NCBI GenBank assembly: GCA_973895155.1
Contig: OZ316897.1
Location: 2,681,416 to 2,745,415, forward strand
DNA from: Marsupella aquatica
Taxonomy: Eukaryota; Plantae; Marchantiophyta
Length of the DNA stretch: 64,000 bases
Direction: 5' to 3'
In this document: positions 1 through 64,000 of the stretch, one piece after another
Layout of the letters: the number at the start of each line of letters is the position of its first letter
How positions within the stretch are numbered: position 1 is the stretch's first letter
Position numbers and translations under genes: made by a program
Notes under the pieces: generated by a model
What the model was told of the DNA's origin: nothing
Databases searched by the model: none
What the model saw: the letters and a program-made list of their open reading frames with translations, nothing else

Positions 1-1512
1 GAACTTTGACGATCACTGCCTCTAGGTTGATTGGTGCTTCTATTGCAGGCATAGGGAGATGCGGGCAACTTGAAGGGGCGGCCTCGTCGATCCACTCGGG
101 GTAAAATTCCGACCACTGCAAGTGCTTGGACGCCCGCTCGAAGGGGAACACATGGTATCTGGCCCACCCAACAGTGAACTGATGCCAGTTCTGCTCTTCC
201 TCCTCATCGATGTTCACCAGCCCGATCGTCAGACCGTTCCCGTGTTTTTCCAGTTGCAGGAGCCTGAGTAGAGAAGCGCCTTTAGGCAGGTCGCAGTATG
301 TGACAGTGTTTCCCGACCCCGGGAGCTTCAGTTCCTCTAGTGACGACGCCCCTGCCCTTTTGCAACCTGGGAAAACGTTGTGTAGCGCCCTGCATCCAGA
401 AGTCCAGAAATTGGGGTAAGATTTACCACCTTGTGATCCAAACGGCAAAGAAACTTTAGTTGAGGCAAGAAATTACAAGTTTTCACCCTGCCCCCTTAAT
501 AATTTCACAAAAATTGTAATTGACAACAGTCCAAGGATTCAGTAAGAACTGATGGTCGAGCCATACAGAACTGTAATAATCTAGAAAAAGTTAATCGCAC
601 AGAATCGAGAAAGTTTCAGAGGTCCTAGCTTGCTGGTGATATTAGGTGAGCTTGTCCCGAGATAATATAAAGAGTGACCGACAAGTCGACCTGCGCGCTC
701 CAGAATTGGAGATTTCAAGATGAATATTTGTTTAAATTTTTAGAGCTCAGACGAAGTGCGTTGAGCAGATCTCCGGAGTCGGCACAAGGATTAGAGAGCT
801 GAATATTGCTATAAATTGCGACGTCAGTCGACTGGTGATCGAGAATGAAATATATACCTTGATGAGCCACTGACATATGTAGTCTGAAGAGGTCGGTCCC
901 CGTCTGAGCCCCCGGCGTCGACGGGATGGGATTCTGGGTAAGTGAGAGACAACACTGCAATGGCACACACCAGGCCAAGAAGCACGACTATCTTCTTGGG
1001 GGTCTTCGATTTTTCATACTTGTCCTCGTCACCATCGACCAGCTGGGAGTGTTCATCTGTTTGCCCCTTAGTGTAAAAGTCCTTCGCCACTTTCTTCGGT
1101 TGCAAACGCTCAAAACTGCTGAGCAGTCCTCGTCCAAGTTCTTCAGCATCTAGCTCATCCCTGTAAAGTAAACAAAAGGCGTTAAATCGCTATACTCGTT
1201 AGACCACGTCGACAGGATTCGTCCTTCTAGTACTGTCTCGTTTGTTACAAATGAAAACTCCACTAGAATTGCATATTGGTGTTATACGCGACGCGGGACT
1301 TCAGCACTTAGACAAGGCGTAGGACTTGTCCTATAACTGGAATTGAGCTAGGTTTCCTCCAAGGAGACCGTTAGTAACTTGGCATACTCGATTGTGTATT
1401 TTCGTTAGTGTGTTTGCAAGGAATTGCAGAAGTCAGTGAGTAAACTTATTTTTATTGCTTACACGAGAGATGATCCAGGCTGGCGAAATCGACCTCCCTT
1501 GCTAAGCTTCAT
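1..1512 (-). CDS. GT8 glycosyltransferase, GUX/PGSIP (xylan glucuronosyltransferase / glycogenin-like) family; 5' part, runs off the window start
   Basis: Manual splice model with matching phases: exon 1512-1463 (MKLSKGGRFRQPGSSLV), exon 1160-858 (type II TM segment IVVLLGLVCAIAVLSL), exon 389-1. The last exon encodes IGLVNID...LQWSEFYPEWIDE...CPHLP...LEAVIVKV, matching the GUX/PGSIP motif W..LYPEWIDEE...CP.LP...LD.I.VKLPC. Confidence 0.85.
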
Positions 1513-1889
1513 ATCGAATATAATTCCTCTGTATAGAAATCTCTTGAGTCAATCCTCTGGACCAATTTTTTTCGGACACCACGTCCTCTGGCCTACTTCT
1601 GCTATTAACACTGGTGGTAAGGCTCCTTCTCAAGCTCTGTTTCTAGAACTGGGGGTATGCTCAATACTGAGCTTAAACTTCTTCAACATCTGCCACTCGA
1701 GAAGCACTTCCTCGGGGAAAAACACTCCGGAAGATTGATGTAACCCATCTCGAAAACCAATGTGTCGATAGACTTCTCACCTGATTTCCCCAAAACTCTA
1801 ACTGACATGTATGAACTATGTCTTCAACCGCTAGGCCAAACACCATCGCTCTGAACCACAAGAAATGAAGTTCTGCTGACTGTCTCGGA

Positions 1890-2003
1890 TCATTCCAGAA
1901 GTTCCATATCATCAACCGCCTCTGCTATTATTGACATCGCGAGATATGCGTTAAATCCCAAGGCGCATGTAAGGACTGACAACACCCAGAGCTCGACAGC
2001 CAT
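1890..2003 (-). CDS. Micro-ORF 3 (37 aa, MAVELWVLSVLTCALGFNAYLAMSIIAEAVDDMELLE), putative uORF/microprotein
   Basis: ATG in aaataATGG context, TGA stop. Hydrophobic N-half with LWV and Cys, acidic C-terminus; more distant relative of micro-ORFs 1 and 2. Confidence 0.55.
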   Translation of the reverse strand: MAVELWVLSVLTCALGFNAYLAMSIIAEAVDDMELLE

Positions 2004-2204
2004 TATTTACCGCTTATGATACTTGAAGTGTTATCCTAAGTGCGCTTAGCTGATAGACTTCAGGAAAGCGACTGGTGAATCAATCCTATATGTCAGCTCA
2101 ATTCGGTCAAACATGCAGTCTAGAAGCTGCTAAGCTTGATCGCTGTCTGGAGCCGAATTCGTTGGTCCAGAATTGATTTCGACTCTTTCTTGTACTAGAC
2201 GTAC

Positions 2205-2321
2205 TTAGATGCATTGTTCTTCAGCCTCTGAGAACAAATCGTCAATGATTTCTTTCACCATTCCCAGAAGTAGCACACTCCCCACGCACTGAGTAAGGAT
2301 GACCCACACGGTGAACGGCAT
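2205..2321 (-). CDS. Micro-ORF 2 (38 aa, MPFTVWVILTQCVGSVLLLGMVKEIIDDLFSEAEEQCI), putative uORF/microprotein
   Basis: ATG in gaaaATGC context, TAA stop. Gapless 32-codon alignment to micro-ORF 1 with 15 identical residues. Confidence 0.7.
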   Translation of the reverse strand: MPFTVWVILTQCVGSVLLLGMVKEIIDDLFSEAEEQCI

Positions 2322-2495
2322 TTTCGGCACTCAAAATAAATCAGTGCCGATTTACGTATGGAAGCTCCGCTTGAAATATCAGTTGATCTCGTCACGAAGC
2401 GGAATCCAATGAATCTCTTCGAACAGCTCCTTGCTACCCGGTGTCACCGTTGATTTGAGAACCTGCACTTTCCGCTGAAGTCTGTGAGCTGGCTT

Positions 2496-2636
2496 CTAGA
2501 CGGACTTACAGTTGACAACAAGAGCTGGTTCCTCCTCGTCGGGAAGCACGGCATCGATCAAGTCTTTCAGCATCCCCAACACCATCACATTCCCGAAGCA
2601 CTGCAAACAGAATACCCACAAAGTCTCAATTGCCAT
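2496..2636 (-). CDS. Micro-ORF 1 (46 aa, MAIETLWVFCLQCFGNVMVLGMLKDLIDAVLPDEEEPALVVNCKSV), putative uORF/microprotein
   Basis: ATG in gattATGG context, TAG stop. Paralogous to micro-ORF 2; its N-terminus (MAIETLWV) resembles micro-ORF 3 (MAVELWV). Confidence 0.7.
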   Translation of the reverse strand: MAIETLWVFCLQCFGNVMVLGMLKDLIDAVLPDEEEPALVVNCKSV

Positions 2637-2827
2637 AATCTCTTCTATCACGAATGACTCTCTTCCTCTCTGGAGAATCGAAGTTGTCCGAGAGTCCTAG
2701 CTTTCATCAGTACTCAAGCGATCAGAAAGCTCGAGAACGTCTTTGGCAACGATCATTCACAAATCGCCAACCAAAAGTCTTCAGCCTGGTGGACTTCCTC
2801 TCGTGCCGACTGGTGGACTTGGCTCGG

Positions 2828-2835
2828 TTTATATG
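2828..2835 (-). promoter_or_regulatory. Candidate TATA box (CATATAAA) for the micro-ORF/GUX transcript
   Basis: TATAAA on the minus strand about 190 nt upstream of micro-ORF 1. Confidence 0.45.
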
Positions 2836-3274
2836 TCCTCCCCACCTCCCCACCTCTCCCCCTCACACCAAAGTACCTGAGCCTGTACTTTCCTCCCATC
2901 GATTCGGGCAGCTTATCCATCAGTCCAATTCACTCAATTCAGTGATGCCACAGAACTGTAGATCGAGTAGAGTGATCCGGAATTGGGAGCTGAGCGATTG
3001 AACTGAGCGGTGCGTTGGTCAGCTAATCTCTGGGATTAGCTGAATCAAACACATGCCTCACCGCCTGCCTTCTCTTAGTTTGCTACGGCCCAGCCGAACC
3101 TCTGGCGGCGCTCACCAAATCACCGAAGTTAACTACCTCCCGGGCTGCACGCATGCATTCATGAACGAGTGAATTGATGAATGATCGTCCTCGAGATTCA
3201 ATCATTCTGTTGAAGAGTCCCGACGCGATTTCTGCTTCACCGACATTCTGTTCCTCCGCAGTGTTTCGGTAAGC

Positions 3275-4085
3275 GGTTTGGGAGGATTCCGCTCTTGCGA
3301 CCGACGCATGGAACCCTTCCAGTTCACTTGCGAACTTGGATTTGGTGGGATCCCTTTGTAATCACTCCCTAGTGTAGTCCAGTTTTTTAAATTTGTTTTT
3401 ACAGAGGTTTATTAACCTGTCCCCAAAACAAAATTCATTATCAACTTGTCTTCCATTCTCTATATAGATTCTCATGAATAGAACCATGGTTACAAAGCTT
3501 TTGTTCTCATTGGTTAGGGCTCCCTGTTGCCATGAGGGGAGTTGCCATCTCCGCCGATTAACTCGCACCCCTCCTGCTCCCCCCTCTCTGCTGGCCGGAC
3601 GGTTTGGGAGGATTGGGCTCTTGCGACAGGCACATGGAACCCTTCCAGTCTACTGCTGAACATGGTTGGACGGCTTTGTGATCACTCAGTAATGTAGTCC
3701 AGTTTTAAAATTTCTTTCTACAACTTTTTATTAACCTCTCCCAAACTACCCAAAGTTCCTAACCGCGCACCCCAACCCCCCCCCCCCCCAAGCAAAACTA
3801 ATTATCAACTTGTCTCCCACCCATTTTCTATATGGGGTATCATGAACTGAACCATGGTTACAAAACCTTTGTGCTCATTGGTTAGGGCTTCCCTTTGCCA
3901 TGTGGCTAGGTGCCATTTCTGTGGATTCAGCCCTCCCTGGCCCCCCTTGCTGGTGGCTTGACATTTTGGGAGGATTCAGGGGCTCTTGCAACCAGCGCTT
4001 GGAACCCTCCAGTCCACTCACAAACTTGGTTGGACTACTTTGTGATCACTCAGTAATGTAGTCAAGTTTTTAAATTTTGTTTTCC
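3275..4085. repeat. Diverged tandem repeat, about 2.5 copies of a 325-365 bp unit
   Basis: Blocks GGGAGGATT...GCTCTTGC...TGGAACCCT(T)CCAGT and ATCACTC..TA(G/A)TGTAGTC..GTTTT recur near 3280, 3606 and 3968; AACCATGGTTACAAA recurs near 3482 and 3850. Confidence 0.85.
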
Positions 4086-4616
4086 CTAGCAAATTGGTAG
4101 AGGAGAAAAGTGATCTCCTCTACCATGCCAATTTCCTTCACAAATTCAGGAAAAAATAAATTTTAATGGTAGTTACATGACACCCATAGCTTTTGAAGGG
4201 CGGGTGTGCTTTAATGGAAAGCCACAGTGCTCCCAATGTATTCTAACTAATATAGTGGCGAAGACCAGCAGGGTGTGCAGCCCTAAGGGGCAGAGCACAA
4301 GCCACCTACTGCAAAGGTATTCTATGATGCAATCAAACAGGAATTTAGATAGCCAGGAGAGTGTTGCTAGCAAGTCACTAGTGGTTTTTAGTTTCTTTTT
4401 ATTTTTGCTGCCTTTTCTACTTCTTAGGTGGTATTGAACTCTACCGCAACTGCTAGCATCCTGTAATCCTTTTTCTTGCGTTACATAACCTACTTGTGAT
4501 TTTGTCTGTCCTGGACACAGTGTGACCATCGATCTCGCTCCTCCTGTTGGCTAGCTGGACAATGATATGGTGTCACTCATCAAGTGTAGTTTTTGTTCTT
4601 GTGATTTCCTGTCCAG

Positions 4617-6067
4617 TCAAGATCAGAGACTCTTCTCAAATCTCTGGAGTTGATATCTATCCTTGCACATTTGGCAACCTTCGGGATTCTTGGGTTAAGG
4701 GTCTTCTTATCAAGTTCACTTATTGAGGCAAGTTGAAATGTGTTCATCATTCTCGTGACTCGAGTAGCACTCCACGTCTGGTCTTTGTCGGATTGTTGCT
4801 TGGTGACTAACCTTACTAAGATCTCACAGTTTTGCAAGATTTTGGGTTTGAGGATGAGTTTAATTTCTTGTCATTCCGTACTTCATGGATGAGTCGTGAT
4901 ATCTTGTCATTCAGTACATTATGTAATTCTTTTGGGACGAGTGCACTTGGATCCCTTGGGTATGACTACTCACAAGCTGTGAGCGGCGCATTTGTTTGCA
5001 TATCCAAGTGCTCACAAGGTATAGTTTGGAGGTCTTGTTTGGCCCTAATGTGGCGAAGTTGACTTCAACCGAAAGTGCACTTTTTATTGATCTTCCTGCA
5101 AGTATGGTAAGAATCTGCCTATTTTCTTTGACAGTCAACCATGCCCAGTCTTCGGAGTTTTTTATGCTTATAGAAATGCTCTCTCAAGCTGATGTGTGTG
5201 CACTGCGGTGGGAATGCAGCTTGGTTCATTCTTTATGGTCTGGGTTTAGTTGGCTTTGTCTTCAAGAAGGACATTGCAATGTTTTCAGAACACTTGGCTG
5301 TTGGGCTCTCTGCTGGTCTCATGGGGAGCATCACAACTTACGCTGTCCATGATGCAATGAAATTTGGCAATCATGGTGACTGGCAGTTGACTTATTTGGT
5401 CTACTAATTGGTGCGTATCTCTGCTCTATTGTCAGTTTCGTTCCAAGATAACTCGAAATGGAGCATGAGGATGCTGTTGCAAGCCTGAGGAAGTCATTTC
5501 CAGGTCCCGAAGAGTACTACGAATAATTAGCAATTGATGCTAACAAATCAAGTAGAATCTGGAACACAGTTTGGTTTAATTCGAGCTATATATGATGATA
5601 TGTACGTTTTACACTTGCTGAAAGTGGTGGTCTGGCATCTGACAGGAATATACTTGGCCCAAATGTCTCTCGTGGTGGGAGAGGACACGGCACGCCTTTT
5701 GCACAGAACAATTCAATTTATAAAGGATGAGAGGAGTTGCAAAGGGTTAGAAAAGTGGCATGTGTCTGCACCTAACAATCTCAATCGTTGAAATTTGAGC
5801 CTCGCCCTGTTCATATTTCTCGGTGGTGGCTTATGGGTAGCATCAGTGGTTCTGACACTGATCGATACAAACTCAACATCGAGAACAACTCTTTGGCTAG
5901 CTTGTTGGCTTGCTCCACCAGGAGTATGGTTTCGATGGTATTTTGCTCATTTGAATGGACATGGCATCGGACCAAAGCACCACCAGAAGTGGTTTCCTGT
6001 GGGAACATTCTTGGTTAACGTGACAGCTTCTTCCCTTAAAGCTGGTCTGACATCTGTCGATTCTGCT
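4617..6067 (+). pseudogene. FEX: Fluoride exporter (FEX / CrcB-Fluc family) pseudogene
   Basis: Exon remnants ISILAHLATFGILG, VLTRYSLEVLFGP...DLPASM, LAVGLSAGLMGSITTY and LWLACWLAPPGVWFRWYFAHLNG...WFPVGTFLVNV. Disabled by frameshifts in the 5220-5410 exon, an in-frame TGA at 5789-5791 and non-canonical splice sites; no last exon found. Confidence 0.85.
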
Positions 6068-7499
6068 GTAAGTTCTTTCTGTCTCGCTCTGAGCTGTGTG
6101 CTCGCTCTCTGTGTTCAAAGCCAATGTGTACCAATGAGTTTAGTATCTTTTGGAATACTATTGCACGTTGTGTCTGTAGTAACCTTTGCAGATATTAGTT
6201 GCTCACGGTATTGAAATGCTCAAATGAAGCTGGGGACGGAAGGTCTGATACCGAAATAGGGTGCTCCCATAAGGAAAAATGAAACAAACATATCTCTCCC
6301 TCAACAAATTTATGACATTTCCCTGACGTATGTTTCGTCAAACGTAGGTCGGGAAGTATACTTCCACAGTGGTTGTGGGCGGTAGTAACCTAAGAGACGC
6401 TCGGGGGCTTGAGCACTGTTTTGACCTTCGTTACCGAGATACAGCAGATAGTGCACGAGGGGAGCAATCGGTGGCGATCGTATGCTTACCCAATCATCTC
6501 ATTGGCCGTTTCCCTCGTTATTGGAATTCTAATATACGGAGTCCCGGTGTGGTCAAAGGCTGTGTGAATGTGGGCATGTGCAAATCGGGCGTTGCCTGGA
6601 GTCTTTGAATTGGAACTCAGAAAGTGCCTACCTCCTCTTCTTCACAAGTTTAACAATTTGCAAAGATTTTATAAATGTTCTCTTGCATTTAGCCTGTTGG
6701 TAAGTCTTTTGAACACTGGACAAGTCATATTTGATTTGCTAAAAAAAGTGCTTAATAGGACTCATCAAATGAATCTAAAGGTCAGATTAGGTTTATAGAT
6801 CGATAACACATTTTCTATAGCATATCTTGGGCTGGGGGCACTACACAAAATTGCATATAATTAGTTGTCCTAAAAGAGCCCCTGAAGGAAGTGTGACTGA
6901 TTTGTGGGAGTAAGTGTTATTTTGATCCCTTTGGAATCATTAGTGTATTATTAGAACCGGGTGTGTAGAAATGCATGTTATTTTTAATCTTGTCAAGCTA
7001 ATAATTATAATCAAAAATTAAAATACACTAAAGGCATTCAAAAATCTAAATTTGGTAAAAGCATTGTTTTTAATATTCAGCTAGGTATTTAAAATTATAT
7101 AATATAGGGCACAAGTTTTTTTTAATTAAGTTTATTGGTTTTTTTCACATATTTTAGGTGTTTGCACTAAGTCATTCCCCATGGATTTGATATTTTGCTC
7201 AAAATTTAAATGCACACAAAGGCCCAAAAATAAATTTATGATGAATAAAAAATGGGGAAAAATCAAATACTCTTTAGGCCAACACTAAAAAATTGATTAT
7301 TGGCTCTCAAGTCAAGTGAGGTCATTCAAATGGCTGTAGGGTGCTTTAGGTACAAGAGTTGTTAAGTATTTTCTTTGCATACCTCAAGACCAAGAAGTTT
7401 TTGCTCAAAAATCACTAGTAAGTGCATGAATGAAACACATAATGTGTCATAAATTGATATGTATCACAATAAGTTCTGCACGCATAAAAATATTAATCT

Positions 7500-9030
7500 A
7501 TTTTGCATTCTTTTGTAGATTCTTGGTGTGGCCCAGAGTCACCGAACTCGACTACCTTAACACTTAGTTCCGACATTGTTGATTTTGATGCTGAGCTCCC
7601 CTATGGTCCAGGCCTGGAACGGCCATCCAGGGAGGACTTAGCATGGGGAGACTTGTGTGCAATGGGGTGTGGCACTGGCGAAGGCAAGACGCCAAGCTGG
7701 TTGCACACATGCATTCAGGACTTAGACTAGCTGAGGGCTGGTCTGGTCAAGGGGAAGGGCCGGACTCAAGGTCGACCGTCCGGACTTTAGGACGGACTTT
7801 TATTTCTGAGGGCTTGAGTGAGAGATCCTCTTGGGCCCAAGGCCAATGGATTTCATTCCATGGGCAACGGACGCTTGGGACACGAGTTGCGGCCCGATCT
7901 GGGTTTGGCCAATTGCGGGTCCTGAGCGACGACATGATCTGAGGGCCTAGCTAGGCATGAGCACTGGGTCGGCCCGATCACGACGGGCTAAGGCACTACA
8001 CTTACGGACACCTAATTAGAAAGTTATGGGCATCACCATTTGGTGGCACGCCTAGACGTGCAGGTTGGGTCTAGGTGGGGGGCAAAAATTTGGGGACCAA
8101 AGTAGGTCCGGGGGTGGCAGGTCTCCAGAAGTACATACGAGGGGAGTGATGTCTCCCTTGCAAGGTGCTAAGGGCGAGCCAAAGTCGTGGCCCACACCGG
8201 TCGCGACACTAAAAGAAAATACCAAACGGAAACGGCAATAACTTCCCAATGGGAAGTCCATTGGAGAACTTCTTAGGTGCATTGGAAACCTTGCGAGGAG
8301 AACTACATCCTTCTAAGTTCAGTTGTGTTTAAGGATGCCATGGGTTCTTGGGGTTTGCGAGGGCTATCTCACCCGCTTGCCAAACCCTGTCAAAACAGTA
8401 GCCAAGCCGCGTTCAATCTCCCAAGGGAGCTTGCGTTGGGGAGGCAAGGCCAAGTAAGCCTGGAGGTTGAGTTCCAAGGGCACTTAATCTCTAGACCATC
8501 AGTGGGGCGAGAATCGGGAGTTGGTTGCTAGCATCGGGGCCTTTCTGGTCCCGATGTGTTGGGACAAGCTAAGCTATTTGGGTCATGTCGAGCATGTCCT
8601 AGGGGCAAGGCGGTCAATTGGATGGATAGGTCCAGGGGGAACCCGGCTGCACCCAAGGAAGGAGCTGTTCTGGATAAATAGTGGGTGTCGGTTCTGGTTC
8701 CGGCTTATGGGATCAAGAGGACCTATCACTGACCTACTTACCAAATGTCTGTTGAGCTTGAGTTAGGATACTAGACTTGGGGAGATCTAGATCCTATCGG
8801 GTTACTTACCAAAATACTTGGTTGCTTATGCAGATAGTGAGGACCGTTGAGTGATGGTCGTGTTAGGGAGCAAGCATGGCTTCGTATGGGAGGGGTCACG
8901 GGCAGTGCAAGGGGCATCGAGTTGCTTGCTTGAGGATTTCCGTAGAGGCGTTCGGGCACCAAGGGCACTTAGACGTGGGTGCTGGGATTGGTGAGGGCGG
9001 TGGGTGGCAAGGTCCACCACTCCCAGCACT
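7500..9030 (-). mobile_element. Degenerate GC-rich repeat relic, possibly LINE ORF1-derived
   Basis: GC-rich block with broken reading frames inside AT-rich DNA. A possible decayed zinc knuckle (HVCNQLG...RQC across a frameshift) lies near 7670-7715. Confidence 0.3.
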
Positions 9031-12000
9031 AGCTTTTATAACTTGCAAAATGCATATGTTTGAGCTCCTTGGTGTCTCCCAACACAGCGATAACGTGGAA
9101 ATTGCATTTTCTCTTTTCATTTAGATACTAGTGTTACAGCTGCACATTTGTGCAAATTGCATTTTAATTCTATTTTAATCTAGGTAGTGTTACATGCTCT
9201 GCAAGTTTGTGCAGGTTCCTCATCTGGAAAGGACAGTGCACAAGTTGATTTTTTGTAACCTCCAGTAGTTCTTTCCAATAGAGTAAAAACTGTGTATATG
9301 AAAGAGCATTTCATATTTTGGGGAATTTTTGAGTATTAGGGTCACCTCATTAGTTCATCATAGGGGAAGGTCTATGGTTCACAATGTATATTTCACCACA
9401 AAAGAATGCAGCTGAAAATAGTTCACCTTTTTAATTCCCCACAAGAAAGGGTTTTCAGGTCAAGAGGGTCTAAGGCATGTAAGTTGTTGGAAAGGTCTGC
9501 AATAAATGAACAATCTTGTTAGAGGCCAGGCCCTTCAATAGTGGCACAAACTCAATGTCCGTGCCTTGTACGGCCCATGTTGAAACAAGGCACAGATGTT
9601 GAGTTGAGACAAAGATCTACAAGTGAGACAAAGATGTCAAGGCGGGTTTAGATGTCAATGTGAGGCAAATGTGTCCAAGTGAGGCAAAGATGTCGAGTAC
9701 GGGAAAAGTAGTTCAGGTGAAAAGATGCATAGGAGAGGTAGTGAACCCCCTTTTGGGCTTTGCTGCCTTCAGGCCTGCTTGGGTTCCCTGTCCATGGGGT
9801 TCCCACGGAGTAAAAATTAATATTTATTTATTTTAAAGGTAGAGGTATTGAAATGCATGTGAGGAAAGAAAGCACCGCATTGCAGAGCCCAAGCAAAACC
9901 ACGTGAACGGGGGAATTTTTTTTGTTTCATTTTTCTCTTTTGTTATGATTTTCAATCTATAAAGAAATAAATATTATACTCAAAAAGTTTTTCAAAATAT
10001 CCAATTTTTTAAACTTCAATTTCAATTATTAAATATTAATTTTTTCAGTTAAGGTTTTTCATCTCTAGCAGGTTTGGGCAAGCTAAGGGCCTTGGGCAAA
10101 GGCAATTGTGATTGAAGGGCGTATGAATTGATCTGACAGTGCCAAAAATATAAATTTTGTACGAAGAGCCAGGACTGGTTCCTGGTTTTTTTTCTCATTT
10201 TGTAAACGGATGATGAACGTTTTTGGCGAGATAGATTATTGTAGTGGTAGTGAAGATGTGGTTTAAGTTAGGGGCACTTTACACGACAAGGGTGGCAAGA
10301 GTTTAGTATAAATAAACCTGAGCCATTCAACACAAATGGGCAGTTTGATTCCTCTTTACAATACCACGGAGGCACTTTAGAGCTCTGGAATCTCAATCAT
10401 ATCCCAATCCTACCTGGGAGCTGGGTGGGAGCCACTTGTAAGAATACAGGTGAGAACTTTGCCAAAAGATTGGACCACTTCTAGAGGAGGTCAAAGTTGT
10501 GTCCACTGGATCATGTAGTCATTTCCTTTTCACTTGAGCCCCCCCAAATAACTGAAATTGGTTGTTACTATTTTTTGGCATCTCAAGTGGGCGTTGGACG
10601 AGGCATGGAGATTGACCTCAAATTAGCTCTGTGGCTTGTAAAGTGCAGTTTACATACCAAGTTATATGGTTGTGTTTGGGACTTTGATTTAACACTCTCT
10701 CCCCTGTGATGGGGTCCCTTACTGGATATGGGTATCCCGAGCTATCCCCTACCCTAAGTGTTGCATGCTCTAGAGATGACCATCTACTAAGAGTGAATGG
10801 TCGTTTGGTTTCAAGGGAAAAAAAAAGATATATAGCATATAGTTCTGCTATGTGGGGCTCAATTGGACTATCATGATCATTTGTGTTGATTGCCTTTTGT
10901 ACAAGCCATCTTCCGGGCGGACCTGTGGATTGCATGGCCACCAAATTGCCCTCCTAGCTCGACCCTGTCCACCAGACTCCCCCTCTGCTTTTGACTTCCC
11001 TTTCCAATGTTTTGTATCTTTTCTGTCAACCCTCTTGTGTGCCAACCATTATCACAAGAATGATATGTTATGTATTGCACAAACACTGGAGTTCTGCCAT
11101 CCCTGTTTTTTTTTTCTTTCAACTCTGCTCCCATCTTGTCGTCTTGTGCTGACCAATGTTCTTACCAAGAACATGGAATTTGTGCAAAACAAGAGCATAA
11201 ACATATCATAATCAATTTTTTGTTAATTTTCTATTTGCTTTTTGCCTTCCCATTGCATACATTAAACCTTCACTTGTCCTCCCAACCCGTCTAACTTATT
11301 CATCTTCTTTTCAGCTCTGTTAGTAGTTTTCCCGCTTTCCATCCTCTTTGTACTCATCCAACTCTTGTATTTTCTTTCAGTTGTCTTCCCATAGTGTCAT
11401 CTTCTGTCGACAGAACACATCAATAACACAATTTTTGTCAAGCCTCATAGAGCATTGAACTGGTTTACTCTTCATCTATGATCACTCTAGCCATGTCATT
11501 TCCATCTCTCCATCACAGCTGTCCTAAGGAAAGTGCCAGGTTGGCCAGGAGAATATGTTCCCTGGATCATCAGAGTTGAGTCAAGCACATTCAAATCATG
11601 GTCAGTTTGGGGAACCCCAGGTGTCTGGGTTGTCACAAGTCAGTTCACACTGACCTTTGATCCGGCCCTCAAATCCAGGTCAGCCAGGTTAACCCCTTGG
11701 ACAAAAACAATCCAATCTATCTCATGAACAGTGAGACAAATGAGGTTTGAACCTGGGCCTGGGTAACCAGTCTGTAGATACCATTTGTCGTTCCCTAATG
11801 CAGATAAGCCCCAATGGGAACAATCAGCCCCAATGGGTTTGAGATGATAATATTATGGCTAAGAAATGATTAAGTTTTGATGCATCTAATGTAGGAGCAT
11901 AAAAATAACATCATGAAAACCTAAGAAGAACAGCTGAGTATCCTCAATTTAAACTGCACATTAACACAATTTATCAACATTTGATCTCATTTGTCAATTT

Positions 12001-12549
12001 TGTAGAATTTTGATAAAATGTGTTTTTTATTGTGACCATCGTGCACCACCGTCTTTGTTCCAATGATGAATCATATATGTCAATCGATCAGATCTGATGG
12101 GTTTTGTTAGTCATTGTTGTTTTTGAAGTGAACAAATTGATATAAAAAATGACTTATTCTAATCCAGAAAGTTACAAAAGGCTACTTTTTTGTCCCCACT
12201 CACATATTAATTTTTGTTTTCTTAAAATTTTTAACAGCATAATGACATAACATGAATGGTTGTGATTGGTTGTGCCTCAAACATTGCCATATGTGTATGG
12301 CAAAAAACTGGTGATGTAGTGCAACACTTGGGAAGAATTTTGACATCACTTGCTATGAGGGCCAAGAAAAAGGATAAATTCTTTCTGTGAATTTTATAAT
12401 GACCTGAAATAAACTCCGGATAATCTAAAAGTAAAGAAAGCTTTATGTGGCGTTTAGCTTGGCCTCCGTGACAATTGACTCTGTATCCTGATTTGGAACC
12501 GGACTGAAAATCTCAAAATCGATTACAAGGCGGCGGCGTACCCAACCTT

Positions 12550-12658
12550 AAAGACAGCGCTATTTGGGGTCTGGCCTGTTTTACTCCCGGTTTATTGGGT
12601 TTTACTTGACATACAAGTAACGTTCAAGATAAAATAAAATAAAAAGACAGCGCTATTT
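12550..12658 (+). mobile_element. 5'-truncated non-LTR retroposed fragment (77 bp) with 16-bp target-site duplication
   Basis: Perfect direct repeat AAAGACAGCGCTATTT at 12550-12565 and 12643-12658 flanks an insert ending in a (TAAAA)n tail. Confidence 0.8.
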
Positions 12659-15626
12659 CAGGGCAGGGAAGCCTCTAGAGCTCCCACTTGGCCAGGTTGT
12701 ACACCAGGACATGAGCCTGATTTGGTGGGGTCCCTAATCGCCTCTAGAATTATCTACAGCTACCCTGCGATTTGGCGTAGCCTGAACCAGACAAGTTGCC
12801 AAAAGTAAAGGCAGCCATGTGGGAACCAAACACATCTGCTCGAACTCCTATAATCCATTTGTTTGATACGGTGCATGCCTAAACTAAAAAGGTTGAACTA
12901 TGAAACAGAAGACACTATGGACATGAGAAACCGCACGAAAAACCTTTTTGTATTCAGATAGCGATTGTTTTTTGTAATCATTTCCAAAGTACATCCATCC
13001 GAGCAATGCTTTCATTAAAATATAGGGAGCTTTATCTTTCCTATTTCGAATGCAAACAAAAATAATTAGAGAATATCACTTATGACCTGACTGTTCACGG
13101 CCGTAGATCGTCTAGATTTGATTCGATGCAGACGGAGGATCTGTGAGGATAATATACTGGGCCTTCATGCGATATGGTACAGGGCTCAGCTGTACTATGG
13201 TTGCCTGGTACTGTTTCTTCCACCAGTCAGCAACTTATTGCGGTAATCAAGCATAGCACTAAGCGCCGTCTTTGCAGTGGCTTGTCGTATCTGGAACTCG
13301 AGAGCAGAATATGAGAATATATACACTATACAGCTATATTTTACGGTACCGCACGTTAATATCAGCCGGACTTTCCGGTGCCGCATTTGTTTTTGGGAGT
13401 AGCATATTGTGAAGTTGATGAAAATAAGGCACGGATGGACCTGGTTTGCTATGAAGCAAGGTAACTTTCCAAAGCTTGGGTGGACTTGTAAATTGATGAA
13501 AATAAAATCAGGATGGACCTAGGGTTTTCTCTGAAGCCATGATGGATTTTCCAAGTTTGGATGGACTAGCACAGAATGAATAGACTCTGGTAATAACTTT
13601 TTAAGGTTTTGATTGAAACCATGAACGGGCTACTTAGCTTTTGCACACAGTTCAATTTTGTTTTGCCCTGCGGTAAGTTGCTCCTCATGCCCTACTCCGG
13701 GCTTTCTTCATAAAACTGAAGCATCCTTCCCAAATGTGATAATGTTGCTCATGACCAAACTACTTAGAGTGTTCTTCACAAGAGTAAAACATTCATAGGC
13801 AGCTGCATTTTATTGTTTTAACCATTTTTACATTCTTAAACAATGGAGCAAATGATCTCATGAAGATCTCAAACTTTGTGAGGTAATAGATTGGGACATC
13901 AAAGTGAGTGCTGGAAAATCTGAGACTAAACATGTCCAAATAAGTGCACAAGTTTGCCAAAAACCAACTACTTACAGTTGGTGTGGGTGACTGGAAAAAC
14001 TACTCAAGTCCTTAGCAAAAGTGAAACTTCCTGCCAAAGGCTGTTGGTCACTAGAACTAGTGGGGTATTTTGACTTTCTTTCACCAGACTAAAGGATTGC
14101 CCATAGCCTCCCTTTGCAGACCTGGCTACAATCCTCGGGACTGATTTGCCTTCTTAGAGTTGGCCTTTGATGGAGCCCATGTTTCACGTACAGTAGTTGA
14201 CGGCCTGTAGGAAGTATTTTACAATAGGTTACTTAGAGAAAAGGAACATGTAGAACTGGAAGAAGTAAATTGGCGCAGCAAAGGGGGAGGTACACTATAT
14301 TCTGGTAGTGCAGGAGCGAGTGAAGAGGTTAGAAGTTCTTCTGGTCTTTCATATTTTGTTGGTTTGCTTTGGTGCAGGTGCTCCATGGTTGGAGCATTTC
14401 CATTTTGTTTCCCCGGCTCAGTGGATGTGGGGTGACCCGTCGCTCGGTCGCTGGTTGTCCTTTGACCTCTTTTGGCACTATTTGGGGTTCACGCGTGGGT
14501 TTTTATAAAATTAAAAAGTTTGTGAAGATAAAATGGTTGCAATCTTCAAATAGTGCAGAGAATCTGACGTTTGCTTTATACTCTTCCTGAACTTCAGCCT
14601 TGCCTTCTGTCAGGAAACTAGGCATTTTTCTCATCTGGGACTTAGAGAAAAATGCTCCACATCTGCATAGAATAGCCCTCGTCATATGCCAACTACTGTA
14701 GAATTGAGAAGGTAAATCAGGAACAGGCCCCACTGGTTATGTAAAGTGAAATGTGACATGCCATTGACAGTTTAGGATGACTTTACTAGATGTGGGGGCC
14801 CATTGCCTTGGTTTTATTCCCTCTAACCTAAAATCTTGATAGTACAATGAGTGGAATGAGCGGAATGACCTCCAGTTGGCTTTACAAGCACTAGGGGCCA
14901 AGTAATAAGGTATGGTGTCTATTGATCTTACATGGAAAACAGTGGGCCCAAATAAATGTATATGCGTAGTGCTTATTTTATGTAAAATTGTAGCCCACCT
15001 CCAAAGGTGGTCCAAACATTTACAAACTTTGGTTCCTTTATTCAAGTATTTACATTCATTAAAGTTAGTTTCGAAATATCTCTGGTATGGGGTGATGTTT
15101 AGGACAAGAAGTGGCCATCCAGTTGGCTTTGGTGAGAACAGTCACGTGTTCTGAAGAAACGATTATATTATTTGGATCACCAAGAAATCTGGATACATTG
15201 TTGCCCTTTATTCCATCAGCCTCAAGGGAGTCCTCATTCTCTTGAGAGTGAAGAAAGCCCTCCGTCCCATCCAGTCCCATCCAGTCCCAAGTCAAAGTTA
15301 GGGTCACCATGAAACCCTAAGGGATGTGATTTTCCCATCAGATTTTGGAGAAGGTTAGACCCTACATGAGAGCCAATGGAATACAAGCCTTAGTCTACAC
15401 ATCCCAATATCTCATCACAATAAAACTTATTTTCTTGAACTAATAAAGGACATATTACGGGATGGTCATCTCACAAATGTTTCATTCTTGGTCTTGTAAG
15501 GATCCTTGATGACTTTTACACTATTTTAGAATCTTCAGTTTTAATTCTTATATAATATTGTGATTTGAGAAAAGTATGTAGACTTGGTGAGTGGAAGTGA
15601 AGTTATCATTTGCTGCACCACTTGTC

Positions 15627-17789
15627 ATTAAGCACAAGAGGCAATCTCGAGGCTGATTAATGCCTATAATCATACTTAGTTGGGCAGCGGGGTCCTTCGG
15701 GCAGTTTTGGGTGACACATTGCCAGAATCGAGTGAGGGACGAGCCTTCACTCGAACCCTGTCCCTCCTGCCTTCCCCCTGTCCATGGCGCTTTCACTGAT
15801 GGCCCTAAGACCCAACTCCCTGTCCCTCCTGCAGCAGCCCGTCGCTGTGATCCCGTCACGACTGCTGCGCCCAAACCCCCCGTTGCTGCGAACACCCCGT
15901 CAATGTATTTACCGTATTTTACATTGTGAAACCCTTTGAACGATTGAGTTTGTGTGGAGGTGCGAGCATTATACGTGCTTAAGGTTTTAGGGCTGCTTAA
16001 TCGTCGACGCAATCGGTGCCATCGTTGCAATTTTCTACATTTCAACACAGCTCTGGAGCAAACACATCGGCATCTCAGGCAAGTCCTTCTTATGATGGCA
16101 TCCTTGAGCGATGTTAATGCTACCGGTCTCGACCGACATTGTCGTGTTGTTGGTCCAATGCCCGTGAAGTGTAGAGTGTCAAAGGAGCCCCCAAACTTGA
16201 CTTCTACAAACTTATCCACATTAGGAGCAACCCAGAGACTATTGCATGTGTGTTTGTTTACAGTGCCATTCCAGACCGAGGACAACAACAATGCATGGAC
16301 AACCTTCAACATAATACAATGGACAAAGTATATGAACGACAAAGTATATAAACTTTATAAAACAATTTTCCGGATTCATCATGAGGTGCTGGCATGAACA
16401 GCGGCCTCCGTTACAAAAAAACGTTGATCTTCCAATCATCTCGATACATCAGCCAATGTATAGTCTACTGTTTTGGCTGACGGGAGGAATACATATCTAG
16501 TGATGCACTGAAGGCATTTGCTAGCCTCTTCACAATGGACAACATATTCCCACTGTCCTCTACTTCCTCGCTTTCCTTGCTATGTTGGCTTCCTGATTCA
16601 TGTTCTATTGCACTAGACCCTTTGGGAGATTTGCGTCATCAAATTTGAACCACTCTTGTATGAAGTGCCATGCTTTGAGGTCATGGATTCCGGAGTGTCA
16701 TGCTTGAAGGTCGATCACTGCGAAGTCACGGGTAATGGCAATGTAGGATGAAGGACCCGTGGTGGAGTGTTATACGCAGCAGGAACCGGAGTTTTAGATG
16801 GAAGGACCCTTGCTGGAGGGCTCCATTGGGCACCACGCCTTGGCGTCAACGAAGGCTGCCACGTATGAGTGACAGCCTGAATGCTGCGAGTGGAAATCAG
16901 TTCGAGCTCCTGAATATGAATTACTCCGCATTGCACCCTAATTGTGACATTGCATATAGGCAAGCCCTTAGTAGCTTCGTGGACAAACAAGAATTGGTCC
17001 ACAGAGTCCATAGCTGCCAATTCCAGTGCAGAAACCTGCAGTAGGTTGCTCGCAGTGTCGTCAGACAAAAAGACCTGAAAACAAAACATTTGTATAAAGT
17101 TTCCATTCCCAACAGAATCATGGACACACAGCTTAAATGAGCCGGCCCTTCAATTGACACCTAACATATTCCCATGGGGGTCCTCTCGATGCATCCATGA
17201 TATGTGAATTTCCTGGGGAACGGATTGGCTGCCTCAAAATTAAGGATTGTGACGGGCATTGGACCAACGACATGACAATGTCGATCGAGAACGGCAGCAT
17301 TAACATCGCTCAAGGATGCCATCATAAGAAGGACATGCCTAAGACGCTGATGTGTCTGCTCCAGAGCTGTGTTGAAATGTAGGAAATTGCAACAATGGCA
17401 CCGATTGTGTCGACGATTAAGCAGCCCTAAACCTTAAGCATGTATAATGCTCACACCTCCGCGCAAACTCAATCGTTCAAAGGGCTTCACAATGTAAAAT
17501 ACAGTAAATACATTGACGGGGTGTTTGCAGTGACGGGGGGTTTGGGCGCAGCAGTCGCGACGGGATCGCAACGACGGGCTGCTGTGGGAGGGACAGGGAG
17601 TTGGGTCTTAGGGCCATCGGCGAAAGCGCCAGGGACAGGGCGAATCTGGGAGGGACAGGGTTCAAGTGAAGGCTCGTCCCACACTCGATTCTGGCGACGT
17701 GTCACCCAAAACTGCCCGAAGGGCTCAACTGCCCGACTAAATATGATTAGAGGCATTAATCAGCCTTGAGATTGACTCTCGTGCTTAAT
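15627..17789. mobile_element. Non-autonomous foldback DNA transposon with about 540-bp terminal inverted repeats and an 8-bp TSD
   Basis: 15627-~16164 is a diverged reverse complement of ~17252-17789; termini ATTAAGCAC...GTGCTTAAT; CACTTGTC duplicated at 15619-15626 and 17790-17797. Confidence 0.9.
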
Positions 17790-18866
17790 CACTTGTCCTT
17801 GTGTTATCATTATGAAATTTTATATTTGCTGTCATTAATATGATGTGTGAAAAAATACCAGTAAACTGTATACTATACTGTGTATGAAGTGGGATATGAA
17901 CTACTAAAACACAAATACTATGTACACTGTGGTACATTTAGATGACAAGTTTTCGTAACATTTCATTATTTTTTCTTAGGAAGGTTAAGACACGTAGGTG
18001 CATTCATCAGGGATCTTGAAAACAAATCATGCTTTATGGGCGGGGGGATCTTTGACATGATTGGGTGGTGGGACCCCTAAAACGAAGCCGAAAAAGTGTC
18101 TCGATAGGGACAATTTAAAGAAAACTATTAGGATATGGATAAATCACAAGGGGAATAATGTGTGTTTATTAAAAAATTGTTTATTAAAAAATTGAAGGGA
18201 TATATTCACGAAAATATAAGGAATAAACCCAAATGACGTATGTCAAGTTCACAAGTATCACTGAAAAATATCTATTGGGCACAAAGTCAGAAAAACACTA
18301 GTACTGTGACTGTTGCACATGATATTCCCATGTTATCATTTTTTACTTGTGTAGACTTCACTGGATCTTCCATTCTTGTCCAAAACTAAGCATGGATGGA
18401 TTGCAAGGTTGTCTGTCTCTTGCAACCCGATGGACCTTGAATCTCCTTGTCAGTGTCTCGAATGGCAGTGTGATCTGATCTGACATTATGTACAACTCAA
18501 ATTGAACCAAGCAAGGGGGAGGATCTTAAAATGCTGATTTGAATCACAGTTGCTGATGCCACTTTGAACTTGGGCTGAGTTGGGAGTGTCATGGTTACTT
18601 GCTAACAGACCTCGAGTTGAGGTGTTAAGCCGTGCTTGGTCTTCCGACCCCAGTCAAAGAAATTAACCCCAAGTCTCGTACACTAGTTCCATGGTATCTT
18701 CTCAAAGATGACATACCAGACTGCTCAATAAGCAGGAGGGACCCAACTTCTGAGAGGGACAGGCTAGGGGTAATTTTTAAGATTCTTTTTTTTTAGGTGG
18801 CCACTGTCAGCTTGTGTGGAGAGAAGATATTATGGAAATTCTCATCCCTAGATTGATTTTTGATCG

Positions 18867-19140
18867 TTGGATCTTCCTAGATTTAAGGATTACTGTCAAC
18901 TTGGATCTTCCTAGATTTAAGGATTACTGTCAAATTCTAGTAATGGGGTTTGTGGCTAGGTGAGAAACCTGCTAATGGAAGACAAAAAGTCTGGCCAATG
19001 TCACTTTGTTAGAAGGAGAAGATACTAAGGATATTTCCTATCTACAGTGTTTCCTAGATTAATTTATGATACGTAGATCTCCCTACATTTAAGGATGACC
19101 ATGAGATTCTGCTAATGGGGTGTTAAATTGGCTAATCGAA
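18867..19140. repeat. Dispersed repeat fragment with a local 34-bp tandem duplication
   Basis: TTGGATCTTCCTAGATTTAAGGATTACTGTCAA occurs twice (about 18867-18933). The segment 19076-19140 (GATCTCCC...ATTTAAGG...AGATTCTG..CTAATGGGG...TGGCTAAT) recurs at about 62600-62670. Confidence 0.7.
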
Positions 19141-20066
19141 ATCAAAAAGCAAGGCTAGCTTTAAGCGAAAGCAAACCTGGCGAAGACTTTTGGGTGAGGT
19201 GGAATTTTTGGGGATTTTCCGCCGCTAGAAAAATGCTCCAGACGCATATCAAAGTGGACTTTTCTCGAGAAACGAGCAGGGGCAGACAGATAGATACTGT
19301 GGCGAGACGATTGTCGATCGGAGGCGAAGGGCACCGACGGGAAGAGAGAAAACGAGGGTAGAAAGTTGATATTGTAGGCCTGGAGATGGACTGGCGGAGA
19401 CTGTGGAGAAGGGGCGAATGGGCGAAGCGATGGGTTGTGGGAGAGCTGAAGCAAGCAAGCAAGCAGCGCTTCTGTTGAGTGAGTGAACAACAGAAGAACG
19501 GGCATTGGGAGGGAGAAATGGCGATGTTAACAGTAGTCGAGTGCGTCGATGGGCGATGTGGAGCTCTCGAGAGTGAACGAAGTGGATGACAATCAGAGAG
19601 TTTACGTGCTATAAGGAGTAGCTCAGGCGAGTGCAGCTGAGTTTGGGAATGACCTAAACAGTCGAAGGCTAGGTGCCGTGGGAGGGAATGGCGGGAGCAG
19701 GGCAGCGAGCTCGGTGGAGGCAAGGAGGTGGAGAACAACGAGAAATTGGAGTGGGAGGGGAATGAATTTAGTTCGAGTCCACGGGGACGGTACAGGGCTA
19801 GGGTGTCAACAATGTGCAAAGCGTACCCGGAGTCAAGGATTGACAGTCGGACTAGGAGGTCAGGTAATAGGGCATTTATTAGGAAGAAGATCATAGCTGG
19901 GGGAAAAAGAAGAGGATTAGGAAAGACAAGGAGGAGAGAGGAGAGAGGAGAGAGGAGAGAAGGAATTCTTTTTAGGATTCGGGGCGTGGTTTAGACGAAT
20001 TCGCCGATGAGGTGGAGGAGATGGTGAAGGTTTCAAAGCAATTGAGAGTTAGAACCAGCAGCAGGC

Positions 20067-22598
20067 ATGGACCAACAGCAGCAGCAAAAGCAGAATCAGC
20101 AGCAGGTTGTGGAAATGGGAGGGTTTTCCCTAGAACTCGCGTCTCAAGCATTGGCAGCTACGGGCGCCAAATCCACTCTCAAAGCCACGGAATGGATTCT
20201 GGAACAGCGCCGCGCCGCAGATTTGTCCCACAAGCCCAACAACAACAACAATGCCATCGTCGGCAAGGGCGGCAGGGCGAGCCAGTCAAGGCTGGACCTT
20301 TTTTTCCAGAGTGGGAACGCCAACACTTCGACCGCCTTGCAGCTGAGATCTGTCCCGGAAGATGACCGGGGTTGTTCTGCCGGCGGTGGTGGTGGTCTTG
20401 ATGAAAGTGACAGCAATACGTCCGATACTCGTGAGGATGACGTTTCCGAAAATGCCCAATCAGGTGGATCGGGAGAAGGAGCAGACACAGCCATAGTAGG
20501 AGGTTTTGATAGTGGCGGAGGAGCACAGCTGGGATGGTGGCCTGTAAATTCTGTTCGAGGAGAGCGAGAGGGTGTAGGATCATCAGGCCATGGAGCAGGG
20601 GGAGGAGTGAGGGCCTCAGACAAAACTCCACGATTCGGTCTGGCCAAAGGTGGCTCAATGACACCTGTGACGAGGGAGGAGGAACCAGCACCAGAAGTTG
20701 TTGGTGGTGGCGCTTCTAGTCAGGTCAAGCGTGCCTCGTTGGGTAAGAAAGCTAATCATGTTGGTGGTGGTGGAAGTGGCTCTGCTCCCAAACGACTAAA
20801 ACAATACGGAGCTGAAGCTCATGAATCAGCTCTAGCTCCGATTTTCTCCAGTCCTCAGACCTTTCGGCTCAGTAGCAAGCAGAAGGTTGCGAATGTAGCA
20901 GCGGAAAATAAGCCGGGGAATAGGAAAAGCCTGGCCCCCTTAGCAGAGAGAATGAGACCAGTCACTGTAGATGACATCGTGGGGCAGGATTCTCCACGGC
21001 AAATGTTGAGGAATTTACTGGACAATGCAATAGTGCATTCCATGATTTTATATGGACCACCTGGAACTGGGAAGACCTCTTTGGCCAGAGCAATTGCCCG
21101 CTCGTTGCCGGGGTGTCACTTTGTTGGTCTGTCTGCTGTCCACAGCGGGACTAAGGAGGTGAGAGTGGTGCTGGAGGAGGCCAAGAAGCAGAGGAAGCGA
21201 CACGGGCGAAGGACGCTCCTCTTCCTGGACGAGGTGCACAGATTCAACAAAACGCAGCAGGATCTGTTTCTCGCCTCTGTGGAAGATGGTGACATTATTT
21301 TCGTAGGAGCCACGACTGAGAATCCGTCGTTCGAAATCAATGCTGCTCTCCTCTCCAGGTGTCCAGTGCTCACTCTTTATAAACTGGAACCCGAGCATTT
21401 GAGGAAGTTGTTGGAAAGGGCAATTGCAGATCGGGAGAAAGGAGTGCTTGCCTCACTTCCAGATTGTGCATCTGTTACTGGAGCTGGAGATTGTATCATT
21501 AGAGTCGAGGAGGATGCGTTGGTCTTCCTGGCCGGTGCAGCTGACGGAGATGCCAGAGTTGCCCTGAATGCCATTGAGGTGGCCGCCGCTGTCGCCTATT
21601 CTGAGGCTAAAGTCAGCAGAACTCAAAGTAAGGAAGTGATTGGCACCGTTCTCACTTGTCGAGCCGGAGCTCTGGAGAAGATAGGATCGTCGGGTAACAT
21701 AACCGGACTGGGGAAGTCTGTATATGTGACTGAAAGAGGTGGCAACGGATTTGGATCCAAACGTTTGGAGGCTTTGATTGAGAATGCTAGGGATAGCTCC
21801 CCCGCGAATGAGGATTATTCCAAGCCGTTCAAGAGGTTTGTGGGTGGGAAAGAAATTACCCCTTTGCACAGGTTTGAGAGGGAGGTGGTGTCTCTGAGCG
21901 CTGGAGATGGGAGCAAAGACGCCATGTCTCTCAGGGGCGTGGAGCCGACAGAGCCAATTGAAAGCAAATTGAGCAATCCAGACGCAATAGTGCCAGATGG
22001 AGCTGATTTGGATGTGAGTGGAGGACCTGGACTGGTGGTGAGAGTGACCCTAACTCATGCTCGCGAAGCCTTCCAAAGGTCTCACATTCTATACGACAAG
22101 ACTGGGGAGGAACATTACAACATCATAAGTGCTTTACACAAGTCCATGAGGGGGGCGGATGCAAACGCCGCTATATACTGGTTAGCTAGAATGCTGGAAG
22201 GGGGTGAAGGGCCTTTATATGTGGCACGGAGACTTATTAGATTTGCGAGTGAGGATGTTGGTTTGGCTGATCCCCACGCCATGGAGGTGGCTGTGGCATG
22301 CTATCAAGCCTGCCACTTTTTGGGGATGCCCGAGTGTAATGTCAACCTGGCCCAGTGCGTCGTGTATCTTGCCGACGCTCCGAAGTCAGTGGTGGTGTAT
22401 CAGGCCATCGAGGCTGCGCAAAAGCTAGTCAGGGAGACGCAGCAGAATGAGCCCGTTCCTTTTCATCTTCGCAATGCTCCTACAAGGCTCATGAAGGACA
22501 TGGGCTATGGACGGGGATATATATATCCTCCGGGTCATCCTGGGCGAGTCGAGCAAGAGTACATGCCTCCATCACTACAGGGACACAAGTTTCTGTAA
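20067..22598 (+). CDS. WRNIP1: WRNIP1/MgsA(RarA)-family AAA+ ATPase with N-terminal UBA domain, intronless
   Basis: 843-aa ORF: UBA-like N-terminus, PLAERMRP, Walker A GPPGTGKTS, Walker B LLFLDEVHRFNK, GATTENPSF, and the MgsA C-terminal HYNIISALHKSMRG and ASEDVGLADP. Confidence 0.97.
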   Translation: MDQQQQQKQNQQQVVEMGGFSLELASQALAATGAKSTLKATEWILEQRRAADLSHKPNNNNNAIVGKGGRASQSRLDLFFQSGNANTSTALQLRSVPEDDRGCSAGGGGGLDESDSNTSDTREDDVSENAQSGGSGEGADTAIVGGFDSGGGAQLGWWPVNSVRGEREGVGSSGHGAGGGVRASDKTPRFGLAKGGSMTPVTREEEPAPEVVGGGASSQVKRASLGKKANHVGGGGSGSAPKRLKQYGAEAHESALAPIFSSPQTFRLSSKQKVANVAAENKPGNRKSLAPLAERMRPVTVDDIVGQDSPRQMLRNLLDNAIVHSMILYGPPGTGKTSLARAIARSLPGCHFVGLSAVHSGTKEVRVVLEEAKKQRKRHGRRTLLFLDEVHRFNKTQQDLFLASVEDGDIIFVGATTENPSFEINAALLSRCPVLTLYKLEPEHLRKLLERAIADREKGVLASLPDCASVTGAGDCIIRVEEDALVFLAGAADGDARVALNAIEVAAAVAYSEAKVSRTQSKEVIGTVLTCRAGALEKIGSSGNITGLGKSVYVTERGGNGFGSKRLEALIENARDSSPANEDYSKPFKRFVGGKEITPLHRFEREVVSLSAGDGSKDAMSLRGVEPTEPIESKLSNPDAIVPDGADLDVSGGPGLVVRVTLTHAREAFQRSHILYDKTGEEHYNIISALHKSMRGADANAAIYWLARMLEGGEGPLYVARRLIRFASEDVGLADPHAMEVAVACYQACHFLGMPECNVNLAQCVVYLADAPKSVVVYQAIEAAQKLVRETQQNEPVPFHLRNAPTRLMKDMGYGRGYIYPPGHPGRVEQEYMPPSLQGHKFL

Positions 22599-25500
22599 CG
22601 GCCGGAGATCAGAGATTGAAGGTGAATCCTATCCCCTCTTCGCTCTCCCTCCACCTCTCCCTCCTTCAATCCATCACTTTGTTGATGATGGGCCCCTGCC
22701 AGGTGCTCATTCTGGTCACTATGTTTTGCCCGCCTCTTAGTTATGATGTTTTGCTCTTCAAATGTATCTTCTTACCTTCGGCTGATAGGATATTTCCTCT
22801 TTCAAGGCTCGAAAAATCGAATTTCGAACATGGGAGAACATGAAGAGACTGTTGCAGTCCTTAACAGCCAACATTTCATGAAATTCGCGATACGTTCTCT
22901 CTTAGTGGAGTCTTTCCACGATTATGTGGCATTAGGTCATCACCATCAGGTGTGGGCGCGCACCAGTTTGAACAGATATTCTTGCGAAACCCAGGTTTTC
23001 ATGTCGAACAAAGAGAGTGATCTCGTCTATGTTCTCCACTCTTAAACCCTGTCCTGCCCAATACCTGGTGACGAGGGATCTATGTCTTTCTGGCGCTGGC
23101 GTGTTGGTTCTAAGAACAGGATGGTTTTTTGACACGTGACTGGCAGATCTTGCAAATAGGTATGCAAGGTAAATTGCCGAGGGTTACAGACACCCAGGTA
23201 GCAGATAGCTCGCCGAGTAGCCAGTCTTGAGAGAGGTTAGATCCAATGTTGGTCGAAGAGCAGAATATGGGTAACAAGTCTTTGAAATAACAGAGTGCAC
23301 CTATAACTAACAGAGCAGACCGCAAAGATTGAATTTGAGTATGTCCGAATGCAGACTTGATAAGAGGGATATGACCAAAGACGGATATGACCAAACAAAG
23401 CCTGAGCAGAAAAAGCTGTGAGAAGCAAAACTGTGAATTGACTGCCACAGGCTTTTGTGTGGACCACTTCACCGATGCTTTTGGTCTCCAATATTATGAA
23501 AAGCACCTGCAGTAAGGCTGCCGAATTTCTGACAGTTGCCTCGTTAGGTAGTAAGGAGACGTCATGTTCCTACCATGAATCAATTCCAGGATTGGATGGA
23601 GTGGACTCAAAAACCACCTGCACATGGGGAAGGGAACCATTTGAAATTGTATCTGAATGGAAATCTAATTGGAAGTATATTGGCATATAAACAGTTGGTT
23701 GATAATTCGTGGTATTACTTGTTAAGGACCCCTCAATTTTGTTTTTCCAGCTCCTGTGGCTTATTTCTGATGAATCTGTCGTCATGGATGTGCATGTGGC
23801 AGGTTTGTGACAGAAAAGCTCGGTCTTGATGCTGGTAGCAGGGAGTTGAGCACCTCCCTATGTATGAGCCCAAACAGGCGGAAATTCAGATTTTTTTTAG
23901 CCTTTGAGAATGCGAGAGACTCGGTGGAAGTAGTCCCCAGATTTTGCTTATAAATTGTACTTAAAAGTGCTCCTCGGGCTAAGGATATGTACAGCAGTTT
24001 TCCAGAGCTTTTGTCATCTAAAACCAACCACAGGAAGGCGTCTATTGGACAGGTAGATTCCTGGTCGTTTGAATGTTTCTTACAACGCTGTTGTACGGGA
24101 CATTTTGGGGGGAAAGGACTTATCAGTGACGGGAATGCTACCCACGGACGTGGAAATGTTCAACACCTTCACTGTCCATTCAAAAGTTGGCTTCATTTTA
24201 GAAACTGTTTTATCACAAGGAGCCAGCCATAACCATAATGAGTTTCTTGGAAGCTATTGAATGTGGGCTGCGCTACTCAATCTCTACTCGGGCCAAGCTG
24301 CAATTAAGCTTTCTCACAACCGTATGTGAATATGTGACGTGAAATGTGAACTTGAAACTAAATGATGTTTGAGTCTCAATTAGTTTGGATGTCCCTAGAT
24401 TTCGATGAGTAAGTTTCGTTGAATCGACAAAGGACTCGAACCAGTAGGAATAAGTCCTCAATTCTTTCTTGGAAGGCTAGTCTACCTAATTTTAGACAGG
24501 ATCTAGAGCAATCTAAACTTTTTGCCGGGATCCCCAGACAAGGGGTTCAACTGATTACGTAACTTTGTGTGATTCACTGGTCAATTAGCTACGAAAGACA
24601 ACGGTCTCCATTTGGAATTTACTTCATCGACTGATCAGAGTTGTCCAAAGACAAGCTTTGGCATAAACGGAATCTTCGTTCAAAGAAACAAAACCTCTGT
24701 TGGGAATCCTGCCTTCCACCAATTTTAAACATAATGCTTGCTGCAGTCTGTCTGACAAGGGAGTGATAACTGTTGGAAACATCCATTGGCTAGTCTGATT
24801 GACAAGTAGGTGAAAGTGTTGTCCAAAGAAACCTGAATTGGCATGAACGGAATCTTCGTTCAGAGAAACGAAACCCACCCATAGAAAGAGAGTTGAATAA
24901 TTGATATAGGCCACTGCAAGAGTGAGAAAAATAATTACGGCTTTAGTACAAAACAATCTCGTTAATATGATCTTCCACCTTGACTACTCTGTGGTCCATT
25001 CTCCTTTCAAAGCAGCAAACCTCAGCGTGAAAAATAGCAAAGCCACCACGTTTGTGTATCTCCTTTCCTTGAAGTCAATAAACCTTCCCGCTGCAGCTAA
25101 GCTCAAATATCTGCCACCTGATTTTAACGACAAGGCAACATTTCTCTTTGACATATTTGAGTTTCAAGTTGAGTAGATATTTTGCGGAGGTAAACTATTG
25201 CACAACATTTGTTGACAGGCGGTACCCGATTAGCGCTCAAGCCTTGTGCGAGTATGTCGCTTTTCGTGAAATCAGAGAGCTAGATTCCCAACTAAGGAAG
25301 CCCATGGAAGGTCGGAAATAAGTCCACTCCAGTATACGACAACATTGTAATGTACCTCTCCACTGGGATGAGTAGCCTCAGGTCTTTCAGTCGTTTCATG
25401 CAGTCACCCCAGGTCTCGACCTTGAATTTCTACCGTAGCAAACCGAAATTCTTCCTTTGAGATTGATCGAAAAGGTAACTCTGTTTGAAGCAGCTTCGCT

Positions 25501-26425
25501 CCCAACCTTTCATAGGCTAATTTAAAAGCATCGATGAGCACGAAGGTTCAGATATTGGCATGCTCATTGCCGTGATGATCTTCCCTCACTAACAAACGAT
25601 CTCTTAAATGTCGAGTACATGTATTGTCCTAGGTTGTCCCAATGCACAGTATGACCATCGAATCCACACCTTTCTGTCTTAGAGAACGAACAAAACATCA
25701 GCTCCCGAAACAGTACTTTCACATTTTCTGATAACATGTGGCGACTCACAGCTAGATTGGCAAGCCGCAGTTGCAGTACTACTACTGTAGAGGAATAGAC
25801 AAGTTCAACTGCTAATCCCGGCCTTAAGCTGATATCAAAAAGAGACAACATGGTCTTAAAGCCCAAGAGAGGGCTCCGGAAAGAATTGTGAGAACATACA
25901 TTTGTAAGTCAACAGACAAGAGTAACGAAACCAGAAGTTTCGCAAACTGTGAACTTTCCAACTTCTTCGTGCCAGTGAACTGCCCAAATTCTTTGAGTCC
26001 TTTTATACCAAACTCGCTTCCATGGACAGATCTCTACCAATCCGCAGCTTCCATTAAGAATGACGGAGTAGCATTCTGGACCAATTTGGTGATTTTAACA
26101 TTTACATCGAGGGCTAAAATTTTAAGTCACCACCGACTACTGAAGCGTAGGAATAATATAGAGCCTGAATAGGTATAATATCCAAAAGTTAATTAATTAC
26201 AGGACGTTCGACACACGTTCGACACTCAACCCAACTATCAGCGTAATAGGTATCCTCCTCGTCCAATTTTCCTCCATACCTTTCGGAAAGGTAAAAAGAG
26301 TTCAAATTCAAAACGAACCTTGTCGTTCCTCACGCGTAAGTGGTCACTAAGAGGGAATACAAAGGCGATGTCCAGCTCATACAAAATACACAACTAAATT
26401 TGGGGACGTAGTACGGGTACAGTTG

Positions 26426-27508
26426 TCATATCTCGCCATAGGCCCTTTTAGATATTAGTGAATATTCACCGCCCATAAGCTCAAGCACTTGTCTCCAAAG
26501 TGGTCTTTTCAACCTGATGCACTGGTCGGTCACAATGTCTCTAGAACCCGATGCAAGATACCATACACCATGGGCTACTTCCCGCTCCAGTTGGCCCGGA
26601 CGCCAGCCACAAAACCCGAGAAACCATCGATAGTCATTAGGCACAGTCTCACAACCTTTCACACTCTTATTGACTGCATCAGGTCCCCCAAGATAAACTC
26701 CGGATATCACTTCTTTCGAGTCCTGCAACCCAGGGACACCATGGATGACTTGAATTAAGTTTGTGCCGACGTCACCGCCCATGTACAGCGGCGATTCTGT
26801 GAATTCAGGCTTGAACTTTTCGAATCCTGGGACCTGCCCCAATGCGTAACTGGTAGGTCTGTTGAGAATAAATCCTGCACTCCCATCCTCGTCATGCTCG
26901 AAGAGAAAGATTACTGCTTGGTTGAAGTACGTCTGCCGGCTGCCAAACGCGGTGGGGTGAGCAATGAGAAGGCATCCCTTCTCCGGTTCCACCAACGCAT
27001 GTGCCCAGCGTCGTGGGTCTTCGTCCTTCTTGGGATCTACAGAATTGTTAGCACCTTTCACCAGCCTTGCCCTAAACCACCTCCAATCCGTGGTTTGCAG
27101 CCTGAAACTGGCCTCGAAGTCCAGATCCTCATCGTCCTTGCCACCCCCATTGGTGCCACTGGGGCCCGGCTCACTACTCCCTGGCTCGTTGCTGTCCGGT
27201 TCTCTGCTTCCCGCAGAGATCTGCTGCACTCTGATCCCTCTTCTTCCTAATCCTCTGCTACTCCTTCCTCGTCTAAGCTCTGCTACGTTTACTCCACCCA
27301 CCCTTTCGAGGCGGGAGTTGGAGTTGCTGGGACAACCCAACTTTCCTCCTCCTGCTGCTGCTCTGAGGTCGTCCGATGTAAAACCCCTTCTGCGTAATTG
27401 GGACCGAAACGATGACGCACAGCAGGAAGTGGAAGATGGAGAAGGACACGGGGCAGGTGAAGACGCCAAAGCTGCTGCTGGAATTGATCCCAGCGTAATG
27501 GTCGCCAT
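26426..27508 (-). CDS. DUF179 (YqgE/AlgH-family) protein with a probable plastid transit peptide, intronless
   Basis: 360-aa ORF with a Ser/Ala/Arg-rich N-terminus; DWRWFRARLV, EKGCLLIA, GFILNRP, LYMGGDV and FLGFCGWRPGQLEREV motifs. Confidence 0.92.
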   Translation of the reverse strand: MATITLGSIPAAALASSPAPCPSPSSTSCCASSFRSQLRRRGFTSDDLRAAAGGGKLGCPSNSNSRLERVGGVNVAELRRGRSSRGLGRRGIRVQQISAGSREPDSNEPGSSEPGPSGTNGGGKDDEDLDFEASFRLQTTDWRWFRARLVKGANNSVDPKKDEDPRRWAHALVEPEKGCLLIAHPTAFGSRQTYFNQAVIFLFEHDEDGSAGFILNRPTSYALGQVPGFEKFKPEFTESPLYMGGDVGTNLIQVIHGVPGLQDSKEVISGVYLGGPDAVNKSVKGCETVPNDYRWFLGFCGWRPGQLEREVAHGVWYLASGSRDIVTDQCIRLKRPLWRQVLELMGGEYSLISKRAYGEI

Positions 27509-28043
27509 TGTTGGACCGGATTCTCAGCCACAATCCCTGTATGCTTCAACAGAAATCCACTAACGATTCCTAACCAGCGGCGGACACGGAAACCACAGCA
27601 ACGGGAGGAGGAGACAGGGACGCCATAGCTCACTCAGGCCTCGGAGACGGGAGCAAAATGCGTGCGCCAACTTGCGCAATAATTGACAAGTTGGCAAATT
27701 GGCATGCCGGACGGAGACGATTGGGATGAAAGACCAAATGGGTGAGCTCAGTCTTGCTTTCGTCGCAACTGGGTGACGGTCTCGATTCCTTCACAAAAGG
27801 AATGAACGAGAGACTGACAGCTCCGTCCCTCTCGATTCCTTCACCACACGGACGAACGAGAGTTCTTCGTCAGTCGCTCAAGAGTACAGTACTGGAGTTC
27901 TCAGCTTCCACTCATTTACTCTTCCAATCTTCCTCGATGATTCCTTTTTTTTCATTTTTACTTCTTTGTGTTTTATTAGTGAGCACTTCTGTCCCTTGAA
28001 AACCGAAAGCTCCAATAGGCCCATCCAACATATGATAGACGTC

Positions 28044-28478
28044 TGGCTTTGGAGCATACAATTTTATGCAATTTTATGCTGGGTAGCCACAAGGGGGACA
28101 ATACCCAGGGGTTACTCTTTGGAGCATACAATTTTATGCTGGTTGGCCGCAAGGGGACAATATCCAGGGGTTAGACAGGACCTAGACCAAGCATACAATT
28201 TTATGTAGGGACCTCATGCTTTGGAGCATACAATTTTATCTTGGGTGACAAGGGGGAATTGACCCGGGGATCAGGACCCAGACCAGGAGGGAGAGAGTAT
28301 TAAACCAGGCTCCCAAAGCGGGCTAGCCAGGGGTTGAGAAGATAAGCAATACTCCCACCACACCCCACCCACCACACACACACACACATGTACCCTCCAC
28401 ACCCTTTGCATGTGGACGGAGGATTGAATCTGGGACCTCTCGGTTCTAGGCTCATCCTCTGGCCATTGACCAAAGTTT
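28044..28478 (-). mobile_element. Possible tRNA-derived SINE remnant with internal repeats
   Basis: On the minus strand, A-box-like TGGTCAATGG and B-box-like AGATTCAATCC at about 28475-28420, then a (TG)n tract. GCATACAATTTTAT occurs four times between 28044 and 28240. Confidence 0.4.
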
Positions 28479-31400
28479 TAATGAGCAGTTGTTTGTGTTA
28501 GGGAGCACGAGCCCTTATTATTTAGATAGGGATGAAAAAATCATCTTGTATGATCATTATTTTGACATATATAATATCTCTGTTTTGTTTCATCCACATA
28601 AATTTTGGTGGGCCCTAGAGTCAGTGTCTAGAGGTTTCACTCTAGAAGCCTAACCCCAATTCTAGTTTTTCTTAGAGATTAGTTATATAGAATTTGGCTC
28701 CTGGTTTCAGTGTGCTTTAAATTCTTTCTTAATGCCATTCTTAATGCTCTGACTCCGTGATTTTTCTCTTTGTAATTTTCAGGTAAATGTACATCAAAAT
28801 GCACAGACAGTACAGTTTTGGATGGGCTCAGTATGTAAAGTTTCATCTATTTTTACTTAAGATGATAGAAATAAGAAATCTACTTTATTGTCATTACAGT
28901 ATTGTTAGCATAGCAATAATGGCCCCGCAAAAATCAAGCAAACGCCTTGTTGGCTCACAATACACTGGAAAGAGTACTTCACTATTTATGAAGCTTTTCT
29001 CTTTGTACCTTTCTGTACTTTCTGAAGAAACTTAGTCCAATGCCCATGTCTTGCACACTACTGAGATTGAGGGATGTTGATGAAAATGTTGTCAAACATA
29101 AGTGAAATGGCCAGGCAGTTAATGAACTGCAAAGAGAATGAATGATGGGTTTGGTGTGAAAAAGGTGCACAGTGACACCTTTAGGGGTGTCTTGCACATA
29201 TGCAACCTTTCAATTTGTGCCTAAACTGGTCTAGCAGCTCACTAATACTGGAGAATTTGATGCCTGACCCTGCTCATGAGGCAGGCTCCACAGCTTAACA
29301 AATGAAATGTCAAGGCAAAGTAGCACTGGAGTAGGGGTGCCTTCTCATTGCTCACCCCACCCCCTTAAAAAAACACAGAAATCAAAAGTGTGCCCTACAG
29401 ATACAATGCAAACTGTACACACATAAATGACCAAACATTTAGGGCCATGTGCATGCAAGACAACTCTTAGGTCCATCTCATGGCTAGGAGAATAGGTCAC
29501 CATAAAGAAACAGCTACCGTCTTTCCCTAAACACGCCGCCTGGTTGTTGTGTTCAAAAATGGATTTTTCCAGGTCTCCATAAGAAAAAGTATTTTTCTTC
29601 AAACACAACGTCATTTTAACACAACGCCCGGATGTTGTGTTCGAGTTGGACACTGTGTTTGAGATTGGACCCTAAAGTGTTCTACATTGAGCACAAACAG
29701 TAAAACATTCAAGAATCATATGATAGTGCAAATATTCAAACACAAAGTCAATATTTGAACACAAAGCCATTTTCAAACACAACACCTGCAAATCCAAAAA
29801 ATGAAAACCATAGTGAAAACTCAAATACAATGCCCCGGGCGCACTATTCAAACAGAGCAACCCATGGCCCACTATTTGAATCAAGGCCATGGCATTGTGT
29901 TCACGGAGGATGGTAATGTTGAGCATAGACAACATTCGCAATTGCAAGCCCATGAACCATCCAACAGCAAGCTCATGAACCATCCAACGCACAAGAGTCG
30001 ACACAGAGAGATACATGGTTCACCTCCACATGAGGCTACGTCCACAGGAACACACAAGAGCTTTATTGCACTCTAGGCCGAATGGCCATACCGAGCATTC
30101 ACAGCACAAGCTCTCCCTATCTCTCAACTAGCTCCGTAACAATGAGCCTAAGTTTCACCAGGGTCTAGCATTAAGCCTGGCTTAATACACAACAGCACTA
30201 CCGCTAACATTAGCTAAGTCCTAACCTGAGTTAGCTTAACTATGGTTAGCTTATGAGTCACAAGACTAGAACAGTATCTAAGTAAACAGGTAAGGAGAAT
30301 GACATTTCTTAAATAACTCATGAGAAAAAAAGACCCTGATTGCAAATTATAGTGATTCCTAGTACATACATATTGTGCATATGAGACCATTTGGAGATTT
30401 CCTTCTATTTGTCTTGGTAGAGCAGTGAAATTGCAACTTGCATGAAATTTGGGTCTTCTAAAAGAGGAGAAAAATAAACCAAATTATTAGGGGTAGAACC
30501 TCTACCTGGGTAGCACTGGTAGTCTGGCATTTGCCAATCATTTTTCAGTAGAGCATGTAACAACAGGGAATTCAGATAGTTTGCACCAGTCATGGAGGTT
30601 GCGCCAGTCCATGGGGGTATCATGGACAACCTCTCCTCTCAGTCCATCCACGCATTACTCTCTGTCTACTTCCATTGGCCTTTTTGCAACAAAATCTTGA
30701 AAAGAAATCAAATTGAAATATAGAGGCCTACTCCTCTGCTTCTCAAAGTCATTCTACTGAGTACTTAGCAATAGCTTTCCTGGGGAGATTCACTACTCTA
30801 ATTCACATATTCCATAAGCTCAGTTTGGCACAAAACCAAATATTTTAAGACAGAGCCTTTGCTTCCAAATATGTCAGCCCATTTGAAACGTGCACTCTAC
30901 CAGAGATTTAAACTACAAAACATTGATAGGTATTTTCTGCCCAATTTGTCGCCTAGTTTCTAAGCAGAACTGAATCCAGGAACTAGGGTCAATTCTCAGG
31001 ATTGAGGAGCCAAAAACTACGTCCAGATCGTTACAATGCAAAGCGTCCCAGACTGAAGGCTTTCCCAAATCCCACAGACCTGCCAAGTTTTACACCGGAA
31101 GAAAATGGATTGGAGTTTTGAGGCGGAGCACTGTAACTAGAACTTCGTTGCCATTGCCAAACGGGGATAGATCCAAAACATCCACTACAAGGAATGAGAC
31201 ATATTTTCGCAATCTCGTCATTATATCAAAGTTTTGACATACACGAGACAGTTGATACATTAGTTGGGGACAGAAATTACCGCTCCCCTCCTCGTAGTAG
31301 TATCTTGATATACAAAAACTGCGGCACAGTTGATTTTAGGACACTATGTACCTTTAGTAAAGGGCATTCTACACAAAAATTCGTGAGGGTGATTTTATAT

Positions 31401-32179
31401 CTTGAAGACATTGTACACCGTTTGACAGGACAACGTACATGATACAAATTAACACTTTTTTCCCCATATGTTATTGGAAAGCCTTAATATTTGTTTTAAA
31501 CTATCTATATCATTGGATTATGACATTTCTTCTTTTTCGTTTTTTCTCGGAATACAGGGGAAGGTGCCCTAAGAAGTCCTGTAAATTGCGTTCTCCACAT
31601 GAAAGAATTGGCACTCCAAGGTCTGAAAATGGAGATAACACCAGCACAATACAGTGTTTGAGCAACTTCTTGAAGATACGGACAACAACAATCCTGATCG
31701 AGTGTCTTTAATCGTTATGGAGGAAATGCTGCCAAGCCTTGATCATGCACCACAGACCCGCACGTTGGATATAGTTCTAGGGCAGTAGGGCTTAACAAAG
31801 CTTACAACAATGCACACTTCTTAGGCCGAAGTTCAGGAAAACTGCACAATCGTAAGGCACTGTGCATTGTTGTAAGTATCATATGCTCGCACCCCAATTA
31901 CACGCCAGCCTAATTGACGAGTTCCTGAACTTGAGCTGAAGAACTGCACAGTCTGTGTATTCAACAGTGATACCTTTAAATTGCGCTCAGCAACTTGGTC
32001 CCACATCAAAATAATATAAAACGAAAAATGCACAATAGAAACTTGACCGGGACCAAGTCATATGTCGTCCAAAACTTCTGTTAGTATTGTCTAGTCTGCA
32101 GCGTTCCCATGATCTTCCCTTTTCATGACTACTGTCGAGCTATCTTTCACTAGAATTGAGCATGACTGATTTTGCGTGA

Positions 32180-33695
32180 CTATTGAGTACTTTGTGAGCT
32201 GTTGAACTCTGCAACAATTTCCTCTCCAACATTCTCTGCGGGCTCCCAGGTCTCTTGACCATCTGACCACCTCACAAAATATTGTACCTTCCCGTCAGTC
32301 TCCCTCTTGTCAAGAACTTGCTCTACAATTCCATACTCTAGCCCATCCTCATAATCCTTGATTAGATCCTCACCAATGTCCGTTGCAGGAACCCAGCTAT
32401 TCTCAGAATCATCGCTCCACTTCACCAAATACTCAAGAACTTCACCTTCACCCATCCTTTTGTCGAGAACCTGCTCCACCTCCACAGTTTCATACATAAC
32501 TTCATCTAAGGCCTTCACGACTTGATCCAGTGCAAGTCTTCGAGCAAATTGTAACGGGTTGGCCTTCGGTGTCTTGTCCAGGAGCTCCTGAGCTAACGAT
32601 AAAGCAGATCTTCCCTTTCCATCTTCCAGATCAGGGTCAGCTCCAAGCTCCACCAGTGCTTTTACCGTGTTTACGTGCACGTACCCAGATGCGATATGCA
32701 GGGCTGTAAACCCATCCCTATCCTGCACACGAAGTTAAACCCATATTCTTAGGAACTCATGGTTCGTTGCAGGAAGTTGCAAATCAAGTTCTTTAATTTC
32801 AAACCCCAATTTAAAATAAGATGTGCACTACTTCAGATCCTCTACTGATGGAGTACAGAGTAAGGAACAGCCACACTCCTATCCCTTCAACTGAAACAGT
32901 AAGCTATGACCTCAATCCAATGTCACGTCAGAGGAGCACAGCTCAATAATTACTGATCTCCAATGGAACATCACAACGTTATGCACAAGACTTGCTCTAT
33001 ATACATTTTCCATAAATAGAGGAGGGACAGAGAGGGTTTCACATTACCTGCCAATGTACGTCGGCTCCATACTCAATAAGACGCCGAACACACTTTTCAG
33101 ATCCCAATCCTGCCGCGAAGAAAAGCCCCGTTCTCTCATTCTCATCTATAGCGTTGACGTCTCGTTGCAGCTCTTCATCGTCCAATAGCTCCGTCATCTT
33201 CTCGATGTCTGCTTTACGCGCAGCCTGCCACCATGGCTTCTCATATTCGGCCACAACGTCCCTGGCGATGTTGTCCGCCGGCTCCCAGCTGTCTGGATGA
33301 TCATCTTTCCATAAAATCAAGTACTGGGTCTTCCGATCCACTACTCTGCTGGCCAAGATTAAATCCACCTCCCCGAAGGCCTCCGCTGTTTCTTCCTCTT
33401 GCCCAGCTCCCCAGCTAGACTCAGCCTCTTCTTCCTCCAGTTGTACATCTACAAATGTATTTTTCTCAGCTTGGGCTGCACAAGATGCACTTTCAGCAGC
33501 AGTAGAGAAGGGAGACATGCGACCCACTGTTGTACTCGTAATGCTCCTCAGAGCCCTTGAATTTTGGCCCTGGACACGTCTGATTGCCAACGAAGAGGAA
33601 GCACACGAAGCAGGGTATCGAACAGTGGCACTGGGTGTCACCGATACATAGGTGAGAGGTAGACAGGACCCAGCAGCTAGAGCCCTGACCTCCAT
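32180..33695 (-). CDS. CAO: Chloroplast signal recognition particle 43 kDa subunit (cpSRP43/CAO), two exons 33695-33048 and 32722-32180
   Basis: Transit peptide, chromodomain ([20 protein letters not shown]), ankyrin repeats ([27 protein letters not shown]) and two C-terminal chromodomains; phase-0 GT-AG intron. Confidence 0.96.
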
Positions 33696-34371
33696 AGCTC
33701 CTAACTCCTGCAAGCGCCCGCAACTGAGCTATGTCAAAATTCAAGCATTCCCAAGCAAAGGGCTCTCCCTAACAAAAGTGTTGTCCGTCCGTCCGACCGC
33801 AGGGAGAAATCGCACGGTACAGGGGAAGAAATCGGCAGGGATTCTTAGTTTTTGTCAGTTGCTTGTTAGACCATGATAATCGGGAGTCCCGATTGCCGCA
33901 GAGAGTTTCAAGTGAACTACAGCAGCTACAATCGCAAAGATTTTACTTCGTCGAATTCAAAGGTCACTGAATGCTCGAAATCCCCGTGCACAGACCGAGT
34001 GTTCAAAAAGCTAAGATTTCCGTGCCGACTTTCGACAAAATGCATCAACCTAATGTCGTACCGAACGAAACCGAGACAGAATGTGATCAGATCGAGCTAA
34101 GATTTCTATGCGGGAGCTTCAGCAAATTCTTCGACATCGCTGCGAACGACTTGAACGAGACAGAGTATTACCTAGTAGAGCTCAGATACCTGCACGAGCT
34201 TCAACCTATCAACGCTTCGAACTACAGTACTTGCTTTGAATTGAACCGAGACAGAGCTCGGATTGCTGCCCGGAAAATGCTTCCCTCTACTGTAATTGCA
34301 AACGACAAGAGAAATCCAACAAGGCTCCAAAAGACAGGTAGAGAAAGCTCAGATTCTCACCCCTAGCTTAG

Positions 34372-34634
34372 CCTTATCCTGGTTCCGTCGACAATTCGGT
34401 CCTAGTTGACTTGTCTACGATGAGCCGTGCCTAAGTGCATGATGGATAACTGCAAATGTGGATAAACAAAGGGGCAGAACGATCTTCTCTAAAATTTCAG
34501 CTACAAATTGCCCTTATCTCAAGTTATCTCTCGTGCAAAGTGAATTCAGAAGACGGAAAATAACCTTCTATAACGATGCCAAAAGCACCAGTATTGGATA
34601 AGTGTTTATTTACAATGCATCCTAGTGGATAAGA
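34372..34634. promoter_or_regulatory. Cluster of GATA/I-box-like motifs upstream of cpSRP43
   Basis: Seven GATAA cores on either strand in about 260 bp (CCTTATCC, GGATAAC, GGATAAA, CCTTATCT, GTTATCT, GGATAAG twice). Confidence 0.45.
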
Positions 34635-34720
34635 GCACATGTCTGCCTAAAGTAGAGTAACACTTGCACTAATCAGTAAAAGTAGAGGCACTTGTGGATG
34701 ATTGTAACTAACATACAGTA

Positions 34721-35676
34721 CACTGTCCACCGCAATTAGTGCCGCAATTAGTGTGAGGTGCACAGTTAGTGTGACACCAATATTAGAGTGACTCACACGA
34801 ATTTATGTGAACTAGCCCCGACTACCCGTTCTTTGAACATGAATAGCGGGGAGGACAATAAAAATGTCACCAAAATATATTCCTTATTCACATATTTTGA
34901 AAGTTAATGAAAGAATAAAAAATTTATCATGCATATCATCATTTTAATAATCAGACATAACATATCATAGTACTCTTTTCTATGCACATTCCTAGTTTTT
35001 CTATCTTACATCCCACTTATGCACATATAATATGGTGGGGTCATAGAGATCAGTTTTCAATATAAATATAAATCATAACAAAAAGTAGTCATGGTTATCA
35101 TTTGACATGACATATATCATAGACAGTTTTCTCATCATTCCACATGATGAGCCATGGAATTACAGTGCAATATTCAAATGAGCACCTCAATTAGTGAAAT
35201 TAAATGTGTCACTTCATGTGACCTGTAATTAGAGTGACACCTGATGAGTCTCAGTTTAATGCCCTTGGTTGTGTGTTGTGATTCTCAGTGTCCAATATTC
35301 AAGTGAGCACCTCAATTAGTGAGACTAAATAGGGCATCTCAGAGCTTGGCCTTAACAAGATAAGGCCCTCCCATAACTCAAGTATTATGGGAACTCCCGT
35401 AAAAGTTGTGGGAGCTGATCTTCGGCTACTGTAAGGAAAGCCTGCTGGCTCAACACTTAACCCGTAACTTTTCTGCAACTTTAGGCGGAAATTCAAAAAT
35501 CCAGGATTTCTTTAAATGACCAAGCTTTCTCTAATGACCAAGCTTTGAGACCCCTAATGTGTCACTTCATGTGACCTGCAATTAGAGTGACATGTTTATG
35601 TGCGACTTAAAATTCCAAGGGCTACGCAACTAGTGTGACAAACACTAATTAGTCACACTAATTGTGGTGGACAGTG
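34721..35676. mobile_element. Non-autonomous TIR element (956 bp), CACTG termini, TA flanks
   Basis: Left end CACTGTCCACCGCAATTAGTG and right end CACTAATTGTGGTGGACAGTG are inverted repeats; TA on both sides; repeated subterminal TTAGTGTGA motifs. Confidence 0.8.
35331..35555. mobile_element. Nested 225-bp MITE (AGGG termini, 3-bp AAT duplication), possibly PIF/Harbinger-related
   Basis: Imperfect TIRs AGGGCATCTCAGAGCTTGG / CCAAGCTTTGAGACCCCT. It interrupts the second copy of a ~70-bp internal duplication whose uninterrupted copy is at about 35171-35240. Confidence 0.7.
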
Positions 35677-37069
35677 TAGGTGATGTGTGCTCCATCTTTG
35701 GTATGTGCTCTATCAATTTTCATAGATCACCTTTCTCCAAATTCACAGTTTCATGCATTTAATGAAGAGGTAGTGCAGAAACTATCCACTTAAAAGTGTA
35801 AACCCAAGCAACTACCTTAATTAGTGAGAAAAGAATTGCAAGCGGTCCAATTTCTCAGTTACAACATAATGCACGTCAACATGTATTACTGCAAGTTAGG
35901 CCCATATTCCGGAGACCTTGCACTTAGACACATTTGTCTATTTATTTGAGTTGTGGATGGGAGTAACCTTCACACCTCCATCCTTTTAGTTCATAGTGAT
36001 TGCTTTATTAGTCATGGGCATGACTTCACGAACGGCATACTTCTGGGGATGCCAAGCCCACTCTACATTTCATGTCTGTTTTCCCTCGGATGGGTGGTGA
36101 GAGTGATGAGACCCCCCGTGAGACCTTCCCTCTGATTGGACCATTGACCTCCAGTGTATTTTTACCTCAGTCCAGACCACCCTCCTCCATTGTTGGTTGG
36201 GTTACTTGTACTGTTCCTTCTTTGGAGATTGAACTCTGAAAATGTGATTCTTGCGATCCTGCAAAATCTCCTATGCCACCAGACTCATGCGGAAGGACGT
36301 CGATTTCATCCTCATCTACATCATGCGGAAGGATGTCGATTTCAACCTCATCTACACTCATGCGGAAGGTGACAACAATTTCCAAAGATCAGAGTAAGCT
36401 TAGATGGATTGTATGTCAATTTCACCCATCTTCATGAACAACTTTGTGATCACAAAAATCACCTCTTGTGATGCAGCCGTCAATTTTTTGAGTCATTCAA
36501 TGGAAGGAAGATGCAATCAAATTTTGGCAATCCATGCAGTGCCCTGGCTGATGCTATTGTTGTTAAACCAGGACAGGTGGCAAGGTTATTGCTCGGGGGT
36601 CTCACTGTATGGAGGACCCCCCCCATCACCTGCGACGTTTTCATGCCTAGACCCCCATACTTATTAAGTTGAAATTTTTTTTCCTCCCCCTTTCTTTCTT
36701 CTAAGAGTCTAAAATCCAATTTGTATTGCCCCTATAATTTGTGAAGTAAAGTGTCACATATCAATAAAAAATGCCTAGAAATAAAAGATAAGTCTATGCC
36801 AGTACCTTGTGAAGTCGTATGTCAAACATGGCACGCCCTGCAACAGCACGCCTTGCAACAGTTCTTGCACCTTTTTCGACCTCAAACTTTCATCATTTCA
36901 ATGCATCATTTATATTGTGTACCTAAAGGTCATCCCAATATTGTGTACATAAGTGGGATGGGCTTTAAGGTCACAACATGAATAATCCATTCCATCAACA
37001 ATCAATTTGAAACCAATCACATACTCCATCCATACTCCATTGAAAACTTCTGCTGAGAGATGTAACATG

Positions 37070-37152
37070 TGAGGAGGGGAATTGAACCCCTAATTGAGAA
37101 AGGATCTCAAGTTGCCAATCCGTCACCCCCTATCCTATCCCACTACACCCAC
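37070..37152 (-). other. Degenerate tRNA-like structure (SINE head or tRNA pseudogene)
   Basis: Perfect T-arm AGGGG-TTCAATT-CCCCT preceded by hairpin TTGAGA-TCCTT-TCTCAA; imperfect acceptor-like pairing; no valid D or anticodon arm. Confidence 0.35.
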
Positions 37153-37208
37153 TAATATAAACAAAACAAAATATATATACTCTCAAAAAGTAAACAGTAG
37201 CATAACAT

Positions 37209-40200
37209 TCATACCATTGTTTGAAGATACTGATCCAATGCATGTCTATCTATTGGATCCAAGACATAGATACAATCCATAACCCCTTCTTTCATGGTTA
37301 AGCTAACACTAGCAATGACCATTTCAATATCCATCCATTTCAAATCAGTGGTATCATATCTGAATTCACTTTTTCTCTTACCAATAGGACTATACCAATT
37401 TAACAACAGTTCACAAATGCTACCTGATTGCCCTGCAAGTGGAGTGAGCCTATCCATCAAATCAATTGGTGTCCGACAATTGCCACACCTACTACCATAC
37501 TTTTGTCTCATTTGGACAATCCGACCCAACCAAAAATATTTCTTACCTGCTGAGATTGCCTCCACCGCAGCCTTATTCTTTTCTCCCTTTTTTTTCCAGA
37601 TCTAGTACTTGGAGCAGGATTATCATCAGACTCAAATGCAATTGCACAATCAGTGCCAACATCAACAAAACATGAGTTAGGATTGGCTTCTTGCACTTTT
37701 CTCTTGCCAGTACTATAGTATAGCACTTGTTTCACCCTTGTCAGCCTATCTTTTGACAAATGTGGATTGCCTACCAGCTGGCTTACCAGAGTGGATTTGT
37801 AAATCACCTTGCCTTCATAAGTAACAGTAGGCACTACCTTGGTACGATTCTGCACATTAGTTACAGCATGGACAACTGATCCAAACACATGCCGAACTTC
37901 ATGGCCTAATGTCTCAAGCTCATCTGTGGGGTCTACATCAAACTGTATATCATCTCTGTGTACATCATCTGAATGCATGTCAGGAATAACAATGGGATCT
38001 GGTTCTGTTAACCATGCATCTATTCTATTCAGATCATCCTCAGGATCTTCCAATTCATGAAATTCTCCAGTTGGGCGAAGGCCTATGTCTGGTGGTTGGT
38101 GCTCTACTTGCTCCTCAGAATCATTGCAAACAACTGCTTCCTTCAGAACCACCTCTAGTGGCCAGGTCTCACTTTCCACAACCCAAGGACATGTCCACCA
38201 TCTCTTTCTAGCTGCTGGTAAGGAACTTTGTGGAGACATCTGCAATTGATGCATAAGATCCTTAGCAGCAACAAAACCTTCTTTAAGGGCTGCAACCACT
38301 AATTCATTAGTCTCAATGAGAGAATAGTCAAGTAGATTTGGTGCTTCTTCCCCTTCCCCTATAGGATGAATCTTCCCCCATACATGATCTTGCTTCTTAT
38401 GTGAACGACCTATCTTCAAGCCTTCTGGTCCATATTCCAGGGCAGCAAGCCGATTCAGTCCAACAACACTATCCAACAGAGAGCCAAAATCATAATTTCG
38501 CTCATGGCCACTCATGCCTCCTACCTTGCTGAAGAAAATCTCACAACAATCCGAACCTAACAAGTGAAAAGGAACACCTAGATGTGGGAACTTATCTCGA
38601 AAGGCACAAATTAACAGCACAATGAAATGACATGACATGTTAACATCATGAAAGGCCTGAATAGACATCATGTCTTTCTCAGTGTGTGCTGCAAAGTTCC
38701 CACCCACTGAATGGTCACCAAACCTCAACCACAATCTCCACAAACGTAGAAAGAACGAAACCTTGGATGCTAACACAATACGGGACCTCAAGTCATGAAC
38801 TGGAGAAAAGAAAATATCTAAGTAATCTGCACAAATCTCCAAGTACAACTGAGTTCCTAAACTTCGTTCATGTCGTACATCTCTCCTCTCATACATATCT
38901 TTCAGACATTGCTGCACTCTTCTTGCTGCTATTCGTTGTGGACCTGCCCAATTCTGCCGGTCAGTCCTATTCACATCATCCCAAGCCATGCCATGTTCAT
39001 GAATTGGATAATGATTGTAGACATTAGCTACATAAGATAAAGATGCATGTTGATCTCCTAGCACCAGTAAAAAAGACACTCTGTCTAAGGGGTTTATCAT
39101 CTTTTTCCCATTATGAGGTTGGTCTTGGTCACCAAAGCCATACAAATCCCCATTTGGTAGAATTGAAACAGAGTAAGCCCACCCTTCCCACCCAACTCCG
39201 TACCTTGGGTATGATCCATTCTGCCCTCTGTAATCTTCCAACATCAACTTTCGGCGACGTGCATCACCATCACTAGCATGTCCAAGCAAAGGGCCTACCA
39301 TAGCTCTACAATATTCATCCCAAAAAGCCTTTAACTGGACCCAATGCTCTCGTACCCAAGAAGTTGTGAACTTATTACAAGTTGGAAGTGCACACACAGC
39401 CAATTTAGGTAAGGACTCATGCAGAGGATTCACAATCACAACTTGAGCATACATGCACTTGGGGCATTGTTCAAATGTACTTACGATTTTATCATACCCC
39501 TCATCACCTTCACCAACTAGAATTTCCAAACCATAGGAGCATACATGCTGCTCTGAAGGTCCACAGAAACCAATGAGAGTATCATACTTTGCCTCCCACC
39601 TGAAACACAAACATGCAATTTTTCAATATCACAGCAATTCCAGCCAAGTGCTACTTGTAAAGTCATTAAAAAAACAATTGGAAAAATGTCCAGTTCCAAT
39701 TACCTAGGGCGTTCTTTGATCCTTGTTTCATCCTCAGCAAAGATAACAGGCACATCCCCCTCAATGCCCAATGAGTGCTTTGCAGCAGACAACACTCTAG
39801 CAATCTCCTGAAAGGTTTCCTTCCGTAACCCAGTTCGAAAAGGTGTGAGTTTTGCTCTATCACGTTTTAGGGTCACAAGGCTAGGGGCTGTCAAGTTTCA
39901 TGCAAAACAATGAGCAACTTGACGGCCCCCAAATTGGAACATAGCCTGAGCAATAGCTCGAGTCCTATTATTGTAACGATTACCTTTTGGCTTCCTGCCT
40001 AAATTGCGAGCTACATCCTTCAAGAAATCCCACAAACCCTCCTTACCACCAAATGCACCATTCCTGTGTCCATTCAAAATACTCCTAAGAAACAATCTCA
40101 AATCCTTCCTGTCTGCTGCAACTCCTAACAACTCCTCTAGTTTTCTTTTCCTGGTGCTCAAGGCACATACTTTCTGAGCCTGCAAAGCTAACAACCAATG

Positions 40201-40812
40201 CTTTTTTTGTCGCACAGAGTTCAGCTTGTGCACTTGATCTCTTAACTCTGGGTTGGTCAAATAATCCAATCGTATACCACCAGCAATGGTTTGGCTCCCT
40301 CTGTGGACTACTGCTTCCGCTTCCCTGTGCACCCGTCCACGAAAATCATCTTCTAGTGTTATAGAATCACATTCACTACAAGTTAGATTTTCAAATCCTC
40401 CTCCATTCTGTGATAACCTCAAGCAATCCTTGTGTCTAAAACAGCCTGCTATACTCACAACACAGTCTCTTCTTGGATGGAAAACATCCAAGCAACAACT
40501 TGGCTCGCAATGCCATGTCATTCCCCCAGACTGATCATCCAAAATGCCGGCAATATCATAAGATATACCCTTCCATAACACTCGAGGCACACCTCTCTCT
40601 ACCCATAATCCCCAGCAAAGCAAACTCAGACCAAGATCAACAGATTCACACACACCTGAACCTGAACCTGAACCTGAACTGCTACCTGTTCGGGACCCAT
40701 CATCTTTAAAGAACTTCAAAATCCCGCTCTGACCAGGATGTAGGTCCCTAGAATCCAAGAGCACTTGATTGCAGCAGCAGCGTAGCTCAGCTCCGGACCG
40801 GATTGCAGGCAA
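37209..40812 (-). mobile_element. P-element-superfamily-like DDE transposase gene, near-intact (one stop, one frameshift)
   Basis: Four ORF pieces join into one gene: in-frame TGA at 39898-39900 (HCFA*NLTAPS), GT-AG intron about 39703-39601 (RPR|WEAK), frameshift at the homopolymer run near 37590. Motifs IFAEDET, ASDGD, DQPH (DxxH), DRQN and SDCCEIFFS follow the D-D-(DxxH)-E order of P-type transposases. Confidence 0.75.
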
Positions 40813-41149
40813 TGCAACTCACAGATTGCAACACAATGCAGCCCAGCTCAGGTCGCAGCCTAGTAACCAGATTGCAACCCAACTCCCAACCTGATCGCAA
40901 CCCAACTCCCAACCCGATCGCAGCCCACCTTGTAGCCCACCTCGCAGCCCAACTGCAACTGATTGAAAGCACTTCATCTCAATCAGCAAAAAGTGAAAAG
41001 CACAAACAAAGCAAGCAACTTACTTCCTCTTGACTAAGCCTACGAATTGGAACATGACTTCAATCCATAGAAAGCCTGATTGTCAAAGCAAGAAATGAAG
41101 AGCACTCCCATACCAGAGTTGATAGAGCAGCACTCTGTTTGAGCAAGCA

Positions 41150-42240
41150 GCGTAGCACTTGCAACCCTCACAGCGGAGCACTCCGACCCTAGCTTGCCTC
41201 CCTCACAGCGCAGCACTCACCTCCTTCGCAGCGCAGCACTTCCCTTGATCATAGTGCAGCACTCACCTCTGTCGCCTCCCTCGTAGCGCCTCCCTCGCCT
41301 CCCTCACAACACAGCTTTTGCCTCCCTTGTAGCGCCTCCCTTACAGCGTAGCTTTCGCCTCCATCATAGCGCCTCGCTCGCCTCCCTCACAGCACAGCTT
41401 TCACCTCCCTCGCAATCCTCACAAAGCAATAGCTCCCGGCAGCAGTGCAAGAGTGGAACACTCAGCACTCACCATCCTCGGCTCCCTTGACTCCCTCGCA
41501 ACAGCTCATGGTGCTGCGCAACGCTAGCTTTGGACCACACTCCCGTTAGCAGCGCAGGCAACACTCCCTTTGGAGTTTAAAAAAATTACCGACATTGCTA
41601 TATGGTCCACCAAGCTCCAGCCACCAAGCCAGCAGCCACCAAGCTCGGGAGCCTCTATCGATCGCTCCCAGCCTCCAGCACGCGAGATCAGACAGCGAGC
41701 TTCCACCAAGCTCCAGCCACCAAGCTCCAGCCACCAAGCCAGCAGCCACCAAGCTCACGAGCCTCTATCGATCGCTCCCAGCCTCCAGCTCCCAAGCCCA
41801 GCTCGCGAGATCAGACAGCAAGATCAAATCAGACGAGCAGCATCGAGAGTGAAGACGAAATCAAATCAGACGAGCAGCATGAAGTGCAGTCCACCAAGCT
41901 CGTGAGCCTCTATCGATCGAGACAGCGACATCAGATCGAGAGCCGCAGCCGCCCTTTGCCCCCTCGGATTTGATCGTCTAAACCCCAGCCCTTCGCGAGC
42001 CCTTCCAGCCGTTTTCCAGCCCTTCCCCAGCCCTTCGCAAGCCCTTGCAGCCCTTCGCCAGCCCTTCCCCAGCCCTTCGCCCTTCGCCAGCCCTTTGACC
42101 TGCGCCAGCCCCTTCTCGTCGACCCCTTGCCCTTCGCGAGCCCTTCCCCTTGCCCCCAATGCATTGGATACCCCTCACATTGGATACCCATCCCCTTGCC
42201 CCATTGCATTGGATACCCCTCCCCTTGCCCCATTGCATAG
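41150..42240. repeat. Three adjacent GC-rich tandem-repeat blocks upstream of the transposase
   Basis: CGCCTCCCTC-type units (41150-41500), CCACCAAGC(T/C)C and GAGCCTCTATCGATCG units (41610-41925), AGCCCTTC and CCCCATTGCATTGGATA units (41985-42240). Confidence 0.85.
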
Positions 42241-43534
42241 GGGACTTTTTTATCTCCTGCATAGGACAAAATAACTTTTCATGTTCCAGGATGAGTATGC
42301 TATATGGACAACGTCAAGGCAAGGAATGAACTGGGCTTGGCCAACAAAGAGTGGAGGGAAACAGCCGCCCTAACATGGGACATATTCAAAATGGTCCCGG
42401 GCCCCAAAACCCTAGACATGTGGCCAGGTCCTTGAAACCCGGCCCCACTCACGTATATACCCCATCCAAAATTCTTGCCACCTCAAATATGTGGACTACC
42501 CGATTGAGTAGCCCCTAATTTGAAATGAGTGCCACGTGGCCCAATCCCATAGTGACACATGTATACTCTTTTTTCTTGTAGCATATTACCCTATCTTTCC
42601 TCAACCCATTCCATGGAAGTGGACCCCCCAAAAAAAATCCTATCATTCTTTAAAGTGTGTTTATGAATAAATTGGACCCTATTGTTCTTACACAAATCTT
42701 CTTAAGTCTTTCCTATAATCTAATAAATGGACCCTATACTTTTTCGAACGTGATGTGCTGTTTTCACGGAGTGAGACCCCCGAGGGTTATTGTTATCGAT
42801 AAGTGTTCATGTCCAGTTATCGAGGGTTTCAACTTATTAAGTTATCGTTTAGAGGTTGTTTCGGGGGTCTGCTTGCACTTACACAACTGAAGGCACAAAA
42901 AACAAAAAAAACTGCTTGGGGAAGCAACCCGCACAAGAGGACACCTTGCAATTATCCAGGGTTTACACTTATCAAGTGTGCACTTAGTGATGGAGACTTT
43001 ACAGGTCTGTCATGTCCTCTATTAGGATGTCTCACAGCAGGGGCCATAAGGAAAGTTATGGTACACCAGTGGCGCCCATAAAACACCTCATGACCAGACT
43101 TTACGTACCATTGGTTGGAGGGAGATATGCATTGAATCGTGCCATACGGGATGAGTTATGGGTGCTCCCACTCAAATTTAGTGCTTTTGGTTTGTTCTTG
43201 TCGGACAAGCCCAAGCCTATTACCTCGACAAGAGGTCACAATAGCATTTTAATAATACACAGTAATTGGCATGTTGTTTTTATCCCTGGATGATCTCGTG
43301 GATGATGTGATGTTGTGATGACTATGTTGTGACGATGTGAATTAAAAAAAATTGAAATTATTCCTAATAAATAAATGGAATGTCCAAGATTTCGATAAGT
43401 CTTAGAGTTAAAGTTACGGGTTTTGGTTAGTGGCTGCGGCACTTTCTTACGGAAGCTAATTTTGGCCTCCTGTAACTTTTATGGCCGTTCCCATAACTCA
43501 ATCCTTCTGGCCAACTCGTAACGAGAGATGCCCT

Positions 43535-43765
43535 ATTGGCTAGCCTAATAACCCCTTCTATGAACTTAAATAGAGATGAGGAAAGGAGCTCTATTGACTA
43601 GCTTGATTACCCGTTCTTTGAATGTAAATAGAGATGAGGAAAGGCCCTTGACTAGCTTCATTACCTGTTCCTTGAACGTAAACAGAGATGAGGAAAGGAT
43701 AAGGAGACAACCTCTATTGACTAGCTTGATCACTTATGCCTTACACGTAAATAGAGATGAGACTA
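43535..43765. repeat. Tandem array of four 52-70 bp units
   Basis: TTGACTAGCTT..TTACC.GTTC.TTGAA.GTAAATAGAGATGAG repeated four times; a related single copy is near 34812-34855. Confidence 0.85.
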
Positions 43766-43842
43766 GGAGAAAAAAAACCTTGCACAAAAGAGGACTCCCC
43801 TTTATTTTTTGTTCACCTTTGCCCTTGTCCCTGTGTGCACGC

Positions 43843-44322
43843 TCCTCAATTATGCCCCATTAAAGATCTAGAGGCTTCACTCTAGACAATAAGTTTAGAG
43901 GCTTCACTCTCCACAACAAGCTTGTCGTTAAAATTGGCTTCACTCTAGACAATAAGCTTGCCCTCACTTAGAGTTAAAATCACCCTCCTCAATTATGCCC
44001 CCAATAAGCTTGCCCTCATTTAGAGTTAAAATCACCCTCCTCAATTATGCCCCGTAAATGATCTAGAGGCACCCTCCTCAATTATGCCCCATTAAATAAA
44101 TAAATATCTAGAGGCTTCACTCTAGACAATAAGCTTTCCCTTATTTAGAATTAAAATCACCCTCCTCAATTATGCCCCGTTAATGATCTAGAGTTACCCT
44201 CCTCAATTATGCCCCATTAAATAAATAAATTATGCCCCATCAAATAAACAAATATCTAGAGGCTTCACTCTAGACAATAAACTTGCCCTCACTTAGAGTT
44301 AAGATCTACAGGACAATAAGCT
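43843..44322. repeat. Mosaic tandem repeat of shuffled modules
   Basis: Modules CTCCTCAATTATGCCCC, TCTAGAGGCTTCACTCTAGACAATAA and GCTTGCCCTCA(C/T)TTAGAGTTAAAATCACC recur in varying order. Confidence 0.9.
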
Positions 44323-44739
44323 TGTGAGCACCCTCAGCTCTGCACTTGGGCAGTATCCTCACTTTCACTTATGTCCTCAATCAGAGGATTTAGTTAGATG
44401 AGTGATCGAAGTCCTGCGATTCGATTCAGATTGAATGTTTTCCTGACCAGTAATTCTATTATGAGGATTTGACCCAAGCGTCCTGACCTTTCTACTCGTT
44501 CACAGCTCGACACTGGAATGAGGTCTTCCTCTGCTTCCTGTTCTCCTAAGGAAGGTGTCCGTTGCCTTCATGCACTAGAAAAAGTTCTCTATTGCTTTTG
44601 AGCCATGGTAGTGATCATCTCTTTCCACTAGTACGCCATCTCTTTCACCGTCTAATCATCGAGCTGCTGCTACTCGTCTATTATTTCTGGCCCAGAATCT
44701 GCCATTTTTCGTGACAGACGGACATTTGCGTTTCACAGA

Positions 44740-45447
44740 ATGACAACTTCTTCCTCCGGCAACCCTCTCGGCCCCTGGGTTCAGCCGTCTGCAGCCGAGC
44801 TTTCCCAGCAAATATCCGTAACATTGCCAGGCCGCCTCGTCACCCTGGTGCCAGGCCATACGTCTCAGTTGGACGATCTGTTCGCAGTGCTCGGCGGAGA
44901 AGAAAACGCAGTGATTTGGGACTACATTCCCTTCGGCCCGTTCCAGAGCCGCGAGGAGCTCCACGCCTTCTTCGCCGCTAATTGGCAGAATCCAGACGTG
45001 GCTTACTTCACAATCATCGATAATACGGTGCAGAAAGCTGTTGGCTCTCTCGCACTCCTCAACATCAACCGTGACAATCGCTCAGTAGAAGTCGGGAATG
45101 TGTTGTTCTCTAAGCAGCTCCAACGTACATTTGCCGGAACAGAAGTCATGTATCTCCTGGCCTGCCATGTCTTTGACACTCTTGGCTACAGGCGTTACGA
45201 GTGGAAATGTAACAACTTGAATGAGCCTTCCAAACGTGCAGCGCTGCGCTTGGGGTTCAAGTTTGAGGGTGTTTTCAGGCAGCATATGATCCTCAAGGGA
45301 AGGAATAGAGACACAGCGTGGTTTTCTATTTTAGACGGGGAATGGCCAACCGTGAAGTCAGGGTTTGAGAGATGGCTGGATGCAGAGAATTTTGATCAGG
45401 AGGGACGACAGCGGAAAAGTCTTGCGGCACTGCGTGATGCTGTCTAG
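44740..45447 (+). CDS. GNAT N-acetyltransferase, RimJ/RimL (Acetyltransf_3) type, intronless, fungal/bacterial-like
   Basis: 235-aa ORF with WDYIPFGPF, SVEVGNVLFS, LGYRRYEWKCNNLNEPSKRAALRLGFKFEGVFRQHMILKGRNRDTAWFSILDGEWP and WLDAENFD..GRQRKSL. Confidence 0.93.
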   Translation: MTTSSSGNPLGPWVQPSAAELSQQISVTLPGRLVTLVPGHTSQLDDLFAVLGGEENAVIWDYIPFGPFQSREELHAFFAANWQNPDVAYFTIIDNTVQKAVGSLALLNINRDNRSVEVGNVLFSKQLQRTFAGTEVMYLLACHVFDTLGYRRYEWKCNNLNEPSKRAALRLGFKFEGVFRQHMILKGRNRDTAWFSILDGEWPTVKSGFERWLDAENFDQEGRQRKSLAALRDAV

Positions 45448-45981
45448 ATGACCATCTGATTCCCGTCAAGTTCTTCAAAAATAAGATATTTGCAGTGGGA
45501 GTTGCCAATTTTTAGTGCACCTGTCTGACTCGATTAAAAATCGCAGCAAGTTAGATTGTGGCATCCTGGAAATCATGGTTGCGGTAGCAGCAACTCATGA
45601 CTTGCTAGTAAGTCGTATCTGCAGGATGCGTGACGGATCATCACTGACAAAGAATCCGGAGGTCGCTTATTAAGCTGGGTGGGTCAATTGGACTCTAGCA
45701 CCAAGGAATGTACATTTTATGGGAGTTTTACGTCTTCGAGCTACAATAGGCTACCTGCCTGCGAATTGGTATGCTGCGGTTGTCAGCACATTTAACAAGG
45801 TGTAACCAATAGCAGCAAGTCGCTTTTATTCATTTTCACCCACACTAAAATATGGAATCTGTCTTATACATCCAGACGAGGGTCTGACCAAGTCTTGTAG
45901 CATTCTGTCATGCATGCAAATTTTTTGTTGCCAATCAGATGGATGCATGAGCTCCAAGTGAAGACATGCGAGGATTGAATG

Positions 45982-48900
45982 TCAATTGACAAACTCAAGA
46001 CCAGATACTGGATTCCCGTCATATAGCTCCAGTGCAGAAGTAGCAATAACCTGTATTCACACAAATGATGCAAATGTCATTTCTTTTGGTAGTATTGAAT
46101 ACTACACAAATTCAAAGCCTTAAAAGTTTTGAATCCAGGTTGAAACATACTCTCATGCGGATTCTAAACAAAAGGGCACTACTAGGGATATCAGAAGGGT
46201 GCCAAGGGTTTCCTTATACTTGCATTTCGAGATCGGAGATTATCACATATCTAAGGTTAAAGCCTTTTGGGTACCAATCCATAAGAAGTCTATTAGAAGA
46301 TAGAATCAGAGCGTACAAGAAGTACAGAACGACAACATATCAGAGAAATTCTAGAAGAGGACAGCAGTGCCATTGGGGATGTTTATACGTCGTGAAGTCA
46401 TAACCTTGTGAGCGACCAATGAGGATGATAGATCCTCAGCCGTGATGGATGAATCTTGTGAAGGAGGGAACACTCCAACGCTGAGTGCCTAGGGAGTTCC
46501 AGGTTTATGTCAGAGTGCATACCTCACCCATTGTCCTATAGGCGAATTCTGTTACGCCAGCAACGTGAGGTGTAATCACCACGTTCGGATGCTGTAATAT
46601 AGGATCTTGCGGGTCCACTGGCTCCACCCATGTAACATCAGAGCCAAGACCACCAAGGTGACCTGAATTCAAGGCTTCTGTCACTGCATTGTAGTCCATC
46701 AAACCCCCACGGGCAATATTCACCAAAAATGCTCCCTGCAATCAGAGATGAAAAGATCAAGATCAAGATCAAATAATGTTCAAGGGACTCCATTAATGAG
46801 ACTTCCCGGAACCTACCAAGTCTTGCTGCTTCAAACATCTAATATATATATATATAAGCTTGTCCCCTAGAGCTTGGAATTAAAAGAAAATATCAAGGAT
46901 TCACTATATGCTCTTGTTTTTTCCTTTTATTTATGTATTGCTTGAAGGGAGCATTTTACTTCACACGTAATCCCAAGACTACAGGGTAATCCAGACCATC
47001 ACCCTGATGACCGGCCAAATCATGCAATCACTACCAGTAGCATCCAAAAGGGAAGCAAGGGCAAATATCATCCAAAATGGAAACTAGCAGAGCTAGCAAT
47101 GATCCACTACACACTGAGAAAGCTTCTCTAAACCTATGGTGTCTTCAATTGAGTGCGCATTGGATGTATAAATTTCTAGACAGCTGGGCTCTGTAGCCTT
47201 TGCAGTGTCATAGATCAGAATCTTGCTCATTATTTCTCAACATTGGTTAGTATTGCTGAATGCAATTGTAGTGGTGATTACTAACGGAGGTTAGTGATAA
47301 TGACCATCAGCAACGTTTTGAGTACCACCTTTACCCCTACAATAACTGCTTAATAGAAATAGATCGCAAGTAAACCAAAATATTCAATGAATGGAAAATG
47401 ACGAGAGATACCCGTTTCATGCTTGCGAGAAACCCCTTATTGACCATTCCTTTCTGCATCAAACACAACAAGGAGGTCACCTAATCAATTAACATGATTA
47501 ATACCGCATTTTGGCAAGCTCGACTTCGTTTCCAGCGCTAAAACCGTGACGAGTGTTGTAAAGAACGTTCGATCACGCAGGCAATGCACATTGGGAGAGG
47601 TGGCGGACAAAGAGCTCACTGTTTCTGGAGTCAAAGAACAGCACATAACGACAATGTCTGCTTGGCTAATGAACTCATGAAGGTATTCCATGCCACCTTT
47701 ACGATCAACTGCAATGTCTGTATCTCCATTTGGTGTTGACGATCGATCAACTTCTCCTGGTAGTGGTGACCATCAGATTATGGTCAAGTTGTGGCCAAAT
47801 TTCTTGGAAAGTCCAGACATGGCTTGAATTTTGAATCAAGACTTGGCAGTTTGAATCACCAACATTTGTGTCCTTCTGAATGGTTTTCCTACTACACATT
47901 GAAACTTTGACTCGGGAGCTTAGCATGTGGTAGTGCTCAAAAGCACCACACGGAATAGGACAACTGCACCTTCTCCGTAGACCTTATTGTTCCATGATCG
48001 TCGCAGAGCAAGAACCCTAACCCCAAACGGTTTTAGTCGCGGTGCCAACTCTTTGCCAATATTCCCGTACCCGACAATGCATACCTGGCAGATACATATT
48101 AGAATTCCATGAATGGACCGTACTGAAAGATCTTAAACTCTTGACAAGGTTTGAAGAGCACTGTGCATGTCAGAAAGCAACTATGATAACAAGGAGACTT
48201 GTTTTCTAGAGTTGAGAAGTTTACGGTTGTGTTGAACAATGTTTTCGTTAGGGGTTCTCCAAGCCGTTTCTCCAGCACACTTTGTTCCATGCCTTTCTGC
48301 ACTATTATGAACGCAGATTCAGTCTCAACTGGAGCTCAAACATAAAATGGTATTACGAAACAGTTCTTGGGTTCATGGATAAGTGCTATTGAGACCATTC
48401 ATTTTTTCTTCAGAACACCATGATTCATTCACATTGATGTCCTCTTGCAAGCCTTAGGACGAAAGTACTTCAAGTCGGGACCTCAGCTATTTCCCTTAAT
48501 GATTTGTTCTCCCACACTATATCGCTGTATATCACAGACGTCAAGCTTCAACCTGTCTAGACGATTCAAGAGCTGGCATCACTACTTGAGAAGTATAGGT
48601 TAGGGGTCCTGATCCTGAATCCTATCCTGAACTTGCTCAGCCATCGTTACTTGATCATGACCTATTTTTTCAAGTCACTGTTTTGTGACTTGCTGCTCCA
48701 GTCAGGTGCTCGGGAGAACTGCATCGGGAAGACTTATCAAAGTGCTTTCAGTCCATCTTTTATGACAGCGAACCATACCTTCATTTAACAACTTGCATCA
48801 TCTCTAGAAACCACGGTGCAACTGTGAGCTCTAATGATTTGAAAACATGAGTTTCTGGACAGTTATCTGATGTTGGAATTTCTTTGTTTTGCCAACATTT

Positions 48901-50199
48901 AGCAAGAACATGGGTTTGTCCTTGGAAGTAAGAACCATAGATTCACCTGGTTTCGAAGAAGGCTGAGCATGAGATAGATGGCATGCTCTGCACACGACAA
49001 TGCATTCCCACAATCCAAACTTGGAATTCTTGCAACTTTGATTCCCAGTTGTGTAGCAGCTTCGATATCAACGCCTGGCGTCTCAAGAATAGCATCATGC
49101 GCTGTCAACAAGCTGCTGCTGTTCCGAGAACATCTTATACTACACTCCAAACTGCTAGCAAATCCGCTGCCAATTATTCTGTTTGAAGAATTCCAGCTCA
49201 TGGCAGATATGGAAAATGCAAAAGAATCAAATGGATGAACTTCAAGTCCAGGGGAGCAGTGACATCAGAATTTCACGTGAGTCATTAAACAAACGCAACA
49301 CTTGAGAAGAAAAATCACACAACGGCGTCCATTCCTCCAACTGAAGCAGTACCGGCCGTGCACTTCGGGAATGTATAGATCTAAGACCAATCCTTTATGA
49401 CTCATGGTCCTCAGCCAACCTCATTCCTTCTCCCTACATACAGAGTTGTCAGACTTGGAGGGAACGTTGATGAAACGTACCTTCCAGGCCCATTCCAAAC
49501 TGAGTAACGATCTTTAATTTCTTTGCCCGAGACAGGACATGAGAGGTCAGCTTGTAGTTTTTGCAAACACACATATCATATTCATGAATCTGATTCTCAA
49601 TTTCGTCCATAGGCAGCGTCTCCACCTGCCATTAACGATGCAACGTAAAGGTATCACAGTAGAGTTTTCAAACAAAGGATATAACAGCAACAGCTACGCA
49701 ATGACCTACTTGAACCATTTTTTTTCTCATCGTAGTTTTGCAGGCTTTTATTGAGTTGGGATCAAGCCCAATGTGCCAGCTCTGTGGTTCTTATAGAAAG
49801 CAAAAACCCAACAAGTTTGCAGATGAACTGAAATTAATTGAACAAGAAAACGACCACTTGGTGATTCAAGAAGGAAAGTCTAATTGGCACCAGCGGTAGG
49901 GAGGCGTGAATGGAAGGGAAGCGCAAGGGTGAGTTACTCACAAGAATGTGCGGGGACTGTTTGAGGTAATCCCGGGTGTAGACGAATCCCGAAGGAAATG
50001 CCTTATTCCCACAAAACAGCAATCGAAGCTGCCGTGTTCCTGCTCGGTCTGCTTTTGCTCCATTCTCTGTCATCCCAGCTTCTTCTCCGTTTCTATCCCC
50101 AGTGCTCATTCTGCGGCTCCTACCGTAGCCTTCCGCCCTGGATTTACTTAACGTCCTCCCTCTGAAGACAGAGAGCAAACTTCTGCTCATCCTTTGCAT
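45982..50199 (-). CDS. D-isomer-specific 2-hydroxyacid dehydrogenase (nine coding exons), probable organellar transit peptide
   Basis: Approximate exons 50199-49942, 49625-49481, 49076-48947, 48296-48225, 48084-47970, 47757-47620, 47453-47412, 46735-46523, 46050-45982. Motifs: QFGMGLEGVD, SCAEHAIYLML, GYGNIG, LVNIARGG, TPHVAG, terminal SGLEFVN. Confidence 0.93.
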
Positions 50200-50589
50200 T
50201 TGCTTCGACGCTTGCAGTTAGTTACGGCCTACAGTACGCTTTCGCTTCTGGGTGGTAACCACGGTCGCTTTACAAGACTGACCCATGGTCCTTACAAGCC
50301 CGTGGAATTTTAAAGTAGCCCTCGATACTCTTCACTTCTTTTAACCTTAGTTACTACGTGTGCCTTCTTAGGCCTCAAATCCAATACTCCCTAGACAACC
50401 GCACCCTACGTGGAAGGTATGGGTTGTAATTTTCTCCGCATCAATCATATCTCATTCAATTAGATTCAATTCAGTTCAAATCGGTGTGTGTACGACACGA
50501 AAGAGGACGGGAAGTCAAGCTTAGACAAGTTCGGTCCACCTCCTCCTGCTCCTCTTTTTCATGTTCCCAGTGGACAGATGATTGAGTAG

Positions 50590-51330
50590 CACCCTTGCTC
50601 AGCTACAGGAGAGCTGAAGGAGAGTCACCGACATTTGAGCCATTTCTTATCAATGAACTGCGAGCCAGAGGCAAGCAGATATACAAACTCGTCCCCTCAA
50701 TCAACCGTCAAAGACGCCCAAAACCAATCCTCGTCAATGTGAGTGGAGTATCAGTAAGAGCCAATTCTTCCCGGCTCCATGTGTTCATTGCACGAACCCT
50801 TTTCCACTCCCTGCGTATCTTCTCCATGAAGTTTCTAATGAACTTGAATGAACTGCGATTTCTGTCCACATCACAAGGGCTTTGCGGTAAAGACAATATA
50901 GACTCCAAGGAGCTAACCAAGGCTACAGAATCCCACCTTCAGTGGATCACCTCCGACGTGCGTTCGCACTATCTGGATGAGTTATAAGTCTCTCGCCTCT
51001 TCAGCGTAAGTGGACACTTGGGCCAACAAACAATTGGTCACCATGTCTGTCTGGAAGAACCAGCGACAGCACACCTCAGTCACCGAAAACACCTCAGTCA
51101 CCGAAAAGAGTGCATGGTCCCTGCAGAGCCGGGGTCTAAAAATTGACTGTGATATAAGCCCCTCCATCCTGGGAAATGGGCCCCAACGCTCGTCTTGTGA
51201 TGACTCAGTAGGAGCAGCAAGCTTCAGAACTACTGACCTTTTTCATTCCCTGAAGCTGAGGGGCAAGCTGGGATAGGTCGAGTTCCTCTTGTACCTCAAC
51301 TTGGCACTTTATGGTCCACACCCATCCTGT
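50590..51330 (-). pseudogene. Heavily decayed coding relic, possibly an F-box-associated beta-propeller domain
   Basis: Broken frames give RWDSVALVSSLES, KALVMW, REWKRVRAM and FWAS...DEFVYLL, loosely reminiscent of plant F-box C-terminal repeats; no intact frame. Confidence 0.25.
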
Positions 51331-51532
51331 ATATATTCAGGAGCAGTAGGAAGTGGAAAATAGAGGACGGAGTGCAACCTTCTTAGCCAAAATGACAACA
51401 TCACTGAACCTCCTCCACTGGCACTCGAACTCCTCTCTCCGTGCATCCCAGGCGGAAGGAAGAGTGGATCGTCCCGCCCCTCCATCTCCCTCCTCGTTCC
51501 GAATTCACTCCTCTTTACAAAATTGCCTGCAC

Positions 51533-54451
51533 ATGGTTGCTCTGGCAGGGTCCACCTCTCGGAGACTCTCGTCTCCTTGTTTATTGTATTCGCTGAATGC
51601 TTTGAGCGGTAATCCGTCACCTCAATCTCCCTTGTTGCTCGCTGGGCAGCACATGGATGTTGATGTGGTCCGCTTGTCGTCGCCTCATAGGACGAACTGG
51701 AATGGCCAACTCAGGGCAATTTCCGAGGAGAATGCCACGGATGTGGCCGTGAAAGAGAATTCAGGTGCGTTGTGTTTCATGAATATGCGAAATCTGTGTC
51801 GGATGGCAGATTCCCTAAGGAATTCCTTCGAGAAGATTTTCAGGCTGGAAATGCAACCTTGCAATGTCTTTTTTCGAGTGTCATATGCCTCAGTACAGTA
51901 CACATAACCAGTTTGTGCTATACTTTGTAAGGAGTACGAGTTAACAGACATTGTAAATAAGTGCTGCTGCTGGCTTGGAAGGCCGAATCATTTGAGGCAA
52001 GCTTCCTGTTCTTACGTGTTGACTAGAGGCCTCAGTAACTATACATGAATCGTACTTCTGTAAGAGAGAGGAACTCACAGGGTTAGAGAATCCCTCTGTT
52101 GTGCTAGTAGGCTATCCATCCCAGAAGCTGAACGAGGACTACGGCTAGTTGGTTTTCACTGTTTTTCATGCGCTGAATTGATAGCTCGCCAATCCTGACC
52201 TGCTAAAATTTACAGATTTCCTACCGCCTGGATGGCCTACTGTGGCTATCGCCCTCTTTGGTCTGGGGCTTCTATTTGGGCCGCCTCTTGATGGAATCCA
52301 CTCGCGGGTGGGACTCCAGGTGTATGACAATGGAGCCATCAATCTTTTCGGGCTGCAAACCAGTATCTGGGTGAGTTCATTTTTTCTGATAGTAGAGCTG
52401 CTCTAGCATGCTTATAGTAGCCAGCTTTAATTACTCTATAGCAGCTAAGTCCAGCCTTCGTTGAATTGAACCCGAGTGAGTGGATTGTGTAGCAAAGTGT
52501 TCAGCATGTTGATCATCGTAGATTTTAAATTCCAGTCTCGATAGTTCGGTTTCGAAGAAAAGAATGAGTCAAGTGAATGATAAATACCACATATCCCCAA
52601 TTCGGTGCAGGGAACAGATATCACAAGGCAAAAATGCCAGAAGAAAATAAATGAACAAGGAAACTAATAGCCACGTATTAGCTTGTTGTCCTTCTTTTGC
52701 CAGTGTTCAAGCAAATTAGGCAACAGAATTCTAAACTACATAACTTATAAATCCTTTAAATCTTAGAAGGAGACAATTTTAGAGAAGTTTTTAATGATAA
52801 TGCCTAACTTGGGCGGCCTCTATTGTGAGTAGGTGCCTCCACTCCTGGGTGTGTTCTACAGCTTAGCTGGTTTGTTATCGCTTGTTCTCGACAAGAAGCT
52901 TGCTCGCAGCGGCAACACCCCGACAGCAAATTTTACCAAGGTTGCTGCTTCATTAGTGTGAGTAGTGGTAATCCTTGAACGCCTTTGAGCATTTCATTAA
53001 TAAAATATTTTCCTACTGCTCCTGAAAAGTCCTGTCAAGAAGTCAACTAATGTTCTGCAGACTTGGAGAATTACTCAATTGCAAGTTTGATTTGGTTTTC
53101 TTTGATGCGCTAATTAACTTCAGTGAGGATGCACCAGCTTGGCTGACTCGTACTTAAACAAACAGCTTATCCTCTCACTTCGTGTGTATGTCATCACAAT
53201 TTAGACGAAAGGATCATTGTCGGTTGTTGTTCCTAATTGCACACTAATGTCGCTCACTGGATGCTTCTCACAGCAGTTATGAAACCCAGGAAAGAACACG
53301 TCTGCGGTCAAATTTGTGAATCAAAATTACCCAACTATATATCTTCTGTCTGAGTTTCTGCCCGTGAGATGTCTCATGATAACCTAAGAAGTTGTATGGA
53401 AAACATGATTTGGGCTGTGACAGATCCTTGGCTGTTTTGCTGGAGCTAAGTGCAGAGCTGTACCATGCTGGTGTACCTGCAAATATTGAAGGATACATAC
53501 TATTCTTTGGTGCACAGTTGAACTGGGTTCTATTGGACAACACCTGGTGGGGGTTCGCTCTTGCTTCTTTGATAGGAGTGGTTTGCCCACTTGCAGAGAT
53601 CCCGATAGTCAAGTAAGGGCATTCTCTTCAAATATTTGAATTACACTGAATAGAACAAAGATTAATAAAATTTGGGTTCCATAGTAGATGGACTTACGAC
53701 CGCTTTCCTAGTTTCCTTGCAGCGTTGGCTTCTTATGCCGGCTTGCTTTTATTAGCCTCGATGATGACAGCTTTTGCGTGACGTTCTTGCTTAATCTCAT
53801 GGTCTATACTTTCTTCTGGATCTTGGCAAATCTTCCCTACAGCGGTGGTGAGGCCAAAATTCTAACAGTCCAATTGCTTGCCCAGAACATTTGGCCTCTG
53901 GCACTATCCGCAAGCGAATGTCAGCCTCTTTGGTGAAGTGAGTTCCTTCTCTTTCCGATGCTATTTCACACCTGGTCTAGAGATATCCGCCGGCGTTCAA
54001 TGCCTGATTTCTTAAATATCTTCAAACCAATAGAGACACATGAAAAGTTAAATGAGTTACTTTCCACAACTATGTAAGGTTCTCGAGTAACTTCCTATTT
54101 TTCTGCGAAGCGTTTTTTTAGACCTAATGCTCAAAACCTGATCAGCTATCTGATGGCAACATGAAGCCAACTGAAAGTTATAGAACTTTCCCAGCCCATC
54201 ATCTTGCATTTTCTTTGTGTTCTTGCTTGCTTTGAGCCTTTGAGCCCTTTCTTCTCAAATTTTGGTTTCAAGACTAATCTTGGTATGAAACTGCTGTCAG
54301 AGTAAGTCCCACCAGTCTAATATCCGTGTTGCTAACTCAGGGATTTGTCACGTGGGTGATCTGCTGCTACTTTTTCTACACTCCTTTCATCTCAAACCTG
54401 GCAAGGTGGCTGGTCAGCTATCAGAAAGATTTGGAGGAGCCAAAACAATAG
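51533..54451 (+). CDS. INSIG (insulin-induced protein)-like integral membrane protein, six exons, probable plastid transit peptide
   Basis: Phase-consistent exons 51533-51764, 52216-52370, 52833-52957, 53424-53612, 53886-53937, 54341-54451. Motifs: [49 protein letters not shown]. An alternative in-frame ATG is near 51392. Confidence 0.88.
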
Positions 54452-55457
54452 CTAGCTTCCCACGCATTTCCTTTAGTATACACATGGTATGATACACGTT
54501 GGGACATTGGTCAAACATATAAATCTGGTTGCTTGGTCAATGGGGAGATCACAATATAGATCTCTTTGTGAAACTTCCAAGCTTGTGTTTGCCTCGTATT
54601 GTTGAGTTTTCCGTTTCTATGTCAATACCCTTGTGTCGGATGTACGGCACTGTACAGCCTGAATTTTTTTACACCCTCCCCTAGCTGATTGAGAGGCACG
54701 AGAGAAGTGATATTCAAAAGCACTTCACCATTGAACTCAAAGTCGAGAGACTGCTACAGAACACGCAAATGACTTTTTCCCACAGAATATTGCGGCTCGA
54801 GTAAGAAGACTTGGTTATAAGGAAACAGAGATAGATGTCTGATAATCGATCCCACTAGCATTGATGGAGAGAAACGTTCTAATGCCTTTCATGCAATCTC
54901 ATGTTGAATAGTTTGACGAATTCTGAGTGAGCATATGATGAAAGCCAGGCCATTGCGTTATGAGGATGAAATCGACATACAATCCACCTGAGCTTACACT
55001 GATCTACGGAAATTGTTGTCGCCTTCCGCATGATTGTAGATGAGCATGACATCGATGAGGAATTGAACAAAAAGAGACTATGCTACTGTTAGGCTGCTGT
55101 GGGGTTGTTAGAATACAAATCATCCATAACTATTTTGCCTTTCATAGTGCCTCCGTGAGTCACTGGTCCGAGCAAGGGCCAATGACGAAGTACATTTCGG
55201 TAGCGTGACCAGCTCACTGCTCCCGCAAGGCCAAGCTTAACGAGACATGCAACAAGCACAAAGGAGAGAGATTAAATTTCATAGCCAAAATTGTCTTATT
55301 CGTTTCCTGAAGATCACAGCATCTGACCAAAGTTAACTCGACGTAACTTCTGTGTTAATGTTTGACTTGTTCTCTATGGATGTTGACAAAATGCACGCAT
55401 AACAACTTTAAGTTGATAAGGAGTATGTTCTCGAGAGTAGAGTAGGAGATCCAGCTT

Positions 55458-55967
55458 CTAGTTTGATGGATTGTTGACCAAATCTTCGAGTACTTGGAGA
55501 GATTTCCTGAACACTTCACTCATGTACTCCGCCACCTTCTCCTCAGTTCGGCTCGCAATAGGACTCACACTGAAAGCCCAATCAACAGCAGTGGTTCCGT
55601 CCCCCAGATCTTGCAATTTGAAGTTGCAGACGTAGCCCTTGAACCCAAAGTTATTGTCCAGCATTTCGTAGCTGAAGCTGTATTTCCCTACATCCCTGCT
55701 GAGAAGCCTCTCCTTTGCCCAGGACTTGCTTCCATCAGGCCTTGGAAACGAGTTCCCAACCATGTAGCGGACACAGCCCGGCTGGTTGTATTCACCGACG
55801 GTTGTTTCACACTTGTCAACGCTATTCATCCATTTGTCCAGAGCGCAGAAATCTCCTGCAATGGCCCAGGCCTTGTCGGCTGGGATATTGATGGTTTCCG
55901 TCAGTGCTCCGTGCCATCTCTCCCCTGTTACGTCGGAACTCGGTGAAACTGCATCGGTTGCTGCCAT
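55458..55967 (-). CDS. SRPBCC / polyketide cyclase-dehydrase (lachrymatory-factor-synthase-like) protein, intronless
   Basis: RWHG...PADKAW...DFCALDKW...GEYNQPGCVRY...WAKERLL...SYEMLDNNFGFKGY...VDWAF pattern of the plant START/Bet v1-like family. Confidence 0.9.
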   Translation of the reverse strand: MAATDAVSPSSDVTGERWHGALTETINIPADKAWAIAGDFCALDKWMNSVDKCETTVGEYNQPGCVRYMVGNSFPRPDGSKSWAKERLLSRDVGKYSFSYEMLDNNFGFKGYVCNFKLQDLGDGTTAVDWAFSVSPIASRTEEKVAEYMSEVFRKSLQVLEDLVNNPSN

Positions 55968-56268
55968 TACAATCTTAAACAACAGGAACTTTCAAGTCAG
56001 GATGCCTGCCAAGGACATACACACTTTGAAAAATAGATACACAGAAAGAAATGTCCAATTATTCACCGGCAATTGTAATGGAGCAAGCACGTCTAGGGTT
56101 AGGCGACCTCAAACACTTCTGATGAAGAGAATCCGTGCACTGGTAAGCGAGGGCCGGTAATGACTTGATTGCACTACTATTCCCACCGTCCTCTTCGTCC
56201 CTTACAATTTCGAGAACCCTCAACGATGGTAACTGTGTGTACAAGGAGGCATGTGTTTGTTAGGCGAG

Positions 56269-56631
56269 GAGATAGCTGCTCAAGAATTGAAGCCAGTAGT
56301 GTGTTCTACTCTGAGATAGCTGCTCAAGAATTGAAGCCAGCAGTGTGTTCTACTCTGAGAAGGAAGACAATGAGATCAGAATCTGGGATGATGTTGGCCT
56401 GAGTGGAGCTCCACGTACTTGGGCACAGTTGGAGGCAAGGGATTGCAAAATGAGATAGCTGCTCAAGAATTGAAGCCAGTAGTGTGTTCTACTCTGCGAT
56501 AGCTGCTCAAGAATTGAAGCCAGCAGTGTGTTCTACTCTGAGAAGGAAGACAATGAGATCAGAATCTGGGATGATGTTGGCCTGAGTGGAGCTCCACGTA
56601 CTTGGGCAAAGTTGGAGGCAAGGGATTGCAA
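56269..56631. repeat. Hierarchical tandem duplication: 183-bp unit x2, each starting with a 44-bp subunit x2
   Basis: GATAGCTGCTCAAGAATTGAAGCCAG(T/C)AGTGTGTTCTACTCTG occurs four times; the remainder of the unit occurs twice, near-identical. Confidence 0.92.
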
Positions 56632-56739
56632 TTGGCAAGAGTCTGGCATTGACTGCGTGCAGTGAATTGGAACGAAGAGTCCACACTCTCGAGAGAGGGA
56701 TCCTCTTGGCCCGGTCAGCACTCAGCAGAGTGTGTACTT

Positions 56740-56930
56740 ACTTTTTGGTTTTCTTAGAAAGGAAATCTGTGAGACCCCACCCCATAGAAAGGGGACGTGT
56801 GTACTTTTTTTTTTTAGAGGGGATATCTTTTTTGGTTTTTTAGAAAGGAAATCTGTGACAACCCCCCATAGAAAAGGGAACGTGTGTACTTATTTCTTTT
56901 AGAGGGGATATGTGTGAAACCCCATAGAAA
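56740..56930. repeat. Short degenerate tandem duplication (about 90 bp)
   Basis: TTAGAAAGGAAATCTGTGA..CCCCATAGAAA..ACGTGTGTACTT..TTTTAGAGGGGATAT occurs twice. Confidence 0.75.
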
Positions 56931-59825
56931 CAAACAGTCAATCACAACATTTGAACCCCAGACCTATGAGTGGTTACTCAAGTGACCCAAGACCTATGAC
57001 TCATTACTCAAGTGAGCTAACAAGCAACCTCTATGGGCATGTGTACTTATTTATTTATTATATCGGAACACCAAACAACAAAAGGGTGCATAGGGGGAGA
57101 CACAATCCCAAAGGCATTAGATGCTTTCACAAGGAGAAAATAACGGGAAACCCCACAAAGATCAATGAGCCAGAAAGCCCCGGAAGTTGAAGTCACAAAA
57201 AAAAAATTGTCTAGAGACCCTAAAACTAACAGCCTCACCCTACAATTAGTTCGTGGACCCCCTGGTTACATTTTTTAGGCCTTGTTTGAGCTTGCATTTT
57301 GAGAGGCTAATATGGTCCATAATGCTCTGCTAGCACACATTAAAACACTTAAGATCTATGAGATATTTTCACTAATTTTAGAACATTAATTAATAAACCC
57401 AAGGCACAATTTTGTTTATGTTAGTTGATTTGGGCATTGGATGACACTATATTTTACCACTAAATTGCCCTAGGTACTCAATTTGAGTTGAGAAGACTAC
57501 TTTCTCCAAATCAATTGAGAAATCTGCTTTTCTAAGCAAGGAACCCTAAGCTTTCTAGTAGCTAAGTCCTCTTTGTAGAATATTTGTCACCTGATTTGTT
57601 TATGTACTTTCAAATTATTGGAAATTCTGGAGATTTCACTGAAGTCTGAATTTGGCAAGTTTTGAATTAGAGGTGAATAGCCTCATGACCTTGATGCAAC
57701 TATTCACCAAATGGAGAAGGGCAGTGCTTAAAAAAAAATTAAAAAAAGGGCAGCACTTAAGCTTTCAAATGAGAGAAGTCTGATTAAGAAGAGAAGCTGG
57801 TAGTCATGTTGTGTTGGACAAATAGGTTAGATTTTACAGCTTGTATTGTTTAGATTAGATTAGATTAGATTAGATTTTCTCACGAAATCAATTGTGGACC
57901 CATTCAGCCATGCCTGAGCAGTTGACATTTTTCTAACTGCCACATGAATACTTTGCCTTGCAGGCCAAAGTCGACAGCATAAATATCACAAGTAGTTGTC
58001 AAAATCAGGCTTTTCGCTACATGCAACCAAATTCTCAAGCTACAAGAGTCAATAGTCAATCCGTGGCAAGTCCATTTGAAACCAGATCAATGTCTGATCA
58101 AATGAATTGAATCAATTCATTGAATTCAAGTCCCGACCATAGTTGGCAGTTTGTCTAAATTGCAAAAGGCTGAAAATCTTACTCCATGTGCCAATTATCT
58201 TTTAACAAGGAAATTATCAAGTTAGTTATTAGTCATTGTTTATTATTTGAAAAATACTTTTTAAATCTTTGAATTTAATTTTTAAAATTGGATACGTAAC
58301 TAAAACGGTTACAAAGTGACAGTTTTACCGGTCTTGCTCTTTGCATTTCTAAATTTTTACATTTCTTTTTACGGTATGGCGTCCCAAAATTTACACCCAA
58401 ATTGACGCAAACACGAATGAAAACTGTAAGTTGATTCATAAAACTGATGAGTCTTGTTTGTTGCGGTTGTTGTTGACGTGGCATACTCTGGTATCAGGAA
58501 TTTTGGTACGAACCTCTAATGGGGTCCACAAAGAGTATTGTACCATCTACATTGTTTACTACCATTAGTGTAACAGTCTACAGTGTATGAGACATTCATG
58601 CATCTACACTGTTTACTGCCATGAGTGTAACTCTAACTAATTCTGGTTGAGAAATTTCTGGGCTCGTCTCATGATCTAGATGTTTGACAAAATGCCCGGG
58701 TGGACCAGTGCAACCCAGATAGACTGCAGAAAAACCTTTTTTGTACTCAGAGGGCTTCCTTGTCTTTGTAAATAATTCCATACTTTCCTGGACTAGAGTA
58801 ACTTGGTCATCCCGTTTGCAAGGTTTATGGGAGTCCCAAGGTACATGGAATGGTCTAAAGTTTTGTCCACTCAGTCTCCTGGAATGCATTGATTGCATTT
58901 CTCACATAAGCCCCCTCTGGTTAGTCTCATGCCTGGAAGCCTAGATTTTAGGCTGAGAAAGGCCCACTCTCATGCCTGGAAGCCACTCAATTTGGTATGG
59001 GAAAACTCACTTTGTGTCCTTTCCTTCTTGTAAAATGCCCCTGATGGGAGACATTGGGCAGGGCACCTTGTTTGATTGCAATGACTGTGCTTTAAGGGAG
59101 GTGCATTTCTTGTTCATCGATAAATAAATTATTTTGTACAAGTTGTTACATAGATGTGAGTGTAAGATAATGGTAAAACCTTTGTCTTGAAAGGAGGAGT
59201 TATTTGGTTTCATACTTGTCAGATCACTGGAGTATTTCAAGTTTTCCAAAATGGGTCTCCTAGCCAGACAAACAGTTGAATAAACATTCAAGAAAGTTAA
59301 AAGGGGTTTACTGGTATTTCCAAATGGCCCAAGAAACGAAGAAATCACCCTGATAAAATCAATTGACAATTAAATAACCACCAACATAATCCACCATCAT
59401 AAGCAACTGGTCTTGTCGCAAGTGCACCATAAGACTATTGTGAACGATATTTCTCCTTTTTTCTCTGCTCGCGGGTTTGACTAGGAATGTAGAGATCCTC
59501 GTCCAAATTCGAGGAAATTCGATTTCAGCGTGGTGTCATCGGATGTGTCTCGATGCGACGTACTTATTATCCGAGCACCTGTGTCGAAAGGAGAAGAGTT
59601 GCGGTACGAGAAGCAAGGATTTCCTGCTTGAGAAGAGTTGCGGTACAAGAAGAACGGATTTCCTGCTTGATCCACAAGGGCGGAGCTGAAAAGAGAATTC
59701 TATATGAAGAAGTTGTTCTCGTACTACAGAGGTTCTTTTGCTCAGGACGAATTGAAGACGAAGAAGGTGGTTTCGGTCGGTGCAACTCAAGCACTCGTTG
59801 ATAAGCGTGTTTGATTGAGCAAGCT

Positions 59826-60959
59826 ATGATGGCGTCGCTTAGCGTCTCCCCTGGCTGTCATATTTGGAATTATCGAGTGAGCTCTCATGACCGGTCGCTC
59901 GGATTGCCACTGAGGGGCGGAGAGAGGACTGGAGGACAAGGAAGCAGGCTGGAAGTAGGAAGAGGAGTGTTCTGCTGTACGCCGCCATGCCAGGATTATT
60001 GCCAGGACAGGGAAGCGATCAACCAGTCCAGTGCAGGAGGATCAATATCTAGTTTAGGGGATTCTCTTCTTGCGGTGGACAAGAAACTCTATGAACAAAG
60101 TGGACGAAGAGGTCTACAGCCAGCAAATACTCATGATGTACAGTTTTTGCCAGGATTGGAAGTGGACACTCCGATAAGAAAGAATGCTGCACCGCTCCTG
60201 TACAAGCCACACATGGATCATTTGTGGATGACTCTGACCAAGTACGCTCCCGATTTCAAGACCCTGAACCTGGAACCCGACTTCATGCGGCAAACAAGTA
60301 AGGTCGGGGCAAAAACGTCAAGAGTATTCAACTGGCTTTTATCTGCAAGTAGGCTTCGCCGAATTCGTATGACATACTTTGATGGAGGCTCTGCACTTCA
60401 AGCTTTTAATAGCCTCCTTTATCCAGATTTGAGGTATGATGTACCTATGCTGGGAATCGACTTGCTTTCATTTGGGGCCAACAAGATTCTCTGTGTCGTT
60501 GATTTCACACCTCTGAATCAAGATCCTGTCTACTTGGACAAGTATACTAGTCAATTGGCTCCATTTAGAGCCAAGATCGCAGAACATTGTGGGAGGATGA
60601 CAACGAAATTCTATGATGAAAACCAATTCTTCTCAAAGCAGTTGATATTTTATCGGTCTGAGTTGGGGGCTAAAGATCCGATACTAGAGGTACCCAATGG
60701 ACTTTTCTTTTCGACTTATGTTGAATACATAGACGAATACTTACAGGTTCTCCAAGCTGCTGAGCCAAACGAAGATCCCCTGCGAATGGCATATGTTGCT
60801 TCGAGACAATTTGCCTATAACAAACACTCAGAGGAGCGGGATCCTGCAATTAAAATATTTAACAAACACTTTGGGGAGGAGTGGAGTGAACGGTTCACAA
60901 GGGAATTCCTGTTTCCTCAGGACATAATTGACAAACGAGATGATGTAGCTATGAACTGA
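59826..60959 (+). CDS. PUBS: Ferredoxin-dependent bilin reductase, PebA lineage (phycourobilin synthase PUBS-like), plastid-targeted, intronless
   Basis: RRIRMTYFDGG.ALQAFNSLLYP..YDVPMLGIDLLSFG...VVDFTPL...YDENQFFS...ERDPA..IF.KHFGEEWSERF..EFLF matches PebA; N-terminal extension of about 120 aa. Confidence 0.9.
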   Translation: MMASLSVSPGCHIWNYRVSSHDRSLGLPLRGGERTGGQGSRLEVGRGVFCCTPPCQDYCQDREAINQSSAGGSISSLGDSLLAVDKKLYEQSGRRGLQPANTHDVQFLPGLEVDTPIRKNAAPLLYKPHMDHLWMTLTKYAPDFKTLNLEPDFMRQTSKVGAKTSRVFNWLLSASRLRRIRMTYFDGGSALQAFNSLLYPDLRYDVPMLGIDLLSFGANKILCVVDFTPLNQDPVYLDKYTSQLAPFRAKIAEHCGRMTTKFYDENQFFSKQLIFYRSELGAKDPILEVPNGLFFSTYVEYIDEYLQVLQAAEPNEDPLRMAYVASRQFAYNKHSEERDPAIKIFNKHFGEEWSERFTREFLFPQDIIDKRDDVAMN

Positions 60960-62688
60960 GCTGTGATTCCTGTGTATCGAAGATGTTTAAGTTCAAGTGC
61001 TTTAGCTATCTACTCTGTGCCGACTCAGAGACATCGTTAAAATGGTGACCTTGAGGGGGAAACATGAGAACATATGGCAAATCAGATATGGACAGCTTGC
61101 ACTCTGAGTTGCCTCCGTTACCAAGTATTTGCTAAGGGAGAATTCGAATTAACAAGCTGACACCAGGTGGACATGATAACCTGCATAATACGGCATGTCA
61201 GTTGTGGACAGGTGAGATTGGAGTAGAAAGAAAAGTTTGTTAGTAACGATCTTAAAAAAGTCCAGCATCTTGAATGTCAATAGGCGATGAGAAGTCTCAA
61301 TATACGGCAATCAGTTGTGGGGAGCTTGGATTTTGAATTGAAATTTGCACCAAGGCTCCTCGAAGTTGCAGAATGCTTTCGCTGGAGGAAGTTGTTTACG
61401 TTGGGAATTACCACCTAAGATGTCAATAGTATAAGACTTCCAGTTTCAGTGCGGATTTATACTAATAGTTCGAAGGAAGGATTTTTCTCCAGTGATAAAC
61501 TTCAACACATGATCTTGAGTGCAAGGTCCACAGCTCAGTTTTCGGTGCACGTTGATCTTCAGAATCCTAGCAATGTTCAAGATAGTAGCTGTTTGCAGAG
61601 GGGATCGATGAACTTCAACATTTGGTTTGGATTGTGGACAGTTTGCTCTCCGAGTGGGCATCGGCACTTGTGATCTTCAAGATTATGCAGATTTCGAACC
61701 AAGAAGCTGTCTATAATGGGGAATTATGTGCAAGGCGTATGATTTGACTGAACGTTGGTATCGTGGATCTGAAAGTAACCAGCTTGCTCCAGTGGGGAAC
61801 GACAACCTTCATGACATGATGTACAAAGCTTAGGTTGACCATCATTTGGTTCCATGGGCTTTTGAAATCTTTGAAATTTTCAAGAAAGCTCAGTCTAGTG
61901 CGTACGGGGAAGTTGTAAGATATATGGCCTTTATAGCTTGTGAAAACTTTACAAGATTATTTCTGTCTATTTTGGTACTATTTTAAGAGAGTGGAGTTCA
62001 GTGCACTCATCAAAATGTACGTGCTGCGGATGTGGGTTTGATGGCAACAAAGTTTGAATCTGGACGATTCAACGATCTCCCTTGCTGAGCCCAAGTGATC
62101 CCGTAGACATGGAGTTACAGAAAATGATCTGAGAGCGACACTAAGGCTATTAGCATCTTTATTTTGATCGCTGATGTTTAATGCTCTGTAAGACTAGATT
62201 CAGCGTTGGCAATGTTGACTTCAAAGGTGCCAACGTAGTAGACTTTCCTCATCATGAGAGATGATGTATCATGTACAGGTAAATTGTGTTTGATGCTAAT
62301 AGAAGGTCTAATTCCGCAACAACTGAGAAGGATGTACAAATCAATTTGAGCCACATGTAATTTTCTCCGTATCTTGCACCCTGCAGGTCAATTCAAGATG
62401 AAGCATCACAGAAATCACTTGCACAGATCAAATAGATGTAAGAAACTTTTCTAACATATTGCACTGTTGTCCACGATGGCCTGAAGGGTTAGACTCAGCG
62501 TATTTTTTAAGGTTTCACTTTTTAGCCAGAGTGGCGAATGTAAAGTGTGAGGGAGAAGATACTCAGAAGATTCCCTATTCAATTATTTTGCTGACCGTAA
62601 GATCTCCCATATTTAAGGCTGATCATTAGATTCTGGCTAATGGGGCCTGGGATTAGGTGCTGGCTAATTGAGCCAACAAAAGAGTAAC

Positions 62689-62837
62689 TGTTGTAGCTCA
62701 TCAACAATCATTCTTCCATTCATTCCTCATCATATACATATAGCCCTTTAGGTCGGTAAGGCAGTTGGGCAGTTGGTCTTAACCTAACCGTAGTAGGCTT
62801 GGTCCTAGGTAAGCTAGAGTTAACTTAGGTTACAACA
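62689..62837 (-). mobile_element. 3' LTR (149 bp) of the Copia element
   Basis: Perfect inverted termini TGTTGTA...TACAACA; polypurine tract AAGGGGGAG directly adjacent (62846-62838, minus strand). Confidence 0.85.
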
Positions 62838-63862
62838 CTCCCCCTTGGGTGTAACATGGTATGGGGAAATGTTGCAGCCAATTAAAGCCTACTCTAATCA
62901 TTATGGGGGAATGTAATCTCATTAAAACCCCCCCTCCTTTCTTGTGGGGGGAAAGAGTATTACCATTCCCTCCATGATTTAGTTTGTAACTTAACTTAAA
63001 AGTATTGATGTATTGGGCTAATGTAACCTTATATGCTAGTGTGTAAAGTTGATTCTAATGGACGTTGGTGTCCTCTGATGTTTTGTCGTGTATTGTCGAT
63101 GATGGCCATTTCGATGTCGTCTCGTTGTTCTTGGTTTGGAAAGCGCTTTCGGCTGCAAGGCTGTTGATTTTCGTCTATGATCAGGCGGAGGTCGAGCGGC
63201 TCTCCCCCTGAATGGTGTGTGTATCAACTGCGATCCCAAGTTCGGTTAGTTTATCTGCAATTGAGATAAGTTTCTTAGCCCTATCGAATGTGCATGCTTT
63301 TTGTGGAGAGTGGGTGGTAGGGCTTTCGTAAACATATCTGCAGAGTTTGATTCGCTTGGTATCCAGTGCACTTCAATGCTTTTGCTCTGCTGCTCCTTAG
63401 TAAAGAAGAACTTTGGGGCAATGTGCTTTGTTCTGTCACCCTTGATGAAACCTGTTTGAATTTGATCGACGCATGGTCGGTTGTCTTCGTATACATGTGT
63501 GGGTGCAGTCAGTCTTGGCGTTCCTGTGTTATAATGTATGTGGTTGATCACGTTTCGTAACCAGATGCACTCGCGGCTGGCTTCGTATAACGCAATTATT
63601 TCGGAGTGGTTTGATGAGGTCGTGGTAAGCGTTTGCTTGTTGCTCCTCCATGAGATCGCCGTTTGCCCCATCAAGAACACGTACCCTGTCTGTGACTTAG
63701 CGTCTTGAGGGTCGGACAGATATCCTGCATCAGCATATCCAGTTAGTAAGTAAGTAGCGTTCTTCGGGTAGAATAATCCCAGGTCTATGGTACCTCTTAG
63801 GTAGCGGAAAATTCGCTTGATGCCATTCCAGTGGCGTATTGTTGGTTCTGCACTGTGGCGGG
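62838..63862 (-). mobile_element. Ty1/Copia retrotransposon 3' part (RT C-terminus plus RNase H, coding 63862-63246), Bianca-like lineage
   Basis: RHWNGIKRIFRYLRGT, GYADAGYLSDP..KSQTGY, ISWRS.KQT...TSSNHSEIIA, YEDN and KGDRTKHIAPKFFF. The frame breaks at about 63862 into unrelated sequence carrying an 18-bp duplication. Confidence 0.92.
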
Positions 63863-64000
63863 TTTAGCTGTTTCGGTTGTTCACCCTAAAGTGCAATTTC
63901 ACCCTAAAGTGCAATTTCTTAATCGTTTGAGCTTTCGGTTGTTCACTGTGCTTCTGCGGGTCTGCATGTGCGGGATTGAATTTCCGCTTCTAAAATCGTT

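Follow-up and report, generated by a model that had tools for sequence, protein, structure and literature searches.

The window analysed here, a 64-kb stretch of DNA from the liverwort Marsupella aquatica, holds within its first 3 kb a series of short open reading frames followed head-to-tail by the start of a glycosyltransferase gene, all of them on the minus strand. The series is preceded by a TATA-box candidate (cATATAAA at 2828..2835, with TATAAA at 2833-2828) that is the sole TATA[AT]A on this strand between 3300 and 1400, no second one being present there, and immediately upstream of it TRF found a G-rich tandem repeat of 3.5 units of 8 nt each (TGGGGAGG in minus-strand reading, 2837..2864). 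Then come a 19-codon ORF with a moderate start context (2697..2756), a second 19-codon ORF having its ATG at 2707, and three micro-ORFs, here termed mORF1 (46 aa, 2496..2636, net charge -5), mORF2 (38 aa, 2205..2321, net charge -5) and mORF3 (37 aa, 1890..2003, net charge -6). These are followed by a 57-codon ORF (1673..1846) with a strong start context and no relation to the mORFs, and the distance from the mORF3 stop to the ATG of the glycosyltransferase gene is 378 nt. Each feature listed in the original prediction, including the TATA candidate, the 19-aa ORF and the unrelated 57-aa ORF, was found where it had been placed on the minus strand; the leader of about 1.3 kb proposed there was also arithmetically correct, but the second 19-codon ORF and the total of 21 upstream ATGs ahead of the main start, several in strong context, had gone unmentioned. 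The stretch 1513-3270 had no other copy in the 64-kb window, and a transposon origin of the mORF region was rejected.

The downstream gene had been predicted to encode a GUX/PGSIP glycosyltransferase starting at 1512, and both parts of this assignment proved sound, with stem homology to GUX-type GT8 proteins and with GT8 genes of Marchantia and Riccia agreeing in their exon 1, in their stem, and in where and in which phase their first intron falls. Our gene model comprises exons 1-3, searched separately and representing the N-terminal part of the protein, with the catalytic GT8 domain located beyond the window. Exon 1 (MKLSKGGRFRQPGSSLV, 1463..1512) ends with a phase-2 donor before gtaagc and has an in-frame stop 13 codons upstream, intron 1 spans 1161..1462, exon 2 (858..1160) encodes an acidic/basic cytosolic tail and a transmembrane segment (KKIVVLLGLVCAIAVLSLTY), and exon 3 (1..389, partial, running off the window) encodes a stem region with a YPEWIDE motif. 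Using the 129 aa of exon 3 in an exhaustive representative search, we found 63 proteins matched at E<=1e-3, with 45% identity to the Marchantia xylan alpha-glucuronosyltransferase; all five full-length matches among the seven proteins scanned carried PF01501, and names of matches included 'xylan alpha-glucuronosyltransferase' (Marchantia) and 'UDP-glucuronate:xylan alpha-glucuronosyltransferase 3' (Physcomitrium). A word search with exon 3 gave no match in its length range. The sequence ...KSKTPKKIVVLLGLVCAIAVLSLTYPES encoded by exon 2 aligned to the membrane-spanning region of the proteins from Marchantia and Riccia, as fits a type II topology. The phase-2 intron follows ...PGSSLV here and ...PGLFV, ...PGLLL, ...PGLSL or ...PGHFA in the Riccia and Marchantia relatives, where the first-intron donors are GTAAGT or GTGAGT. 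The liverwort genes have in common an N-terminal RxPG...DELxxxE junction, an intron 1 of the same position and phase, a type II transmembrane segment and the YPEWIDE motif, at stem identities of 42-45% (Marchantia P0077, Riccia P0002) or 38-39% (Riccia P0075, P0076).

The three micro-ORFs had been claimed to be paralogous, and our comparisons bore this out. Between mORF1 and mORF2 the identity was 43% over 35 aa, with a protein z-score of 15.7 against shuffled sequences and a tblastn E of ~1e-8 within the window. The third copy is diverged, with weak protein similarity to mORF1 and mORF2 (p = 0.02 and 0.002, respectively) and with no DNA similarity to either found, but it has the same architecture of a MAxExWV start, a hydrophobic helix and an acidic tail. 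When all 267 sORFs of the 64-kb window that start with ATG and have 30-60 codons were filtered for a hydrophobic N-terminal 19-mer and a net charge of -3 or lower, only three passed, and these were mORF1-3. They lie on one strand, each having its own start and stop, at spacings of 315 and 318 bp (period ~316 bp), which is the tandem arrangement of polycistronic smORF genes of the pri/tal or sarcolamban type. AlphaFold2 predicted a single helix at residues 2-30 of mORF1 (pLDDT 80-87) and a disordered acidic tail, and the part conserved among the paralogues is residues 5-29, whereas the tails (EEEPALVVNCKSV, AEEQCI and MELLE) and the stop positions differ. Taken at the level of predicted products, these comparisons show three tandem paralogous micro-protein ORFs, each putatively encoding a hydrophobic helix of the membrane-spanning type and, after it, a short and strongly acidic tail. 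Separately, a 21-nt likeness of GUX exon 2 to mORF1 (repeat D12) is in a different frame and was taken as chance.

The manner in which mORF1 and mORF2 have diverged shows, as far as a paralogue comparison can, that they have been kept by purifying selection on the peptide while the surrounding DNA diverged to random. Nucleotide identity between them was 61-69% in the ORF core versus 12-38% in the flanks when aligned in register, with no residual similarity between the spacers. Their 41 base differences were distributed 15/7/19 over the three codon positions, the second thus being the most conserved, and pN was 0.32 as compared to a pS of 0.66. When these differences were placed randomly, stop codons arose in 76% of the trials and the BLOSUM score of the products was 31±15, compared to the observed 91 (P < 5e-5), a test made on this one paralogue pair with synonymous sites saturated, while for mORF3 the architecture is the sole evidence. 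Gene conversion as the source of the similarity was ruled out, the synonymous sites being saturated and the flanks random. Antisense coding was likewise rejected, as the frame directly complementary to mORF2 is interrupted by two stops, given by the sense codons CTA and TCA, and a non-coding RNA element was discarded when Rfam returned SNORD123 alone, far below threshold (E = 0.91).

These results bear directly on the possibility that the trio is non-functional, i.e. a decayed local duplication with frames and similarity persisting by chance, or a similarity reflecting some non-coding element. Such a reading would agree with the barely detectable sequence similarity of mORF3 and with the outcome of our searches for relatives of the peptides. 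Pfam (E<=1) gave no match for mORF1 or mORF2 and only a chance one to Mpv17 for mORF3 (E = 0.12), so that none of the three matched the family profile of a known small membrane subunit such as OST4 or Pmp3/RCI2; a PDB profile search gave no match below E = 0.9, the ESM Atlas no usable match, and a word search, with mORF1 as the sole query and being silent on longer or shorter relatives, no homologue. Exact-sequence look-ups of mORF1, mORF2 and mORF3 found no gene on record with any of these products, and those of two intronless proteins of the window likewise gave no record. Against it stand the restriction of the mORF1/mORF2 similarity to the ORF, the coding type of the substitutions with the random-placement result given above, the architecture common to just those three sORFs, the lack of an Rfam family match and the closed antisense frame of mORF2, and we consider it highly improbable that the trio is without function.

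The ends of mORF1 and mORF2 have a further feature in common, in the form of a 13-nt block, TAAGTNCGTCTAG, that occurs only twice in the 64 kb. At the 3' end of mORF1 it reads TAAGTCCGTCTAG (2496..2508) with a donor-like ct/GTAAGT at 2509, and at the 3' end of mORF2 it reads TAAGTACGTCTAG (2195..2207) with a donor-like aa/GTACGT at 2204. As the two ORFs read the block in different frames, its conservation is at the nucleotide level, which could suggest that the mORFs are short, cassette or alternative exons of a spliced 5' leader or of a non-coding RNA, with the two donors named above joining an acceptor just ahead of the GUX ATG so as to give isoforms having one, two or three mORFs. A strong donor, ag/GTGAGA, at 1780, an acceptor, ttctccag/AG, at 2670 before mORF1, and an acceptor-like tttctatacag/AG at ~1531 would be compatible with this. 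However, these are consensus matches alone, of a kind commonly met by chance, the donor GTs of mORF1 and mORF2 are at non-homologous positions, a comparable donor is lacking in mORF3, an acceptor by the same filter was found ahead of neither mORF2 nor mORF3, and the block may be the least-diverged relic of the end of an ancestral ORF (P = 0.007 in a local shuffle), making a role of the mORFs as cassette exons decidedly improbable. That the mORFs might serve GUX as alternative first exons in frame was rejected, as the donor of mORF1 is in phase 1 and would upon joining to exon 2 give a stop after two codons, while in mORF2 and mORF3 stops precede any donor.

With regards to how the three ORFs could be expressed, the distribution of ATGs between them is informative. 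The inter-mORF spacers hold one ATG in 375 nt, none of it between the mORF1 stop and the mORF2 ATG, versus 6.5 expected (shuffling test, P = 0.008). As few were present in just 2.2% of the 375-nt stretches of the window itself, a modest signal (p ~0.01-0.02) based on 375 nt. Such ATG-poor spacers are consistent with serial translation from a single RNA. Because the 316-bp unit is too short for a promoter and a terminator, and because the spacers are AUG-depleted, the three mORFs most likely reside on one RNA, which we infer would start near the TATA box at 2833. Translation could then proceed from mORF1 to mORF3 by termination, resumed scanning and re-initiation. The spacer from mORF3 to GUX gave a different result, with four ATGs in 377 nt, including that of the 57-codon ORF, a number matched by 23% of the window stretches and thus no significant depletion. 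When all non-mORF parts of the region were pooled there were seven ATGs versus ~17.5 expected, matched by 3.1% of the window stretches.

Whether this RNA also includes GUX was the central issue of the original prediction, in which the peptides either gate GUX translation in cis or are co-expressed membrane partners in trans. In the cis model the dominant GUX mRNA would start at ~2800 and mORF1-3 would be uORFs of its 1.3-kb leader, gating GUX either through the nascent peptide, as in CPuORF-like stalling, or by plain ribosome capture. The mORFs are on the same strand as GUX, and the 378 nt from the mORF3 stop to the GUX ATG leave little room for a 3' end and a promoter. That interval, in which no AATAAA and no second TATA is present, would have to accommodate the promoter and 5' UTR of GUX along with a 3' end, a layout that favours read-through into GUX. 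Long leaders would not be exceptional in liverworts, the median 5' UTR in Marchantia being 454 bp according to a passage in PMC11873679 that cites Bowman 2017, and the GUX paralogues of Riccia are 65-77% identical for 700 nt or more ahead of the ATG. The pooled ATG-poverty of the region also agrees with a leader function, as does the fact that CPuORFs likewise show selection at the peptide level. On the other hand, a leader with 21 upstream ATGs, among them that of the strong-context 57-codon ORF after mORF3, and with a last spacer lacking significant ATG depletion, speaks against such gating.

The synteny check that the original prediction had proposed also failed to support it. When the GUX loci of five bryophyte regions, from Marchantia, Riccia (three loci) and Physcomitrium, were searched with 10 kb on either side by tblastn and an HMM of the three peptides, no related sORFs were found (best E = 0.14), and tblastx of the upstream regions of GUX in relatives gave no mORF-like match, these relatives being distant (GUX stem identity 38-45%). 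The liverwort relatives thus have GUX genes without the upstream micro-ORF trio, unlike the Marsupella aquatica locus, and by this comparison of sequences the trio is a lineage-specific addition, and no conserved part of GUX genes. CPuORFs resemble the trio in being short same-strand ORFs upstream of a main ORF with conservation at the peptide level, but their defining trait is conservation between orthologues, with those of class I conserving the C-terminus and the stop position (PMC4330380, PMC9305500). Neither trait was found here, with no peptide conserved upstream of the orthologous ORFs at the five bryophyte GUX loci and with an N-terminal hydrophobic helix conserved among the paralogues while C-termini and stop positions vary; the C-terminal region was critical in four of five sequence-dependent uORFs tested (PMC4330380). 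Our literature search found no paper linking uORFs with GUX1 and xylan, and none of the described CPuORF types is a series of paralogous hydrophobic uORFs. The link between the mORFs and GUX is positional only, and the loci of the relatives, the 21 upstream ATGs, the undepleted mORF3-GUX spacer and the variable C-termini lean mildly against a GUX-specific module, with uORF control of GUX being in our judgement rather unlikely.

A further reading would be a four-cistron mRNA encoding the three micro-proteins and, after them, GUX, where translation of the mORFs would both set the ribosome flow to GUX and supply it with membrane partners. Although improbable, this would amount to a plant nuclear 'operon' joining a glycosyltransferase to its own micro-subunits. 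ORFs for small proteins that share a single mRNA with a larger ORF after them are found in the polycistronic nuclear genes of green algae, with TOM22 and OST4 tested as ORF 1 (PMC11291117). Those genes use leaky scanning, with extra upstream or internal AUGs reducing expression of ORF 2, and have a weak start context of the upstream ORF and no AUG inside it or between the ORFs (PMC11291117). The present locus is not of that design, since mORF1 has a strong start context (gagattATGG, with A at -3 and G at +4) and four internal ATGs; four more lie between mORF3 and GUX. It also differs in that Pfam finds neither OST4 nor any other family in the mORFs.

The reading that we prefer, and to which we give about an even chance, is that mORF1-3 form a tri-cistronic smORF unit with trans-acting membrane peptides, and that the connection with GUX is one of position. 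The unit would then be of the same type as pri/tal or sarcolamban, and for the peptides a role in trans is the most likely one, as small subunits or regulators embedded in a membrane, with the acidic tail probably on the cytosolic side. The smORF RNA could either stop ahead of a GUX promoter, or extend in a read-through or distal-TSS isoform, in which case the smORFs and the further upstream AUGs would be expected to strongly repress GUX translation. Should the RNA reach GUX, this would be a new way in which small membrane peptides are coupled to a cell-wall glycosyltransferase, and should it stop short, the trio would still represent a new, testable micro-protein family missed by annotation pipelines.

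Functional micro-proteins are, to our knowledge, seldom recognised in plant genomes, with bryophyte cases having evidence of selection being scarce, and we know of hardly any documentation in land plants of serial multi-cistron translation from nuclear RNA, for which insects offer well-known cases (pri, sarcolamban). The mORF1/mORF2 pair provides internal evidence of peptide-level selection without the need for a second genome, and the tandem AUG-poor layout suggests that several cistrons may be translated serially from one nuclear RNA. The pri peptides are 11-32 aa in length, soluble, and have an LDPTGXY motif in common, in contrast to the mORF peptides, which are hydrophobic and acidic and three in number. 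The likeness to pri/tal/mlpt, listed in PMC12744755 as insect polycistronic smORF genes (Kondo 2007, Savard 2006), is in the repeated paralogous tandem smORFs, each having its own start and stop on a presumed single mRNA. Drosophila sarcolamban differs from the trio in having no sequence similarity to it and in acting on SERCA, with the mORFs having strongly acidic tails, belonging to a plant lineage and putatively lying on a single RNA. The sarcolamban ORFs are presumably paralogous to each other, as the mORFs are. Two smORFs for transmembrane-type peptides on one transcript once thought to be non-coding, as sarcolamban is described in a passage of bioRxiv 10.1101/2020.07.19.211243 citing Magny et al. 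2013, nonetheless come close to the present locus, with tandem smORFs on one strand, peptides of ~30-45 aa, a single hydrophobic helix, and neither locus having been called a protein gene.

The features underlying the original prediction were all recovered in place on the minus strand. In their direction of reading, these were a TATAAA candidate (2833-2828, the sole TATA[AT]A within 3300-1400), a 19-codon ORF (2756-2697), the micro-ORFs mORF1 (46 aa, 2636-2496), mORF2 (38 aa, 2321-2205) and mORF3 (37 aa, 2003-1890), a 57-codon ORF with a strong start context (1846-1673) and, at 1512, the ATG of a GUX/PGSIP-type GT8 glycosyltransferase gene (GUX), having a gtaagc donor 50 nt further on. A second 19-codon ORF, absent from that prediction, starts on the same strand with an ATG at 2707, and a hypothetical transcript from about 2800 would carry 21 ATGs before 1512. 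Immediately upstream of the TATA candidate, at 2837-2864, an 8-nt unit is repeated 3.5 times (CCTCCCCA on the plus strand, TGGGGAGG on the minus strand), which may be a G-rich promoter element.

The mORF1 and mORF2 peptides align ungapped over 35 residues with 43% identity (z = 15.7 versus shuffles), and their DNA, taken in register, is 61-69% identical in the ORF core versus 12-38% in the flanks, with no detectable leftover similarity in the spacers. Differences at codon positions 1, 2 and 3 numbered 15, 7 and 19, with pN at 0.32 and pS at 0.66, the synonymous sites being near saturation. Random placement of the 41 differences gave a BLOSUM score of 31±15 versus the observed 91, which none of 20,000 trials reached, and stop codons arose in 76% of the trials. 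The directly complementary antisense frame of mORF2 is closed. From the ORF-confined similarity, substitution pattern, random-placement test and closed antisense frame together, we infer that the ORF was duplicated long ago and that purifying selection has since acted on the peptide. With that signature, gene conversion was rejected, as was a non-coding element, the single Rfam match being far below threshold.

For mORF3, no DNA similarity to mORF1 or mORF2 was found, and its protein similarity to them is weak (p = 0.02 and 0.002, respectively). However, the 64-kb window contains 267 ATG-started sORFs of 30-60 codons, counting both strands, and exactly three of them pair an N-terminal 19-mer Kyte-Doolittle value of at least 1.5 with a net charge at or below -3, namely mORF1-3, which share a strand and are spaced at 315 and 318 bp. 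As this hydrophobic and acidic architecture is restricted to the three, we accept mORF3 as a diverged third copy; the micro-ORFs are real and paralogous, as had been proposed. The peptides have net charges of -5, -5 and -6 and share the N-terminal helix and a juxtamembrane K-D/E-L/I-I-D, while their tails and stop positions differ; AlphaFold2, using the three-sequence alignment, predicted a single helix at residues 2-30 (pLDDT 80-87) followed by a disordered tail. No family was found for them in Pfam, PDB, the ESM Atlas or a word search (the last with mORF1), and exact look-ups of all three sequences found no record. We regard the three tandem micro-protein ORFs as a genuine family that is lineage-specific and has no detectable relatives.

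Because the 316-bp unit is too small for a promoter, ORF and terminator, mORF1-3, if expressed, almost certainly share one RNA. The two inter-mORF spacers hold one ATG in 375 nt versus about 6.5 expected (P = 0.008 by shuffling; as few in 2.2% of 375-nt stretches of the window), the spacer from mORF1 to mORF2 having none at all, which would fit resumed scanning and re-initiation from ORF to ORF. Green-algal polycistrons rely on leaky scanning (PMC11291117), a design that does not apply here, since the start context of mORF1 is strong (A at -3, G at +4) and four further ATGs lie inside this ORF. Our best reading, to which we give an even chance, is that the three smORFs form a tri-cistronic unit, translated by serial re-initiation, and that their peptides would act in trans in a membrane; in organisation, the insect sarcolamban and pri loci, as summarised in the literature, come closest. 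The window contains just two copies of a 13-nt block, TAAGTNCGTCTAG, one at the 3' end of mORF1 (2496-2508) and one at that of mORF2 (2195-2207); the conservation is at the nucleotide level, since the copies are read in different frames. Each has a donor-like GT (ct|GTAAGT at 2509, aa|GTACGT at 2204), and acceptor-like sites lie at 2670, before mORF1, and some 20 nt ahead of the ATG of GUX; a spliced leader or cassette exons could be read from these sites, with low probability.

The identity of the downstream gene and its ATG were borne out, with the GUX exons searched one by one rather than as a joined spliced model. Exon 3 (2-388, minus strand; 129 aa, including YPEWIDE) matched 63 proteins at E<=1e-3 in an exhaustive representative search, and PF01501, the GT8 domain, was present in all five full-length proteins among seven matches scanned. 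The nearest relatives are from liverworts (Marchantia P0077, 45%; Riccia P0002, 42%), and source names include 'xylan alpha-glucuronosyltransferase' (Marchantia polymorpha) and 'UDP-glucuronate:xylan alpha-glucuronosyltransferase 3' (Physcomitrium). The start at 1512 is well supported, because the exon 1/exon 2 junction GGRFRQPGSSLV|DELDAEE agrees with Riccia GRRARPPGLFV|DELEGDE, intron 1 has the position and phase common to four annotated Marchantia/Riccia genes, and the frame is closed by a stop 13 codons upstream. The catalytic domain is beyond the window edge. Another exon 3 match, P0001 (2793 aa), has 25 separate stretches matching residues 22-54 of the translation and is a repeat protein made of a GUX-stem-like segment.

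Evidence on a coupling of the trio to GUX is indirect. A shared RNA is favored by the common strand, by the mere 378 nt from the mORF3 stop to the GUX ATG, by the absence of AATAAA and of a second TATA between them, and by the long leaders of liverworts (median 454 bp for Marchantia; PMC11873679). It is also favored by Riccia, where the 700 nt or more preceding the ATG are 65-77% identical among GUX paralogues/orthologues (L001 9222-10000, L004 9334-10000, L005 8046-10000). This identity points to leaders or promoters that are long and conserved; a short uORF starting MARVCS is among the shared sequence. Against a GUX-specific module, ATGs are not depleted between mORF3 and GUX (4 in 377 nt, equalled by 23% of stretches), and this spacer contains the strong-context 57-codon ORF. 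The synteny check also went against it: tblastn, HMM and tblastx found no related sORF within ±10 kb of five bryophyte GUX genes (Marchantia, two Riccia fluitans loci, R. sorocarpa, Physcomitrium), relatives distant enough to limit power. Neither the C-termini nor the stop positions are conserved, which sets the trio apart from class I stalling CPuORFs; the C-terminal region was critical in four of five sequence-dependent uORFs tested (PMC4330380). Among the papers searched, none connects uORFs with GUX1 and xylan. We regard mORF1-3 as uORFs in the GUX leader as rather unlikely, and a full operon, with the peptides as GUX partners, as very unlikely.

In Marchantia (L003 6271-7171), a tandem repeat whose units span about 230-330 bp and reach 91% identity lies 3-4 kb before the GUX start. 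In the interval separating the TATA candidate from the next gene of our window, a 320-365-bp unit is repeated in tandem about 2.5 times (3274-4077); its copies are 67-83% identical, went undetected by TRF and have no further counterpart in the window. Long open frames identified a CrcB (fluoride exporter)-like exon (5795-6214, plus), divergent from the micro-ORF unit, an 843-aa MgsA/WRNIP1-type AAA+ ATPase with a UBA domain (20067-22598, plus), a DUF179/AlgH-like protein (26426-27508, minus), a chromo+ankyrin exon (33039-33713, minus), a GNAT acetyltransferase (44740-45447, plus) and a ferredoxin-dependent bilin reductase (59811-60959, plus).

Follow-up and report, generated by a model that had tools for sequence, protein, structure and literature searches.

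Three tandem micro-ORFs conserved upstream of a putative GUX-like gene in Marsupella aquatica are predicted to encode helical membrane-type microproteins

Introduction

Do three very short open reading frames (ORFs) that follow one another in the genome of Marsupella aquatica (Marchantiophyta) encode peptides that are maintained by selection and, if so, how would such a series of ORFs be translated? For very few plant micro-ORFs does the evidence of function go further than translation. The ORFs, here called o1, o2 and o3, lie in a 64,000-nt stretch of contig OZ316897.1 (assembly GCA_973895155.1, positions 2,681,416 to 2,745,415). This whole stretch is termed the window, and positions are window positions unless another contig is named. 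A preceding sequence-only reading had proposed a family of three paralogous peptides under purifying selection, either membrane microproteins or peptides of conserved uORFs, which we have followed up computationally.

Results

o1, o2 and o3 are unannotated and stand in tandem upstream of a GUX-like cell-wall enzyme gene (Table 1). The starts at 2636, 2321 and 2003 on the minus strand, the lengths of 46, 38 and 37 aa and the spacing of 315 and 318 nt were recovered as first described, and so was the A at position −3 of each start codon (o1, ATT-ATG-G; o2, AAA-ATG-C; o3, ATA-ATG-G). The only ATG of the second spacer, at 2114, opens a 22-codon ORF that ends before o3.

Table 1. Micro-ORFs, spacers and neighbouring features of the locus (window positions)
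Feature	Position	Strand	Description
Conserved 18-mer ATTAGCTGACCAACGCAC	3010–3027	−	Candidate cis-element located ~180 nt 5′ of the TATA box
Putative core promoter	2802–2833	−	TATAAA at 2833–2828 and block GCCAAGTCCACCAGTCGGCACG at 2823–2802
o1	2496–2636	−	46 codons, MAIETLWVFCLQCFGNVMVLGMLKDLIDAVLP plus a variable acidic tail; codons 1–32 are the conserved core
Spacer 1 (o1 stop to o2 ATG)	2322–2495	−	174 nt, no ATG; unalignable with L001
o2	2205–2321	−	38-codon micro-ORF, MPFTVWVILTQCVGSVLLLGMVKEIIDDLF plus an acidic tail; o1 paralogue
Spacer 2 (o2 stop to o3 ATG)	2004–2204	−	201 nt, one ATG in weak context; unalignable with L001
o3	1890–2003	−	37-codon micro-ORF MAVELWVLSVLTCALGFNAYLAMSIIAEAVDDMELLE; build as in o1 and o2; possibly a distant paralogue
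Candidate fourth ORF	1831–1893	−	20 codons; ATG overlaps the o3 stop (AUGA)
GUX-like first coding exon	1463–1512	−	ATG at 1512, MKLSKGGRFRQPGSSL(V), GT donor at 1462, phase 2
GUX-like exon 2	858–1160	−	Cytosolic tail and membrane anchor IVVLLGLVCAIAVLSL
GUX-like exon 3	1–390	−	Runs past the window start; contains FYPEWIDE...CP..P.P

The exons of the downstream gene were searched one by one. We take this gene to be GUX/PGSIP from the motifs FYPEWIDE, CP..P.P and RDVGRLH, and its assignment to the GUX/PGSIP-like (GT8) genes is putative. Pfam gave no match in the N-terminal exons; the GT8 domain itself is located past the window start and is likewise not reached by L001, a genomic contig of a relative that has diverged, which explains why no GT8 match was obtained. 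The exon that begins with ATG 1512 is the nearest candidate to the acceptor at 1160 with a fitting phase and a good donor, and L001 retains it in the same phase (ATG 2684, MLKLSKGGNPRTVEARFRQPGSSL(V)). Exon 2 is 74% identical to its orthologue (P0004/L001) at the nucleotide level, with 67 of 96 amino acids identical, and exon 3 is 79% identical in L001. The ATG at 1512 is located 378 nt past o3 on the same strand, and this synteny is kept in L001.

The claim that all three ORFs are paralogues holds for o1 and o2 and is marginal for o3. By their sequences o1 and o2 are clearly paralogous: a gap-free alignment of 32 codons has 15 identical residues, as reported before, and when Met1 is counted 16 of 36 columns are identical, 7 of these 16 through different codons. 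Identity between the two by codon position is 58/83/47%. When phmmer was run on every six-frame segment of the 64-kb window, the o1–o2 match had an E-value of 3.5×10−8, the next match one of 0.2. All that o3 shares with o1 and o2 is its general build, a Cys at position 13 and a likeness confined to roughly the first 10 residues (MA-x-E-LWV). Statistically the match is marginal (phmmer E=1.5; hhalign P=0.042 over 10 columns), and paralogy of o3 is no more than plausible. The spacers, compared within the window, have no similarity to each other, in agreement with the original observation. A profile scan in all six frames found no further copies in the 64-kb window.

The decisive evidence that the ORFs are conserved and under selection comes from L001, in which o1, o2 and o3 follow one another as they do in the window and likewise precede the GUX-like gene. 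Its o1 orthologue (L001 1607–1720) is 88% identical, with similarity beginning exactly at the ATG; its o2 orthologue (1995–2108) is likewise 88% identical; and its o3 orthologue (2255–2368) has equal length, the same stop position and 33 of 37 residues in common. ATG and stop codons are kept, similarity between the two species sets in at each ATG and ends close to each stop codon, and identity is 84–88% in the ORFs versus 74–79% in the GUX exons. In the spacers and GUX introns no sequence was alignable with L001 (z about 0). The candidate fourth ORF has a 22-codon counterpart in L001, with weak similarity (MIRDSQQNFISCGSERWCLA versus MMGGRHQFIFVGGAVTRIQWLA).

A metagenome contig represents a third lineage and bears orthologues of o1 (P0002) and o2 (P0001) in tandem, 294 nt apart. 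Among species, residues 1–32 of o1 and 1–30 of o2 form a conserved core and the last 5–14 residues of these two ORFs differ in sequence and length; o3 is conserved along its full length. Organism B has no differences from the window in o2, o3 and the covered part of o1, and six in spacer 1. A search of sequencing runs for the locus yielded no RNA run, and the four runs that carry it behave as DNA; gaps in one of them (X2) are sampling artefacts, since X2 contains 91% of the index words. The family was found in only three or four closely related lineages.

Codon-level comparison with L001 supported the proposed purifying selection on the peptide sequence. Pooling the o1 core, the o2 core and the whole of o3, we obtained dN=0.061, dS=0.63 and omega=0.097 (binomial P=1.5×10−9), with 8/4/29 differences at the three codon positions; for o3 they were distributed 2/0/13. 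Core omega was 0.088 for o1 and 0.12 for o2, and omega of o3 was 0.087. The pooled dS equals that of GUX exon 3 (0.67), and the dN of the ORFs is 2.5–3 times lower than that of the GUX exons. Three outcomes that speak against coding had been named beforehand: absence of the ORFs at the orthologous locus, dN/dS near 1, and spacers as similar as the ORFs, as in a plain DNA repeat. All three comparisons favoured coding, with all three ORFs intact in L001 and o1 and o2 present on the metagenome contig too, dN/dS between 0.09 and 0.12 per ORF core, and spacers that are unalignable with L001 and thus not equally similar. Judged from these substitution patterns, purifying selection on the amino-acid sequences of o1, o2 and o3 is strong, with conservation confined to the ORFs; selection on each ORF is also indirect support for its translation.

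The same data bear on the possibility that the ORFs are conserved non-coding elements, i.e. enhancers, RNA structures or small-RNA precursors that are open by chance. In favour of this, the ORFs are short conserved islands amid non-coding sequence, and Rfam returned a SNORD123 match inside o1, which at E=0.91 is below threshold; no Rfam family reached it. The concentration of substitutions at third codon positions, the omega of about 0.1 and the retention of start and stop codons oppose a non-coding origin, which we consider barely credible.

The ORFs might also belong to a larger spliced gene as exons, perhaps as alternative first exons; o1 could for instance be joined to the GUX-like gene via the donor-like GTCCGT at 2505, or to o2. 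o1 and o2 end beside donor-like sequences (GTAAGT at 2509 and GTACGT at 2199), and the phase-2 site at 2505 would allow an in-frame junction of o1 with exon 2 at 1160. These donor-like sites and phases are absent from L001, however, where conservation spans each ORF from the ATG to near the stop, with the o3 stop position shared, and where the separate first exon with ATG 1512 is conserved in the right phase. Three splice models were examined and rejected (o1 to GUX exon 2 via 2505, an exon starting at ATG 2920 with a CAG/GTAC donor, and o1 to o2), none of them being conserved in L001. We regard an exon origin as highly improbable.

The sequence-only reading had not recognized the peptides as any described family, and our searches in Pfam, the ESM Atlas, PDB sequences and large protein sets led to the same result. 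Pfam, the ESM Atlas, PDB sequences and Rfam contained no usable match to o1–o3. In sets of 5.8 billion and 1.84 billion proteins the only relatives were two ORFs on one metagenome contig, and metagenome scans with an o1/o2 profile and an o3 profile revealed no further ones. Another hit, P0003, was dropped as a relative since it was a low-complexity repeat match.

AF2 predicted a helix over residues 2–30 (pLDDT 80–85) followed by a disordered tail. The best 19-residue Kyte–Doolittle mean was 1.45–1.98, around the classical mark of 1.6, and the net charge of the peptides is −4 to −6. Each microprotein would begin with a short N-terminus, continue as a hydrophobic helix of ~20–30 residues in which W, Q/C and G positions are conserved, and end in a C-terminal tail that is disordered and strongly acidic. 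The helix flanks are free of basic residues except for one Lys. Membrane insertion is plausible but not certain, because the hydrophobic segments contain Q, N and G and o3 is without any basic residue; on these predictions the peptides are plausible single-pass membrane helices. A predicted complex of o1, o2 and o3 scored 0.09, a value that speaks neither for nor against binding. We rejected the alternative of secreted peptides (a signal peptide plus a short mature peptide) because it is the hydrophobic part that is conserved and the tail that varies.

How might three such ORFs be expressed? Upstream of o1, a TATA box and an adjacent block form a putative core promoter, conserved in L001 (TATATAG at 1388, block at 1400) amid otherwise weakly similar sequence, and further upstream an 18-mer is identical in L001 (1163–1180). 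This promoter would place the transcript start near 2800, ~165 nt upstream of o1. In L001 no other ATG lies between the putative transcript start and the ATG of o1; in the window species, o1 is preceded by two ATGs in weak context (2756 and 2707). The TATA box and block are conserved upstream of o1 only, and the spacers keep no conserved element.

The latter finding weighs against a set of three monocistronic mini-genes that would have a separate promoter and poly(A) site in each unit of ~315 nt. Such an arrangement agrees with the fact that each ORF has its own ATG in usable context and is conserved as an independent unit. Only 146–274 nt separate a stop from the next ATG, however, too little to accommodate a 3′ end, a promoter and a leader, and the spacers lack a conserved block of the kind seen upstream of o1. 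Nor do mini-genes give any reason for the depletion of ATGs in the spacers described below. We consider them very unlikely.

The spacers together with the L001 leader contain 1 ATG in 984 nt versus 17.9 expected, and none of 20,000 shuffles was as low; in L001 neither spacer 1 (274 nt) nor spacer 2 (146 nt) contains an ATG. This depletion fits a single transcript translated ORF by ORF through reinitiation. Leaky scanning past the ORFs is unlikely because they contain internal ATGs in good context. We propose that o1, o2 and o3 reside on one capped RNA starting at the conserved TATA promoter, ~165–190 nt upstream of o1, that they would be translated by serial termination and reinitiation, with ATG-free spacers of ~150–270 nt letting the 40S subunit reach the next start, and that their products may act in trans as small helices embedded in the membrane, where they would probably pack onto one another or onto some larger membrane protein. 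On the present sequence evidence we hold this combination of one transcript, reinitiation and trans-acting membrane microproteins to be probable, if only just. Reinitiation after ORFs of 37–46 codons is usually inefficient. The topic is discussed in PMC11291117.

Alternatively, o1–o3 might be conserved-peptide uORFs (CPuORFs) in a GUX leader of ~1.3 kb, controlling the enzyme gene in cis via peptide-dependent stalling or mere consumption of scanning ribosomes, in which case the peptides would lack any function of their own. The position on the same strand, 378 nt ahead of the conserved GUX ATG, its synteny in L001, and the fact that the only conserved TATA-type promoter seen stands upstream of o1 are in line with this explanation. 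ATGs between o3 and the GUX ATG are also somewhat depleted (4 and 2 in the two species versus 7.8 and 6.5 expected), and the small ORFs in this interval all end before the GUX ATG. On the other hand, with 2–5 ATGs the interval is richer in them than the inter-ORF spacers (0–1), and its last ~177 nt, which are ATG-free in both species, would fit a separate GUX start site.

Arrest peptides such as those of SAMDC and bZIP11-type CPuORFs are typically conserved at the C-terminus, next to the stop. Here conservation resides in the N-terminal 30–32 residues while those by the stop vary, a pattern that speaks against uORF peptides of the typical arrest type. A ribosome sink would not need three paralogous hydrophobic helices whose dN is below that of the enzyme exons, and plant uORFs of more than ~35 codons reportedly trigger NMD. 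A limited literature search on GUX uORFs found nothing relevant and no CPuORF family described for GUX genes. Taken together, we judge control in cis unlikely, though well worth keeping in view.

Discussion

Judged from their pattern of conservation, o1–o3 almost certainly encode real microproteins that had not been described before and that are predicted to be helical and of membrane type. With fewer than 50 codons, an omega of about 0.1 and slower amino-acid change than the neighbouring enzyme gene, they form a clean candidate microprotein family. Genes of this kind are easily missed, as illustrated by their sole relatives among 5.8 billion public proteins being two ORFs on one metagenome contig. 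The spacers, nearly devoid of ATGs in two species, make the locus a candidate case of a land plant translating several ORFs of one RNA through reinitiation.

A bolder version of the single-transcript model is an obligately tricistronic nuclear RNA, tetracistronic with GUX counted in, from which serial reinitiation would yield three paralogous membrane microproteins in fixed ratio; these would assemble in the membrane with each other or with the neighbouring type-II Golgi glycosyltransferase. We rate it as rather unlikely. If it were true, the locus would parallel in a plant the tal and sarcolamban loci of insects and add a new small-subunit layer to cell-wall glycosyltransferases. Should the peptides work with or control the GUX-like enzyme, this would bear on xylan/GIPC-type glucuronosylation in early land plants.

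Among known systems, the arthropod polycistronic smORF RNA tal/pri/mlpt (Kondo 2007 and Savard 2006, as cited in PMC12744755; PMC10635573) is similar in having tandem paralogous micro-ORFs with their own start and stop on an RNA once taken as non-coding. Conservation is confined to the ORFs in both cases, and a single RNA is what we propose for o1–o3. The tal/pri peptides are soluble animal peptides of 11–32 aa with the motif LDPTGXY and no sequence similarity to o1–o3, which in contrast encode hydrophobic helices of 37–46 aa with acidic tails in a plant host.

In the sarcolamban and regulin systems, two tandem paralogous smORFs on one 'non-coding' RNA give rise to single-helix peptides of ~30 aa that bind a larger membrane protein. 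o1–o3 differ in their acidic tails and in a QC/G core in place of the regulin motifs, and their membrane insertion is predicted. Likeness to regulins was not found by sequence or profile in PDB sequences, Pfam or the ESM Atlas. Sarcolamban A/B and the sarcolipin/phospholamban regulin micropeptides are named in PMC11475943 and PMC8435553.

Plant CPuORFs (PMC9305500) are likewise peptide-conserved short ORFs upstream of a main ORF on the same strand. In o1–o3, by contrast, the N-terminal core is kept and the residues by the stop are not; there are three ORFs in series at 378 nt from the main ATG, and other ATGs intervene. The bicistronic mRNAs of plants and green algae, e.g. CDC26–TTM3 (PMC11291117), encode a small functional protein upstream of an enzyme ORF on one mRNA and share with our locus short inter-ORF spacers that are poor in ATG. 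They use leaky scanning past upstream ORFs without strong or internal AUGs, whereas o1–o3 contain internal AUGs in good context, making reinitiation the likelier route for the locus described here.

Micro-ORFs and orthologous loci

The sequence-only reading had proposed three minus-strand ATG ORFs of 46, 38 and 37 codons with A at −3, and all three (o1, o2 and o3) were recovered in this form (A at −3 in 3/3). Alignment of o1 with o2 reproduced the gapless match, in which 15 of the 32 aligned codons specify the same residue, seven of these by different codons. With o1 as peptide query against all six-frame stop-to-stop segments of the 64-kb window, o2 was retrieved at E=3.5×10−8 (next best E=0.2); identity per codon position was 58/83/47%, dN 0.37 and dS ~1.6 (saturated). 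Of the suggested family of three paralogues, the o1/o2 pair is thus secure, whereas o3 is marginal: it matched o2 at E=1.5 in the segment search of the window, an o1+o2 profile scored it at E=5.9, and hhalign with orthologues included aligned it with o1/o2 over the first 10 columns only (P=0.042). We regard o3 as a plausible, not proven, old paralogue because it has MA-x-E-LWV, Cys 13, a hydrophobic run and an acidic tail in common with o1/o2 and agrees with them in length and in the ~315-nt register. A profile built from o1, o2 and o3 detected no further copies within the window, and repeat finders and DNA alignment detected no similarity among the spacers, as the reading had stated.

The P0001 protein (45 aa as called) was the only one returned for the three peptides from 5.8 billion proteins. 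It is an o2 orthologue (28/30 matches in the first 30 residues) encoded on a 1741-nt JGI metagenome contig. An exhaustive search of 1.84 billion representatives yielded the o1 orthologue, P0002 (40 aa; 25/32 matches in the first 32 residues), from the same contig, where its ATG precedes the P0001 ATG by 294 nt. Another 40-aa ORF call on this contig (3-125, same strand), situated 744 nt upstream of P0002 and touching the contig end, could be a further family member or unrelated. Two metagenome scans found no more relatives. Exon 2 of the downstream GUX-like gene, searched alone, gave its orthologue P0004, encoded on four Logan contigs of genomic DNA that hardly differ from one another (L001-L004). 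In L001 (4220 nt), which represents this locus in a diverged relative, all three ORFs are followed by GUX exons. Intact ORFs are therefore present at the orthologous locus in L001 (o1-o3) and on the metagenome contig (o1 and o2 orthologues).

In both the window species and L001, an ATG overlaps the o3 stop (GAATGA). The ORF that it opens has some residues in common between the two (M..Q.FI..G...W.LA*) and could represent a fourth micro-ORF coupled to termination, or merely residual DNA similarity.

Features of the locus in the window and in L001 (island: BLASTN similarity to L001)
Feature	Window	Strand	L001	Island	Remarks
Divergent gene	~5000-6200	+			multi-exon
Three tandem units	3274-4077				320-364 nt each, 64-85% alike; between putative micro-ORF promoter and next gene
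18-mer ATTAGCTGACCAACGCAC	3027-3010	-	1163-1180	3027-2997, 87% (upstream element)	identical in both species; ~180 nt upstream of conserved TATA box
TATA box	2833-2828	-			conserved in L001 amid otherwise poorly similar DNA
Adjoining block	2823-2802	-			conserved in L001 amid poorly similar DNA
o1	2636 (ATG)-2496	-	ATG 1607, 37 aa	2636-2551, 88%	46 codons; island begins exactly at ATG
o2	2321 (ATG)-2205	-	ATG 1995, 37 aa	2326-2233, 88%	38 codons
o3	2003 (ATG)-1890	-	ATG 2255, 37 aa	2003-1873, 84%	37 codons; 33/37 residues identical
Candidate fourth micro-ORF	1831-1893	-	2365-2433 (+)		20 codons (window), 22 (L001)
GUX start, exon 1	1512 (ATG)	-		1495-1453, 86% (donor)	short exon MKLSKGGRFRQPGSSL(V); GTAAGC donor, required phase 2
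GUX exon 2	1160-858	-		1172-853, 74%	cytosolic stretch and membrane anchor (IVVLLGLVCAIAVLSL)
GUX exon 3	390-1	-		401-3, 79%	FYPEWIDE...CP..P.P; extends past window edge

Purifying selection on the ORFs

BLASTN similarity between the window and L001 was confined to islands. In segment-wise global alignments to L001 with shuffled controls, the ORFs reached z 33-46, and the two spacers and two GUX introns stayed at z ~0. Values of only 7-10 came from the leader preceding o1 and from the stretch between o3 and the GUX start. In flank alignments with L001, the onset of similarity falls no more than a few bases from each ATG.

Nei-Gojobori estimates against L001 (cores: o1 residues 1-32, o2 residues 1-30)
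Segment	omega	dN	dS	Differences by codon position
o1 core	0.088	0.071	0.81	2/3/10
o2 core	0.121	0.059	0.49	4/1/6
o3	0.087	0.054	0.62	2/0/13
Cores pooled	0.097	0.061	0.63	8/4/29
GUX exon 2	0.125	0.20	1.6 (noisy)	21/14/48
GUX exon 3	0.231	0.155	0.67	22/12/47

The pooled cores depart from neutrality (binomial P=1.5×10−9). Since dS is equal in GUX exon 3 and the micro-ORFs, the micro-ORFs are more tightly constrained in amino-acid sequence than the enzyme's N-terminal part. Across three lineages, o1 and o2 have C-terminal tails that vary in sequence and length, yet remain acidic. The earlier claim of purifying selection on the peptides stands, since orthologous ORFs are kept, omega is ~0.1 and the spacers lack the similarity of the ORFs, which speaks against a plain DNA repeat. 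By these comparisons, o1-o3 are almost certainly real, unannotated and under strong purifying selection.

Sequencing-run contigs of organism B, a close relative, showed zero differences in o2, o3 and the covered part of o1 (2496-2606), six in spacer 1 (between o1 and o2) and, according to run, 3-13 downstream of o3; as weak evidence, they agree with constraint confined to the ORFs. In organism B, TATC stands in place of 44 nt of GUX intron 2 (window 649-694). One sample carries six substitutions clustered within 17 nt downstream of o3 (1800-1816), where the two organism B samples are unlike each other.

Putative promoter and transcript, and downstream gene

The conserved TATA box, its adjoining block and the 18-mer upstream of o1 predict a transcript start ~165-190 nt before o1. 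The 18-mer is a candidate promoter element whose ACCAAC core resembles MYB-type sites. Comparison of the window with L001 revealed no comparable conserved element in the spacers.

ATG census (spacer 2: between o2 and o3)
Segment	Length (nt)	Observed	Expected
L001 leader	189	0	3.6
L001 spacer 1	274	0	5.5
L001 spacer 2	146	0	2.4
Window spacer 1	174	0	3.1
Window spacer 2	201	1	3.4
L001 leader and four spacers combined	984	1	17.9
Window, o3 stop to GUX ATG	377	4	7.8
L001, o3 stop to GUX ATG	315	2	6.5

When the combined set was shuffled 20,000 times, a count of one ATG or fewer never arose; the final ~177 nt ahead of the GUX ATG contain none in either species. Since o1-o3 contain internal ATGs in good context, leaking of a scanning subunit through them is unlikely. 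The simplest reading would be one RNA bearing o1-o3 and translated by termination-reinitiation, and the three ORFs do probably share a transcript. Two weak-context ATGs (2756, 2707) between predicted start and o1 in the window species slightly weaken this picture. GUX would have a separate start site downstream of o3 or be the poorly translated last cistron of the micro-ORF RNA; its presence on that RNA appears possible but somewhat doubtful. The ORFs might instead be exons, as donor-like sequences occur where o1 and o2 end in the window (GTAAGT, GTACGT and a phase-2 site at 2505 that could fuse o1 to GUX exon 2). These sites are not conserved in L001, and we therefore rejected the exon readings.

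The downstream gene is multi-exon and on the same strand as the micro-ORFs; its exons were searched singly. It is a putative GUX/PGSIP family-8 glycosyltransferase gene, named from motifs that we take as those of the N-terminal region of such enzymes, namely the exon 3 motif and RDVGRLH of the relative. Its GT8 domain falls beyond the window edge, and Pfam has no coverage of the N-terminal part. Exon 2 begins in phase 2 and lacks an in-frame ATG. The short exon at 1512 is the candidate nearest acceptor 1160 with fitting phase and a good donor, and its L001 counterpart, MLKLSKGGNPRTVEARFRQPGSSL(V), has the same donor phase. This conservation places the micro-ORFs upstream of the GUX coding region, with 378 nt from the o3 stop to the GUX ATG.

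Parts of the tandem units at 3274-4077 draw numerous high-depth partial contigs in 4/4 runs, so that the units are part of a dispersed repeat. One exon fragment of the divergent gene matched CrcB/fluoride exporters (PF02537, E=7.6×10−5; a fragment, below the curated cut-off).

Peptide products

AlphaFold2, given a six-sequence alignment, predicted one helix spanning residues 2-30 (pLDDT 80-85), followed by a disordered tail. The best 19-residue Kyte-Doolittle means were 1.45-1.98 and net charges −4 to −6; o1 and o2 have one Lys each and o3 no basic residue. M1, W7, Q12, C13, G15, V17, L20, G21, M22, K24 and D28 are invariant in six o1/o2 sequences. The helix is marginally hydrophobic and includes polar and small residues, which suggests that it packs against a helix of a partner; a trans-acting role of the peptides as membrane helices seems rather likely.

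The peptides matched no family in Pfam, PDB or the ESM Atlas, and the locus DNA none in Rfam, in agreement with the view that they belong to no described family. An Rfam hit to SNORD123 inside o1 (2540-2595, minus strand) reached 22 bits, where the gathering score is 45 (E=0.91), and was taken as chance.

Comparison with known systems

A limited literature search found no such plant locus and no uORFs in GUX genes described. In working, insect polycistronic smORF RNAs come closest: tal/pri/mlpt encodes tandem paralogous peptides, as the micro-ORF locus does, and sarcolamban two tandem membrane micropeptides, the membrane location of o1-o3 being a prediction. In plants, the closest systems are CPuORFs (PMC9305500) and the bicistronic mRNAs of plants and green algae (PMC11291117). 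CPuORFs differ in where conservation is placed, and other ATGs lie between o1-o3 and the main ORF; unlike at the green-algal bicistronic loci, leaky scanning is implausible at o1-o3. Judged by sequence, o1-o3 are outside all compared families. They make up a new family of an already known kind of gene, in an arrangement that is not usual in land plants.
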